DNA of 63,095 nt from Octopus sinensis (taxonomy: Eukaryota): NCBI RefSeq assembly GCF_006345805.1, contig NW_021831872.1:1-63095 (forward strand). Direction: 5' to 3'. Both the position numbers and the translations under genes were made by a program. This document shows, in pieces, positions 1 to 63,095 of the stretch (position 1 is its first letter; every line of letters begins with the position of its first letter). The notes beneath the pieces were generated by a model. The model was not told the DNA's origin and ran no database searches. It was given only the letters and a program-made list of their open reading frames with translations.

Positions 1-765
1 AGCCATGCCTATAGAGCTTATCCCGAACGGTTAGCGCTTCTCGGTAGCACCGCCAGGCCAGGGATCTCTGGAAGTTGTCTATAGGTCTCGGCCCGAAAGT
101 CGTTTCAAACAGGCGGGTCAGGTATTCCTCATCGACGCCCAGGTTCGCCACAAGTCGTCGTCGTACATCCCCTCCACTAATCCCTATAAATGGCTTTGGT
201 TGTATGAAGTCACTCAGGTCGACCCGGGACGGCAGAGTTGCTTGAGAGCAACGCGACACTCGCGGCCATTCGTCCTTCCTCGGCCTCTTTTTGATCCACG
301 ACTGCCGTTCGGTCATGGAGACGAGCTGCGGGAAACGCGTGCCTCACAAACGGCGACCACACCTGTTCACCATCGTCTACGAAGAGCCTGAGATGTCGCA
401 GTCTCAGCGCGTGTGTGCGCATTCATCACCATGGCATGCCCAGCCCTCCTTTTAACGGGTGTGTTGACAGCAAATGATCGCCTGACCATCGGGAACGCAC
501 CTTTCCACAAGAAGCGGAAGAGAATGCGTTCTAGTTTGGTGATGGTAGGGTCGGGACAAGTACGACGGTCAGGCGGTAGTAGATGATGGACGCGATGTAC
601 GTGTTCGCCACCTCCGCCCGACCTTTTAGGGACAGTTTCCTCTCGGCCCATTGCCGGGCGAGAGTGACCACCTACTCGTTATCTCGTTCCAGTTCTTCTC
701 CATTTGGAGGTCCGGACCGAACCAGACCCGAGCCAACTCAACGGGCGTCTGTCCAGCGTCCCAGA
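1..765 (-). mobile_element. Tx1-like (L1 clade) LINE ORF2 fragment, frameshifted, 5'-truncated at a (GATA)n tract, runs off the window start
   Basis: Manual minus-strand translation gives VWFGPDLQMEKNWNEITSRV..QWAERKLSLKGRAEVANTYIASIIYYRLTVV, then CPDPTITKLERILFRFLWKG and DNFQRSLAWRCYREALTVRDKLY. This is the post-RT/zf-RVT region typical of Tx1 ORF2. It is homologous to 5876-6180. Confidence 0.85.
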
Positions 766-775
766 TAGATGGCTG

Positions 776-853
<78 letters not shown>

Positions 854-1041
854 TATATTGATAGATAGAGAGAGAGAGAGAGAGAGAGATAGGGACAGAG
901 AAAGAGAGAGAAAAATACATGCTTATATAGATATATATACATACATGCATGCATACAAACATTCATACATACATACATACATACCTACATACATACATAC
1001 ATACATACATACATACATACATACATACATGCATGCGTACA

Positions 1042-1075
<34 letters not shown>

Positions 1076-1110
1076 CATACATGCATGCGTACATACACAA
1101 ATATTTTTAA
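766..1110. repeat. Compound microsatellite (GATA)n-(GA)n-(CATA)n
   Basis: Seen directly; it explains the SIYL/YIHT ORFs. Confidence 0.95.
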
Positions 1111-1237
1111 CAGAGATCTCAAACGTGCATGACTGGTGATGACTGGGCTCAGTCATAGTCGGCCTGGTACTGAACGTCATCTTCGTCGTCGTCGCCGTTG
1201 TGTCTTCATCATCAACTAGTTGGGTTACAGGATCGAA

Positions 1238-1310
1238 TTAATAATTAACCCGTGATTCGTAGTTTACTATAGCCCTGCAAATGTCATGGGCGTTGCCATT
1301 CATTCTTCCA
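1238..1310 (-). CDS. Possible terminal exon of an unidentified host gene (GRMNGNAHDICRAIVNYESRVNY*)
   Basis: Unique non-repetitive sequence with a good acceptor (ttctcttag, AG at 1312-1311 on the minus strand) and 23 open codons to TAA. No recognisable homology and no partner exon found. Confidence 0.2.
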
Positions 1311-1533
1311 CTAAGAGAATACATGCACTTTCAGATATATACCCATTAAGTACCCATGTGTGTGTCTCTGTGTGTGTGTTAGCGTATCTGTGTGCGGGCG
1401 CACGCACGTGTATGTATGCGTAAACATTAGAAGTCTACACATACAGAGAAACCAACATTGACAACCTTATACCCACATAACCATATTAACCACATGCGAA
1501 CATGCACATATATATGCATATATATATATTATT

Positions 1534-1570
<37 letters not shown>

Positions 1571-1666
1571 GTATATCTAAATATATATAAATATTACATA
1601 TATATATATCTATATATATATATATATGCATACGTATATACATATATACCTATATAATTTACCTAA

Positions 1667-1728
<62 letters not shown>

Positions 1729-1840
1729 TATATATAATATATATATACTACATATATATTCACACATATATATATTCATATATATATATATATACATATT
1801 ATATGTGTGTATATATATATATATATGTGTGTGTGTGTAT

Positions 1841-1883
<43 letters not shown>

Positions 1884-2789
1884 TGGTGTGTGTGTGTGTA
1901 TAGGCGCATGCACATAGTTTATATCCACATATGCATACGCACAAATACTCATTTCCACACATATACGCTCTTGCATACGTATACACACATACACCTAGAA
2001 ATATACTTTTATACTCACACCACACACAACACACACACACACACACACACTCAAACACACGCACACACACACACACACACAGAAAAGATGCAAATCATAC
2101 CCAAATATACTTACATGCATACTTATACATCCATACATACATCTTCATACAAACATTACCCACAAACAGATAAACTTACGGAGCACACATGCAACATACA
2201 CGCATATACACACAAACGTGTACTTTATATATACATATACACACTTTCACGACATATAAATGTTTTGTCACTTACCTACGTACATAGACAGACACTCATA
2301 AACACAATTGAAAAAAGACAGGACAAACATCTTCAGACACATGCATATGCAGCACTCATACATACATAAATACATATATATATGCATGCATACATCCATT
2401 GACATAAAGCTTCTTTACCCTTTGAATGTCAATGTGGGAGATCATCGTTTATTTCATGGAGGATAGAAGTTGATGAGATGGGTGGAGAAAGCAGGCAGTG
2501 AAAGAGTGTGTTTGTGTTGTGGGGTTAGGATGTGCATGCGTGATTTAGAAGAGATAAAGACAGGAAGCAAAAGGAAGTCCAGTTAATATCAGATATATAC
2601 ATAGATATGTACCCACACACACACACACAACGCACACACACGCACGCACACATACACTTTTTTAATGAATTTAATGGCCAGAATAAAAAGGTCACTTTTT
2701 TTAATGAATTTAATGGGCAGAATAGAAAAGTGTATACACTCATGTACGGAATTTTATTTCTCCTGCTTATTCTGCCAAACTCATATATA

Positions 2790-2948
2790 TAGCGCAGTTG
2801 TGGCTGTGTGGTAAGAACTTTACTTCCTTACCACAACCTTCTGAGTTCGGTCTCACTGTGTAGCACATTATGCAAACGTCTTCTATTGTAGTCCCGGGTC
2901 AACCAAGCCCCTGTGAATGGGTTTGGTAGATGGAAACTGAAAGAAACT
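2790..2948 (+). mobile_element. Decayed tRNA-derived SINE, family A (5' part)
   Basis: gtggctgtgtggtaag..gagttcggtctcactg..tttggtagatggaaactgaaagaa matches the fuller copies at 3606, 15920 and 20027. Confidence 0.7.
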
Positions 2949-3111
2949 TCCTTTAATATATGTGTGTAGCCCTGTGCCTGTGTTTCTCCTCCGTTACCAT
3001 TTGGCAATCGGTGTTGGCATGTTTACGTAGCAGATGTTCAACTGAAAGAAAATTCTTCAAAGAGGTGCTCCTGCAAAGATTAAAACAAAAGTGTGTGTGT
3101 ATGTGTGGGTG

Positions 3112-3330
3112 AAGGTGCGTGGCTTAGTGGTTAAGGAGTTGCATTCATGATCGACAGAATTTTGTTTCGATTCTTTGACTGAGTGATGCGTTGTTCTTGA
3201 ACAAAACATTTAATTTCAGCTGCCAAAAATTGATAAGCCTGCGACAGACTGGCGTCTCGTCCAGCGATAAACAATACATATCACAGAATTCAGGAAACCG
3301 GCCTGATGAGCCAATGACTCGGAAAGAGCC
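3112..3330 (+). mobile_element. tRNA-derived SINE, family C (decayed)
   Basis: ggtgcgtggcttagtggtt A-box head; homologous to 38387-38633. Confidence 0.65.
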
Positions 3331-3429
3331 ATTGATCATTTGGCCTAGTGCCAATGTTAGAATTTCACTGCAGTAGCAAGAGCGCCCGCTAAAATCCACT
3401 TTGCCTTTCATGCGGCATTTTTTCGTTAT

Positions 3430-3766
3430 AGGTGCAGGAGTGCTTCTGTGGTAAGACCTTTTCTTCTCAAACACATGGTTCCGGGTTCAGTCCCACTGCG
3501 TGACACCTTTACCAAGTTTCTTCTACGATAGTCTTGGATCTTGTGAGTGGATTTGGTAGAAGGAAACTGAAAAAAGCCCGTTGTATATATCACTATGTAT
3601 ACATATAGGCGCTGGGTGGGTGTGTGGTAAGTAGCTTGCTTACCAACCACGTGGTTCCCAGTTCAGTCTCGCTGCGTGGCACCTTGGGCAAGTGTCTTCT
3701 GTGATAGCCTCGGGCCGACCAAAGCCTTGTGAGTGGATTTGGTAGACGGAAACTGAAAGAAGCTTG

Positions 3767-3805
<39 letters not shown>

Positions 3806-4190
3806 TGTGTGTCTGTGTTTCTCCCCCCACTATTGCTTGACAACCGATGTTGGTGTGTTTACATCCCCGTAACTTAGCGGTTCGGCAAAAGGGACCAATA
3901 GAATAAGTACCAGGCTTACAAACTGTAAGCCTTGGGGTCGATTGTTCGACTAAAAGTGGTACACCAGCATGGCTGCAGTCAGATGACTGAAACAAATAGA
4001 AGAATAAAAGAATCTGCAGTCATGCTGGGGCAACGCTTTGAAGAATTTTAATTGAACAAATCGACCCCAGTACATTTTTTAAAGTCTGGTACTTATTCTA
4101 TCGATTCCGTTAGCCGAACTGCTAAGTTACAGAGACATAAACACACTAACACCGGTTGTCAAGTGGTGGCACGGAACAAACACAGACAGA
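3430..4190 (+). mobile_element. Cluster of family A SINEs (5' partial 3430-3590, full 3606-4012, 3' partial 4015-4190)
   Basis: tRNA-like head with A/B boxes (tggtaagtag..ggttcagtcc), central microsatellite, and 3' tail ..ggcggtgctccagcatggccgcagtc..gactgaaac. Confidence 0.85.
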
Positions 4191-4669
4191 ATGATACACA
4201 CATATATATATGACTGTGTGTGTGTGTGCTTGTGGGTGCGCGTGTGTGTGTGCGTACGTGTATGTGTGTATGTGTGTATGTGTGTGTGTGTGTGTGAACG
4301 AAACCTTCGGACCCTGAGTTACTCTAACTTCTGGCAATTATTAATAAAAACACTCATACACACACACACAAGCACACTCGCTCGTAAACGCGCGCGCGCG
4401 CACACACGTATAAATGTAAGTTTTAACATGGATCTCACCGAAGCTCTGTGATGCATCACCAGCAGTGTTTTCGGGATCTCACAAGTTTTGGGGCCTTTTA
4501 ACATCATACGCTACTTTCCAAGTAGATACCCCCATCACGCCATCCTCCACGGGGTTGAATAGTCCTCGCTGATTCGTTATCAAAAGCCACAAACTGTGGC
4601 TTTTGTGGCTTTCGCTACAACTTCAGTAACGGAATTGACGGCACTTCGGTTTGCTGCTCCAGTAACTAC

Positions 4670-4708
4670 TACTGCTACTACTACAACTACTGCTACTACT
4701 ACTACTAC

Positions 4709-4765
<57 letters not shown>

Positions 4766-4996
4766 CAGCAGCAGCAGCACTGCGGACGCAGCGTTCAAAT
4801 GTTGGAGATACATTCATCCATACATACATACATACATACATACATACATACATACATACATACGTACATACATACATACATACATACATACATACATACA
4901 TACATACATACATACGTACATACGTACATACATACATACATACATACATACATACATACATACATACATACATACGTACATACATACATACATACG
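4670..4996. repeat. (ACT)n/(AGT)n and (CATA)n microsatellites
   Basis: Seen directly. Confidence 0.95.
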
Positions 4997-5205
4997 TACA
5001 ACCAAGTACCTGATGCACAAAAAAGATAGAGATGCAAGAAAAGCCGCAAAATGTGACAACCGATGCAGACTTTGGGGAATTCACACTGAAGATATTACCC
5101 ACATCATAAGCAGTTGTACCATAGTATTATCACGGTATTATCTACCGATGACACAATATATTGTAGCTAGGATACTCTATAACGTGGTAAAAACTACCAG
5201 CCGGT
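4997..5205 (+). mobile_element. RLE-type (R2/R4/Dong-like) non-LTR retrotransposon fragment: zinc-knuckle region
   Basis: TKYLMHKKDRDARKAAKCDNRCRLWGIHTEDITHIISSCTIVLSRYYLPMTQYIVARILYN fits the CxxC..(E/D)xxxHIxSxC...YxxRHDxVA motif that precedes the RLE domain. Confidence 0.75.
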
Positions 5206-5215
5206 TAGAATTTCG

Positions 5216-6180
5216 ATCAAAATGGATCGTGGAAAGAAGCAAAAAAAAAATAATAAAAAGAAAGCTGATCAATAGAAATCGTGTATCACAGAAATATCAT
5301 GATAATGTAAAAGGGAAAACAGATTAGGTTTATCCGTGGAAGGAAAAGCCTACAGAAAAGACCACGGTAACCTCGGGCAATAATGTCATGCAAAAAACAC
5401 GTTACAGTAAATGACTCACTTTTATCCTTTCTTTTTCCAGTTCATAGGATTATGTTCATGGTGACTCCGTCATTCACACGTGCCATCCTTGCTAGATACC
5501 CACATCGTTTATTGAAACAGTCGCTAGACAAAACTCCCCTCTCTACGCTAACCTTCCTCTTCAAATGGTACTTGAAGAAGTTGCTGAGAGATTCACCAGA
5601 GAGGAAAGTGTTTGTCTCTAGACCTTCCAGACGCGTCCACCATACACATTCTTTCGCCATAGCCACAAGTACGATGAAAATGGCTCTTCCTTCCCGTTTC
5701 AAGGAAGGAGGCGTGACACTATTCACGATAGACTCGGTTGATAAACTGACTCGTCCCACACGCGATAGCAGTCATTCGAGATAGGCCCACGGGTCGTTGG
5801 ACACTGTACCAGTGCATGCAGAACGGTTTCGTCGCTCTGACCGCATCTCGGGCAGGTCGGCTTCGTGTTTCTCGAGCCCTGTCTATAGAGCTTATCATGA
5901 ACGGGTAGAGCTACTCGATAGCACTGCCAGGCCAGGGACCTCTGGAAGTTATCCATAGGTCCCGGCCCGTGGGTCGTCTTGAACAGGTAGATCAGATATT
6001 CCTCGTCGACGCCCAAGTTCGCCCCGAAATCGTCGTCGTACCTCCCCTGCACAAATCCCCTAAAGAATGCTTTGGTTGTGTTGCAGTCGCTCAAAGTCGA
6101 CCCGGGACGGCATAATTGCTCGAGAAAAATGCGACACTCGCGGTGCCATTCGCCCTTCTTCGGCCTCTTTTTGATCCACA
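5216..6180 (-). mobile_element. Tx1-like LINE 3' fragment (zf-RVT, ORF2 C-terminus and 3' UTR)
   Basis: ORF 5723-6202 contains DNFQRSLAWQCYRVALPVHDKLY..KPTCPRCGQSDETVLHALVQCP (zf-RVT). ORF 5442-5759 gives the C-terminus ..KRKVSVERGVLSSDCFNKR..ARVNDGVTMNIIL*. Confidence 0.9.
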
Positions 6181-6635
6181 GATAACTTTCTTTATTGGCC
6201 ACATAGGGCTGAACACAGAGGGTACAAATACAAATGTAGAGCTTTTCTTGTCGAAAATGAAAAAGAAAAAGAAAAAAAGAGCAGAAAAAAGTAAAGTTCC
6301 GCTCAAAAGCGTCGGGGAAAAAAAAGGCGATCGTGTATCACAGAAGAAATTTTTTAAATGTAAGAAGCAAGATTAGGCTTATCCGTGGAAAGAAAAGCCT
6401 ACAGAAAAGACCACGGTAATCTCAGGCAGGGAGGGAATAAACACATGAGAGCAAAGTGCTCTCTCTTTTCTTTTTCGATTTACAGGATCATGCTCAAAGT
6501 GGTTTCGTCGATCGCACGCACCATCTTTGTTACATTCACCCACCATTTTTTTTCAACTTTCACGAGACAAAACCTGCCTCTCTTCCTTTTCAAGTGGTAC
6601 TTGAAAAAGTTGATGAGTGATTGGCCTGAGAGGTA
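6181..6635 (-). mobile_element. Second Tx1-like 3'-end fragment, head-to-tail with 5216-6180
   Basis: gattagg(c/t)ttatccgtggaa..aaaagcctacagaaaagaccacggtaa and ttcaa(g/a)tggtacttgaa are shared with 5322-5590. Confidence 0.85.
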
Positions 6636-6919
6636 AGAGAGGCGAGAAACTAATGGACGTGAGAGCTATGAGGAAGATTAGAAACAAGTTGTGGTAGCGG
6701 ACACATAATGTAATTTTTTATATTTCTATTTTTTTTAACAACTGTTTCACAAATAATTTATTTCCTTGGCATGTACGGTAAAGTGACTGACACAATACCT
6801 TGTGATATTTTGTGGCATCCTTTTTTTTTCTTTTTTTGTAGTGAGTTCAATCCTTGTTGAGGTCGACTTTGCGTCGTATGTTCATATAAGAAATTGTTTC
6901 CTTTTTTCTATAATGTCTC

Positions 6920-7089
6920 TCTCTGCTCTCTACATTGTACCACAGTCACCTCTCTCTCTCTCTCCTGTCTCTATCTCTTACTGTCTCTCCTCTAGTTTAT
7001 CTTTACTGTATCTATTGCCTCTTGACTCACCCTTCTATTTACTCTCCCCTCTCTCAACTCTCTCCGCTTCCAACTCCCTCTTCTCTCAG

Positions 7090-7121
<32 letters not shown>

Positions 7122-7875
7122 AACTCTAACTCTCTGTCTCTCTGTCTCTCTCTCTCTCTAACTCTCTGTCTCTCTCTCGCACTAACTCTCTCTTTCTCTC
7201 GCACTTTCCTTCTACTCTCTCTCTCTTTAGCCCCTCTCTCTTCTCTTTCTCTAGCTCATCCTCTCTTTCTAGCTCCTCTCTCTCTCCTGTTCCCTCTCAC
7301 TCCTGCTCTCTCTCTATCTCCCTCCCTCTCTCCCTTTTTATCCCTCTCTACTCTCTACTCTCTACTCTTTATATTCATCGGTGGTTACCCTCACAGCTGT
7401 CTCTCATTCTGTCCACTTCCTTCCTGCTATACACACACACACACTCTCTCCCTGCTGTCTGTCTGAGTATTATTCTCTCTCTCTCACTCTGTCTCTGTCT
7501 GTCAGTATCTCTCCCTCTCCTCTCTCCCTTACTCTCTTCCTCCTTCTGTACCTATCTGCCTCTCTCTCTCTCGCGCGCCCGCTCTCACTTTGCTGCCCAT
7601 CTACCATATTTACACACACACACACACACACTCTCTCTCTCTTTGTCTCTCCGTCTTTACTGTGCCTCTACTGGCTCTCTATTCTCTCTCTACGCCATTC
7701 TACACGCGCGCGCAACCACACGCATACTCCCAAACACACCCTGACACTCTTCTTCCCCCCTAATCTTTCTCCTTTGCATTTCTACGTCTTTCTCTCTCTC
7801 TCTACTCCTAGAATATATTCTCTCTCTCTTATTCTTATTCTCTGTCTCTCTGTCTCTCTCCCCTCTGTTTCTCTC

Positions 7876-7908
<33 letters not shown>

Positions 7909-8077
7909 CTACTCCTAGAATCTAGTCTCCCTCTCTCATTCTTATTCTCTGTTTCTCTCCCTCCTCTCTCTCCCTCTCTTTCTCTCTCTCTACTCCTAGA
8001 ATCTATTCTCCCTCTCTCATTCTTATTCTCTGTCTCTCTCCCTCTCTCCCCTCTGCTTGGCTCTCTTTATTTCTCCC

Positions 8078-8118
<41 letters not shown>

Positions 8119-8150
8119 TTCTCTCCTACCTCACGCCTCTCTACTGTTCA
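6920..8150. repeat. CT-rich low-complexity/microsatellite tract
   Basis: Seen directly. Confidence 0.9.
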
Positions 8151-8279
8151 CGGCTTCAAGTGAACATTCTAGAAAAGTCAAAAGAATAATTGGGTGTTAT
8201 TTGGAAATGAGAAAACTACCGAAATATGAGTGTAAAGATGTCATAATTCAAAACTGGTATTTGGTGATGGTGTGGTGCT

Positions 8280-9030
8280 GGTAGCTCTCTGTTTTCGGGG
8301 TAGTAGTGGTGATAGTGGTAGTGGTTGTGGGTGTGGTGGTAGTTGTGTACATAGTAGCTCTTAGTTGTGGTGGTGGTGGATTATGATTGTTGTGTTGGCA
8401 ATAGTAGTAGTAGTAGTAGAGTGGGTAGCGGTGATGGCACCGATGCCGGCAGTTGTTCTGATGGTAGCATATAGATGTAGTTCTTGATTAGCCCAAGGTT
8501 TGCGTTGACTAGGTAGGTCTATGATCAAAGGCATTCCAGCGTTTGATCATAAATTTCCCAATGTGTCTATTGTCTAAAAAATACAAATATTTCATGGAAT
8601 TTGGCTGCTATTTCTAGTACTGAGGGTCCCTCGTGGACAGGTCGTAGTTGTGAGGTGTTGGTGGTTGAGGTGATAGCAAGAAGGTGAATTTGGATGATGG
8701 TTGAAATGATGTGGCTAGTTATGATGGTGTGTGTGGTGGTGGTAGTGGTGGTGGTGGTGTTGGTGGTTGTAGTGGTGGTGGTGGTGATAATGATGATGGT
8801 AGGGATAGAGGTTACGGTGGTGGTGGTGATGCTGGTGGTAGTGGTAGTGGTGATAATGATGATGGCAGAGGTAGAGGTTACGGTGGTGGTGGCGGTGCTG
8901 TTGCTGCTGGTGACGGTCGTGGTAGTGGCTGCGATAACGAACGTGGAGATTATCACCGTGGCGATGGTGGCGACGACCGGTGGTGGTGGCGACGACCGGC
9001 AGAGGTGGGTGGTGGTTGTGGTGGCGGCGT
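8280..9030. repeat. (GGT/GTA/GAT)n trinucleotide low-complexity region
   Basis: Seen directly; it explains the poly-V/G/T ORFs. Confidence 0.85.
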
Positions 9031-9336
9031 TTGTATATGTAGTAGAGTCAAACATGATGTCCTTCATTGACAGAAGGCAATAAGTAAGTGCGTATATATG
9101 CAAGTGTCCATGTGAAAACAAGCAGGATTCTGTGGCTGGGTCTATATTTCTATGTGTTCATGCGTGTGGATAAAACTATTTTGTTTTGTGATTAACTGTA
9201 AGTGTGCGTTTAAGTGCATCTGTGTAATATGTTCGTATATGTAGGTTGTTATGTTTTATTTTAGTCAAGAGCAAGTCTTTTAGTCTTTTAGTGAGATTCA
9301 TGCGATGAATGCTCAGTTTAAATATCCTTTAAATTG

Positions 9337-9600
9337 ACATGCATAGAGAGAACCTGGGCACAGATGGAATTCCAGAAAACTGACATTCCGGGGCGCGGTA
9401 CCCGATATTATGACGCTGTATTAGAGAACACCACTGGAAAATACGAAAACTAAAAGAAGCAGCACATATGCTGCTGGAAAACACGAAATTAAAAGAAGCA
9501 GCACATATGCTAGACACAACAACCTTCTAAGCAGACCCAGTGCAGATATGAACAGCATATGGGAACCTGTATTAAGAAAGGATAGAAAAATATTAGATTT
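9337..9600 (+). mobile_element. Penelope-like element 3' end (C-terminal tail of the GIY-YIG endonuclease), decayed
   Basis: Frameshifted translation EHHWKIRKLKEAAHML..NNLLSRPSADMNSIWEPVLRK resembles the W..RK.KEA.HI..N.L...S.IW tail of Penelope ORFs. It is followed by a hammerhead-containing terminal repeat. Confidence 0.65.
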
Positions 9601-9634
9601 ATAAGCCCCAAAATTCACTCCATAAATTGCCCAT

Positions 9635-9697
9635 GGGCATATGGTATAGTGGTTAACAGCGTGGGCTACTAACCCCAAGATTCCGAGTTCGATTCCA
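9635..9697 (+). other. tRNA-like head (Pol III A and B boxes), SINE-type rather than a functional tRNA
   Basis: TGGTATAGTGG (A box), anticodon arm gtggg-ctactaa-cccca, GAGTTCGATTCC (B box); the 3' acceptor strand is missing. Confidence 0.65.
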
Positions 9698-9729
<32 letters not shown>

Positions 9730-9787
9730 CAACAACAACATCGAAAAATGCATTAAGAATGAGAAGCCAGGTTCGAAATTTCCCCAA

Positions 9788-9833
9788 GGCACCTGAAGAA
9801 GGCTGGAGGATATATCAGCCGAAACGTTGTGTT
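9788..9833 (+). ncRNA. Minimal type I hammerhead ribozyme (Penelope-type)
   Basis: Stem I GGCAC/GUGUU; core CUGAAGA plus an extra A; stem II GGCUG/CAGCC; GAAAC-GUU with palindromic AACGUU in place of stem III. Predicted cut after 9828. Confidence 0.7.
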
Positions 9834-10675
9834 AACAACAAACAAGATGAGGACAAATATCCGTTGAATGTAAATAACGTAAATAAGGTAAATAATGCAC
9901 ATAATTCCTCATCTCTTAAATGTAGAACTGAATAATCGAATAGTTTTTTATAACCACCTCCAACCCTTCATACACACAAGAGCGCACACACAAACATGTA
10001 CATTCACACAATCTGTCTCGCACTCAGCTTAGCACAACGACTTGTTTACACCAAAACAAAGTTGTCTCTACCGACACTCCCTCATTCTTACATCCGCTCA
10101 ACCAAGCAGATGTGATATATCAATATCATACTCGTGCACACTTGCATCTGTTATGTCAATATCACTACCAAATACCACTCCCCATTCACAGATAGCCTTC
10201 TTTCATACGCAAGTAACACCCCCTCTACTCATTCACTTAATTCTTTTTGCAGATGGCTGACATTAACTCATCCACAGCATATTTATATCCTGCCAAAAAG
10301 CATACAATTTGCCCGATTTCCTTCTGCCATGGCTAACAAGATGGTTCTTTTAAAAATAGGCTTTCTGTTCTACAGATATGTTCTTTTTATTCTCTTCTTG
10401 TCGGCAATACTACACTGATAAAGGACAAAATGTCTGCAACATCGCCGCTTGTTTTTTTCTTCACATCACTTTTGAACTGTTGCTCCTTTTCGTTTTACTT
10501 CTTGTTTAACTCACCTCATAATTTGCAATCATTTTCTATTGGGCAGTCACTTCAGTATTCCTTCTGAATATGTTTATGGCTATCCATCCATCCATCCATC
10601 CATACATACATACATACATAAATACAAACATACATACATACATACATACATACATACATACATACATACATACAT

Positions 10676-11072
10676 ACTCTTTTACTCTTTTACTTGTTTC
10701 GGTCATTTGACTGTGGCCATGCTGGAGCACCGCCTTTAGTCGAGCAAATCGACCCCAGGACTTATTTTTTGTAGGCCTCTTTTGCCTCTTTTGTCGAACC
10801 GCTAAGTTACGGGGACGTAAACTCACCACCATCGGTTGTCAAGCGATGTTGGGGGGACAAACACAAACCCAGAAACACACACACACTCATTTATATATAT
10901 AAATATATATATATATGCGACGGGCTTCTTTCAGTTTCCTTCTACCAAACCCACTCACAAGGCTTTGGTCGGCCCGAAGCTATAGTAGAAGACACTTGCC
11001 CAAGTCACCACGCAGTGGGACTGAACCCAGAACCATATGATTGGTAAGCAAGCTACTTACCACGCAGCCACT
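10676..11072 (-). mobile_element. Full-length family A SINE
   Basis: Reverse complement of the family A head and tail. Confidence 0.9.
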
Positions 11073-11201
11073 TATACATACACACATACATACATACATA
11101 CATACATAACATACATACATACATACATACATACATACATGAATGCATGTATGTATGCACTCGCGCAGACAGACACATATATGTATATAAATATGGATAT
11201 A

Positions 11202-11345
11202 CGAAGGGGTGCTGAAAAGTCACTGGCTTCGAGTAAAAGAAAATACGTTTCAGGTATCTTGGAGAAATTTCGAACCTGGGTTCTCAATCCTAAGGTATCT
11301 TTCGATGGTGTTGCTGTTGTTGTTGTTGTTATTATTATTATTAAA
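11202..11345. mobile_element. Mariner-MITE terminal fragment (11202-11247) abutting a partial minus-strand copy of the 9700-9790 repeat
   Basis: TA-cgaaggggtgctgaaaagt resembles the start of 54579. gaaatttcgaacctgg(g)ttctca is the reverse complement of tgagaagccaggttcgaaatttc at 9760-9782; this copy lacks the hammerhead. Confidence 0.6.
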
Positions 11346-12230
11346 CAGTTCCGCAAACATAGGATGAATTTGATCAGATAAAATGCTTAAATAGTCTTGA
11401 CTATTAATTCTGCCATGAAGGGAAAACATTAGACCAGCGCATTTCCCAGATATAGCCCCCCCCCCCCGATCATCAAAGATCCTCCTCCATGTTTAACAGT
11501 TGGAAGAAGGCAGTCTGGGTCAAATGCTTCTTTTGGCTGTCTCCACACGTATACTCAGCCGCTGGTCGAAAATAAGGTAAAGGATAACTCGTCCAAGGAA
11601 ATAATATTCTTTCACTTCTCTAGGGACCAATTCTGTATGTTTTTACTGCACTCTGAACGCTTTGCAACGTTTGGTTTTGAAAGTAGTGGTTGTTTGATAG
11701 CAGCCCTCCCGTGAAATCCGGCCTTGTGCAGCTCCCGGCCAACAGTGTTTGAAGAAAGTGGGTTCCCAAGGTGGTCATTGAGCTCTGCAGTAGTTTTGGG
11801 AGATGTACTTTTGTGATTCTTTCTAACAATTCGCGTAAGAGTCCGACGGTCCCTATCTGACAGTTTTGGTTTTCTTCTGGAGTTTTCTTTTGACAAGGAA
11901 GTTTTCTTCTCTTTCTCAAAGGCTGTTATTACTTTCAAGACAGTACTTCATGATACGCCAAACATTTCGGCTGTTTTCGTTACGCTAGCGCCTGCCATAC
12001 GAGCACCAAGAATTTGACCTCTTTCAAAGTCCGATAGATCTCTCATTTTAATGAATTTTAATTACCTTTTTCTGATATCTGAAAAGAAACAGCAATTTTA
12101 GACAAACATATTAAGCAACACTAATAATAAATTAAAACAATAAAAATAAACAGATTTTGACGATTTTAGAGATACTTCAAAATTATGATGCTATGATGCT
12201 AAGTATTTCCATTATTTTGTCCAACACCTA
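11345..12230 (-). mobile_element. Tc1-family transposon, decayed; 5' TIR, N-terminal HTH and part of the DDE domain
   Basis: MRDLSDFERGQILGARMAGASV.., RRKPKLSDRDRRTLTRIVRKNH..TVGRELHKAGFHGRAA, VWRQPKEAFDPDCLLPTVKHGGGS, LHGRINSQDYLSILSDQIHP; TIR-like ..ttttgtccaacacc-ta at the right end. Confidence 0.9.
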
Positions 12231-12250
12231 TATATATATATATATATATA

Positions 12251-12510
12251 TGGTCGAGCAAAATTTTGATCAGTTTTCTAAGCGAAAATAAGAGACAAAG
12301 TGATTTATTCAAACAATGACATAATCACCGTTTCGTTCCGGTATCTTCTTCCACCTTGTGGGCAGATCCATTATTCCATGCTCAAAGAATTTCCTGTCTT
12401 TACTAGTGAAAATTTCTTCGAGGCGAATTTATACGTCCTCTTCAGGGTTGAAGGTCTGTCCATTCAATGAATTTTGAATAGACCGAAATCCGAAGGTGTA
12501 AGATCAGCTG
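12251..12510 (-). mobile_element. Mariner transposase C-terminal relic
   Basis: DLTPSDFGLF..GQTFNPEEDV..EEIFTSKDRKFFEHGIMDLPTRWKKIPERNGDYV*. Confidence 0.8.
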
Positions 12511-13444
12511 AATATGGATGTATATGAGTGTATACGACACGAAAATTTTATGGAAACTACAGATATTTTCAAACTCACATAAAAATAAATTTACGTAATA
12601 CGCTATGTGTTATGTAATTTTCTTCCTTCATGGCGACTACAATGAATATAAGCCAACTATCTTCAGACTTCGATATTTGGATATAACCCCATAAATTTAT
12701 TCAAGAATGCTAGAAATTCTATCTTATAAAGATTAAACTGTTTGAGATACTCTCTGGCATGACATAGTTTACATAACAAGCATTTGTTATTTCACAAGGC
12801 TTCATTATGAATATACATACGCACATACATACATTCGTACATATATGTGTGTGTGCGTGTGTGTATGTGTGCCTGTTTCTGTGTGTGTGTCTTTGTGTGT
12901 GTGTGTGTGTCTTTGTGTGTGTGAGTGTACGTGTGTGTATGTGCGTGTGTGTATATATAGTATGGAGAAAGATAGATATATAGACTTCACTATTCACTAT
13001 GAATATATATATATATATATATATATACATACATACATACATGCATTATATATATATGTATATATACATACATATATACATAAATGCACATATACATACA
13101 TAAATATATTTATATAAATATATATATATACACATATATACATAAATATATTACATATATATAATTAATTAATAAGGGTGAGAGAATTAGATACTAATTT
13201 AATAGATATTTATTCAACACCAAGTGGCCTAGTTGCTACGAGAAACCTGGATTATTATAATATTTTATACATATTACAATACTTTTACAAAACAAATATA
13301 AGAGAGTGGTCAATATATTGCTCACTCTAGCACCAGTTAATCCAAAAGGTTTCAACCACGAAGATACATGTTTCCCATGAAAGCCAGTACGACTGTTAGC
13401 TCACACGGACAGGCAAGTAAAAAATAACAAAAATACAGATTATT

Positions 13445-13522
13445 TTGGGACAATTGTTTCGCTATTAATGAATTAAATGTAATATTACTTACAAAAAAAT
13501 CCATTTGTAGCTCGTCAGCCAA
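13445..13522 (-). ncRNA. Type I hammerhead ribozyme, copy 1
   Basis: UUGG-CUGACGA-GCUA...UAGC-GAAAC-AAUU-GUC-CCAA on the minus strand. Confidence 0.85.
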
Positions 13523-13980
13523 GACTATCTGGATGAAATCCACTCAATCACACGCCAGATTGTACCATAACGATAAATACGCGTGTGGTTCAATTGATTA
13601 CATCCGACGTTATAATTCAAATGCCCCAACCAACAGCGCGCCAAACTTTCACGGAAAACAAATACAGCATTTAGAAATAAATGCAGCATAATTATAATAA
13701 TTAATAAGGGTGAGAGAGAATTAGATACTAATTTAATAGTATATTTATTCAACACCAAGTGGCCTAGTGCTACGAGAAACCTGGATTATTATAATATTTT
13801 ATAACATATTACAATACTTTTACAAAACAAATATAAGAGAGTGGTCAATATATTGCTCACTCTAGCACCAGTTAATCCAAAAGGTTTCAACCACGAAGAT
13901 ACATGTTTCCCATGAAAGCCAGTACGACTGTTAGCTCACACGGACAGGGCAAGTAAAAAATAACAAAAATACAGATTATT

Positions 13981-14058
13981 TTGGGACAATTGTTTCGCTA
14001 TTAATGAATTAAATGTAATATTACTTACAAAAAAATCCATTTGTAGCTCGTCAGCCAA
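13981..14058 (-). ncRNA. Type I hammerhead ribozyme, copy 2
   Basis: Identical motif, 536 bp from copy 1. Confidence 0.85.
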
Positions 14059-14114
14059 GACTATCTGGATGAAATCCACTCAATCACACGCCAGTGGATT
14101 TCATCCAGATAGTC

Positions 14115-14192
14115 TTGGCTGACGAGCTACAAATGGATTTTTTTGTAAGTAATATTACATTTAATTCATTAATAGCGAAACAATTGTCCCAA
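14115..14192 (+). ncRNA. Type I hammerhead ribozyme, copy 3
   Basis: TTGG 14115-18, CTGACGA 14119-25, stem II GCTA/TAGC, GAAA 14177-80, CAATTG, GTC 14186-88 (cut after 14188), CCAA 14189-92. Confidence 0.85.
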
Positions 14193-14646
14193 AATAATCT
14201 GTATTTTTGTTATTTTTTACTTGCCCTGTCCGTGTGAGCTAACAGTCGTACTGGCTTTCATGGGAAACATGTATCTTCGTGGTTGAAACCTTTTGGATTA
14301 ACTGGTGCTAGAGTGAGCAATATATTGACCACTCTCTTATATTTGTTTTGTAAAAGTATTGTAATATGTTATAAAATATTATAATAATCCAGGTTTTTCG
14401 TAGCACTAGGCCACTTGGTGTTGAATAAATATACTATTAAATTAGTATCTAATTCTCTCACCCTTATAATTAATTATAATTATGCTGCATTTATTTCTAA
14501 ATGCTGTATTTGTTTTCCGTGAAAGTTTGGCGCGCTGTTGGTTGGGGCATTGATTATAACGTCGGATGTAATCAATTGAACCACACGCGTATTTATCGTT
14601 ATGGTACAATCTGGCGTGTGATTGAGTGGATTTCATCCAGATAGTC

Positions 14647-14724
14647 TTGGCTGACGAGCTACAAATGGATTTTTTTGTAAGTAATATTACATTTAATTCA
14701 TTAATAGCGAAACAATTGTCCCAA
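14647..14724 (+). ncRNA. Type I hammerhead ribozyme, copy 4
   Basis: Identical motif; predicted cut after 14720. Confidence 0.85.
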
Positions 14725-15172
14725 AATAATCTGTATTTTTGTTATTTTTTACTTGCCCTGTCCGTGTGAGCTAACAGTCGTACTGGCTTTATGGGAAATT
14801 GTATCTTCGTGGTTGAAACCTTTTGGATTAACTGGTGCTAGAGTGAGCAATATATTGACCACTCTTTATATTTGTTTTGTAAAAGTATTGTAATATGTTA
14901 TAAAATATTATAATAATCCAGGTTTCTCGTAGCACTAGGCCACTTGGTGTTGAATAAATATACTATTATTAGTATCTAATTCTCTCACCTTATTAATTAA
15001 TTATAATTATGCTGCATTTATTTCTAAATGCTGTATTTGTTTTCCGTGAAAGTTTGGCGCGCTGTTGGTTGGGGCATTTGAATTATAACGTCGGATGTAA
15101 TCAATGAACCACATGCGCGTATTTATCGTTATGGTACAAGTGCGTGTGATTGAGTGATTCATCCAGATAGTC

Positions 15173-15250
15173 TTGGCTGACGAGCTACAAATGGATTTTT
15201 TTGTAAGTAATATTACATTTAATTCATTAATAGCGAAACAATTGTCCAAA
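15173..15250 (+). ncRNA. Type I hammerhead ribozyme, copy 5 (one C missing in stem I)
   Basis: Core intact; reads GTC-CAAA instead of GTC-CCAA, which may be a sequencing indel. Confidence 0.7.
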
Positions 15251-15436
15251 TAATCTGTTTTGTATATTTTTACTTGCCTGTGTGTAGTACCTGTGATAAC
15301 AGTCGTACTGGCTTTCATGGGAAACATGTATCTTCGGGTTGAAACCTTTTGGATTAACTGGTGCTAGAGTGAGCAATATATTGACCACTCTCTTATATTG
15401 TTTTATACATATATATATATACATATATATATACAT

Positions 15437-15471
<35 letters not shown>

Positions 15472-15474
15472 GCG

Positions 15475-15557
<83 letters not shown>

Positions 15558-15919
15558 GGTAAGTAGGTAGCGGTTAATGAAGTAATGAATGAAGTATGCA
15601 AAGTTTTCTCAATGAAACAGCGTTTGCGTCCTTCGTGCAGCGTATTGTTTTATCTCTTCATTCTACTATTGCTGGCAACGGTGCTTCTTGGCAACGCTAA
15701 GTGTAACTGAGGATGAAGAATTATGGCACTGGGTGTGCTTCATCTGCCAAAATACTTTGCATCCACCTGTTTGATAAAATCGAATTAAAGCTTTCTGAAG
15801 AATAGCAACACATCGATTTTGTTGGAGTTTGGACCATCCTGCACACGAGTTCATTATCTCGGAAGCCAGCAGTTTCGACCCTATTTTCAGACGGCAATAA
15901 TAATGTATGAACAAATTAT

Positions 15920-16327
15920 GCGTAGGAGTGGCTGTGTGGTAAGTAGCTTGCTCATCACCCACATGGTTCTGGGTTCAGTCCCACTGCCTGGCACCTTGGG
16001 CAAGTGTCTTCTACTATAGCATCGGGCCGACCAAAACCTTGTGAGCGAATTTGGTAGACGGAAACTGAAAGAAGCTCGTCGTATATATATATATATATAT
16101 GTGGGTGTGTGTGTGTGTGTATGTGTGTGTCTGTGTCCCCCCCCACATCGCTTGAAAACCGATGCTGGTGTGTTTACGTCCCCGTAACTTAGCGGTTCAG
16201 CAAAAGAGTCCGATAGTATAAGTACAAGGCTTACAAAAAGAAGTCCTGGGGTCGATTTGCTCGACTAAAGGCTGTGCTCCAGCATGGCCACAGTCAAATG
16301 ACTGAAACAAGTAAAAGAGGAAAAGAG
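15920..16327 (+). mobile_element. Full-length family A SINE
   Basis: Head, internal microsatellite and tail all present. Confidence 0.9.
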
Positions 16328-16621
16328 TAACTTGCAGTATCTGGAGTGGAGATTACGTCTATCCATCCACATTAGTATATATATATCTATATCTATTTAT
16401 CTCTCAATGTGTGTGTATTGGGGGTGGGGAGTATAAATTTATATAATTTTATGATAAAAAACCACAAATTTTGCTGGTCGAAATAATAATTTATTCTGAA
16501 AACAAGACCGTTTCTTAGTTGCCTTTTGAGCAGATAACGTTTAAACAAGAGATGCTGGTAAAGAATGCTAGAAGAAAAACACATGGAAGATGAACAACGT
16601 TACAATTATTCGATGTCAAAA

Positions 16622-17281
16622 GGCGGCGAGCTGGCAGAAATGATAGCACGCCGGGCGAAATGCGTAGCCGTATTTCGTCTACCGCTACGTTCTGAGTTCA
16701 AATTCCGCCTAGGTCAACTTTGCCTTTCACCCTTTCGGGGTCGATTAAATAAGTACCAGTTACGCACTGGGGACGATATAATCGACTTAAACCGTTTGTC
16801 TGTCCTTGTTTGTCCTCTTTGTGCTTAGCCCCTTGTGGGTAGTAAAGAAATAGGTATTTCGCCTGTTTTTACGTTCTGACTTCAAATTCCGCCGAGGTCG
16901 ACTTTGCTTTTCATCCTTTTGGGATCGATTAAATAAGTACCAGTTAAGCACTGGGGTCGATATAATCGACTTAATCCGTTTGTCTGTCCTTGTTTGTCGC
17001 CTCTCTGTGTCGCCTCTTGTGGGCAGTAGAGAAATAGGTATTTCGTCTGCCACTACGTTCTGAGTTCAAATTCCGCCGAGGTCGACTTTGCCTTTCATCC
17101 TTTCGGGGTTGATAAATTAAGTACCAGTTGCGCACTGGGATCGATGTAATCGACTTAATCCGTTTGTCTGTCCTTGTTTTCACCTCTGTGTGGCCCCTTG
17201 TGGGCAGTAAAGAAATAAGAAACTTTAGTATGCTGGGTGATATGCTTAGCGATATTTCGTCTGTCTTTACGTTCTGAGTTT
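16622..17281 (+). mobile_element. Head-to-tail cluster of family B tRNA-derived SINEs (one full, two 5'-truncated, one stub)
   Basis: ggcggcgagctggcagaa..gagttcaaattccgccgaggtcgactttgcctttcatcctttcggggtcga..gcactggggtcgat..ccccttgtggg(c/t)agtaaagaaata, repeated with a period of about 185 bp. Confidence 0.9.
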
Positions 17282-17779
17282 GCGTACATATTTCTTCCAT
17301 AGTTAGGTTTTGTCATAATTTCATATATTTTTCTCAGTTACGCTGTGTTGGATATAACATAGATAATGTTTAAATAATAACGAACTACCAAAAGCACAAA
17401 TATACTAATTATACTATACATGCGGTAATGGCCTAATTTATGTCTAATTTAGATAGCGCCAGATCTCTGCTAATGACTCGGGAAGGATCTTGTAGGGGGA
17501 TCTTCTCGCTTCATTTTTTCGCACATCAGTAACATAAAGATAATGTGTGGCGTTCTAATGTTGACATCAATTTCAGTTTCCAGGCTGTGTTGTGATTGAT
17601 ATTTGTGTGTGCGTGTGTATGTGTGTGTGTGTGTGTGTGCGCGCGCGCGCGCGTGAGTATGCATGTACGCTTGTATGCATAAATGCATATAACTAAACTA
17701 GACCTTTAAGAGTCACTTATGAAATAAATATATGTATGTGTGTGTATGTGTATATAGATATACATCTCTCTCCCCCTCT

Positions 17780-17830
<51 letters not shown>

Positions 17831-17842
17831 ATGTGTACACGA

Positions 17843-18050
17843 CCCTTCTGTCCGAGTCAGACGACATGATAGATCGTTAGCCACATAAACACAATTTTTC
17901 TCTCCTTGTTTTCTGTGTTCCTTTCTGTGGAAGAGCGTAGGCTCGAAACATAAAAGACTTTTTCTATTCTTGAGCGTTATACTAATACATCTGTTTCTTT
18001 TCTACACCACCTGTCTTCGTCTTTTGTTTTTTTTTCGTAAACTCTCCCCA
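17843..18050 (+). mobile_element. Family E terminal-repeat-like element with a hammerhead-like motif (17921-17956)
   Basis: Homologous to 20930-21125(-), 37585-37803 and 62350-62575. Motif CTTT-CTGTGGAA-GAGC-GTAG-GCTC-GAAAC-ATA-AAAG. Confidence 0.7.
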
Positions 18051-19613
18051 TGCTTGTAGCTATGTATATATGTAGGAATATACCATTAGACTTCCTTCTT
18101 CCGAATACGAAACTGATTAGAAATTGTAATTATACCCTTTTAAGCACCTGCCACTTACTCCCACCCTTCTACTGTGACCACTCGATATCCCATTTCAATA
18201 TTAACTACTTCTCCCGACCACTATCCACATCTCTACCCTAATTCAAATCCTGACCAAAGCAGTTTAATCCTTCTCATGGTGATTAATCGCAACCCACCCT
18301 TTCAAAGCAGCGAAAGAAACTTTAACCCTATTCATGGTTTTTATCTTTCAGTTTAAATAAGCCCTCATCAGTAAAATTGTTCTCAACAGTTTAACATTGC
18401 ACATTCTTTATTCAACCATTGTTTGCCTGTTTTTATGTATTTTGAAACATCTAACATTTAACTGTGTATGATGAGAAAAGCGAAACACGATACAAACGCA
18501 CTCAAAAACTTGAATCCTTTCATCAGTTGTCGACCAACCAATCATCACAATTTTGACACACGTTGTGCGCGTATGTGTGGGTGTGTACATATGTGTATGT
18601 TTATGTATGTCTTTATGTCTGCATATGTGCATCTGGGAATCTATCTCTGGAAGTGTATATGTATACATGTGCGTGTCAGTGTTTTTGTGCATGTGCTTAT
18701 GTGTGAGTGTGTGTGTGTGTTTGTGTGTACATATATGCGCGTGTGTGTGCGCGTGGGCATGTAATTCAATGCCTTGTTGAATTGGCAGAGATCTTTGGTT
18801 ACTTCTTTTGGTTCATTTATTTTTGTATTAAATCCGCTTTCTTTCACTGTTTATTTTCTTTTTTCTTTCTTTCTTCAGAATTTATTCACTCTGGGTATGA
18901 AGACACAACGAATAATTGTTGCTCAAACTCATTTAAAGTTTATCAAAAACATCGGTTAGAATAAATTATTCTAATTAGGTTTACAAAATTTCTTGACAAA
19001 GATGTAATTATGAATTATAGCTAACAATTAGTTCAAGTATGTGGTTTGGTATTACTCGAGTGTTTGGTTCCATACATTGCTTGGAATTATGTAACATTAG
19101 AATAAACGAAGCGACTCTTGCAGATTGTGAAACCAACCACTGCATTTCCATGAATTTCCACAGCAACATGAAATTACGAAAGTTATATCAACCTTGTTTA
19201 CGGAGTTAGTGAAGCTTGCTGCACATGTAACGTACACTCCTGCAAAGCAGGCTACTTCACAGTCGATCCAACAGATTCAAACAGACAGATATATGCACCT
19301 ACACAAACACACATACACACTACTACTCACAGATATATACGTGCAGAGACTCATAACTCACCTACGCATATACGAATACGCAGACACGAGCTAAAAGTGT
19401 GCCTGTCTATGTATTTGTGTATTTATATGCATCTATATGCATGTGTAAAAGGCAACAAGCTGCTACAAGGCTAGAAAAGCTAAGACCCAACAACATGTGT
19501 GTTCATAATATATATATGTATACTGCATATATACATATACATATATATATATACATATATGTCTATACATACATACATACATACATACATACATACATAC
19601 ATACATACATACA

Positions 19614-19646
<33 letters not shown>

Positions 19647-19775
19647 TTATATCTAAAGTAGTTGTATACTGTCACATTAAGTTAACAGTATCTCACTACT
19701 TTATCGTACCACTACTGCATAAATATCTCTGAGATATTTAGAAATGTATTATTTCTTATATATAAATGTGTATAC

Positions 19776-19859
<84 letters not shown>

Positions 19860-20026
19860 TTATATATGTATGTATGTTTGCATTTATATGTGTATTTATA
19901 TATATGTACGCATAGATATATACACACACATATATACATACGTATATATATAAACACTATTATATATATATATTATATATATAATATATATATATATAAT
20001 ATATAAACACTATTATATATATATAT

Positions 20027-20432
20027 ACTCTTTTTACTCTTTTACTTGTTTCAGTCATTTGACTGCGGCCATGCTGGAGCACCGCCTTTTAATCGAGCAA
20101 CTCGACCCCGGGATTTATTCTTTGTAAGCCCAGTACTTATTCTATCGGTGTCTTTTGCCGAACCGCTAAGTAACGGGGACATAAACACACCAGCATCGGT
20201 TGTCAAACAATGCTAGGGTGACAAACACAGACACACAAACACACACAAGCATATATATATATACATATATACGACGGGCTTCTTTCAGTTTCCGTCTACC
20301 AAATCCACTCACAAGGCATTGGTCGGCCCGGGGCTATAGCAGAAGACAGTTGCCCAAGATGCCACGAAGTGGGACTGAACCCGGAACCATGTGGTTGGTA
20401 AGCAAGCTACTTACCACACAGCCACTCCTGCG

Positions 20433-20436
<4 letters not shown>
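20027..20436 (-). mobile_element. Full-length family A SINE
   Basis: Near-consensus head (taggcgcaggagtggctgtgtggtaag) and tail. Confidence 0.9.
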
Positions 20437-20474
<38 letters not shown>

Positions 20475-20929
20475 ATATATACACATACATACACACATAC
20501 ATAAACATGCATACGTGCAGAGATAGATGTGCATTCATATATGAATACATACATATATATCTATACAGACGTGCGAACAAAGTTTAAATGCAAAAGGACT
20601 AGTATTCGATATCTCAAAAAGTAGGGTACGGTATATTTTTGATAGGGTACTTGTGTATAAATAACCTATTGAGAAATATATGCATTAGTTTATTCTTTTT
20701 TCTTTTATGTGTTTCAGTCATTTGACTGCGGCCATGCTGAAGCACCGCTTTTAGTCGAGCAATTTGACTCTAGGATTTATTCTTTGTAAGCCTAGTACTT
20801 ATTCTATCGGTAAATTTTGCCGAACCGCTAAGTTACGGAGTAAACACACCAGCATCGGTTGTCAAGCGACGGTGGTGGGACAAGCACAGACACACAAACA
20901 CACATACACACATATACACATTCATATAT

Positions 20930-21125
20930 ATAACGGGAAGGTTTACGAAAATTAACAAAAGACGAATGCAGGTGGAGTACAAACGAACAAATGTATTAGT
21001 ATAGCGCTCAGGAATAGAAATAGAAAAAGTCTTTTACGTTTCGAGCCTACGCTCTTCGACAGAAAGATACACAGAAAAAAACAAGGAGAGAAAAAATGCG
21101 TGTAGGAGCTAACGATCTATCATAT
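20930..21125 (-). mobile_element. Family E element, hammerhead-like motif at 21031-21066
   Basis: Reverse complement reads CTTT-CTGTCGAA-GAGC-GTAG-GCTC-GAAAC-GTA-AAAG. Confidence 0.75.
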
Positions 21126-21544
21126 GTATACATATGAATATTAATGTATGTATGTGCAGGTTGTATGTGCATATGCATACATATATTTATACAAACATGC
21201 ATACATACATATTTCTAGAGAGAGAGAGAGGTGGGGAAGAAAGAGCGATACATTCATATGTGCACAGTAATACTTGCATACACGGCTCTGGCGACCTTCT
21301 TTATCGTTCATAAGGTAGATAACGAGATACTGAAGAACACAGAAGCAATTAAGAAAAATATAATAAGTAAAATATAAATATTGACATAGGGAGAAAGGTG
21401 GTGGTGGTGGGGGATGGGTGAGACGATTTTACTCTTCATAGTTTGACATCATACTGATTTTATCGCATACTCATTAGTTGATGTTAAACCGGAAATACAC
21501 ACTCCCGCCATTCTTCTTCACGTACTCTTTTAGCTTTCACTGTA

Positions 21545-22150
21545 CGCTGTTGTTGATGTCGTTGTTCGTACGTTTGTCTGGTTGTTGTTGTTGTTTTTGT
21601 TGCTGTTGTTGTTGTTATTTGTTGTTGTCGTTGCTGTTGTTGTTCTTCTTCTTGCTGTTGTTGTTGTTGTCTTCGTCGTCGTCGTCGTTGTTGTTGTGTT
21701 TGTTGCTGTTGTTGTTATTTGTTGTTGTTGCTGTTGTTGTTCTTCTTCTTGCTGTTGTTGTTGTTGTATTCGTCGTCGTCGTCGTTCGTTGTTGTTGTTG
21801 TTGTTGTTGTTGTTGCTGTTGTTGTTGCTATTTCTTGTTGTCGTTGCTGTTGTTGTTCTTCTTCTTGCTGTTGTTGTTGTTGTCTTCGTCGTCGTCGTCG
21901 TTGTTGTTGTTGTTGTTGTTGTTATTTGTTGTTGTCGTTGTTGTCGTTGTTGTTGTTATTCTTCTTGCTGTTGTTGTTGTTGTCTTCGTCGTCGTCGTCG
22001 TCGTCGTTGTTGTTGTTGTTGTTGTTGTTGTTGTTGCTGTTGTTGTTATTTGTTGTTGTCGTTGCTGTTGTTGTTGTTCTTCTTCTTGCTGTTGTTGTTG
22101 TTGTCTTCGTCGTCGTCTTTGTTGTTGTTGTTGTTGTTGTTGTTGTTCAT
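21545..22150. repeat. (GTT/GTC/CTT)n compound microsatellite with higher-order ~100-130 bp repeats
   Basis: The block ttatttgttgttgtcgttgctgttgttgttcttcttcttgctg..gtcttcgtcgtc recurs about 5 times. Confidence 0.9.
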
Positions 22151-22541
22151 GATGCAGATGATAAGCAGTTCCGATTCAGATCTAAAAATCAGCCAGGAGC
22201 ACAGCAACATCATTTTCAGAGATAGTGTATCTAGGTTACATTACCCAATCTGTCCATTTTCTTTGTTGCCTTCATTTTTATTGTTTCCTTTTTGTTTTTG
22301 TTTAACCTAAGACCACTTCTGATCCATAGACATGCCCATATATCAACAATATTCCCGCATTCTTATGCCATTGTATATCAAGGACTATATTATATAATGT
22401 ATCTTTTGTTTTACAAGACCGTAAGGTATATATAAAGGAAATATAGCTGTTATTTTTACCAGGGTGACTAACTACGTAAAGACTATATAATTGTTGGGCC
22501 TGCTAGAGGGGGCCTTTGAAGAAGACTTGACTGATGTTTCT

Positions 22542-22772
22542 TATTTCTTTATTGCCCACAAGGGGCTAAACATAGAGGGGACAAACAAGGACTGACAAAG
22601 GGATTAAGTCGATTACATAGACTCCAGTGCGTAAGTGGTACTTAATTTGTCGACCCCGAAAGGATGAAAGGCAAAGTCGACCTCGGTGGAATTTGAACTC
22701 AGAACGTAACGGCAGACGAAATACCACTAAGCATTTCGCTCGGCGTGCTAACGTTTCTGCCAGCTCGCCACC
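22542..22772 (-). mobile_element. Family B SINE with a 15-bp TSD
   Basis: cttgactgatgtttc at 22526-22540 and 22776-22790. Confidence 0.9.
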
Positions 22773-24064
22773 TTTCTTGACTGATGTTTCAATTTGGCTC
22801 AGTAACCTCGTGATCCCAATATGGTTACATTCGTTTAATCAATGATCCTAAGATAAACTCTAAGGCTGTAATATGGCAGAGTCGTTAAAGCGTCCTATAC
22901 AATGCTCTGCGCTCTGAGTCTAAATCAGATCGAAGCTAACTCAGACCCGTCTCCAGACTTTGGTGTCTGGGGATGTTTCAGAATATTCTTGGTGGGCACT
23001 AATTTGTATTGCGGGAAGACTTTTGTAAATTGTATTTTCTTAATCTGAGGGTGCACCATTGAATAGTGCGGGTCCAATGCCATCTAGTGCCCCACACCAC
23101 CCTACCCACACTTAAATACAGGCATGAGTTAACTTTACCTTCTGAGACGATAAACAAGAATCACTCGAAGACGGTTGATTCTGGAAACCTTTAGAGCGTT
23201 GGAAGTGATGTCTTGTGATGTCTGCTTCGTCTCCCTGTGAAACTGTGTCTGGTTTACCTTACCTTGGACAACGATACCAAAAGTGGAGACATACATTAGG
23301 TCAGTCTTTAAAAATACAAGTACCGCCTAGGGCTTCGACTTGGGGGCGAACTTTCCTGGTGCAAATCCATAATCTTAGAAGACATGTTGAGGATCCCGGA
23401 TATAAGCACTCTGCTAACGACTATATAAGTACTAAACTCCCGGATATAAACACTAAACAACGACTGTAAAAGGAATTAACAAATTAACAAAGATTATATG
23501 GACGATTGCACTAAAAAACTATAGTAGTAAACACATGAAGTTATTTCTTTAAAGGACTGTCACCGTAAGAAGGCTTTTGATTATAGGTATATTTAATCAG
23601 AGTTAAGGTGGGATTAAACAAATCCACCACCAACAAAGAAAACAGCAGTAGTAATGAGCGAGGAAGAAGCTTCTGTGATGTCGCTTGAACTAAAAAATTC
23701 CAAGTCAGATCTCACTCAAATCACACTCTACTGTTTTAAAAATAGAATGATACATTTGATTATGTTGTCTTAAATAGAGTCAGCGTGTCCCAAGCAGGAC
23801 ATAAAAAGAGTTGGGCCAACCCAAGTTTTTTTTCTGTCCATGGTGTATAAATTTAACGGTGTGTCAGATGTACATGCAGCATATCAATAATTTAGCGGGT
23901 ACGTTAACTGTATGTACTATAATAGACTTAGTCTGTAGTACAATTTAAGTATCAAGCACACTTTCTTTAGCATATCAAAAATGAACTGGATTAGCTGTCA
24001 GTAACTCGTTGTTTATGCAAGTCGAGATTTCCGGCTTAGTGACTTCCTAACTGTAGTGACTATA

Positions 24065-24605
24065 TCTACATTATAAAATCCGTTCTGTGTGTGTCTTCTA
24101 GGATCTCGGGCATCCCCCATCCGATTGCGCTCAAATTTTCTATGTAGATACCGACGGTATCAGGGGGTGTATAAGTCTTGAAAAAATTACAAAAATCGAT
24201 TCCAGGTGAGAATGCGATCGATAAAGCCGTGGGAATGTGCATTTGCACGCGCAAGTACATCAGCTGTTGCTATCGATACTACGCGTACGCGAGAAAAAGG
24301 CACGTGCAGTTTGCGCAAAAAAAGCCGGCTGGTTTGAAATAATGCCACAAATGCAGTATATTTAAGAGACCCAAAAAGTAAGGTGCAAAAGAGATATTTT
24401 CTTCAAACATGGCATGAAGGAAGGAAAGACTATTTGGTTTTTTAAGAATTTTTTTTTTTTTTGCCTTCACTTCGTTTCACAAAACCCAAAATTTTATTGA
24501 AATAAAGGCATGCTTAATTATTTTTTAATGAAAAGAAAACACTGATTGCTTTTTATTCAGCAGATATGATTCAGCACCGTCCATTAAACAGGGGGCCGTT
24601 TTGCT

Positions 24606-24607
<2 letters not shown>
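24065..24607 (+). mobile_element. Non-autonomous Helitron-like element (family H3)
   Basis: a|TCTACATTATAAAATC 5' end and a degenerate GC hairpin followed by ..ttttgCTTG|t at the 3' end. The 5' 230 bp is homologous to 62879-63095. Confidence 0.6.
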
Positions 24608-24638
<31 letters not shown>

Positions 24639-25213
24639 TGCATAAATGCATGCGTGCACATACAATAGACTTGTGCGTGGTTTCTGGCAGGAGTTCTAAA
24701 TAGAAATGGAACCAGTTGAACCGATATTTCTCTTTCTGCTTACGGAAATGTGTCTTTTATTATTTCCCCCCATACTTCATCTTTTATTTGTGTCAGTCAT
24801 TTAGCTGCGGCCATGCTGGGACATCGCCTTAAAGAGTTTAGCCAAACAAATCCACCCACTACATGTTTTTTTTTAAGTGTGGTCTTATTCTTTCTGCTTT
24901 GCTGAATCACTAAGCTAAAGGCATGTAAACAAACCAATACCGGCTTTTATCACCACAAACAACAACAGCAAAAGCACCACTAACACTACCATCAATCAAG
25001 GGTTGCTAATTCTCCCTCAACTTAAATTGTACCATCTTAGAAAAGGAAGAACACATTGTATAATGTAGTTCTGTATAACTGTAATGAGTGGTGGTCACAG
25101 CCGAAGAGCTTTTGCACAAGACTATCAAACAGAATTGACCCAGGGCTGAACAACAACAATGCAACAAGACTAAGATCACTAACAGTAACACTGACACCAT
25201 CACCCTCACTACC

Positions 25214-25442
25214 TATTTCTTTACTACCCACAAGGGGCTAAACACAGAGGACAAACAAGGACAAACAAATGGATTAAGTCGATTACATCGACCCCAGTGC
25301 GTAACTGGTACTTATTTAATCGACCTCGAAAGGATGAAAGGCAAAGTTGACCTTGGCGGAATTTGAACTCAGAACGTAACGGCAGACGAAATACAACTAT
25401 GCATTTCGCCCAGTATGCTAACGTTTCTGCCAGCTCACTGCC
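25214..25442 (-). mobile_element. Family B SINE
   Basis: Full head-to-tail similarity to 16622. Confidence 0.9.
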
Positions 25443-25491
25443 TTATTACCTAGACGCAAAAATAAACTTGTTGAACTACCAATCTCTCTTG

Positions 25492-25531
<40 letters not shown>

Positions 25532-26382
25532 ATCTCTCTCTCTTTCTATCTTTCTTTCGCCCTCTCTCTCCTTCTCTCTCTCTTTCTATCTCTATCTATC
25601 TATCTCTGTCTCTCTCACTCTGCCTATCTATCCGTTTGAATTTTTCACTGTCGTTCTATCATTTTCTCCCGCTCCTGCTCTCCTATATTTTCTCTTTCAC
25701 TACACAGCATTAAGAAATACAATACAACAACAGCAACAACAGCTACCGCAACCGCAACCGCAACCGCAACTAAAACAAAAACAACAACAACAACAACACA
25801 CACACAAGAAATCCGTTATCTAATGATGCAGACAAAAATTAGCCGTAACAAATTCTTGCTTTGTTCTCTTTCGGGACCAGTTGGTCACACTAGACGTTTG
25901 AGCAACAAAATTCTTTAAACGGAAGATTTATTTTCCAACACGTTTCTCTTGAATAAACCGGAGCTGAATGAGAGTCGGTTGTATTAAAATTATACGATTC
26001 GATTGTTAGGCTCACAAGTTAACCTTTCGGAGATATTTAGTTTAAAATTTTAAAATCATTTTAGACGGAATACTTTTCGGAAATAGTAAGGATAATATGC
26101 TGTATGGCTACAAATATAATATTTAGATTTCTATATATCTGAGAGGTAATATTGGTTTCAAATTTTGGCACAAGGCCAGCAATTCCGGGGAAGCGAAAAG
26201 TCGATTTTATCGACCGTAGTCTTCAACTGATACTATTTTTATCAACCCCGAAAGGGGTGAAAGGTAAAGTCGACCTCACGGAATTTGAACTCAGAACATA
26301 AAGAAGGGTGAAAGCATTTTATCCGGTGTGCTAAAGATTCTGTCAGCTCTCTGCCTTTATCTGATAGGCAATATCATATATG

Positions 26383-26440
<58 letters not shown>

Positions 26441-26472
26441 GACACACGTATATCTACCTACCTATCTCTCTC

Positions 26473-26523
<51 letters not shown>

Positions 26524-26700
26524 TTCTGTCTACCACATTCACTTGCTATGCATTGGTCGGTCCGAAGCTCTAGAAAGACACGTTTGTGCAAGGTGCTGTG
26601 AAAAGGGAGTGAACTAGAAACAACGTACTTTCCTCCGCCTACAAAAAAAATCTTTGTTTTATTTGTCTCTCTTTTTCTTGCCACGCATTGGAGCTTATAC

Positions 26701-26917
26701 TATTTCTTTACTACCCACAAGGGGCTAAACACAGAGGGGACAAACGGATTAAGTCAATTATATTGACCCCAGTGCGTAACTGGTACTTATTTAATCGACC
26801 CCGAAAGGATGAAAGGCAAAGTCGACCTCGGCGGAATTTGAACTCAGAACATAACCGCAGGCGAAATACTGCTAAGAATTTCGCCCGGCGTGCTAACGAT
26901 TCTACCAGCTCGCCGCC
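26701..26917 (-). mobile_element. Family B SINE with a 15-bp TSD
   Basis: attggagcttatact at 26687-26701 and 26920-26934. Confidence 0.9.
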
Positions 26918-27193
26918 TTATTGGAGCTTATACTGCTTAATAACAACTTCAAGTGTAAAGTCCGCACTTTAAAATCGAAAACATGTGAAATTCGAAACGA
27001 AATAATCAGCATATCGAAATAGTAACCTAGATAGTGTTCACGTTTGAACCGCCCATGTATTTGATATCGCCTTCATTAAAGATAGGTATTACACACACAC
27101 AAACACAAGCACACACTCCACCACAAACACTCATAGTATAACTTATATGCATATATATATTAGAAGGCTTGGAGATGATGTACAGGTATTTTA

Positions 27194-27497
27194 TATTAGA
27201 AGAAATCTCAGAAATTCGGATGGTTTTATATTTACAGATATTTATTTGTATATTACATGTTTTATACATCATATATCATATATCATATAATAGCGCTTTC
27301 GTCTATTCTAGTGGAGTTTTCAAATTGAACCAACTTAGTTCAATTAGTTCAATTTGACAACTCCACTAAAATGGACGAAAGCACTAATATATGGTATATT
27401 TTATATGATATATGATGTATAGAAACATGTAATATACAAATAAATATCTGTAAATATAAAACCATCTGAATTTCTGAGTACCTCATTTCTTCTAATA
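27194..27497. repeat. Imperfect inverted repeat, ~140-bp arms, 16-bp spacer
   Basis: 27194-27330 pairs with 27347-27497. Confidence 0.85.
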
Positions 27498-27499
27498 TA

Positions 27500-27576
<77 letters not shown>

Positions 27577-27862
27577 AATATACTGCTGGCAGATTACCCA
27601 ATTTTTAATACAGAAGTGTTGGTTATTGTGTGGCAATTACTGAGCGTAATAAATGGGCGAGGGTAGAAAGTGGTTTTTCCCTTAATTTATATGGCAAGAA
27701 GAAAACGGAGGGGATCAAGAGGTAACATGCATCATCTATTAGACATTATATTATGTCTCTTTATTTATTCTGAACAATTCTGAGAATATATATACATGTG
27801 TAAAGATTGTGTTCTACATATAAAGTATCAGTAATTTCTAGAATAGAGAAAGAAGAGCAGTT

Positions 27863-27990
27863 TCTTACAGCTGTTTCTGCCAAAAGACCACTGTACCCCA
27901 CATGTATATTTTCATCCATCTTTTCAGTGTTTGGAGTGTTCCGTAGATAAAATTAGGGTACTTGGGTGTGCCTCTAGGCTTCGTCAGAGA
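27863..27990 (-). ncRNA. Candidate type I hammerhead with a ~95-nt stem II insert
   Basis: UCU-CUGACGA-AGCC...GGCA-GAAAC-AGCU-GUA-AGA; palindromic ACAGCUGU stem III; A.A mismatch at the base of stem II. Confidence 0.45.
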
Positions 27991-28314
27991 GTTTAGAAGA
28001 GGGTCTAAGAAGTTCAGAGGGCTAACTTATGTATATATGAATATACATATATATACTCACATAATATATACACACACACACATATATATATACACATATA
28101 CATATACGCGTGTACACACATACAACAGAATCAGTTATTTTTTGGTGTAGTACAATATTCTTAGTAGAGAATGTATACGAAGAGAAATAGGAGAAGAATC
28201 GAAGTAAGCAATAGAGTTTGAGAGGAGTACAGTTTTGTAGAAATGAAAAGTTATATATATATATATATATATGTTGTGCAAGATTTTTTATGTGAAGTCG
28301 TGTGTTGAAACAGA

Positions 28315-28693
28315 TATTGTTATATTTCGGAATGGTCATATTGCCAGTTTAGCCAATAAAAACACACGCACTATATATTTGGTGTTATTTTGCTTCAGTG
28401 TTATTTATTCTTTACATTAATCTTAATCTTATTTCGGCCAGAGTTCTTTCGTCACACTCCTGTGACCACATCACAAAATGGCTGACGGTTAGTAAGGAGA
28501 GACACAAATAAGAAACAAGAAAACAAAGGACCACTGATGCGGTCACAGGAGTGTGAGGAAAGAACTCTGGCCGAAATAAGATTAAGATTAATGTAAAAAA
28601 TAAATAACACTGAAGCAAAATAACACCAAATATATAGTGCGTGTGTTTTTATTGGCTACACTGGCAATATGACCATTCCGAAATATAACAATA
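28315..28693. repeat. Inverted repeat (~158-bp arms, 61-bp spacer), pLTR-like, with a variant hammerhead at 28531-28570(+)
   Basis: 28315-28473 is the reverse complement of 28535-28693. Motif CCA-CTGATGCG-GTCACA-GGAG-TGTGA(G/C)-GAAAG-AA-CTC-TGG. Confidence 0.85.
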
Positions 28694-28709
28694 TATATAT
28701 ATATATATA

Positions 28710-29374
28710 GTTTTTGGAAACTCCACTTACAGAAAATGGAAAAAACAGTCTTTGACTGCCATTTCTAATTCCTTCGGTATGAGGCGAAACAGCCTGCTGC
28801 TAGCCCTCTTATTTACTTTACTATATACTGAACCTTACAAAGTTCCTGACGATAAATTTGTCGTATTTACATACCGAAATTTACCGGTAAATAATTGTTG
28901 GTTACATAAAAAACCACAGAAAAATTATTTACCATTTTTATTGCATTACCATGTGGATTCCTCATTCCATTACGATTACCCAGAAGGCGCGCATGGCAGA
29001 ATTTTGGAGGGAAAATTTACGTTCCCAATCGTTACTTAGTTTTAACATCTGCGCACTTCCCCCCACTATCTGATGTCGCTGGGTCAGAAGTGAGGGCCTG
29101 TGGCATTTGGTAAAGCTATCGAATATAGCGCCGATGACGGAAATCAAACTACTTTTCTATGTTTGTGATCCAGAAACATGTTCGTTATTAACGGTAAGTG
29201 ACTGTTTGCGTCTATTTGCTACTCCGGTTTTGTGTATGTGAGCCGCACGGGCCTTCGTTTTTGGAATCTCCACTTACAGAAATTGGAAAAAACAGTCTTT
29301 GACTGCCATTTCTAATTCCTTCGGTATGAGGCGAAACAGCCTGCTGCTAGCCCTCTTATTTACTTTACTATGTA
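28710..29374. repeat. ~116-bp direct repeats 547 bp apart, enclosing a CpG-richer unique core
   Basis: 28710-28825 and 29257-29374 are nearly identical. Confidence 0.85.
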
Positions 29375-29390
29375 TATATATATATATACA

Positions 29391-29470
<80 letters not shown>

Positions 29471-29629
29471 TATGTACACACACATACACACACACATATA
29501 CACGCATACATACATGTACATACATACATACATAAATACATACATACATACATACACACACACATACATACATACATGCATACATACATACATACATACA
29601 TACATACATACATACATGCATACATGCAT

Positions 29630-30932
29630 ACATACAAACAAACATTTATATGGCGTGACTGTGCGGTTTTATTGCGGTTTTATACCTTTGTAATAACTCA
29701 TTTTTCGTAAGCAGTCTAGTCAAACCATACCCACTGAGTCATATCACTCTAACCTATCATACTCACTAACCCATCCATTCATCCACATTTTACTTATATA
29801 ATTCTTAATTTAATCTAATTTAATTTAATCTAATCGAATCAAGTCTCAGTTTTAATTTTTACTCTCCTACCTACCCATAGTTAACCATGGCTTATTTGTT
29901 TTTATGTTTTTATGCATCTATATATTTTTATCTAGTTTGTTTTTATGTTATCTGTTAACCACTAACCAACCATAACACCGTCGTGGCCTTTCAAAAAAAA
30001 ATTGCTGCCCAATTAGGCTACGGGACTGTCCATAACCCCCTCTCCATTACCCATATGGGTGCAGCAACTTGTTAACCCCAAAATAACGGAAGCAAATACA
30101 GTATCTTGGTCACTACCCGGATATTTACTTCTTTTAATACTAACTGCTATCATAACTATTAGTATAATCTTTCACCCCCGTAATGGGGACCATAATCCCA
30201 TGCCCTCAACTGTAAACATATTGTAAGATTATATGTATGTGTATATTCATATCCCAGAGAAATACGAACCACTACAGGAATCCACCCTTCCTAACGCATA
30301 TGAATATACACATACATATAATTTTACGATATGTTTACAGTTGAGGGCTTGAGATTATGGTCCCCATTACGGGGGTGAAAGATTATACTAATAGTTATGA
30401 TAGCAGTTAGTATTAAAAGAAGTAAATATCCGGGTAGTGACCAAGATACTGTATTTGCTTCCGTTATTTTGGGGTTAACAAGTTGCTGCACCCATATGGG
30501 TAATGGAGAGGGGGTTATGGGCAGTCCCGTAGCCTAATTGGGCAGCAATTCTTTTTGAAAGGCCACGACGGTGTTATGGTTGGTTAGTGGTTAACAGATA
30601 ACATAAAAACAAACTAGATAAAAATATATAGATGCATAAAAACATAAAAACAATTAGGTCATGGTTAACTATGGGTAGGTAGGAGAGTAAAAATTAATAC
30701 TGAGACTTGATTCGATTAGCTTAAATTAGATTAAATTAAATCAGATTAAATTAAATATTATATAAGTAAAATGTGGAGGAATGGATGGGTTAGTGAGTAT
30801 GATAGGTTAGAGTGATATGACTAAGTGGATGTAGTTTGACTAGACTGCTTACGAAAAATGAGTTATTACAAAGGTATAAAAGCGCAATAAAACCGCACAG
30901 TCACGCCATATGTATAAATGTTTGTTTGTATG
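29630..30932. repeat. 1.3-kb foldback: ~620-bp inverted arms, 47-bp spacer
   Basis: 29630-30251 is the reverse complement of 30299-30932, with scattered substitutions; non-coding. Confidence 0.95.
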
Positions 30933-31899
30933 TATGTACGTATGTACATGTATACGTATTTGTGACTATGTTTGCGTGTATATATATGTGTGTGTGTGTA
31001 CATATATTTAGTTCAGATTTACAGAAAGCAGAAGTGGAAGACAGGTGTAGGAACAACAAACAGGTGTATTAGTTTAACGCTTGGGAAATGAACAAAGAAC
31101 GAAGAGTTATATGTACATGCATATGTTTGTATGTATGTAGGGACGTACGTAGGTCTGCTTCATCATGGTTCACCTGGGATTAAAAAAGAACATGAACAAC
31201 AACAGATTTAACTGTAACAGGCAAACCGTGACTAGAATGCCTCGTAATAGACTTGCCATGACTAGGATGCTTCCAACCATGTCTGTTTAGCCAGGATGAA
31301 GCAATGATGTATTCGTGTATACAACGTAGAGATGAGATATTAAAAATTACTAAATTAATTGGCTAGCTAATTCGCTCCCCGTGATCTCGGAAACAACACA
31401 AAATGCCCGTGAAAGCAATCGGAGACAAACTACCAACATATGAGAATAAGTCATGACTCTACAGTTTCTATATCAGAAAATGTCCACATTAACCCTGACA
31501 ACATCCTTCTCTAAATGTGTCTATGAAGGGTTCGATTAATAAATTGGGTATGATAGTTGGCGTTCAGCAAACCGTGGTTATTTGTCAATGGTACTTATGA
31601 ATCTTCTTCCCCCTGACTTACATCCTCAGCACAACGGTAATCAGTCCCTCTTAATTCAGAACCCTAAGTAGCGCTGATTCCAGTCAGTGCAACATAGAGA
31701 ACGAGTAATTTGAAAGAACTTCAGATGCGTTTGTATATCTTTGAAAATAATTACAAATTAGAAGAGATTAAATTGGTGCATGCCGTAGACCGCTACGTAT
31801 ACATACAGGCATACATACATACATGTATATATGTGTGTATGTAGTATGTATGTGTATGTATATACACACACACACACACACATATATATACACACACAC

Positions 31900-32640
31900 A
31901 CGAGAGGTGTTCATTACAGATTTCCCCGACCCACTTTCCAAATAATTAGGCATAATTGTTAGTCCTTCTCTACATAGCCACCACCAACGGTGACAAACTT
32001 CTGCCATCGCTTTATGCAGCTGCGAAGAACTCGTCTGTAGAAGTAGGTAGGTTGTGTCTGGAGCCAAGACTTTACCTCGGAAATAAGTTCATCATCATCC
32101 GAAAAGTGCTTCCCCTTCAAAAAAGACTTCATGATTGGAAAGAGGTAGAAGTCAGAAGGGGGACGAAGAAGGATTTCATAGCTGCAGGAGTAAGCTTTCC
32201 TCTGGGCAGCATGCGCTTTGTGAACTGGGGTGTTGTCTCGGAGGAGGCGGTTCCTTTGGTCAGTACGCAACACCTCTCTAGATTGATGGCGTCCCATAAT
32301 TTCTGAAACAGAAACGCAGAATATACCCCGATAATCGTGGTGCCCTTTGCCAGAAAATCCATCATTACTACGCGCTGGTCTCAAAAGACTGAGGATCACT
32401 TTGCCTGCTGAGTGTTGGAAATGAGCCTTCTTTAGAGGTGATGTGTTATCATGCTTCCATTGCTTCTATTGGACTTTAGGCTCAGGAACATAGTGGCAGG
32501 CCCATGTTTCGTCCTGTGTGATAAGTCTGCCGAAAATGTCCTCCCCACTTTCCTGGCACATTGCCAAAAGAGCCTAGAAGAAATTGACTCGTTTCTGCTT
32601 CTGAAAAGGTGTGAGACAACTCCTGCATGTGCGTGCGTGT
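31900..32640 (-). mobile_element. Mariner transposase relic with one TIR
   Basis: RLITQDETWACHYVPEPK, SAGKVIL, MMDFLAKGTTI, PSDFYLFPIMKSFLKGKHFSDDDELISEV..RWQKFVTVGGGYVEKD*; TIR cgagaggtgttca at about 31901. Confidence 0.9.
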
Positions 32641-34019
32641 TTTGTATTCATGTGGAGGTGCTAATGAAAACAGAAATGATTAAAAATAAGATAACTGACA
32701 AAAAAATTAACGGATGGATTCACTCGACGGCTTTCAGTAACATCTCGTCTCCTTGCTCATTTCTCTTCTCCCTCTACTCTGGATGGACCCCTCAGATATC
32801 AAGAAAACGTCGGTATTTTTCAACCACGAAGTATTAACCACACCCAACAGCATACCACTCTCTCCATGTGGTATTTATGTATTGAGTACTACTTTATGAG
32901 CTAGCTACCACGAATTTGTACGATAGAAATTCGAATAATATGGTTTCATTCTATTTCAAATAGGAGATGTCTAACATGTTTATCCTACATATACAATTTT
33001 GTAACTCATATTAGCAAATGAAACACGTGTAATGGTGAGTTAATAATGCCTAAAGTTTCTTTACAATCCCCTATTTTGACAAGTAACTATTTTTCAAAAG
33101 CTATTTTTCAGTATTTTCCAACTCTTATGAATGTCTCACACAAGTATCTACATATAATTTTGGAGTAATGGAATATGCAGCTATGATTCATGATTATGAA
33201 ACGGCTGTAGACTAATGGAATGCACATCTATTCTCTCACTTCACATTTCTTAGCTCCTCTATTTATGCAAATACTTTGCAACATTTGAATTCCTGGATTC
33301 TCGAAATTACGCTAAGGTTTATCCTAACTTTAACCACAGTCCTTTTATATAGCTATTGGTGAAGAACTAAATGTGGACTCGCTTTCATTCTTTCAATTCT
33401 TATCTTTACTATGAGTTCCTATACGTGTCTTGTATATATTAACTTGGATGGTCGGCAAAAAGAAATTGATAGAATGAGTTTCACACATAAAGAAGTAAAA
33501 TTACAGGGGTTAGGTTGTTTTGACTAAATCCTTCGGTACGGTGCCTTAACATTGCCTTGGTCTAATGACTGAAGCAAGTATAAGAGCTAAAGTGACATAT
33601 ATGTTCACAAGCATATGTACACACACACACACATACACATACATATTTATATTTATATTTATATTTCTACACACGTGCCTGTCCGACGCTGTTTAGTTAG
33701 CTTTTGTAGTTGGGAATTGGTTAATGCCATTTGAAAGGATATCCGATTGCTAATTCTATCCATTATCCTAATAAATGCATGCAGTGAGCAATACAAAGTT
33801 TACCAGCAACAATAACAAGAAAAACGCAACGACAGTAAACCATATGATCTTATGCTTTTTCTACACACACACAAACACAGGCACGTTTTATGGTAGTGTG
33901 TGTAAGTTATATAAGTGTATATATGTGTGTGTGCGTGTGCGTGCGTGTGTGTATGTGTGTGTGTGTGTGTATCTGTAAATACATATCCAAGACTGTGGCA
34001 CAACACTAGTTTTACAATG

Positions 34020-34420
34020 TCTGACAAATTTTGGCACAGAACCAGCGATTTTGGAGTAAGGGATAAATCGTTACATCGGCTCCAGCTTTGAACTGGTACT
34101 TATTTTATCGACCCCGAATGGATGAAAGGCAAAATCGACCTCCACGGAATTCGAACTCAGAACGCAAAGCATTTTGTCCGACGTCCTAACGGTTCTGCTA
34201 AGCTCAGTCTAATATTGGTTTAACATTTCGGCACAAGGCCAGCAATTTTATGGAAAAGTTAGGTCGATTTACATCGACCCCAGTGCTCAATTGGTACATC
34301 ATTTATCGACACTGAATGAGACGAAATGCTATGTCGGCCTTGGCAGCATTTGAACTCAGAAGATGAAGACAGGCCAAATACTGCTAAGCATTTTGCCTGG
34401 AGTGCTAACGACTCAGCCAA
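34020..34420 (-). mobile_element. Two decayed SINE fragments related to family B
   Basis: tcgaccccgaatggatgaaaggcaaaatcgac..gaactcagaac occurs twice. Confidence 0.65.
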
Positions 34421-35273
34421 CCTACATTATATTAATATTAGTAGAACAATCTTGTTAGAGTTAACGAAAGCAAATGTTGGAAACGTTTGCAGACGTTGTA
34501 GTAGTGGTCGTGGTAGTTGGTAGTGCGCACGGTGGTGGTAGTGGAGTTGGGAGCAGTGGTGGGGTTGATTGTAGTGGCGGTGCTGATAATGATAATCGCT
34601 GTGCTAATGATGATAGTGATACTAATAATGATGTTGAAGACGATGATGACGACGATAATGATGATGATGATGCAGAAGCCATTAGAAACAGGTTAAAGTA
34701 AATGTTATTAGTAAAACTGCCAAATGTGAATGTTTAAACGTAAGAGGGTTATTGTTAATAGCAAGGAAGGTAAGGGGATATCCTCGATGCATTAAAAATG
34801 TTAACACTAAACTATTGTTTTTCATACGGGTGACATCTGTGAACTACTGAACTTGTAAACAATTCTATTTTCGTATACCAACAAATACACAAAATTATAC
34901 ATTTACTTAGAGATTATAATATCACTAAGAGAAAGCCATGTTTTACTAACGAGGTTAGAGTTATAAATAACGTAACATACTCAGAGTTATCTCCCGTATT
35001 TGTTGGAAAACAAGAAACACCAAATGATATTGTTTTATGTTATTCCAAGGAAGGGGTTCTTTTTTATCCCATAATTATGTTTCTGCTCAGTTATTTTAAT
35101 ACACTCTGTATTAAGTATGTCATAAATAAGTTGGTGAAAAGTAAATAGCTATGTGAGATGTAAATTGTAAAAAGTGTCAGGTGCAACGCTAAAAGATAGC
35201 GGTTTGGTAAAATGTTAAAGGTTAAAAAATCAGTACGAAAAGCAGTATCAAGTTAAGTAATAAATACGTATGA

Positions 35274-35317
<44 letters not shown>

Positions 35318-35816
35318 AAATAATAATAAGAAGACAAAGAACATTATTTAACACATCTTTAATGCTTCGTTACAATTGTTTCTGTACCAATTCTATTTGC
35401 AACGACAGTTTGCGCAAAATACGAAGTGAAAGTTCACGTAGTTTCCTATTTTAGAGAGGCACTTGCATCAAAGATGTGCAATAACATTGTGAGTCTTCCA
35501 GGCTCAGGTGGATGACGAATCTTACAATGTGATGTTGCAGTCATCTTCCTCTCAGTTGAACCAAGAAGGTTTCTTCTACAATGCCTTCAGGTCCAATCTT
35601 CACATAAATAAGTAGGCGTGCCCTGATATCTAATGAATTCATAACTGGGACTTTGACAGGTGCTACTACTCCGGACCAGAGCAGACCAGGGAAATAATTG
35701 TCTATGAGGTGATTCCCTATTTCTCAAAATCCTGGAATACTCGAACCAGAGCCCTAGTACATACATATGCATATATACATACATATATATAAATATATAC
35801 ATATATATATATATAT

Positions 35817-35865
<49 letters not shown>

Positions 35866-36027
35866 CATACATACATCTAGCTATGTGTGTATATAAATAC
35901 ACATACGTGCACACGCACACACACACACATATATATACACATATATACACACACATATATATATATATATATATACCCATTATACCATTATATACACATA
36001 TATCTATAAACACACACATATGTCGAA

Positions 36028-36134
<107 letters not shown>

Positions 36135-36597
36135 TTCAAATCCAATTATACGCGACAGAAATCAACCCAGTAATGAGTATAACCAGCGCTTTCTAATAAA
36201 CTGCAAAGCAAGGCTGACTTTCTAGTTCACTTGATTTGTAGCTTTTAGCACAAGCTGTGGTTTAATGGATCTTCGGTCGCTCTATCTGCTAATAATATCT
36301 ATTTTCAGTTAACTGCAATGAAGAAATGACAATTAGCACTGTGACCAATGGAAATACAACGTTTATTACAAGATTGACTGATATATTTTCCTTCATACGG
36401 TGACCATTTATTATTAGCATGTATTGGCTCTTATACTCTCGAGTCCCTTGTCGTACAAAAGCAAATTCGATTATAAGTTGAGCATTTGAAGGGATTATCG
36501 ATATATGAACGTGTGTGTCAGTGTGTGCATTGAGCAGGTCCTGTCTTTGTACTATCAGTTGCAGTTATTTTCGAATTTTCCTCATTAATATTATCTT

Positions 36598-37150
36598 TTT
36601 TTCAGATCAGTTTCAAGCAATCTGTATATCACAGCTTCGGTTTCAAAGAAGGATCTTTTTCCAGAACGTAATTCTCCATAGAATAGCTGTTTCCTAATTC
36701 TTTCATCTTCCATTTGATACAATAACAAATATCCATCTCTGCCTGCTCTGCTATTTGAGCTGTTCACAGCCTATGATATTTGCTAATTCCAACACATCAC
36801 TTTGCTTGCATAGTGTAAGATGTATGCAAAATTTGACGGAAGTAAATCCTTAAAGAGACTATTTGTTAAAAACGCTCCAGCTGTTTAACATAGTTTTGAA
36901 TTCTTCATACAAAAAAATTCTTCAGGCTAAAAAAACAAAAAGGAGTCTCTTTACGTTATATAAATCGCTTGGTCTACTGGTCTTCAACTAGACAGGCAGA
37001 ATTCAAGTTGACTTTGTCAGTCTTTCAAATTCATTTAACCACGATCGAATCAAGACAATGAAGCCACCCTCATTTTTTTTTATGGTTCCGCAGGAGTTTA
37101 AAGGATATCTGGGCTCTCTGTCCAATAATGATAACAGCCAAAACGTTTTT
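36598..37150 (-). mobile_element. RTE-clade LINE 3' fragment, heavily decayed
   Basis: KQLERF, RQILH and MEDERIRKQLFYGELRSGKRS..TDLKK match the RTE C-terminal RM.DxRIPKQLFYGEL..GKR motif. Confidence 0.7.
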
Positions 37151-37424
37151 TCAAATCACACTCTACGAGTTAGACAAAGAGATGCAAAACTGTATAATAT
37201 AATCCGAGACACCATGTCCAAAATCCAGACCAATAGTCACGACTACAGGGTGCTTTTTGTCATGGTACTTCTCAATCTAACATCTAACCAGGGCTTAAAC
37301 TACGACTACAACAACTATGTCAGTGCATTTGTGCATGGGAATGAACCCGAAACGACATGGTTGTAAACCGAGCTTTTTAGCCACACAGCAATGCCTGTGC
37401 CTTTCCATAAATACATTCATATAT

Positions 37425-37511
<87 letters not shown>

Positions 37512-37584
37512 TCAGAAATACATTCACAGTACCCCCCTACTGTCACGTTCGTGTTAGATTGACAGTATGCAACCCTTATATATA

Positions 37585-37951
<367 letters not shown>

Positions 37952-38386
37952 ATGTATACATACATACATACATATGTATGTATATACACATATGAATATA
38001 TGCGTGTGTGTGTGTGTGCATGTGAGTTTGTGTACCTATATACACACGCACGAATCGATCTTGGCCAAAATTCTCAAGAATGAGTTTTTAGTTATTTGTT
38101 CAATACGTGATTCATAGAATTAGCGCGTTTAAGCGGTAGAGTATTCCGCAAATATGCGTAGCCTTAATGTCATTGTGAGGCGCAGTCAGTCAGAATAGGG
38201 TCACGGTTTTGAACCTTTAAATTACAGAGAGGATCCATCCGAACGACTTCCATGTAATTTCCGTTGATCCATATAGATTCCATATAGTTTCCGTTGATCA
38301 CTTGTCACGTAACTGAATCTAAACTGATATTTGGTGAATGCATAGCAAACCTCTTAATCATTTAACCATGTCCATGTAGAAATACG

Positions 38387-38633
38387 TGGAGGCGCGTGGC
38401 TTAGTGGTTAGGGTGTTGAACTCATGATCGTAAGGTTGTGGTTTCGATTCCTGGACCGCGCGATGCGTTGTGTCCTTGAGCAAAACACTTCATTTCACGT
38501 TGCTCCAGTCCACTCAGCTGGCAAAAATGAGTAATCCCGCGACAGACCAGCATCCCGTCCAGGTGGGGGATTTCTACGCCACTGAAACCGGGAAACCAGC
38601 CCTTATGAGCCTGGCATGGCTCGAGAAGGAACA
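38387..38633 (+). mobile_element. Family C tRNA-derived SINE
   Basis: tggaggcgcgtggcttagtggttagggtgttgaactcatgatcgtaaggttgtggtttcgattcc head. Confidence 0.85.
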
Positions 38634-38967
38634 TTTTTAAAAATTTTTATGTATAAATACACTGTCTTGTTTAATGTTGTTTGTGTTGGTTATTTTGTAT
38701 CGCTGTTCTTCTGCAGTTTCTGTTTATAGTTATTGAAATTCGAATAAATTTTACCTCTTTTCAGACATATAATGATGGAGCGCAAAGTAAAAAATTTATT
38801 TTTATTATTATTTAACTAACATTGGGAAATTAAAAAAGAAAGAAAATATAGAGATTATGGAAATCGTCATGGTATTCTAATGACTTTTTAAATATCAATA
38901 AACTGAAATTTATTCTAAAATTTTGGCGCATTCTCAACTTCAAAAATTTTCTGATATATGTATATAT

Positions 38968-39015
<48 letters not shown>

Positions 39016-39024
39016 GTGTGGTGT

Positions 39025-39066
<42 letters not shown>

Positions 39067-39219
39067 ATATATATATATATTATATATATATATATATAAT
39101 ATATATATATAAATATATAGATAATATATATATACATACATGTATGTGTGTGTGTACCTGCGTTTGTATGTATATGTATGTGTGCATACATGCATACATA
39201 CATATATATATATATATAA

Positions 39220-39609
39220 CTAGCAGTATCGCCCGGCGTTGCTCGGGTTTGTAAGGGAAATAATTATATAAGCATTTTTAGAGATGTAAAGTATAATAGC
39301 CATCTCAATATGGCTAACCACAAAGGGGGAGGGGTGTTACTGTAGCTCTTTACGTTCTGAGATTTAATAAGAAATTTTAGAGAGTTACTTCCTTATATAT
39401 GTCAAAAATGGATTAAAAATGGGAAAAATTGATGGTAATTTTTTTTTAAATCGTAGACTCATCGTAGACGCGCGCTAATACCAGACGGTCTCGATATGAA
39501 TCACGACTATAAGATACCCGGTTTTGGTTAAACTGCACCGCAAAATGTGGGAGTAGTTAGGATCTAAATCGTAGGAGACAGACCAACAACCTCACTTTAT
39601 ATATAAAGA
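39220..39609 (-). mobile_element. Non-autonomous Helitron H1 (subtype a)
   Basis: Minus strand a|TCTTTATATAT...CCCGAGCAACGCCGGG-cgatactg-CTAG|t: 5' TC, 3' GC hairpin plus CTAG, AT target. Confidence 0.85.
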
Positions 39610-39670
39610 TTTCCTCTATTTAATAATATTGAGGTCTCTTTCTTTCTTTTGTTATCTTATGTTTTTACCA

Positions 39671-39711
<41 letters not shown>

Positions 39712-39725
39712 TATATATAGTTACA

Positions 39726-40041
39726 GAGATGTACTTGCATAGCAAGTGACTTGATCTGAGATCGTGTGCTGGAACGAAAACAGTTGCAGCGTTGAAGGTG
39801 TTTATAAGCCATTTAAGAAACACACAAAACCGTTAGATTCACTTCAACATTTAAATTTAATTTGTCAAAATATTTTCGTCGCTTTGAGACCGCGACCTGT
39901 TAGCACGATTTTTTGTCAGTGAACAGGTCGCGGTCTCAAAGCGAGGAAAATATTTTGGCAAATTAAATTTAAATGTTGAAGTTAATCTAACGGTTTTTGT
40001 GTGTTTCTTAAATGGCTTACAAACACCTTCCACGCTGCAAT
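39726..40041. mobile_element. Family G pLTR-like element forming a ~115-bp-arm hairpin, with a variant hammerhead at 39914-39960(+)
   Basis: Arms 39785-39901 and 39922-40040. Motif TGTCA-GTGAACAG-GTCGC..GCGA(C/G)-GAAA-ATA-TTT-TG(A/G)CA. Confidence 0.75.
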
Positions 40042-40998
40042 ATATATATATACACACATATATATATATGTATGTATGTATGTATGTGTGTATATGTGTA
40101 TGCATGTATGTGTGTGTGTGTGCGTGTCTGTGCTTGTGATTGTCCTCCACCACTGCTTGACAACGAATGTTGGTTTGTTACATCCTGTCACCTAGTGGTT
40201 TGACAAAGGAAACAGATAGAATAAGTACAATGCTTACAAAAATAAAACTGGAGTTGATTCATTAAACTACAATTCTTCAAGGTATTGCCCCAGCATGGCC
40301 ACAGACCAATGGCTGGAAAAAAGCAGAAGAATAAAAGAATACATTCTCTGCTTTGGTCTTATGTTCAAGGCATGAGAAAGCTTGAGTTTACATGAGAAGG
40401 CCTAACAGACCTGGTAGAAACAGCAGCCAAATCTCCCTCAAATCACACCTTACTGTCTTATGTATGTATATATATATGAGCCAATGAGGGGGACCTCTAC
40501 ATGTACCTAGACCTGGTAGAAATAGCAGCAAAATTTCCCCCAAATCACACCTTACTGTCTTATCTATGTATATATGTATGTATGAGCCTATGAGGGAGAC
40601 CCCTACATGGCAGCTAGACATGGTAGAAATAGCAGCCAAATCTCCCTCAAATCACACCTTACTGTCTTATGTATGTATATATATATATACATACATGTGT
40701 GTATAGATGAATATATAAATACATTAAATATCTATATACACTTTTGGGCGATCTTTCTGCTTCTTAGAGATAACTTTAGATGTTAATTCGTCCTAAATAA
40801 CTTTGTATGAATTGAAAAAGTAAATGAATTGAAATTCTAAAAGAAAGGAATTTGTTTACATACATGTGTAAAATGGCAAATGTTTGTGCAGTTGTCGATG
40901 GAACTGGAAATGATGTATATAATGAATAGTCCTTCTTCTTGTGAATATTAATTTGATTAATATGAACTGAAAACCAGTGGTGTAGCATAGGTGATCTT

Positions 40999-41701
40999 CT
41001 AGCAAAAAGGATGACCAGTCTGAATGGGTCGTCCCTGTCACACACACACACACACACTCTCTCTCACACACACGCACGCACACACACACACACACAGACA
41101 CAACGCACACACACACACACCACCACACGTTAGCTTACAATGTCTGTCAACAATTGACACTGTCGTATATATTAGCGTGTCTATGTGTCTAATGAGGAAG
41201 TGGGAGTAATAGGCAGAGTAAAGGCTTCAAAGTGAAATGTTAAAATATTGAGTTTTCTCGAATTTTGTCTTAATTGGGGTGTTGAAATTGAAAGAAACTT
41301 TGTATGGCATGAACCAATGGAAGTTCTTTGAAAAATCATAAGGTAAAGTCTAATTGAAGAAATTGTGTGAGAGAGTAAATATATGTATTTATTTGTTTCT
41401 GTTTGCTGCTTTCTTTTTAAATATTACATCTAGTTTCACTTTATTCGTTGCACACTGTGTGTGTGCGTTTGCGCGTGTGCTGTAAACCAGACTAAGAAAA
41501 GCATTGACATATACACCAGAATGTGAGTTTTCTGTAAATTTTGCTTAATTGGAGTTTAAATTTTAAAAACTGGACCTGGCATGACCCGATGCATTCTACT
41601 CTTAAAAATGCTAGGTAAATTGTAATGAATGAAGAAATCTATATTGTAGATTTATATAACTTACAAAGGGAGGGAGATAAAATCTGCCTTTATATAAGAG
41701 A
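40999..41701 (-). mobile_element. Non-autonomous Helitron H2
   Basis: Minus strand a|TCTCTTATATAAAGGCAGATTTTATC...GGACGACCCA-ttcagac-TGGTCATCC-tttttg-CTAG. Confidence 0.7.
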
Positions 41702-41705
41702 TAGA

Positions 41706-41758
<53 letters not shown>

Positions 41759-42104
41759 GTGTGTGTTGTGTGGGTGTGTGTGTGTGTGTGTGGTTGTGTG
41801 TGTGTGTGTATGTATGTATGTGTGAATGTATATGTACGTATGTATGTGTTGTAGTATGTAAAGGTAAGATTTAAGGATCAAGGTGTAGCAAAATAGCAAG
41901 CTTCGGGCAGCCGTAGAAGGTTAGTAGGTTTAAAAAACAACGTTCAGGAACAATAGTGACGTAGAAGGTGGTAAATTTTCCCCGTATCGATGTTCGATGA
42001 GCTGAAAAAATTGTTTTATAACTTACAGCTAGCAGCTGGGTTTGCTATGTATTGGAATAGAAATCCCAAATGGAGTTGATAAAATATGAAATTTATATAT
42101 ATGT

Positions 42105-42138
<34 letters not shown>

Positions 42139-43175
42139 GGTAAAAGAACATTCTCTTCCGCATTCAATTACAGGCATACATTTTCTCTAAAATCTGTTCT
42201 GATGATTCACCGAAACGAGATGAAAGTGCTAAATAAGTAATCATCCAAAATTCTTACTAGCTCCTTTTTCTTAAATGTGTGCGTATGTGTGTGCGTGCAC
42301 GTGTGTGTGTGTGTGATGTTGAGGGTTGTGTGTGTGTGTGTGTGTGGTTATGAAGATATGATGATGTTTATACACTTACGCCTTTAGTAACCATACAAGA
42401 TGAGAGGCCGCTTGTGTAATTCATTCACAATTGCCTAATTGCTACTAAATCTATGCAAAGTGAAGCAAGTCTTCTAAGTCTTACTAAAGAAGGATCTGAC
42501 GGATCCAGGCATCCAGCTGTTGAAGGGAACCAGCATTGATAGTTAAAAAAACCAGATCATCGTGCCTGATAGTAGATCAAACCTGACAGACTGCCATTTG
42601 GAAAGTGCATGTTGCTTGATCACTGTTGTGTAGTTGTTTACACGAAAAAATTTATCTCAACATATTATGTGCAGTGGTGTGTGTGTGTGTGTGAGCGCGA
42701 ACGAATATAAACATATTTCTATAAATACACGCATAAACATGGACATACACGAACAGACGCATTCACACACATATGTTTACATACATTTTGTACGTATGTT
42801 TATTGACGTTTGTCTATGGGTTCAGATGGAGAGAGGAGAAGATTGTATTGTATTATATATGTGCGTATTTATACGTTTACGTATTTATACGAGTACGTAT
42901 TTACATATGTACGTATATATACACATACATACATATTTATGCATATATATATATATATAGTTCGACGAGAACGAGACGTGTTCTGTCCTCACCTTCGAAA
43001 CACGCTGGAGTTGAACTAGGGACAGCTGATGAAGGGGATTTTCTTTGTGTGTTTGTCTTGTACTCTGATTTTTCGTTGTTAAAAAAAGGTCCGTTTCATG
43101 CTTGTTTTTACGTTTTCGTTTCTCGTTGAGTTCTACGTCTATTTGTGGTGTCCTGTACACACGTATATATATTTA

Positions 43176-43557
43176 CTAGCAGTATCGCCCGGCGTTGCTC
43201 GGGTTTGTAAGGGAAATAACTATATAAGCATTTTTAAGCCAAAAAATAGCAAAAAAATGCATTAAAAATGGAAAAAAAATTAAGGAACATTTTTTTTAAA
43301 TCGTTGACACATCGTAGATATTTTAGAGAGTTACTTCCCTTATATTAGCGAAAAAAATGCATTAAAATGGAAAATACGATGGTAATTTTTTTAAATCGTA
43401 GACTCATCGTAGACGCGCGCTAATACCCAGACGGTCTCGATATGAATCACGACTATAAGATACCCGGTTTTGGTTAAACTGCACCGCAAAATGTGGGAGT
43501 AGTTAGGAATCTAAATCGTAGGAGACAGACAACAAACCTCACTTTTATATATAAAGA
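43176..43557 (-). mobile_element. Helitron H1, a/b chimera
   Basis: Same termini as 39220. The left half is like 48524 and the right half is like 39220. Confidence 0.85.
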
Positions 43558-43619
43558 TTTCCTCTATTACATAATATTGAGGTCTCTTTCTTTCTTTTGT
43601 TATCTTACTGTTTTTACCA

Positions 43620-43681
<62 letters not shown>

Positions 43682-45637
43682 TATATATATAGTTACAGAG
43701 ATGTACTGCATAGCAAGTGACTTGATCTGAGATCGTGTGCTGGAACGAAAACAGTTGCAGCGTTGAAGGTGTTTATAAGCCATTTAAGAAACACACAAAA
43801 ACCGTTAGATTCACTTCAACATTTAATTTAATTTGTCAAAATATTTTCGTCGCTTTGAGACCGCGACCTGTTAGCACGATTTTTTGTCAGTGAACAGGTC
43901 GCGGTCTCAAAGCGAGGAAAAATATTTTGGCAAATTAAATTTAAATGTTGAAGTGAATCTAACGGTTTTTGTGTGTTTCTTAAATGGCTTACAAACACCT
44001 TCCACGCTGCAATATATATACACACATATATATATATGTATGTATGTATGTATGTGTGTATATGTGTATGCATGTATGTGTGTGTGTGTGCGTGTCTGTG
44101 CTTGTGATTGTCCTCCACCACTGCTTGACAACGAATGTTGGTTTGTTTACATCCCTGTCACCTAGTGGTTTGACAAAGGAAACAGATAGATAAGTACAAT
44201 GCTTACAAAAAAATAAAACTGGAGTTGATTCATTAAACTACAATTCTTCAAGGTATTGCCCCAGCATGGCCACAGACCAATGGCTGGAAAAAGCAGAAGA
44301 ATAAAAGAATACATTCTCTGCTTTGGTCTTATGTTCAAGGCATGAGAAAGCTTGAGTTTACATGAGAAGGCCTAACAGACCTGGTAGAAACAGCAGCACA
44401 AATCTCCCTCAAATCACACCTTACTGTCTTATGTATGTATATAGATATGAGCCAATGAGGGGGACCTCTACATGGTACCTAGACCTGGTAGAAATAGCAG
44501 CCAAATTTCCCCCAAATCACACCTTACTGTCTTATCTATGTATATATGTATGTATGAGCCTATGAGGGAGACCCCTACATGGCAGCTAGACATGGTAGAA
44601 ATAGCAGCAAATCTCCCTCAAATCACACCTTAATGTCTTATATATGTATGTATATATACATACCTAGATACACATACATTGATAAATATCTATATACACT
44701 TTTGGGCGATCTTTCTGCTTCTTTGAGAGATAACTTTAGATGTTATATTCGTCCTAAATAACTTTGTATGAATTGAAAAATTAAATGAATTGAAATTCTA
44801 AAAGAAAGGAATTGTTTACATACATGTGTAAAATGGCAAATGTTTGTGCAGTTGTCCGATGAGAACTGATGTATTATAATGAACAGTCCTTCTTCTTGTG
44901 AATATTAATTGATTATATGAACTGAAAACCAGTGGTGTAGCATAGGTGATCTTCTAGCAAAAAGGAGACCAGTCTGAATGGGTCGTCCCTGTCACACACA
45001 CACAACACACACACACACACACACACCCTCACACACACGCACACACACACACACACAACAGACCACACGCAGACACACGTTAGCTTACAATGTCTGTCAA
45101 CAATTACACTGTCGTATTATTAGCGTGTCTATGTGTCTAATGAGGAATGGGAGTAATAGGCAGAGTAAAGCTTCAAAGTGAAATGTTTAAAATATGAGTT
45201 TTCTCGAATTTTGTCTTAATTGGGGGTGAAATTGAAAGAAATTTTGTATGGCATGAACCAATGGAAGTTCTTGAAAATCATAGGTAAAGTCTAATTGAAG
45301 AACTGTGTGAGGAGTAAATCATTATGTATTTTTGTTTCTGTTTGCTGCTTTCTTTTTAAATATTACATCTAGTTTCACTTTATTCGTTGCACACTGTGTG
45401 TGTGCGTTTGCGTGTGCTGTAAACCAGACGAAGAAAAGCATTTGAACATACACACCAGAATGTGAGTTTTCTGTAAATTTTGCTTAATTGGAGTTTAAAT
45501 TTTAAAAACTGGACCTGGCATGACCCGATGCATTCTACTCTAAAAATGCTAGGTACATTGTAATTGAAGAAATCCTATATTTTAGATTTCTATAACTTAC
45601 AAAGGGAGGCAGATAAAATCTGCCTTTTATAATAAGA
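43558..45637. repeat. Duplicate of 39610-41701 (contains a family G hairpin at 43698-44012 and H2 at 44954-45637)
   Basis: Colinear and nearly identical; differences are mostly indels. Confidence 0.95.
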
Positions 45638-47137
45638 CTAGCAGTATCGCCCGGCGTTGCTCGGGTTGTAAGGGAAATAACTATATAAGCATTTTAGAGA
45701 GTTATAGCCAAAAAATAGCAAAAAAATGCATAAAAATTGAAAAAAAATTAAAGAGGAAATTTTTCTTTAATCGTTGAACACATCGTAGATATTTTTAGAG
45801 AGTTACTTCCCTTATATAAAAGCGAAAAAAAATGCATTAAAATGGAAAAATATGATGGTAATTTTTTTTTAAATCGTAGACTCATCGTAGACGCGCGCTA
45901 ATACCCAGAAGGGCTCGTTTTGTTTTTCTGGGTAACTTTCTGTAAAATTATTAAAATTTTGTTCAAACATCGCTATAGAAAATGGGTTATTAGCTAATAT
46001 TCAATGGGTGTACAACAAAATTTTACGTAGAGAATTTGTTTTATGGGTAACTTTCTGTAAAATTATTAAAATTTTGTTCAAACATCGCTATAGGAAAATG
46101 GGTTATTAGCTAATATCCAATGGTGGTATACAACAAAAAATTTACGATAGGGATTAGTGTTATTCTGGGTAACTTTCTGTAAAATTATTAAAATTTTGTT
46201 CAAACATCGCTATAGAAAATGGGTTATTAGCTATATTCAATTGGGTATAAACAAATTTTACGATAGAATTTGTTATTCTGGGTAACTTCTGTAAAATTAT
46301 TAAAATTTTGTTCAAACATCGCTATAGAAAATGAGTTATTAGCTAATATTCAATTGGGTATACAACAAAATTTTACGATAGAATTTGTTATTCTGGGTAA
46401 CTTTCTGTAAAATATTTAAATTTGTTCAAACATCGCTATAGAAAATGAGTTATTAGCTAATATTCAATTGGGTATACAACAAAATTTTACGATAGAATTT
46501 GTTATTATGGGTAACTTTCTGATACCCATAATAATATGTATGGCAAAATAGGCCTTAATTTCATTTAAGTTGTGGGAATAACAAACTATCCTTTCTTTCG
46601 TTTTGTTTACGTTTAGCGTAACGTTCGTTTCTGCCGTAATGATTTCAAATGGGCTCATTCGAAAAAGTAAATAGAAATAGTGTAAGGCTTTACTCTTCTG
46701 GGAAAGTCTGTGGCTTGGTGCAGTTTCTTCAGAAAATCACCGAAAGAAACAGTTTTTAAATTTTCACTCTCCATTCAGGTGCTAATTCGTGTTCTTAATC
46801 GCTGTCGGATTCACTGTTTTCACTTTATAGCTGCCAACTTGCAAAGACAAAGGAGGAGAATGGTGATAGCGTGAGTGAAACAATTCGCTCCCTTTGTGTG
46901 TGTTGCGTTTGCGTGTGGTGTAAACCAGACTAAGAAAAGCATTTGACACACACACCAGATGTGAGTTTTCTGTAACTTTTGCTTAATTGGAGTTTAAATT
47001 TTAAAAACTGGACCTGGCATGACCGATGCATTGTACTCTTAAAACTGCTAGTGAAATTGTAATTGAAGAAATCCTATATTGTAGATTTGTATAACTCCCA
47101 AGGGAGGCAGATAAAATCTGCCTTTTATAATAAGAGA
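45638..47137 (-). mobile_element. Composite Helitron: H2-type 5' end, internal satellite, H1-type 3' end
   Basis: TCTCTTATTATAAAAGGCAG at 47137 and hairpin plus CTAG at 45638; absent from the first duplicate copy. Confidence 0.6.
45928..46525. repeat. ~115-120-bp tandem repeat, about 5 copies
   Basis: gggtaactttctgtaaaattattaaaattttgttcaaacatcgctatagaaaatg.. recurs at about 45928, 46043, 46165, 46278, 46393 and 46508. Confidence 0.95.
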
Positions 47138-47154
47138 TATATATATATATATAT

Positions 47155-47192
<38 letters not shown>

Positions 47193-48523
47193 ATGAATGT
47201 ATATGTACGTATGTATGTGTGTATGTATGTAAAGGTAATATTTAAGGATCAAGGTGTAGCAAAATAGCAAGCTTCGGGCAGCCCGTAGAAGGTTTAAAAA
47301 ACAACGTTCAGGAACAATAGTGACGTAGAAGGTGGTAAATTTTCCCCGTATCGATGTTCGATGAGCTGAAAAAATTGTTTTATAACTTACAGCTAGCAGC
47401 TGGGTTTGCTATGTATTGGAATAGAAATCCCAAATGGAGTTGATAAAATATGAAATTTATATATATGTACACACACACACATATATATATGTAGATAGTA
47501 AAAGAACATTCTCTTCCGCATTCAATTACAGGCATACATTTTCTCTAAAATCTGTTCTGATGATTCACCGAAACGAGATGAAAGTGCTAAATAAGTAATC
47601 ATCCAAAATTCTTACTAGCTCCTTTTTCTTAAATGTGTGCGTATGTGTGTGCGTGCACGTGTGTGTGTGTGTGTGTATGAGTCTGTTTGTGTGTGTGTGT
47701 GTGTAGTGTATGAAGATATGATGATGTTTATACATTTACGCCTTTAGTAACCATACAAGATGAGAGGCCGCTTGTGTAATTCATTCACAATTGCCTAATT
47801 GCTACTAAATCTATGCAAAGTGAAGCAACGTCTTCTAAGTCTTACTAAAGAAGGATCTGACGGATCCAGGCATCCAGCTGTTGAAGGGAAACCAGCATTG
47901 GTTACATAAAAACCAGATCATCGTTCCTGATAATAGATCAAACCTGACAGACTGCCATTTGGAAAGTGCATGTTGCTTGATCACTGTTGTGTAGTTGTTT
48001 ACACGAAAAATTTTATCTCAACATATTTGGCAGTGTGTGTGTGTGTGTGTGTGAGCGCGAACGAATATAAACATATTTCTATAAATACACGCATAAACAT
48101 GGACATACACGAACAGACGCATTCACACACATATGTTTACATACATTTGTACGTATGTTTATTGACGTTTGTCTATGGGTTTCAGATGGAGAAGATTGTA
48201 TTTGTATTATATATGTGCGTATTTATACGTTTACGTATTTATACGAGTACGTATTTACATATGTACGTATATATACACATACATACATATTTATGCATAT
48301 ATATATATATATAGTTCGACGAGACGTGTTCTGTCCTCACCTTCGAAACACGCTGGAGTTGAACTAGGGACAGCTGATGAAGGGGATTTTCTTTGTGTGT
48401 TTGTCTTGTACTCTGTTTTTTCGTTGTTAAAAAAAGGTCCGTTTCATGCTTGTTTTTACGTTTTCGTTTCTCGTTGAGTTCTACGTCTATTTGTGGTGTC
48501 CTGTACACACGTATATATATTTA
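47138..48523. repeat. Duplicate of 41702-43175
   Basis: Colinear and nearly identical. Confidence 0.95.
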
Positions 48524-48918
48524 CTAGCAGTATCGCCCGGCGTTGCTCGGGTTTGTAAGGGAAATAACTATATAAGCATTTTTAGAGAGTTATAGCCAAA
48601 AAATAGCAAAAAAATGCATTAAAAATGGAAAAAAATTAAGGTAAATTTTTTTTTTAAATCGTTGACACATCGTAGATATTTTAGAGAGTTACTTCCCTTA
48701 TATAATAGCGAAAAAATGCATTAAAATGGAAAAATACGATGGTAAATTTTTTTAAATCGTAGACTCATCGTAGACGCGCGCTAATACCCAGAAGGGCTCG
48801 ATATGAATCACGACTATAAGATACCCGGTTTTGGTTAAACTGCACCGCAAAATGTGGGAGTAGTTAGGAATCTAAATCGTAGGAGACAGACACACAACTT
48901 CACTTTTATATACAAAGA
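48524..48918 (-). mobile_element. Non-autonomous Helitron H1 (subtype b)
   Basis: TC...hairpin-CTAG termini at an AT target. Confidence 0.85.
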
Positions 48919-49489
48919 TATAAGCCACGTAGTTATATACACATACTTTGTTATATACATTCTTAAAAGAAAATGTTATTTTGAACACAACATTTATAAA
49001 GAATAAAATATTTTTTGGTTTTTCTTTAAAACGGATGCATACATTTATTAATAACTATATATATGTGTCGTCTGTTTATACATAAACACTGTTTCATACT
49101 GCAATTATATATACATATATCTATATATAATATTATATAATAAAATATATACAGAATATGTGTATATATTTATGTATGTATAAATATATACTGAAAGAAG
49201 CTCGGCTCGCCAATTAATACAACCAAAATTTAACGACAGAAAGTAAATTAAAAACTAATTTACCTTTTCTGTATTGTTATAGCAATTCGACCGTCCGTGT
49301 GTCTTTGCAAATGTGTTGGAATGAGAAATGAGTTGTGTTTGGCGCCTTTTTTTACTAATAACAAACACACACGTCCTGTATGTAGTTGTTTGAAACGTTT
49401 GTGTTTGTCACTGTCATATATGTATGTGTATGCGTGTGTGTGAGGAATGACACACACACACTCACGCACGCACACATGTACATTAATGC

Positions 49490-50054
49490 TTTCGGAGTGA
49501 AATGTTAAAATATTGAGTTTTCTCGAATTTTGTCTTATTTGGGGGTAAAATTGAAAGAAATTTTGTATGGCATGACCCAATGGAAGTACTTTGAAAAATC
49601 ATGGGTAAACTCTAATTGAAGAAATTGTGTGAGGAGTAAATCGTTATGTATTTATTTGTTTCTGTTTGCTGTGTTTTTTTTTTAGTAGTGGTTTAAGGTA
49701 CACTTCTCTCGTTTTATAGAAATAGTTTCACTTTAATCGTTGCATACTTGCAAAGAGAAAGGAGTAGAAATTAGAGTGATAGCGTGAGTGAAGCAGATCG
49801 CTCCCTTTTTGTGTGTGTGTGTGTGCGTGTGCTATAGCCCACACTAAGAAAAGCACTTGACTTACACACCACAATGTGAGTTTTCTCTAAATTTTGCTTA
49901 ATTGGGGTTGAAATTTTAAAAACTGGACCTGGCACGACCCGATTTATTCTACTCTTAAAAATGCTAGGTAAATTGTAATTGAAGAAATCCTATATTGTAG
50001 ATTTCTATAAGAGACAAAGGGAGGCAGATAAAATCTGCCTTTTATAATAAGAGA
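49490..50054 (-). mobile_element. Diverged Helitron H2 copy (3' end not resolved)
   Basis: Homologous to 41230-41701, with the same TCTCTTATTATAAAAGGCAG 5' end. Confidence 0.7.
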
Positions 50055-50213
50055 TATATGCATGTATATATACATGTAGATGTAGGTACGTACATATATG
50101 TTTGTATGTATGCATATATTTTATTTATTACACTATTGTATGACTGAGCGCCTTCGCGTCGATTCGATTCGATTCGTTTGGTTTGGTTTCGTTTCTTCTT
50201 CTCTAAGCTGGTT

Positions 50214-50276
<63 letters not shown>

Positions 50277-50506
50277 GTGTGTGTATGTATGTATATATGT
50301 ACATATGGACATGTATATGTGTATATATATGCGCACACACACGTACGCATATATATACACATATACACATATTCATCAATGTATATATATATATATATAT
50401 TTGTGTGTGAGTATATATATATATATATATATATGCACACATACATACACACAAATAGATAAATATAAGTATTTGCGCAAACATACATATATATACATTT
50501 ATACAA

Positions 50507-50561
<55 letters not shown>

Positions 50562-51614
50562 CACACACATACTCATTTGTTAAAAGCTGAGACTTTCCTT
50601 CGTTTGCAGTTATTACACTAGCTCGAAATACCAGCCAAATCTTCCTCGAATGATAACGACCCGTTTTAAGTATGAATGATCTTTAAAGAATACAAAATTA
50701 GGATGACTACAGCTGGAAGGTCAGAGCTCACCCGTGGCTAAACAACACCACTAAGAACAGCGTTTGCATGAATTAATAAGCTGCGTCTAAATAAAAACCT
50801 GTATTATATACAACCCAGTATACCCAACAACCTGAGACAGGGTGGAAAAAGCAGTGTGTTGTGTACATCAGCTCACAGTAGGAGTTCCCACATCTCATTT
50901 TCCACCTCCTTGTATATCTTCTCATACTCACCCTTCGCTTCACTTTAAAGTGAGACCTTCACATCTGGTGGACATATGAATAGTGCATTGACTCCATTCT
51001 CTGCCGAAGAAAACATGGCATTTCTTACGCTTGCACTGGATAGATATTTTTTTAAACATCCGCTGTTTCTATATTTTAAGAGAGAATAATATTTAAACTT
51101 TAGAATGTGTATGTATATATATATATATATATATAGATATATATATATGCGCATAGTGGATGGTGTAAATATGAATAAGTAACTATACTGTATGATCCAG
51201 AACAACGCCTGGCGCCTGTGTCCCGGTGGATATTAATATGAGCAAATATCGGTGAGCCTTAGATTTCAGAAGTAAATCTTTTAAATTTTCTGAGGAAATC
51301 AAAAATACTAGAAACATGGTTTCTGTAAACTAATCAATATCGATTTAAAACACTAATCAACAATTTTCATCGTTTCCAGTCAATGTAATCAGTCCGATAC
51401 CTTGTGGGCGTATGGCATATGCATGCAAAGAGCCGAGTCGTCAAAACGAAGGGTTTTAGGTTCAGTTTTAACTCAGTCCTGACGATTTTAATATTTATAC
51501 CTTTCATGTCTGGTACTTTAAGTGCTGGGGCCGGTTAACCGAACCGCTAATTTACAGGCTCATCAACAAAAACTAGTACCGGTTGTCAAGCGGCAGTAGG
51601 AGACATATACATAC

Positions 51615-51645
<31 letters not shown>

Positions 51646-51816
51646 ATATATACATCAAAGTGTACAGTATTATGTATGCACTACGGCCTATCTTTCCAAT
51701 CGGTTTCGCTTTAGGGATTCAACAGAGTGTTAGATAACAGTCTGATTTGTAACCCTTCGCGCATCAGTGGCAGCCGTTATCGAATGAAATATGGCGAAAT
51801 GTGGCGAAAGATGACA

Positions 51817-51849
<33 letters not shown>

Positions 51850-51850
51850 C

Positions 51851-51882
<32 letters not shown>

Positions 51883-52533
51883 GTGGTGTGTGTGTGTGTG
51901 TATACATGTATATATACATACATACACACATACATATATATTATATATATATATATATATACAGTTGAAATTTACAGGAAATCAATAGACGAAAACAGAT
52001 GTATAAGTTTGACACTCAGGAAAGTGAGAAGGTGCTCAAACAAGGTGACTGGTTGGGAAAAATGTTTGACCGGAGTGGGTAGCAAGAAGGGGAGATAATA
52101 AAGTATTCGTGATCTCAAAAGGAAGTTGCATGTGCGTGTGTGTGTGTGTATGTGAGAATGTGTAAATGTGTTTGTGTGGATATGGGGCTAGTGACTTTGA
52201 CGTATGGATGTGCACGCTTGTGTGTGCGTCTGTAATGTGTGGGTGTGTGAATGATGGTGGGCGCGTGTGCAGATGATGGTGCGTAGTGTGGATGCTGTGA
52301 AGTAGTCAGTGGTTGTGTGTGTTGAGTGGTGTGGGGTGACTGGGTGGGGGTAGGGGTGTGGTATGTGGAAGTGGGTTTTGTGGGGTGTAGTGTAGGTGGA
52401 AGAGTATCAATAAGGAGAGAAGGTGGGTAGGGGTTGAGTGAGTATTTATGTGTCAGAGTAAGAGAGAAGAAGAGAGGTGGGTAGGAGTGAAGAGAGGAAA
52501 CAGGTATCAGATGAATAGGTGAGAGGAGGGGAG

Positions 52534-52860
52534 TCAAATAGAGAGAGGAGGGGAATTGAGCCCAAGTGACGCAAAGGAGCGAAGAGAGAAGATTAATTCC
52601 TGTTCACGGCGAAGGCAGGAGTCCGGATGGCTCCCGTGCATAGAAAATCCAAACACAGACAGGTGTTGTAGTGAATGACCGGTAGAGCGGAAATAGCGCG
52701 AACCGGTCAACCAAGCGGTGTCCCGTTTGACCGATGTACAGAGAAGGGCAGAAAGAGCGGGCGATGCAGCAAATGACGTTGCTAGAAGTGCAGGTAAAGG
52801 AGTCAGTGATATGATAGGGACAGTGATGGGTACCTGTAAGGATAGTGGTGTTCGAGAGGT
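52534..52860 (-). mobile_element. Penelope-like GIY-YIG endonuclease remnant with an internal deletion
   Basis: YHITDSFTCTSSNVICCIARSFCPSLYIGQTGHRLVDRF, then (after a frameshift) FRSTGHSLQHL..RREQELIFSLRSFASLGLN..*. Confidence 0.85.
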
Positions 52861-52883
52861 AGGGGCAAGTGAGCAGTATTATA

Positions 52884-53205
52884 TTTTGTTAATTACTCCC
52901 TATTTCGAGCTTTCAACAATAATATAAGAAAACTTCATAAAACAGCAGCATCCAGAAATTTTTAAAATATAAAATTTCTGGAGAGTTAAAGCTTTGTACC
53001 TCTGTCTTTTCTAGGGGTGAGGCGCATTTATCTGGACGTCATTTTTTCTCGCCTCCCTAAATTTTTTCTCTCTTTGTTTCCCATTTCATGCGTCTTGGCC
53101 TAACGGCCCTTAATCTTTGTCTTAGTCGATTGTTTCTGGATGCTGCTGTTTGATGAAGTTTTCCTATATTGTCGTTGAAAGGTCAAATAGGGAGTAATTA
53201 ACAGT
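52884..53205. repeat. Inverted repeat, ~70-bp arms around ~180 bp, adjoining the Penelope remnant
   Basis: tgttaattactccctattt..aacagcagcatccagaaa pairs with tttctggatgctgctgtt..aaatagggagtaattaaca. Confidence 0.8.
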
Positions 53206-53425
53206 CGACAAGTGAGGAGGGGTTAGGGTCTTTTGGTATTTTGTCCTGTACTTGTCTCTCATTATGTGTATACGTATTTTTCACTCGTTGGTGATGTCCT
53301 CTTCTTATTGTATATATTTTGGTAATTTGTCCCGTACATATTACTGGTGTGCCTCTTTCACTCGTCGGTAGTATCCTGTACTTGATGTATTATGAGTATA
53401 TGCGTATATGTAGAGATATGTCTAT

Positions 53426-53515
<90 letters not shown>

Positions 53516-54163
53516 TATATATTGTATCGATATCTATCTATACATACATATATACATTCATATATATATGATCCAACAGATGGAATAGCGCTTCGATTCA
53601 GTCTTTCAAAAAACACTTATCTCCCCTTCTTCCATTACACTTTTTCTGTACGTCATTCTCCAGATCATGTGCTAAACAATTTGTCTAATTCTTCTCCGGC
53701 GTAACTATAGCGCCGTGGAATTTATTCTCCGCCCAAATTTTCTTCTTCAAAGGTCGACCTACACATGTTGAAGTTGAACATCAAACCACATTGATCTCAT
53801 CACACAAGAGTCTGCAAAGGTCATACACCCGCTCCCCTACTTTCATCTTCGACTAAGAACACGCGCATATACATACACACATAAATGCACACATACATAC
53901 ATACATACATACATGCATGCATGCATGCATACATACATACATGCATACATACATACACATATATATATGTAAAATATATACAGAGATTGCAATATCTCAT
54001 ATACGTGTATGGATGTATTTATATAAGTCCATTTCTATATCTATATGTGTGTGTATGAGTGTACGCATATATATATATGTATGTATGTATGAATGTATGT
54101 ATGTATATACACGTATATATACTTGTACATAGACATATATATACATATATATATAAACATGTG

Positions 54164-54196
<33 letters not shown>

Positions 54197-54578
54197 ATTT
54201 GTGTGTATATGTGTCTGAGTCTACCTGGATATATAGGTGTGCGCGTATGAAAGAATATAGGCAGACGGGTGTATACACAACATTCTACGGAAATAAGCGC
54301 TTTGACGTCATTGCAATAGGAGAAGAACGAACAATATATTCTGTGTTAGGTTCGTGTATATGTCTGTATGGGTATGTATGTATTGATATACACAGGCAAC
54401 AGTTCTTGTAGCATCAAATTTCCTCAACAAAACCGGAAACAAATGTCCATGAATATATGCGTGTGTGCATGTTATGTATTCGCGAGGGTGCGTGCGTATA
54501 TGCAGGTATATGTGTGTGTATATGTATGTATGCATGCATGCATGCATAGATACATAGATAGATGTATATATGCATGTA

Positions 54579-54778
54579 CGAGCGGTGTAGAAAGTTCCTA
54601 TTTTGGAGTAACAGAAAATACAGGCGGATTATGATTTTATTCAACATATTTCCCTCTCAGAATTACACACTTCTTGTAGCGGTCCTTCAGTTTTTTCATT
54701 TTCTTTTTACTAAACCCTGTCAAAACATTTGGAATGTCAGGCATCTACCCAGGAGAGGAAATTTTCAGCATCTGCTCA
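54579..54778. mobile_element. Mariner-derived MITE (~200 bp), TA TSD
   Basis: TA|cgagcggtgtagaaagttcct ... aggaaattttcagcatctgctca|TA; the interior resembles a mariner 3' end. Confidence 0.65.
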
Positions 54779-54781
54779 TAT

Positions 54782-54815
<34 letters not shown>

Positions 54816-54965
54816 ATATAATGTATATAATTTAGAGAAAAGCCTTTGTTAAACAATTCAATATTGAAAGACGTTATTCACACCATATAGAAAACATATA
54901 CTATAAAAACCTTATTCTAAAAATCAATAAAGTACGTAAACAATAAATAGTAAATAGTAGTAAAA

Positions 54966-55086
54966 AGACTATGCGCGTTTCGTGGCTATACTTTCAAATA
55001 GATAATAATAATAAAATCAATTCTGTTTTAAACTTAAATCGATCTAAAATTAATTCTATTTAAAAATATAGTCACTCATCAGGTCT
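54966..55086 (-). ncRNA. Candidate type I hammerhead with a long stem II
   Basis: AGAC-CUGAUGA-GUGACUAUA...UAUAGCCAC-GAAA-CGCGCA-UA-GUCU; one C.A mismatch in stem III. Confidence 0.55.
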
Positions 55087-55095
55087 AAAATAATG

Positions 55096-55158
<63 letters not shown>

Positions 55159-55160
<2 letters not shown>

Positions 55161-57640
55161 CTCCGGACATGTTCAAATGTTTGATTTTTGTTCAAAGGTT
55201 AACTGCGAGCAAAGATGCAGAAATACATGCCCGGATATTGACAACGCTAGAGCAAGACCAGAATTTGACCCTGCAGCCAGTGGCAGAGGAATGTCAGAGA
55301 ATTATTAATCTACGACATTATGTAAATAAAAGATTACTCTCACATGCATGCATGTTGACCTGTAACAGATAAAAATTTGGAAAACGAAGATCAAGACCCA
55401 ATCCATGCTACGGGTGCGGAGGTCTACATTTTAGCAATAACCGTCTGTTTAAACATTTAAAATGTTTTAACTGTCAAAAAATCGGTCATAAAAGCTCACA
55501 TTGCATAATGAAAAAATGGTCGATCGCAAAGAATTCTGGGAAGGTTTTCTCAACACAAAGTCTAGGCGAGGTTCACAAAGCTAAGTTTGTGGATATGAAA
55601 TTCAATAATGTGAACGTGAAGTTAGAGCAAGATACAGGCAGTGATATTGCAACTACTAACACCGACACATGGAGAAAATAGGAAAGCCTTCATTAATGGA
55701 ATCTTCAAAAATTGGGAAAGGTGTCTCAGAAAAATAAATTACATTTTGGGGGCGAAATGATAACTGAGGTTACATTTCGAAGTAAAACCTTGAAAGCAAA
55801 AGTGTTCGTGTTAAACAATGCAACAAAATTGTTCGGTACTGACTGGATGGAATTGTTAATTTATGGGACATCCCCATAAATCTGTTCTGTAAAAATATAC
55901 GTAAACACACCAACATCGGCTGTCAAGTGATAGTGAAGGGGACACACACAGACGAATTGAAAGAAAATATTTTTCCTGAAGTTCTATCCGATAGCGCTGT
56001 GCACCAAGACAAAGCCGTGTTTTCAAATATAAGAAAAGACTATACAAGTATTTAAACAAAACAAATAGTACCCTTCGCAGCGATGAAGCAAGTCAATGAA
56101 GAATTAGAGAGGTTAGAAAAAATTGGAGTTATCCAAAAAGTGGAATATTCTAAATGGGCAGCACCAACTGTGTATATTAAGAAAAAGAATAATAAAATCA
56201 GTGTGCCCTGATTTTTCCACTAGTTTAAACGAATTTCTTAAAACGTGCCACTATCTGCTACTTACCCCGGGGGATATTTTTGCGAAGTTAAACTGTGGAA
56301 AGATATTTAGATCTCTCTAATGCGTACCTACAAATTAAAGTAGACGATGGATGCTCGAAATACCTAACAGTCAACAGTCATAACGGACTGTATAAATATA
56401 ACAGGTTACCATTTGGTTTAAAAGTCGCACCAGCGATTTTTCAACAGATTATAGATGCAATCTTCGATCCTGTAGTACGGTATAGGAGCAGTAATACTAC
56501 GTAAATATATAGATGGTAACACGAAGGCGGTGGTTCATGCCTCATGTTCTCTGATATAATAAAAAACAATTATAGTCAATCGATAAAGAAGTTCTAGCGA
56601 TCATTTTTGCGGTGAAAAAATTTCGCAAACTTTTTCACGGTAGAAATTTTCAGCCACTAACTGATCACCGACCGTTATTAGCGATATTTGGGGCGAAAAA
56701 AAGAATTCCTACCTATACTGCTAATAGCTTAAAGCGTTGGGCGGCGATATTATTGAACTAGAAATTAGATCATGCAGATAGTCTATCAAGACTGATTTAA
56801 AAAAACACGGAACCATTCGAAGATACTGTGATTGCCACTTCGAGCGCGTAAAATGAAATTAAAAATGTTTTGTGTAACGTCATTCGTGAACTGCCAGTTA
56901 CGTTACCAGACATAAAATCAAAGTCGGAGAACAACAAATTCATTATAAAAAGAAAGAAACATTGAAGGTCAAAGAAAATAAAAATTTGTGAAACACAAAT
57001 ACTAATCATTTCTCACTGTGCGACAATGTGTTGATGTATTCACAAAGAGTTATAGTGCTGACCGCACTACAAAAGCATTTATTAAAGGATTTTCATATTG
57101 GTCACCCTGAGATTTCCAGAATGGAATCACTTATGAGAAGCTATGTATATTGGCCTATAATGGACCGTGGCATTGAAGAGTCGGTGAAATACTGCAGAGG
57201 TTGTGCCGTTGCAGCCAAGTCACCACCAGTAAAATTCTAACAGTGGCCTAAAACCGATAGACCATGGATTAGGCTTCATATAGACTTTACTGGACCAGTA
57301 AATGGCGCATATTACCTGATTGTAGTAGATAGTTATACTAAATGGTCGGAAATATGTAGATGTAGGAAACCAGCCTCCACGGTAACAATAGAATTTCTTT
57401 GTGAACTCTTTGCAAAATATGGTGTCCCGGACACAATAGTATCCGATAACGGTATGCAGTCTACAGCATGTAAGTTTAAAAGTTTTTGCAAAATGTACAC
57501 TATTGAACACATCTCTACGCCGCCTTATAACTCAAGATCGAAAGGGCAAGCGAAACGGTTTGTGGATACATTTAAAGCCTTAAAGAAATCAAGAAACGAG
57601 CTGGTCGATGACGCAGCATTGACACAATTGCTCAGGATGT
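55159..57640 (+). mobile_element. Decayed Ty3/Gypsy gag-pol (zinc knuckle, protease, RT, RNase H, integrase); RT catalytic segment deleted; no LTRs seen
   Basis: CFNCQKIGHKSSHC; EQDTGSDI; SKWAAPTV..DFSTSLN..LDLSNAYLQI..YNRLPFGLKVAPAIFQQIID; DKEVLAIIFAVKKF..LTDHRPLLAIFG; HIGHP..MRSYVYWP..CRGC; RLHIDFTGP..VVDSYTKWSE..YGVPDTIVSDNG. Confidence 0.95.
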
Positions 57641-57806
57641 TAAGGCTTTCTATTTCTCCCGCGTTCGTCTGCTAGCCGAAAGGCTCTTCCTCTAATTTAT
57701 TTTGTATATGTATAATTATTCCCCACCACCACCGTTGTATAGCTGAAAAGCGTTTTTTCTTTTGTATATGTAAAATGTTTTTACTGTGCACTTGTATTAT
57801 TATTAC

Positions 57807-58087
57807 GGAGATGTACTTGCATAGCAAGTGACCCGATCTGAGATCGTGTGCTGGAACGAAAACAATTGCAGCATAGAAGAAACACACACCAACCGTTAGA
57901 TTCACTTCAACATTTAAATTTAATTTGTCAAAATATTTTCGTCGCTTTGAGACCGCGACCTGTTCGCTGAAAAAATTCCGTGCTGCATCGAAAATATATT
58001 GGCAAATAAAATTTAATTGCTGAAGTAAATCTAACGGCTTTTGTGTGTTTCTAAAATTGCTTATAAACACCTTCCACGCTGCAATTG
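57807..58087. mobile_element. Third family G element, variant hammerhead at 57926-57971(-)
   Basis: Homologous to 39726-40041. Minus strand TTCA-GCGAACAG-GTCGC-GGTCTCAAA-GCGAC-GAAA-ATA-TTT-TGACA. Confidence 0.75.
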
Positions 58088-58407
58088 TTGTATTATTATT
58101 ATTTCATCACTTTGTATTGTATTAGCTTTCTTGTTTTTGTTCTTGTATACATTCGTTAGCTTTTCCCAGAAACTTAATGCTCTGCCGGGATCGAGCAGTC
58201 TCAATGTTAAAAAGCGTGAAACTGCTAGGATATCCCGGACATTGACTGAAGAGAAAATCATCTGCGAATGTTCCCTGTGTCTTTTCCGTCTTTATGTTAC
58301 CGTCTAGTTTTCCGTATGTTATTTTTTGTTGGATTACGCTTTCTGTGTTTTCTCCTTGTGTTCTTTCGGTTCAACCCACCCATGATATATATATATGCAT
58401 ATCTATG

Positions 58408-58451
<44 letters not shown>

Positions 58452-58497
58452 TATATATATAATATATATATATTCGCAATATATAAATACGCTCAAA

Positions 58498-58751
58498 CAT
58501 GCATGCAATACCAAAGATGAACTGAAGGCAAGGATTATGGCAGTATTCACTAACTTAAACAAGGAGGCCGACTAATAAAATTGCAGGGGATTCTGAAGTC
58601 GTCTGGAGGCCGTGGTTGAAACCAATGGTGATTACTCTTTAGTATTTCAAGACATTTTTATGCAATTTTGGTAAATATAATTCTTAAAATGAGATGTCAG
58701 TGTTATTTTCATTTTTGCGTAATTTAGACAACAATTTATTCACCGCACTCT
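58498..58751 (+). mobile_element. Tc1-family 3' fragment with TIR
   Basis: ACNTKDELKARIMAVFTNLNKE..SRLEAVVETNGDY; ends ..aatttattcaccgcactct. Confidence 0.75.
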
Positions 58752-60235
58752 CTTTCTTTCTCTCCTCTCTCTCTCTCTCTCTCTCTCACTCACTCACTCA
58801 CTCACACAAACAAACAAACAAACAAACACACACATGTATGTATGTATATATGTGTGTATAGATCTTAGTCCACATCATCATAAATAGACTAATCCAAAGG
58901 ATTAATGATGAGAATCCTGCATATATTTATGTTTGTCAGTCCTTTTGATTCTAAATGAGATTTACGAAAGTTCTCCAGCATTTAAAGTGAAAAGATCAAC
59001 TTACAAATGTTCAGCTTAGAAAAGGAAAGTTTGATAGTGATCAGGTTGAAATAAAATACCGTATATGCCGGCGTATTACACGAGTGGATGAATAAGACAA
59101 CTTCTAGGATTTCCATTTAAAAAGTGGCTTTTGAGTTATACTTTCTGTGTAAAACTACCACAGGTTTTCGAGACAAATATCTCGAGTGCCGACGGCGCGA
59201 GGTTCATAGCAAAAGGGGTCAGGTGAGCTGTAGCTTCACCAACGGACCCTTAAGCCTCTGCTTTTCTTGTGTTTTAATAACATTTTGATCATGCTTCAAT
59301 CAGTAAACTTTGTATAATTCTGCAGGCTTGGTTGTTCGAAATTTGTCCAGTTCTTTTCAAAGAGTGGCCAAATATTGTGAATTAAACTGGTTGGTGTAAA
59401 CACTATCCTAGTGGGGTCACTTAGGCGTAGGTTATTTTACAGCAACTAACAAGGTGCGAAGTATACCATAATAACACCATTTATTTTAATGGATTTACAG
59501 ATTTACTTACAGCATGTATAATATAATATTGTAATATATTAGAAATATTATTATAAAGTACACTGCTAGTATTTTCTTTAATTTGTAAATTTTATCTTGC
59601 TTCACGAGACTCTTGGTCTTGAAACAACGTATCCATATTAACGCTGCTCACGGACCATATATGGTACATGATTCTCTAGCAGTACCTCTTCTCATTGCGC
59701 ATTTTGTCCTATACTCGTTAGTAAGTCTTCTTTTAATCTCCAAGCTCTTACCATCTTCAAATACTATCTGCGCCCACCCTCCTGTTCATCTTCCTACTAT
59801 CCACTTCTACTACTATCACCCTTAGTACCCTCATTATTAACCCCTCACACTTCTTGAACTATCTTTTACCTTCTCACCATTCTATGTCTTCATACCTCCC
59901 AGTCCTCCCTCTAATACAGCTAGCTCTCCACATTAAGTCATTTTGTGTTTGAACTTCTCTGCGTTAAGATCTTAAATGTAGGAGCTTACTGACCCAGATG
60001 ACAGAGGTTCGTCTCATCCAATGTTAACTGCATCTATACGGCTGCATATTGTGATGAACTAAATCTATCAACATTATTATGGGTCACCGAGCCTCAGAAA
60101 TAGCTGTTGGGTTTATTACATCTTTCTTCCACCGCTTTAATTTTTGCTGTCGTTTGTATTCTGTGTAAGCTGGACCTATTAACATAAAAATCAATATATT
60201 TTCACCTTTTGCTTTCACAAGTTTTGCATCTGTGT

Positions 60236-60279
<44 letters not shown>

Positions 60280-61204
60280 TTAATATATTTTATATATTTG
60301 ATGTATTTAATTTGTTCACTCGCATAACTGTTTCTATATCCGGTAAACTTGATCCCTCATATGGCCTTTCTTCCCCTTGTGGAATTGATCTGCTGAAAAG
60401 ACATCTGAGACTAAGTTTGAATCTTTTGAGCACTACTAAGTGTCTCCTACATGGAGAATCTCTGTACCTCATTTATGAACTATATATATATTATATTATA
60501 TATATATAATATATATATATAATAATTATGCATGTATGTATGTACGTACATACATTTACATATATGCTGTTTCTTTAATTGAATTATCTTTTCTCGTGAC
60601 TCCAGTTAAAGAGCACATTTGGAAATCAAGAGTCAGAGGCGACCACTTTAGTACTTCTCTAGCATTAGTCAAGGGACAGACAAAGATTGAATTAATTGTA
60701 GTGCTACGACATCAGTCTAAGAGAGAAACACTGCATAATTCATGACTTTCCTCTAATTTTTAACAAAAGGACATCCGAATTGCTTGCAATTCCTGTTTAT
60801 TTGACATATATTAGCAAACACAAACCTACTGTGCACTTACACATACATACAAAGTTGTGTATCTTCTCTCTTTCTCCCTCTCTCTTTCTTTCTCTCTTTT
60901 CATCCTTCTCACTTCTCTCTCTGTCTCCCTCTCTCTTTCTCTGTATATATGTGTGTGTATGTGTGTGTGTGTATGTGTGTGTGTGTATGTGTGTGTGTGT
61001 TTGTGTATGAGTACGTGTGTGCATGCGCGCGTGTGTGTATACACATACAAACATATTTATACAAATATATATATATATATATAGCGGAATTTTTCAGAAA
61101 TTTCTATCGGCTTGTTTCGAGACACATAAATTATAATGGTGATTGACAATTTGTCTATTTTCGGCATATTTGGCATTATAATTTTTCTTTTGCCCTTATT
61201 TTAT

Positions 61205-61249
<45 letters not shown>

Positions 61250-61524
61250 TATATATATATATATATTATATATACATATATGTATGAGTCTGTGTTTATC
61301 TCTGTGTGTGTATACACGTACAAACATTTATACAGAAATATATATATATATATATACATGTTTATAATAAGTGTAGGTCGTATACATATATATATATATA
61401 CATAAATGCATACATATATATATACATATACATACATGTGTGAGAGTATATGTATCTCTGTGTGCGTATATATACACATACTGACATATTTATACACAAA
61501 TATATATATATGTATATATATTAT

Positions 61525-61903
61525 ACTCTCTTTTCCCTTACTCTTTTACTTATTTCAGTCGGTTGACTGCGGCCATGCTGGAGCACCGCCTTTAGTCGAG
61601 CAACTCGACCCCGGGACTTATTCTTTGCAAGCCCAGTACTCATTCTATCGGTCTCTTTTGCCGAACCGCTAAGTGACGGGGACATAAACACACACAAACA
61701 TACATTCAAACATATATATATATATATATATATACATATATACGACGGGCTTCTTTCAATTTCCGTCTACCAAATCCACTCACAAGGCTTTAGTCGGCCC
61801 GAGGCTATAGTAGAAGACACTTGCCCAAGGTGCCACGCAGTGGGACTGAACCCGGAACCATGTGGTTGGTATGCAAGCTACTTACCACACAGCCACTCCT
61901 GCG

Positions 61904-61907
<4 letters not shown>
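61525..61907 (-). mobile_element. Full-length family A SINE
   Basis: Near-consensus head and tail. Confidence 0.9.
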
Positions 61908-61944
<37 letters not shown>

Positions 61945-62261
61945 GCATATATACATATGTATATATATATACAAGCAATATATGTGTGAGTGTATGCGTA
62001 CATGTGTATCTGTGTGTGTGAGTGTATGTGAGTGTATGTGTGTGAGTGCGCGCGTGCGTGTGTTCAAATGTCTTTGTCAATAACGACACTTCATGTTAGC
62101 GGTATGATGAACCTACAAGATGTCTCACTGGCATTCCACTCTGGGTACCCTAGCTCTTAAACTCTCTACTGCTGGAAGCTGATAGATTTAGTTAAGTAAT
62201 CTCCGTTTTGTCAGTCCTCTGAAAACATCACGGCAAAACTATGAAATACACATGCATGTAA

Positions 62262-62345
<84 letters not shown>

Positions 62346-62349
62346 GTAG

Positions 62350-62575
62350 CTCGTGTGTAACCCTTCTGTCCGAGTCAGACGCCATGATAGATCGTTAGCC
62401 GCTACACACATTTTTTCTCTCCTTGTTTCTCTCCTTGTTTTCTGTGTTCCTTTCTGTAGAAGAGCGTAGCCTCGAAACGTAAAAGACTTTTTCTATTCCT
62501 GAGCGTTATACTAATACATCTGTTTGTTTTGTACACCACCTGTCCTCGTCTTTTTCTTTCGTAAACTCTCCCTAT
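62350..62575 (+). mobile_element. Family E element, hammerhead-like motif at 62450-62485
   Basis: CTTT-CTGTAGAA-GAGC-GTAG-CCTC-GAAAC-GTA-AAAG. Confidence 0.75.
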
Positions 62576-62595
62576 ATATAATATATAATATATAT

Positions 62596-62676
<81 letters not shown>

Positions 62677-62878
62677 CTTGAGTAATTGAATAAATGGAGT
62701 TGTAGATATTTGATAACAAGTTGACTCAGGGCGACATTACTTAATTTCAAGGGTGCAGCTGTGTGTTTACATCAGGGATTCCCAACGTAGTCCCCAGAGA
62801 ATTCGTAGCCATAAAAAATTGAAGCCATTTCAGATCTACACAATATTGTTCAATAATAAATACACTGGTAGTTAATAA

Positions 62879-63095
62879 TCTATTATATAAAATCGTTGTG
62901 TCAGTCTGTGTGTGTGTATTCTAAGATCTCGGGCATCCTCCATCCGATTGCACTCAAATTTAATGTGTAGATACCGACGGTATCAGGGCGTGTATAAGTC
63001 TGGAAAAATTACTAAAATCGATTCCAGGTGAGAATGTAATCGATAAAGCCGTGGGAACGTGCATTTGTAAAATCGTTTTTCTTGGAGTAGGAAAA
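62879..63095 (+). mobile_element. Helitron-like H3 5' end, runs off the window
   Basis: a|TCTATTATATAAAATCG; homologous to 24065-24260. Confidence 0.6.

What the first reader, a model, noticed from the sequence alone, without database searches (positions are those of the whole stretch)
13161..15404. Retrozyme-like array: ~530-bp non-coding unit with five hammerhead ribozymes
Seen: every unit carries UUGG-CUGACGA-GCUA...UAGC-GAAAC-AAUU-GUC-CCAA, with all catalytic-core bases canonical. Copies lie at 13445-13522(-), 13981-14058(-), 14115-14192, 14647-14724 and 15173-15250(+); the last lacks one stem I base. There is no RT or endonuclease ORF in or next to the array. Established: minimal type I hammerheads with a palindromic stem III occur in Penelope-like element terminal repeats and in metazoan retrozymes, cleave as dimers from tandem copies, and can release monomers that circularise. 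Inference: a transcript through either block would self-cleave at successive GUC sites into ~530-nt monomers that could be ligated into circular RNA and copied by a Penelope RT in trans. This would be a non-autonomous ribozyme retroelement family in a cephalopod, possibly undescribed.
Basis: partly seen in the sequence, partly recalled or inferred. Interest (0 to 1): 0.92.

Follow-up and report, generated by a model that had tools for sequence, protein, structure and literature searches.

The report
Hammerhead ribozyme tandem repeat (retrozyme-like)
A 2.2-kb non-coding repeat in a probable cephalopod genome carries five copies of a textbook self-cutting hammerhead RNA motif and looks like an ordinary member of the known animal "retrozyme" class, which has not been written up for cephalopods.

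Summary
Window 13161-15404 is an array of about 4.2 non-coding units of 526-536 bp. Two hammerhead copies lie on the minus strand and three on the plus strand. The five 78-nt type I hammerhead motifs are identical, except that the last has lost one helix I base.

A structural descriptor gave no hit in 300 shuffles of the window. Rfam Hammerhead_1 aligns end to end (27.4 bits, E 3e-5 in a 121-nt search). It misses the gathering score of 34 because helix II carries a 39-nt insert.

The units are AT-rich (33% GC) and strongly self-paired as circles (z about -6). No domain-bearing ORF was found within 10 kb.

The two blocks meet 5'-to-5' at a 2-nt microhomology. Both outer ends are 3' ends in ribozyme sense, inside one split (TA)n microsatellite. 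This is the tandem-plus-inverted layout described for Penelope-like element (PLE) insertions.

Best reading: a non-LTR retrozyme, meaning a non-autonomous PLE-dependent element. It is a new member of a known kind.

Not shown: cleavage, transcripts, RNA circles, further copies, or a partner PLE. No relative was reachable in any collection.

The parts
13161..14094 (-). Minus-strand block: 1.75 units (partial unit 13161-13448, full monomer 13449-13984, 5' partial 13985-14094) with two hammerheads
   Evidence: Alignment of units; repeat families D6, D7, I1-I5
14093..15404 (+). Plus-strand block: 2.46 units (5' partial 14093-14188, monomers 14189-14720 and 14721-15246, diverged 3' partial 15247-15404) with three hammerheads
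13445..13522 (-). Hammerhead copy 1; predicted cleavage after the C at 13449 (between 13449 and 13448)
13981..14058 (-). Hammerhead copy 2; predicted cleavage after the C at 13985
14115..14192 (+). Hammerhead copy 3; predicted cleavage after 14188. Helix I extends to 14106-14201 (11 bp with two 1x1 mismatches). Helix II spans 14126-14176, a 51-nt imperfect hairpin
14647..14724 (+). Hammerhead copy 4; predicted cleavage after 14720
15173..15250 (+). Hammerhead copy 5; the core is intact, but a 1-nt deletion in the 3' strand of helix I (CCCAA to CCAA) probably impairs it
   Evidence: fails the strict descriptor
14081..14094 (.). Head-to-head junction of the two blocks. A 12-nt spacer (14081-14092) separates 367-nt arms that are 100% complementary. 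The AG at 14093-14094 is shared by both blocks (2-nt microhomology). The junction is 96 and 110 nt upstream of the nearest cleavage sites, so it is not at a cleaved RNA 5' end
   Evidence: I1, I3, D5
13003..13163 (.). Left flank: (AT)n/(CATA)n microsatellite abutting the 3' end (ribozyme sense) of the minus block
15405..15475 (.). Right flank: (TA)n/(CATA)n microsatellite abutting the 3' end of the plus block, followed by (ATAG)n to 15557. Joining the two flanks gives one continuous microsatellite

Best explanation
The array is an insertion of a non-autonomous, hammerhead-bearing retroelement of the metazoan non-LTR retrozyme type, which is thought to derive from and depend on Penelope-like elements (PLEs).

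Shown here:
- Each unit of about 530 nt has a complete type I hammerhead.
- Helix III is too short to be stable alone but is palindromic (ACAAUUGU), so two copies can form an 8-bp helix.
- The units are non-coding, AT-rich and strongly self-paired.
- The array is tandem plus inverted, with both ribozyme-sense 3' ends facing outward into one split (TA)n microsatellite.

Inferred:
1. A transcript running through a block in ribozyme sense folds two neighbouring hammerheads into a dimer.
2. It cuts after GUC, at 14188, 14720 and 15246 on the plus strand and at 13985 and 13449 on the minus strand.
3. This releases monomers of 526-536 nt with 5'-OH and 2',3'-cyclic phosphate ends held together by helix I.
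4. A host RtcB-type tRNA ligase closes them into circles.
5. A PLE reverse transcriptase/GIY-YIG endonuclease supplied in trans nicks a (TA)n target, primes on an AU-rich stretch of the RNA and copies the circle or multimer more than once round, giving tandem units.
6. A second priming event, or a snap-back of the cDNA, gives the inverted 5'-truncated copy.

This particular copy may or may not still be transcribed.
For: - Motif and statistics: 0 of 300 shuffles; RF00163, full model, E 3e-5.
- Structure: helices I, II and III form under core constraints at -19.0 kcal/mol, against an MFE of -24.6. The active dimer with an intermolecular 8-bp helix III is at -49.2, against -53.0.
- Unit properties match the published retrozyme definition (PMC7229834; size range 51-972 bp in the 2026 preprint). 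These are tandem head-to-tail units, 33% GC, circular MFE -145.5 with z about -6, and no Pfam domain in unit ORFs.
- Insertion anatomy matches PLE descriptions (PMC8557442): partial tandems, an adjacent inverted 5'-truncated copy and a microsatellite target. Here the 5' ends meet at a 2-nt microhomology and both 3' ends lie in one (TA)n.
- PMC4209133 reports paired PLE hammerheads 100-700 bp apart on opposite strands and proposes circles as templates for more-than-unit reverse transcription.
- PLEs are reported in cephalopod genomes (PMC6962438; PMC8557442).
Against: - Only one locus is known. The unit has no other copy in the 63-kb window. No relative turned up in DNA pattern scans or through unit ORFs. 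So there is no covariation, no copy number and no evidence of mobility beyond the anatomy.
- The Rfam score is below the gathering threshold.
- The MFE fold pairs GACGA of the core with UUGUC, an inactive competitor 4-6 kcal/mol more stable than the active fold.
- The self-pairing z-score is similar on both strands, so it does not identify the functional strand.
- (AT)n covers about 4% of this window, so the microsatellite target is weak evidence.
- No PLE is present in the window.
- No target-site duplication can be read in a microsatellite.
Confidence: 0.68

Rival explanations
1. The unit is not a separate family. It is the pseudo-LTR or terminal region of an autonomous Penelope-like element, present here as a tandem of internally deleted or 5'-truncated copies.
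For: PLE pLTRs carry hammerheads, and PLE insertions are heavily 5'-truncated, partly tandem and often inverted. In Xenopus, retrozyme consensus sequences match PLE termini. The layout here is the PLE layout.
Against: The repeat period is a constant 526-536 bp with no trace of RT or GIY-YIG coding sequence in or near the array. A tandem of full PLEs would have a period of about 3 kb. No PLE reference from this genome was reachable for comparison.
Confidence: 0.15
2. It is an inert local tandem duplication, a small satellite that carries a relic hammerhead. In this reading it was amplified and inverted by DNA-level events such as unequal exchange, replication slippage or fold-back repair, and no RNA intermediate is acting today.
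For: Only 4.2 units at a single locus are known. The terminal partial unit is decayed to about 85% identity and its hammerhead has a broken helix I. The window is dense in tandem repeats and segmental duplications.
Against: Four hammerheads are identical and intact while the rest of the units differ by 1-3%. Both outer ends are 3' ends in ribozyme sense, and the blocks join at a microhomology. Target-primed reverse transcription predicts this orientation, whereas DNA duplication does not require it. The unit matches the retrozyme definition point by point.
Confidence: 0.12
3. The inverted half is an assembly artefact, for example a chimeric long read folded at a missed adapter. The real locus would then be a simple one-orientation tandem array.
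For: The arms are 100% complementary over 367 nt, separated by only 12 nt. Many differences between units are 1-2-nt indels in homopolymer or AT runs, as long-read errors would be.
Against: The two arms differ in length (934 versus 1312 bp). They end at different unit positions and are flanked by different unique sequence, so the locus is not a mirrored contig end. Inverted adjacent copies are the expected PLE structure.
Confidence: 0.05

Closest known systems
Metazoan non-LTR retrozymes (Cervera and de la Pena 2020, PMC7229834; coral, mussel, axolotl)
   Same: Type I hammerhead once per unit. Head-to-tail non-coding tandem units with no LTR. GC below 50%. A strongly self-paired predicted circle. 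Co-existence with PLEs is proposed.
   Different: The unit of about 530 bp is larger than the 170-400 nt reported for invertebrates, though within the 51-972 bp range of the 2026 preprint. Helix II is a 51-nt extended hairpin instead of 4 bp plus a loop, so the usual loop 1/loop 2 contact cannot form in the usual way. The array is half inverted. No expression data exist.
Amphibian satellite 2 / axolotl HHR_Amex1 retrozyme (PMC7229834)
   Same: Helix III is reduced to a single pair beyond A15.1-U16.1, capped by a palindromic tetraloop. This predicts poor monomer cleavage and efficient cleavage as a dimer from tandem copies.
   Different: The amphibian motif keeps the canonical 4-bp helix II and the conserved loop-loop contacts. 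Its units are 330-350 bp and number up to about 10^5 copies.
Minimal hammerheads in pseudo-LTRs of Penelope-like elements (PMC4209133)
   Same: Palindromic 15.2-16.2 positions and loop 3. A longer-than-usual helix II and a G10.1-C11.1 pair. Motifs are found close together on opposite strands. The insertion architecture is shared (PMC8557442).
   Different: There is no unpaired base between A9 and G10.1. A real, though minimal, helix III hairpin is present. No RT/EN ORF lies between the repeats.
Hammerhead-bearing satellites and SINEs of other invertebrates (cave cricket pDo500, Schistosoma Sm-alpha; cited in PMC4209133; details from my own knowledge)
   Same: Non-coding repeats of a few hundred bp, each with a type I hammerhead. 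pDo500 is about 500 bp, like this unit.
   Different: Those are high-copy families with demonstrated transcripts and cleavage. Here there is one locus and no expression evidence.
Plant LTR retrozymes (PMC4918200)
   Same: Non-autonomous elements in which a hammerhead processes the transcript into circular RNA.
   Different: The plant elements have type III hammerheads inside LTRs, with a PBS and PPT, and are mobilised by Gypsy RT. None of these features applies here.

Membership tests
Hammerhead ribozyme, type I (Rfam RF00163) | Conserved core C3-U4-G5-A6-N7-G8-A9, G12-A13-A14, A15.1-U16.1 and H17 | tested here: met
   CUGACGA ... GAAA ... U-C is present in all five copies. Every core column aligns in the RF00163 alignment.
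Hammerhead ribozyme, type I (Rfam RF00163) | Three helices around the core with helix I open, and a G10.1-C11.1 closing pair | tested here: met
   Helix I is 4 bp, extendable to 11 bp. Helix II is GCUA/UAGC plus an 8-bp and a 5-bp extension. Helix III is C-G plus an AAUU loop.
Hammerhead ribozyme, type I (Rfam RF00163) | Score at or above the Rfam gathering threshold (34 bits) | tested here: not met
   The score is 27.4 bits, with no hit in the larger searches. The shortfall comes from a 39-nt insertion in loop II, not from core mismatches.
Hammerhead ribozyme, type I (Rfam RF00163) | Compensatory changes in the helices among homologues | tested here: inconclusive
   The five copies are identical, and no relatives were found.
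Hammerhead ribozyme, type I (Rfam RF00163) | Site-specific self-cleavage after H17 | not testable with these tools
   This needs in vitro transcription of monomer and dimer constructs.
Metazoan non-LTR retrozyme | Head-to-tail tandem units of a few hundred bp, each with one type I hammerhead | tested here: met
   Spacings are 532, 526 and 536 bp. This exceeds the 150-450 bp of PMC7229834 but lies inside the 51-972 bp range.
Metazoan non-LTR retrozyme | Non-coding, no LTR, GC below 50% | tested here: met
   Unit ORFs are at most 118 aa with no Pfam hit and no protein relatives. GC is 33%.
Metazoan non-LTR retrozyme | Monomer predicted to form a stable, highly self-paired circle | tested here: met
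   Circular MFE is -140 to -146 kcal/mol, 66% of bases are paired, and z is -5.9 to -6.6. The antisense strand is similar (z -4.0 to -5.9).
Metazoan non-LTR retrozyme | Multi-copy family dispersed in the genome | tested here: inconclusive
   There is no second locus in the window. The source genome is not searchable with these tools.
Metazoan non-LTR retrozyme | Expressed as linear and circular RNA of unit length | not testable with these tools
   No transcriptome data are reachable for non-coding sequence.
Penelope-like element (autonomous) | ORF with a telomerase-like RT and a GIY-YIG endonuclease between the repeats | tested here: not met
   The 34 stop-free segments scanned showed no RVT_1 or GIY-YIG near the array. 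The only RT signals are a LINE zf-RVT at 5726-6337 and a Gypsy RT at 56292-56501.
Penelope-like element (insertion architecture) | Partial tandem plus an adjacent inverted 5'-truncated copy, with a microsatellite target | tested here: met
   The blocks meet 5'-to-5' at 14093/14094 and both 3' ends lie in (TA)n, as described in PMC8557442. The chance of landing in (AT)n is about 0.04-0.07.
Plant LTR retrozyme | Type III hammerheads within LTRs, with PBS and PPT | tested here: not met
   The hammerhead is type I (helix I open), and the repeats are whole units, not LTRs flanking a body.

The most novel reading that the evidence does not exclude
The locus is a fossil of the integration step itself. 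In this reading a retrozyme RNA, either a circle or a multimer, was copied more than once round by a PLE enzyme primed in a (TA)n nick and then inverted by a second priming or a snap-back. That would be direct structural evidence, in a phylum where retrozymes are undescribed, that PLE machinery mobilises retrozymes.

Its hammerhead would also represent a long-helix-II subclass that Rfam thresholds miss. Censuses such as the 235 Hammerhead_1 hits in the giant squid would then undercount cephalopod ribozymes. A read-through transcript would in addition fold into a duplex of about 0.9 kb, a natural substrate for the very active cephalopod ADAR or small-RNA pathways.
Probability: 0.3. Interest if true: 0.6.

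Novelty: new member of a known kind. Interest (0 to 1): 0.4.

Why it matters
If the family is real and expressed, cephalopods join corals, mussels and amphibians as animals that make abundant ribozyme-derived circular RNAs.

The locus also shows a retrozyme with the tandem-plus-inverted, microsatellite-targeted layout that is the signature of Penelope-like elements. This bears on a current question, the subject of a 2026 preprint, of which enzyme mobilises animal retrozymes.

In practice, the motif is invisible to a standard Rfam scan at the gathering threshold because of its long helix II. Genome annotations that rely on that threshold will miss this class.

It would not change the general picture of hammerhead biology.

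Tried and rejected
1. Rfam at the gathering threshold on the whole window and at E<=10 on 2.6 kb gave no hammerhead hit. The hits there (MIR4208, mir-297 and similar) only reflect the central palindrome and the microsatellites. A 121-nt search did recover RF00163.

2. I looked for other copies through spurious ORFs. An exact look-up of 10 unit ORFs, two word-index protein searches and a full HMMER search of 1.84 billion representatives all came back empty.

3. DNA pattern scans for the hammerhead, with a fixed and then a free helix II, found nothing in metagenome and viral contigs. These collections probably hold no cephalopod DNA, so this says little.

4. BLASTN of the unit against the rest of the window and against one ENA contig (L001) of unidentified origin, fetched through a relative of the window's Gypsy integrase, gave only chance matches.

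5. I tested whether strand asymmetry in folding marks the functional strand. The raw MFE is much lower in ribozyme sense (-145 versus -111), but each strand's own shuffles differ equally, so z-scores are similar. I dropped the argument.

6. I tested for a mirror pattern of variants between the two arms, which would separate snap-back copying from independent priming. The variants are mostly private 1-2-nt indels and give no clean answer.

7. A relaxed descriptor found a second hammerhead-like motif at 9788-9833. It is probably chance.

8. ARAGORN found no tRNA-like head in the unit.

Full report
**What is there**

Five 78-nt segments read UUGG-CUGACGA-GCUA-(43 nt)-UAGC-GAAAC-AAUU-GUC-CCAA. They lie at 13445-13522(-), 13981-14058(-), 14115-14192(+), 14647-14724(+) and 15173-15250(+). 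Four are identical. The fifth has lost one C after the GUC, which breaks the second pair of helix I.

In standard hammerhead numbering the motif has:
- the core C3-A9 (CUGACGA), G12-A14, A15.1-U16.1 and C17;
- helix II closed by G10.1-C11.1;
- helix III made of one C-G pair beyond A15.1-U16.1, capped by AAUU;
- an open helix I of UUGG/CCAA, which makes it type I.

Helix I extends to 11 pairs with two 1x1 mismatches (14106-14201). Helix II is a 51-nt imperfect hairpin of 4, 8 and 5 pairs, at -12.6 kcal/mol.

**Is it more than chance?**

The bare core pattern is expected about 0.9 times per window and gives one unrelated extra match at 18291-18371. A descriptor that also demands helices I and II of at least 4 bp, and a helix III that is either a short hairpin or a palindromic insert, finds four of the five copies. 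It finds nothing in 300 dinucleotide-preserving shuffles of the whole window.

Rfam's Hammerhead_1 model is silent at the gathering threshold and in a 2.6-kb search at E<=10. When only 14095-14215 is searched, it aligns over its whole length (1-45) to 14113-14194 at 27.4 bits, E 3e-5. The gathering score is 34 bits. The deficit comes from a 39-nt insertion in loop II, and every core column matches.

The five copies are one motif in a repeated unit, not five independent occurrences.

**The unit and the array**

Cleavage-to-cleavage monomers are 532 nt (14189-14720) and 526 nt (14721-15246) on the plus strand, and 536 nt (13984 down to 13449) on the minus strand. They are 97-99% identical and differ mostly by 1-2-nt indels. 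The final partial unit, 15247-15404, is only about 85% identical.

The unit is 33% GC. Stop-free segments reach 118 aa at most. They have no Pfam domain and no relatives among 5.8 billion clusters or 1.84 billion representatives.

As a circle, the monomer folds to -140 to -146 kcal/mol with two thirds of its bases paired, at z -5.9 to -6.6 against shuffles. The complementary strand gives z -4.0 to -5.9. The self-pairing is therefore real but does not identify a strand.

**Orientation and ends**

The array is not a simple tandem. A minus-strand block (13161-14094) and a plus-strand block (14093-15404) meet head to head. The arms are 100% complementary over 367 nt with a 12-nt spacer, and the AG at 14093-14094 belongs to both blocks.

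The junction lies 96 and 110 nt upstream of the nearest cleavage sites, so it is not the 5' end of a cleaved RNA. Both outer ends are 3' ends in ribozyme sense. They stop at different, AU-rich unit positions and abut (TA)n/(CATA)n repeats. Joining the flanks in a script gives one continuous microsatellite.

This layout has three parts: partial tandem copies, an adjacent inverted 5'-truncated copy, and a microsatellite target. It is the structure described for Penelope-like element (PLE) insertions (PMC8557442). PLE hammerheads have also been reported 100-700 bp apart on opposite strands (PMC4209133).

The target evidence is weak on its own, because (AT)n covers about 4% of this window. No target-site duplication can be read in a microsatellite.

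**Surroundings**

I scanned 34 stop-free segments against Pfam. They covered the unit and most longer, non-repetitive frames from about 3 to 27 kb. None showed an RT or endonuclease domain near the array. The window does carry:
- a LINE zf-RVT tail (5726-6337, minus strand);
- a Tc1 HTH (11615-11947, minus strand);
- a degenerate Gypsy element (55373-57672).

The unit has no other copy in the window.

The best named relatives of the Gypsy integrase are Octopus bimaculoides proteins at about 60% identity. A cephalopod origin is therefore plausible but not proven, and the species is unknown.

**How it most likely works**

Shown: the motif, the palindromic helix III, the non-coding self-paired unit and the insertion anatomy.

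Inferred from established hammerhead and retrozyme biology (PMC7229834; PMC4209133):
1. A ribozyme-sense transcript through a block pairs the ACAAUUGU segments of two neighbouring hammerheads into an 8-bp helix III.
2. It cleaves after each GUC.
3. The monomers, whose ends are held by helix I, are closed by a tRNA ligase.
4. A PLE RT/EN supplied in trans copies the circle or multimer into a (TA)n nick.

Energetically, the active monomer fold (-19.0 kcal/mol) and the active dimer (-49.2) lie 4-6 kcal/mol above competing folds in which GACGA of the core pairs with UUGUC. This is usual for such motifs but leaves activity to be shown.

The outward-facing 3' ends are what target-primed reverse transcription of the ribozyme-sense RNA predicts, with either twin priming or snap-back synthesis.

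**Comparison and novelty**

Non-LTR retrozymes are described in cnidarians, molluscs (mussel), arthropods, amphibians and others (PMC7229834). A 2026 preprint extends unit lengths to 51-972 bp and argues that they derive from PLE termini.

No paper in the searchable library links retrozymes or characterised hammerheads to cephalopods. The giant squid genome paper only lists 235 Rfam Hammerhead_1 hits.

The finding is therefore a new member of a known kind. It has three modest peculiarities: a long helix II that defeats the Rfam threshold, a unit at the large end of the invertebrate range, and a half-inverted array.

**Limits**

No homologous copy could be reached, so covariation, copy number and the relation to a specific PLE are untested. 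Expression, cleavage and circles cannot be addressed with these tools. The palindrome and the small indels should be checked against raw reads.

Noticed in passing
window 9788-9833 (+): A second, different hammerhead-like motif in the PLE 'min-HHR' layout: GGCAC-CUGAAGA-A(bulge)-GGCUGG..UCAGCC-GAAA-CG-UU-GUGUU. Only a relaxed descriptor finds it, and that descriptor gives 0.22 chance hits per window. There is no Rfam hit. The only related copy (11249-11343, minus strand, 85% identical) diverges right after CCUGAA. It is probably chance.
   Followed up: partly
window 16670-17217; also about 22569-22842, 25139-25442, 26613-26969 and 9640-9700: tRNA-like SINE-type units with GGTTCGA/GAGTTCAAATTCC T-loop-like boxes, once as a 184-bp x3 tandem. 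ARAGORN calls no tRNA.
   Followed up: no
window about 39.8-41.1 kb versus 43.8-45.1 kb; also about 42.6-43.2 versus 47.9-48.5 kb: Segmental duplications. Each copy of the first pair contains a 107-bp x2.7 tandem repeat (40407-40686 and 44377-44657), and the translated segments are near-identical.
   Followed up: no
window 45919-46521: A 114-bp satellite of 5.2 copies at 91% match.
   Followed up: no
window 55373-57672 (+): A degenerate Gypsy-type LTR retrotransposon: zf-CCHC, RVT_1, Integrase_H2C2 and rve, in separate broken frames. Its best named relatives are in Octopus bimaculoides at about 60% identity.
   Followed up: partly
window 2-343 (-), 5726-6337 (-), 11253-11947 (-), 31962-32465 (-): Two similar stop-free segments: 5726-6337 has a LINE-type zf-RVT hit, while 2-343 has no Pfam hit. 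11615-11947 has a Tc1-type HTH_Tnp_Tc3_2 hit. 31962-32465 looks like a mariner transposase by eye but has no Pfam hit.
   Followed up: partly
window 15247-15310: The roughly 60 nt after the last cleavage site are much more diverged (clustered substitutions and indels) than any other part of the array. This could be real decay or local assembly error.
   Followed up: no
whole window: Very high microsatellite density: 157 TRF rows, mostly (AT)n, (TG)n, (ATAC)n, (ATAG)n and (TC)n. (AT)n alone covers about 4%.
   Followed up: no
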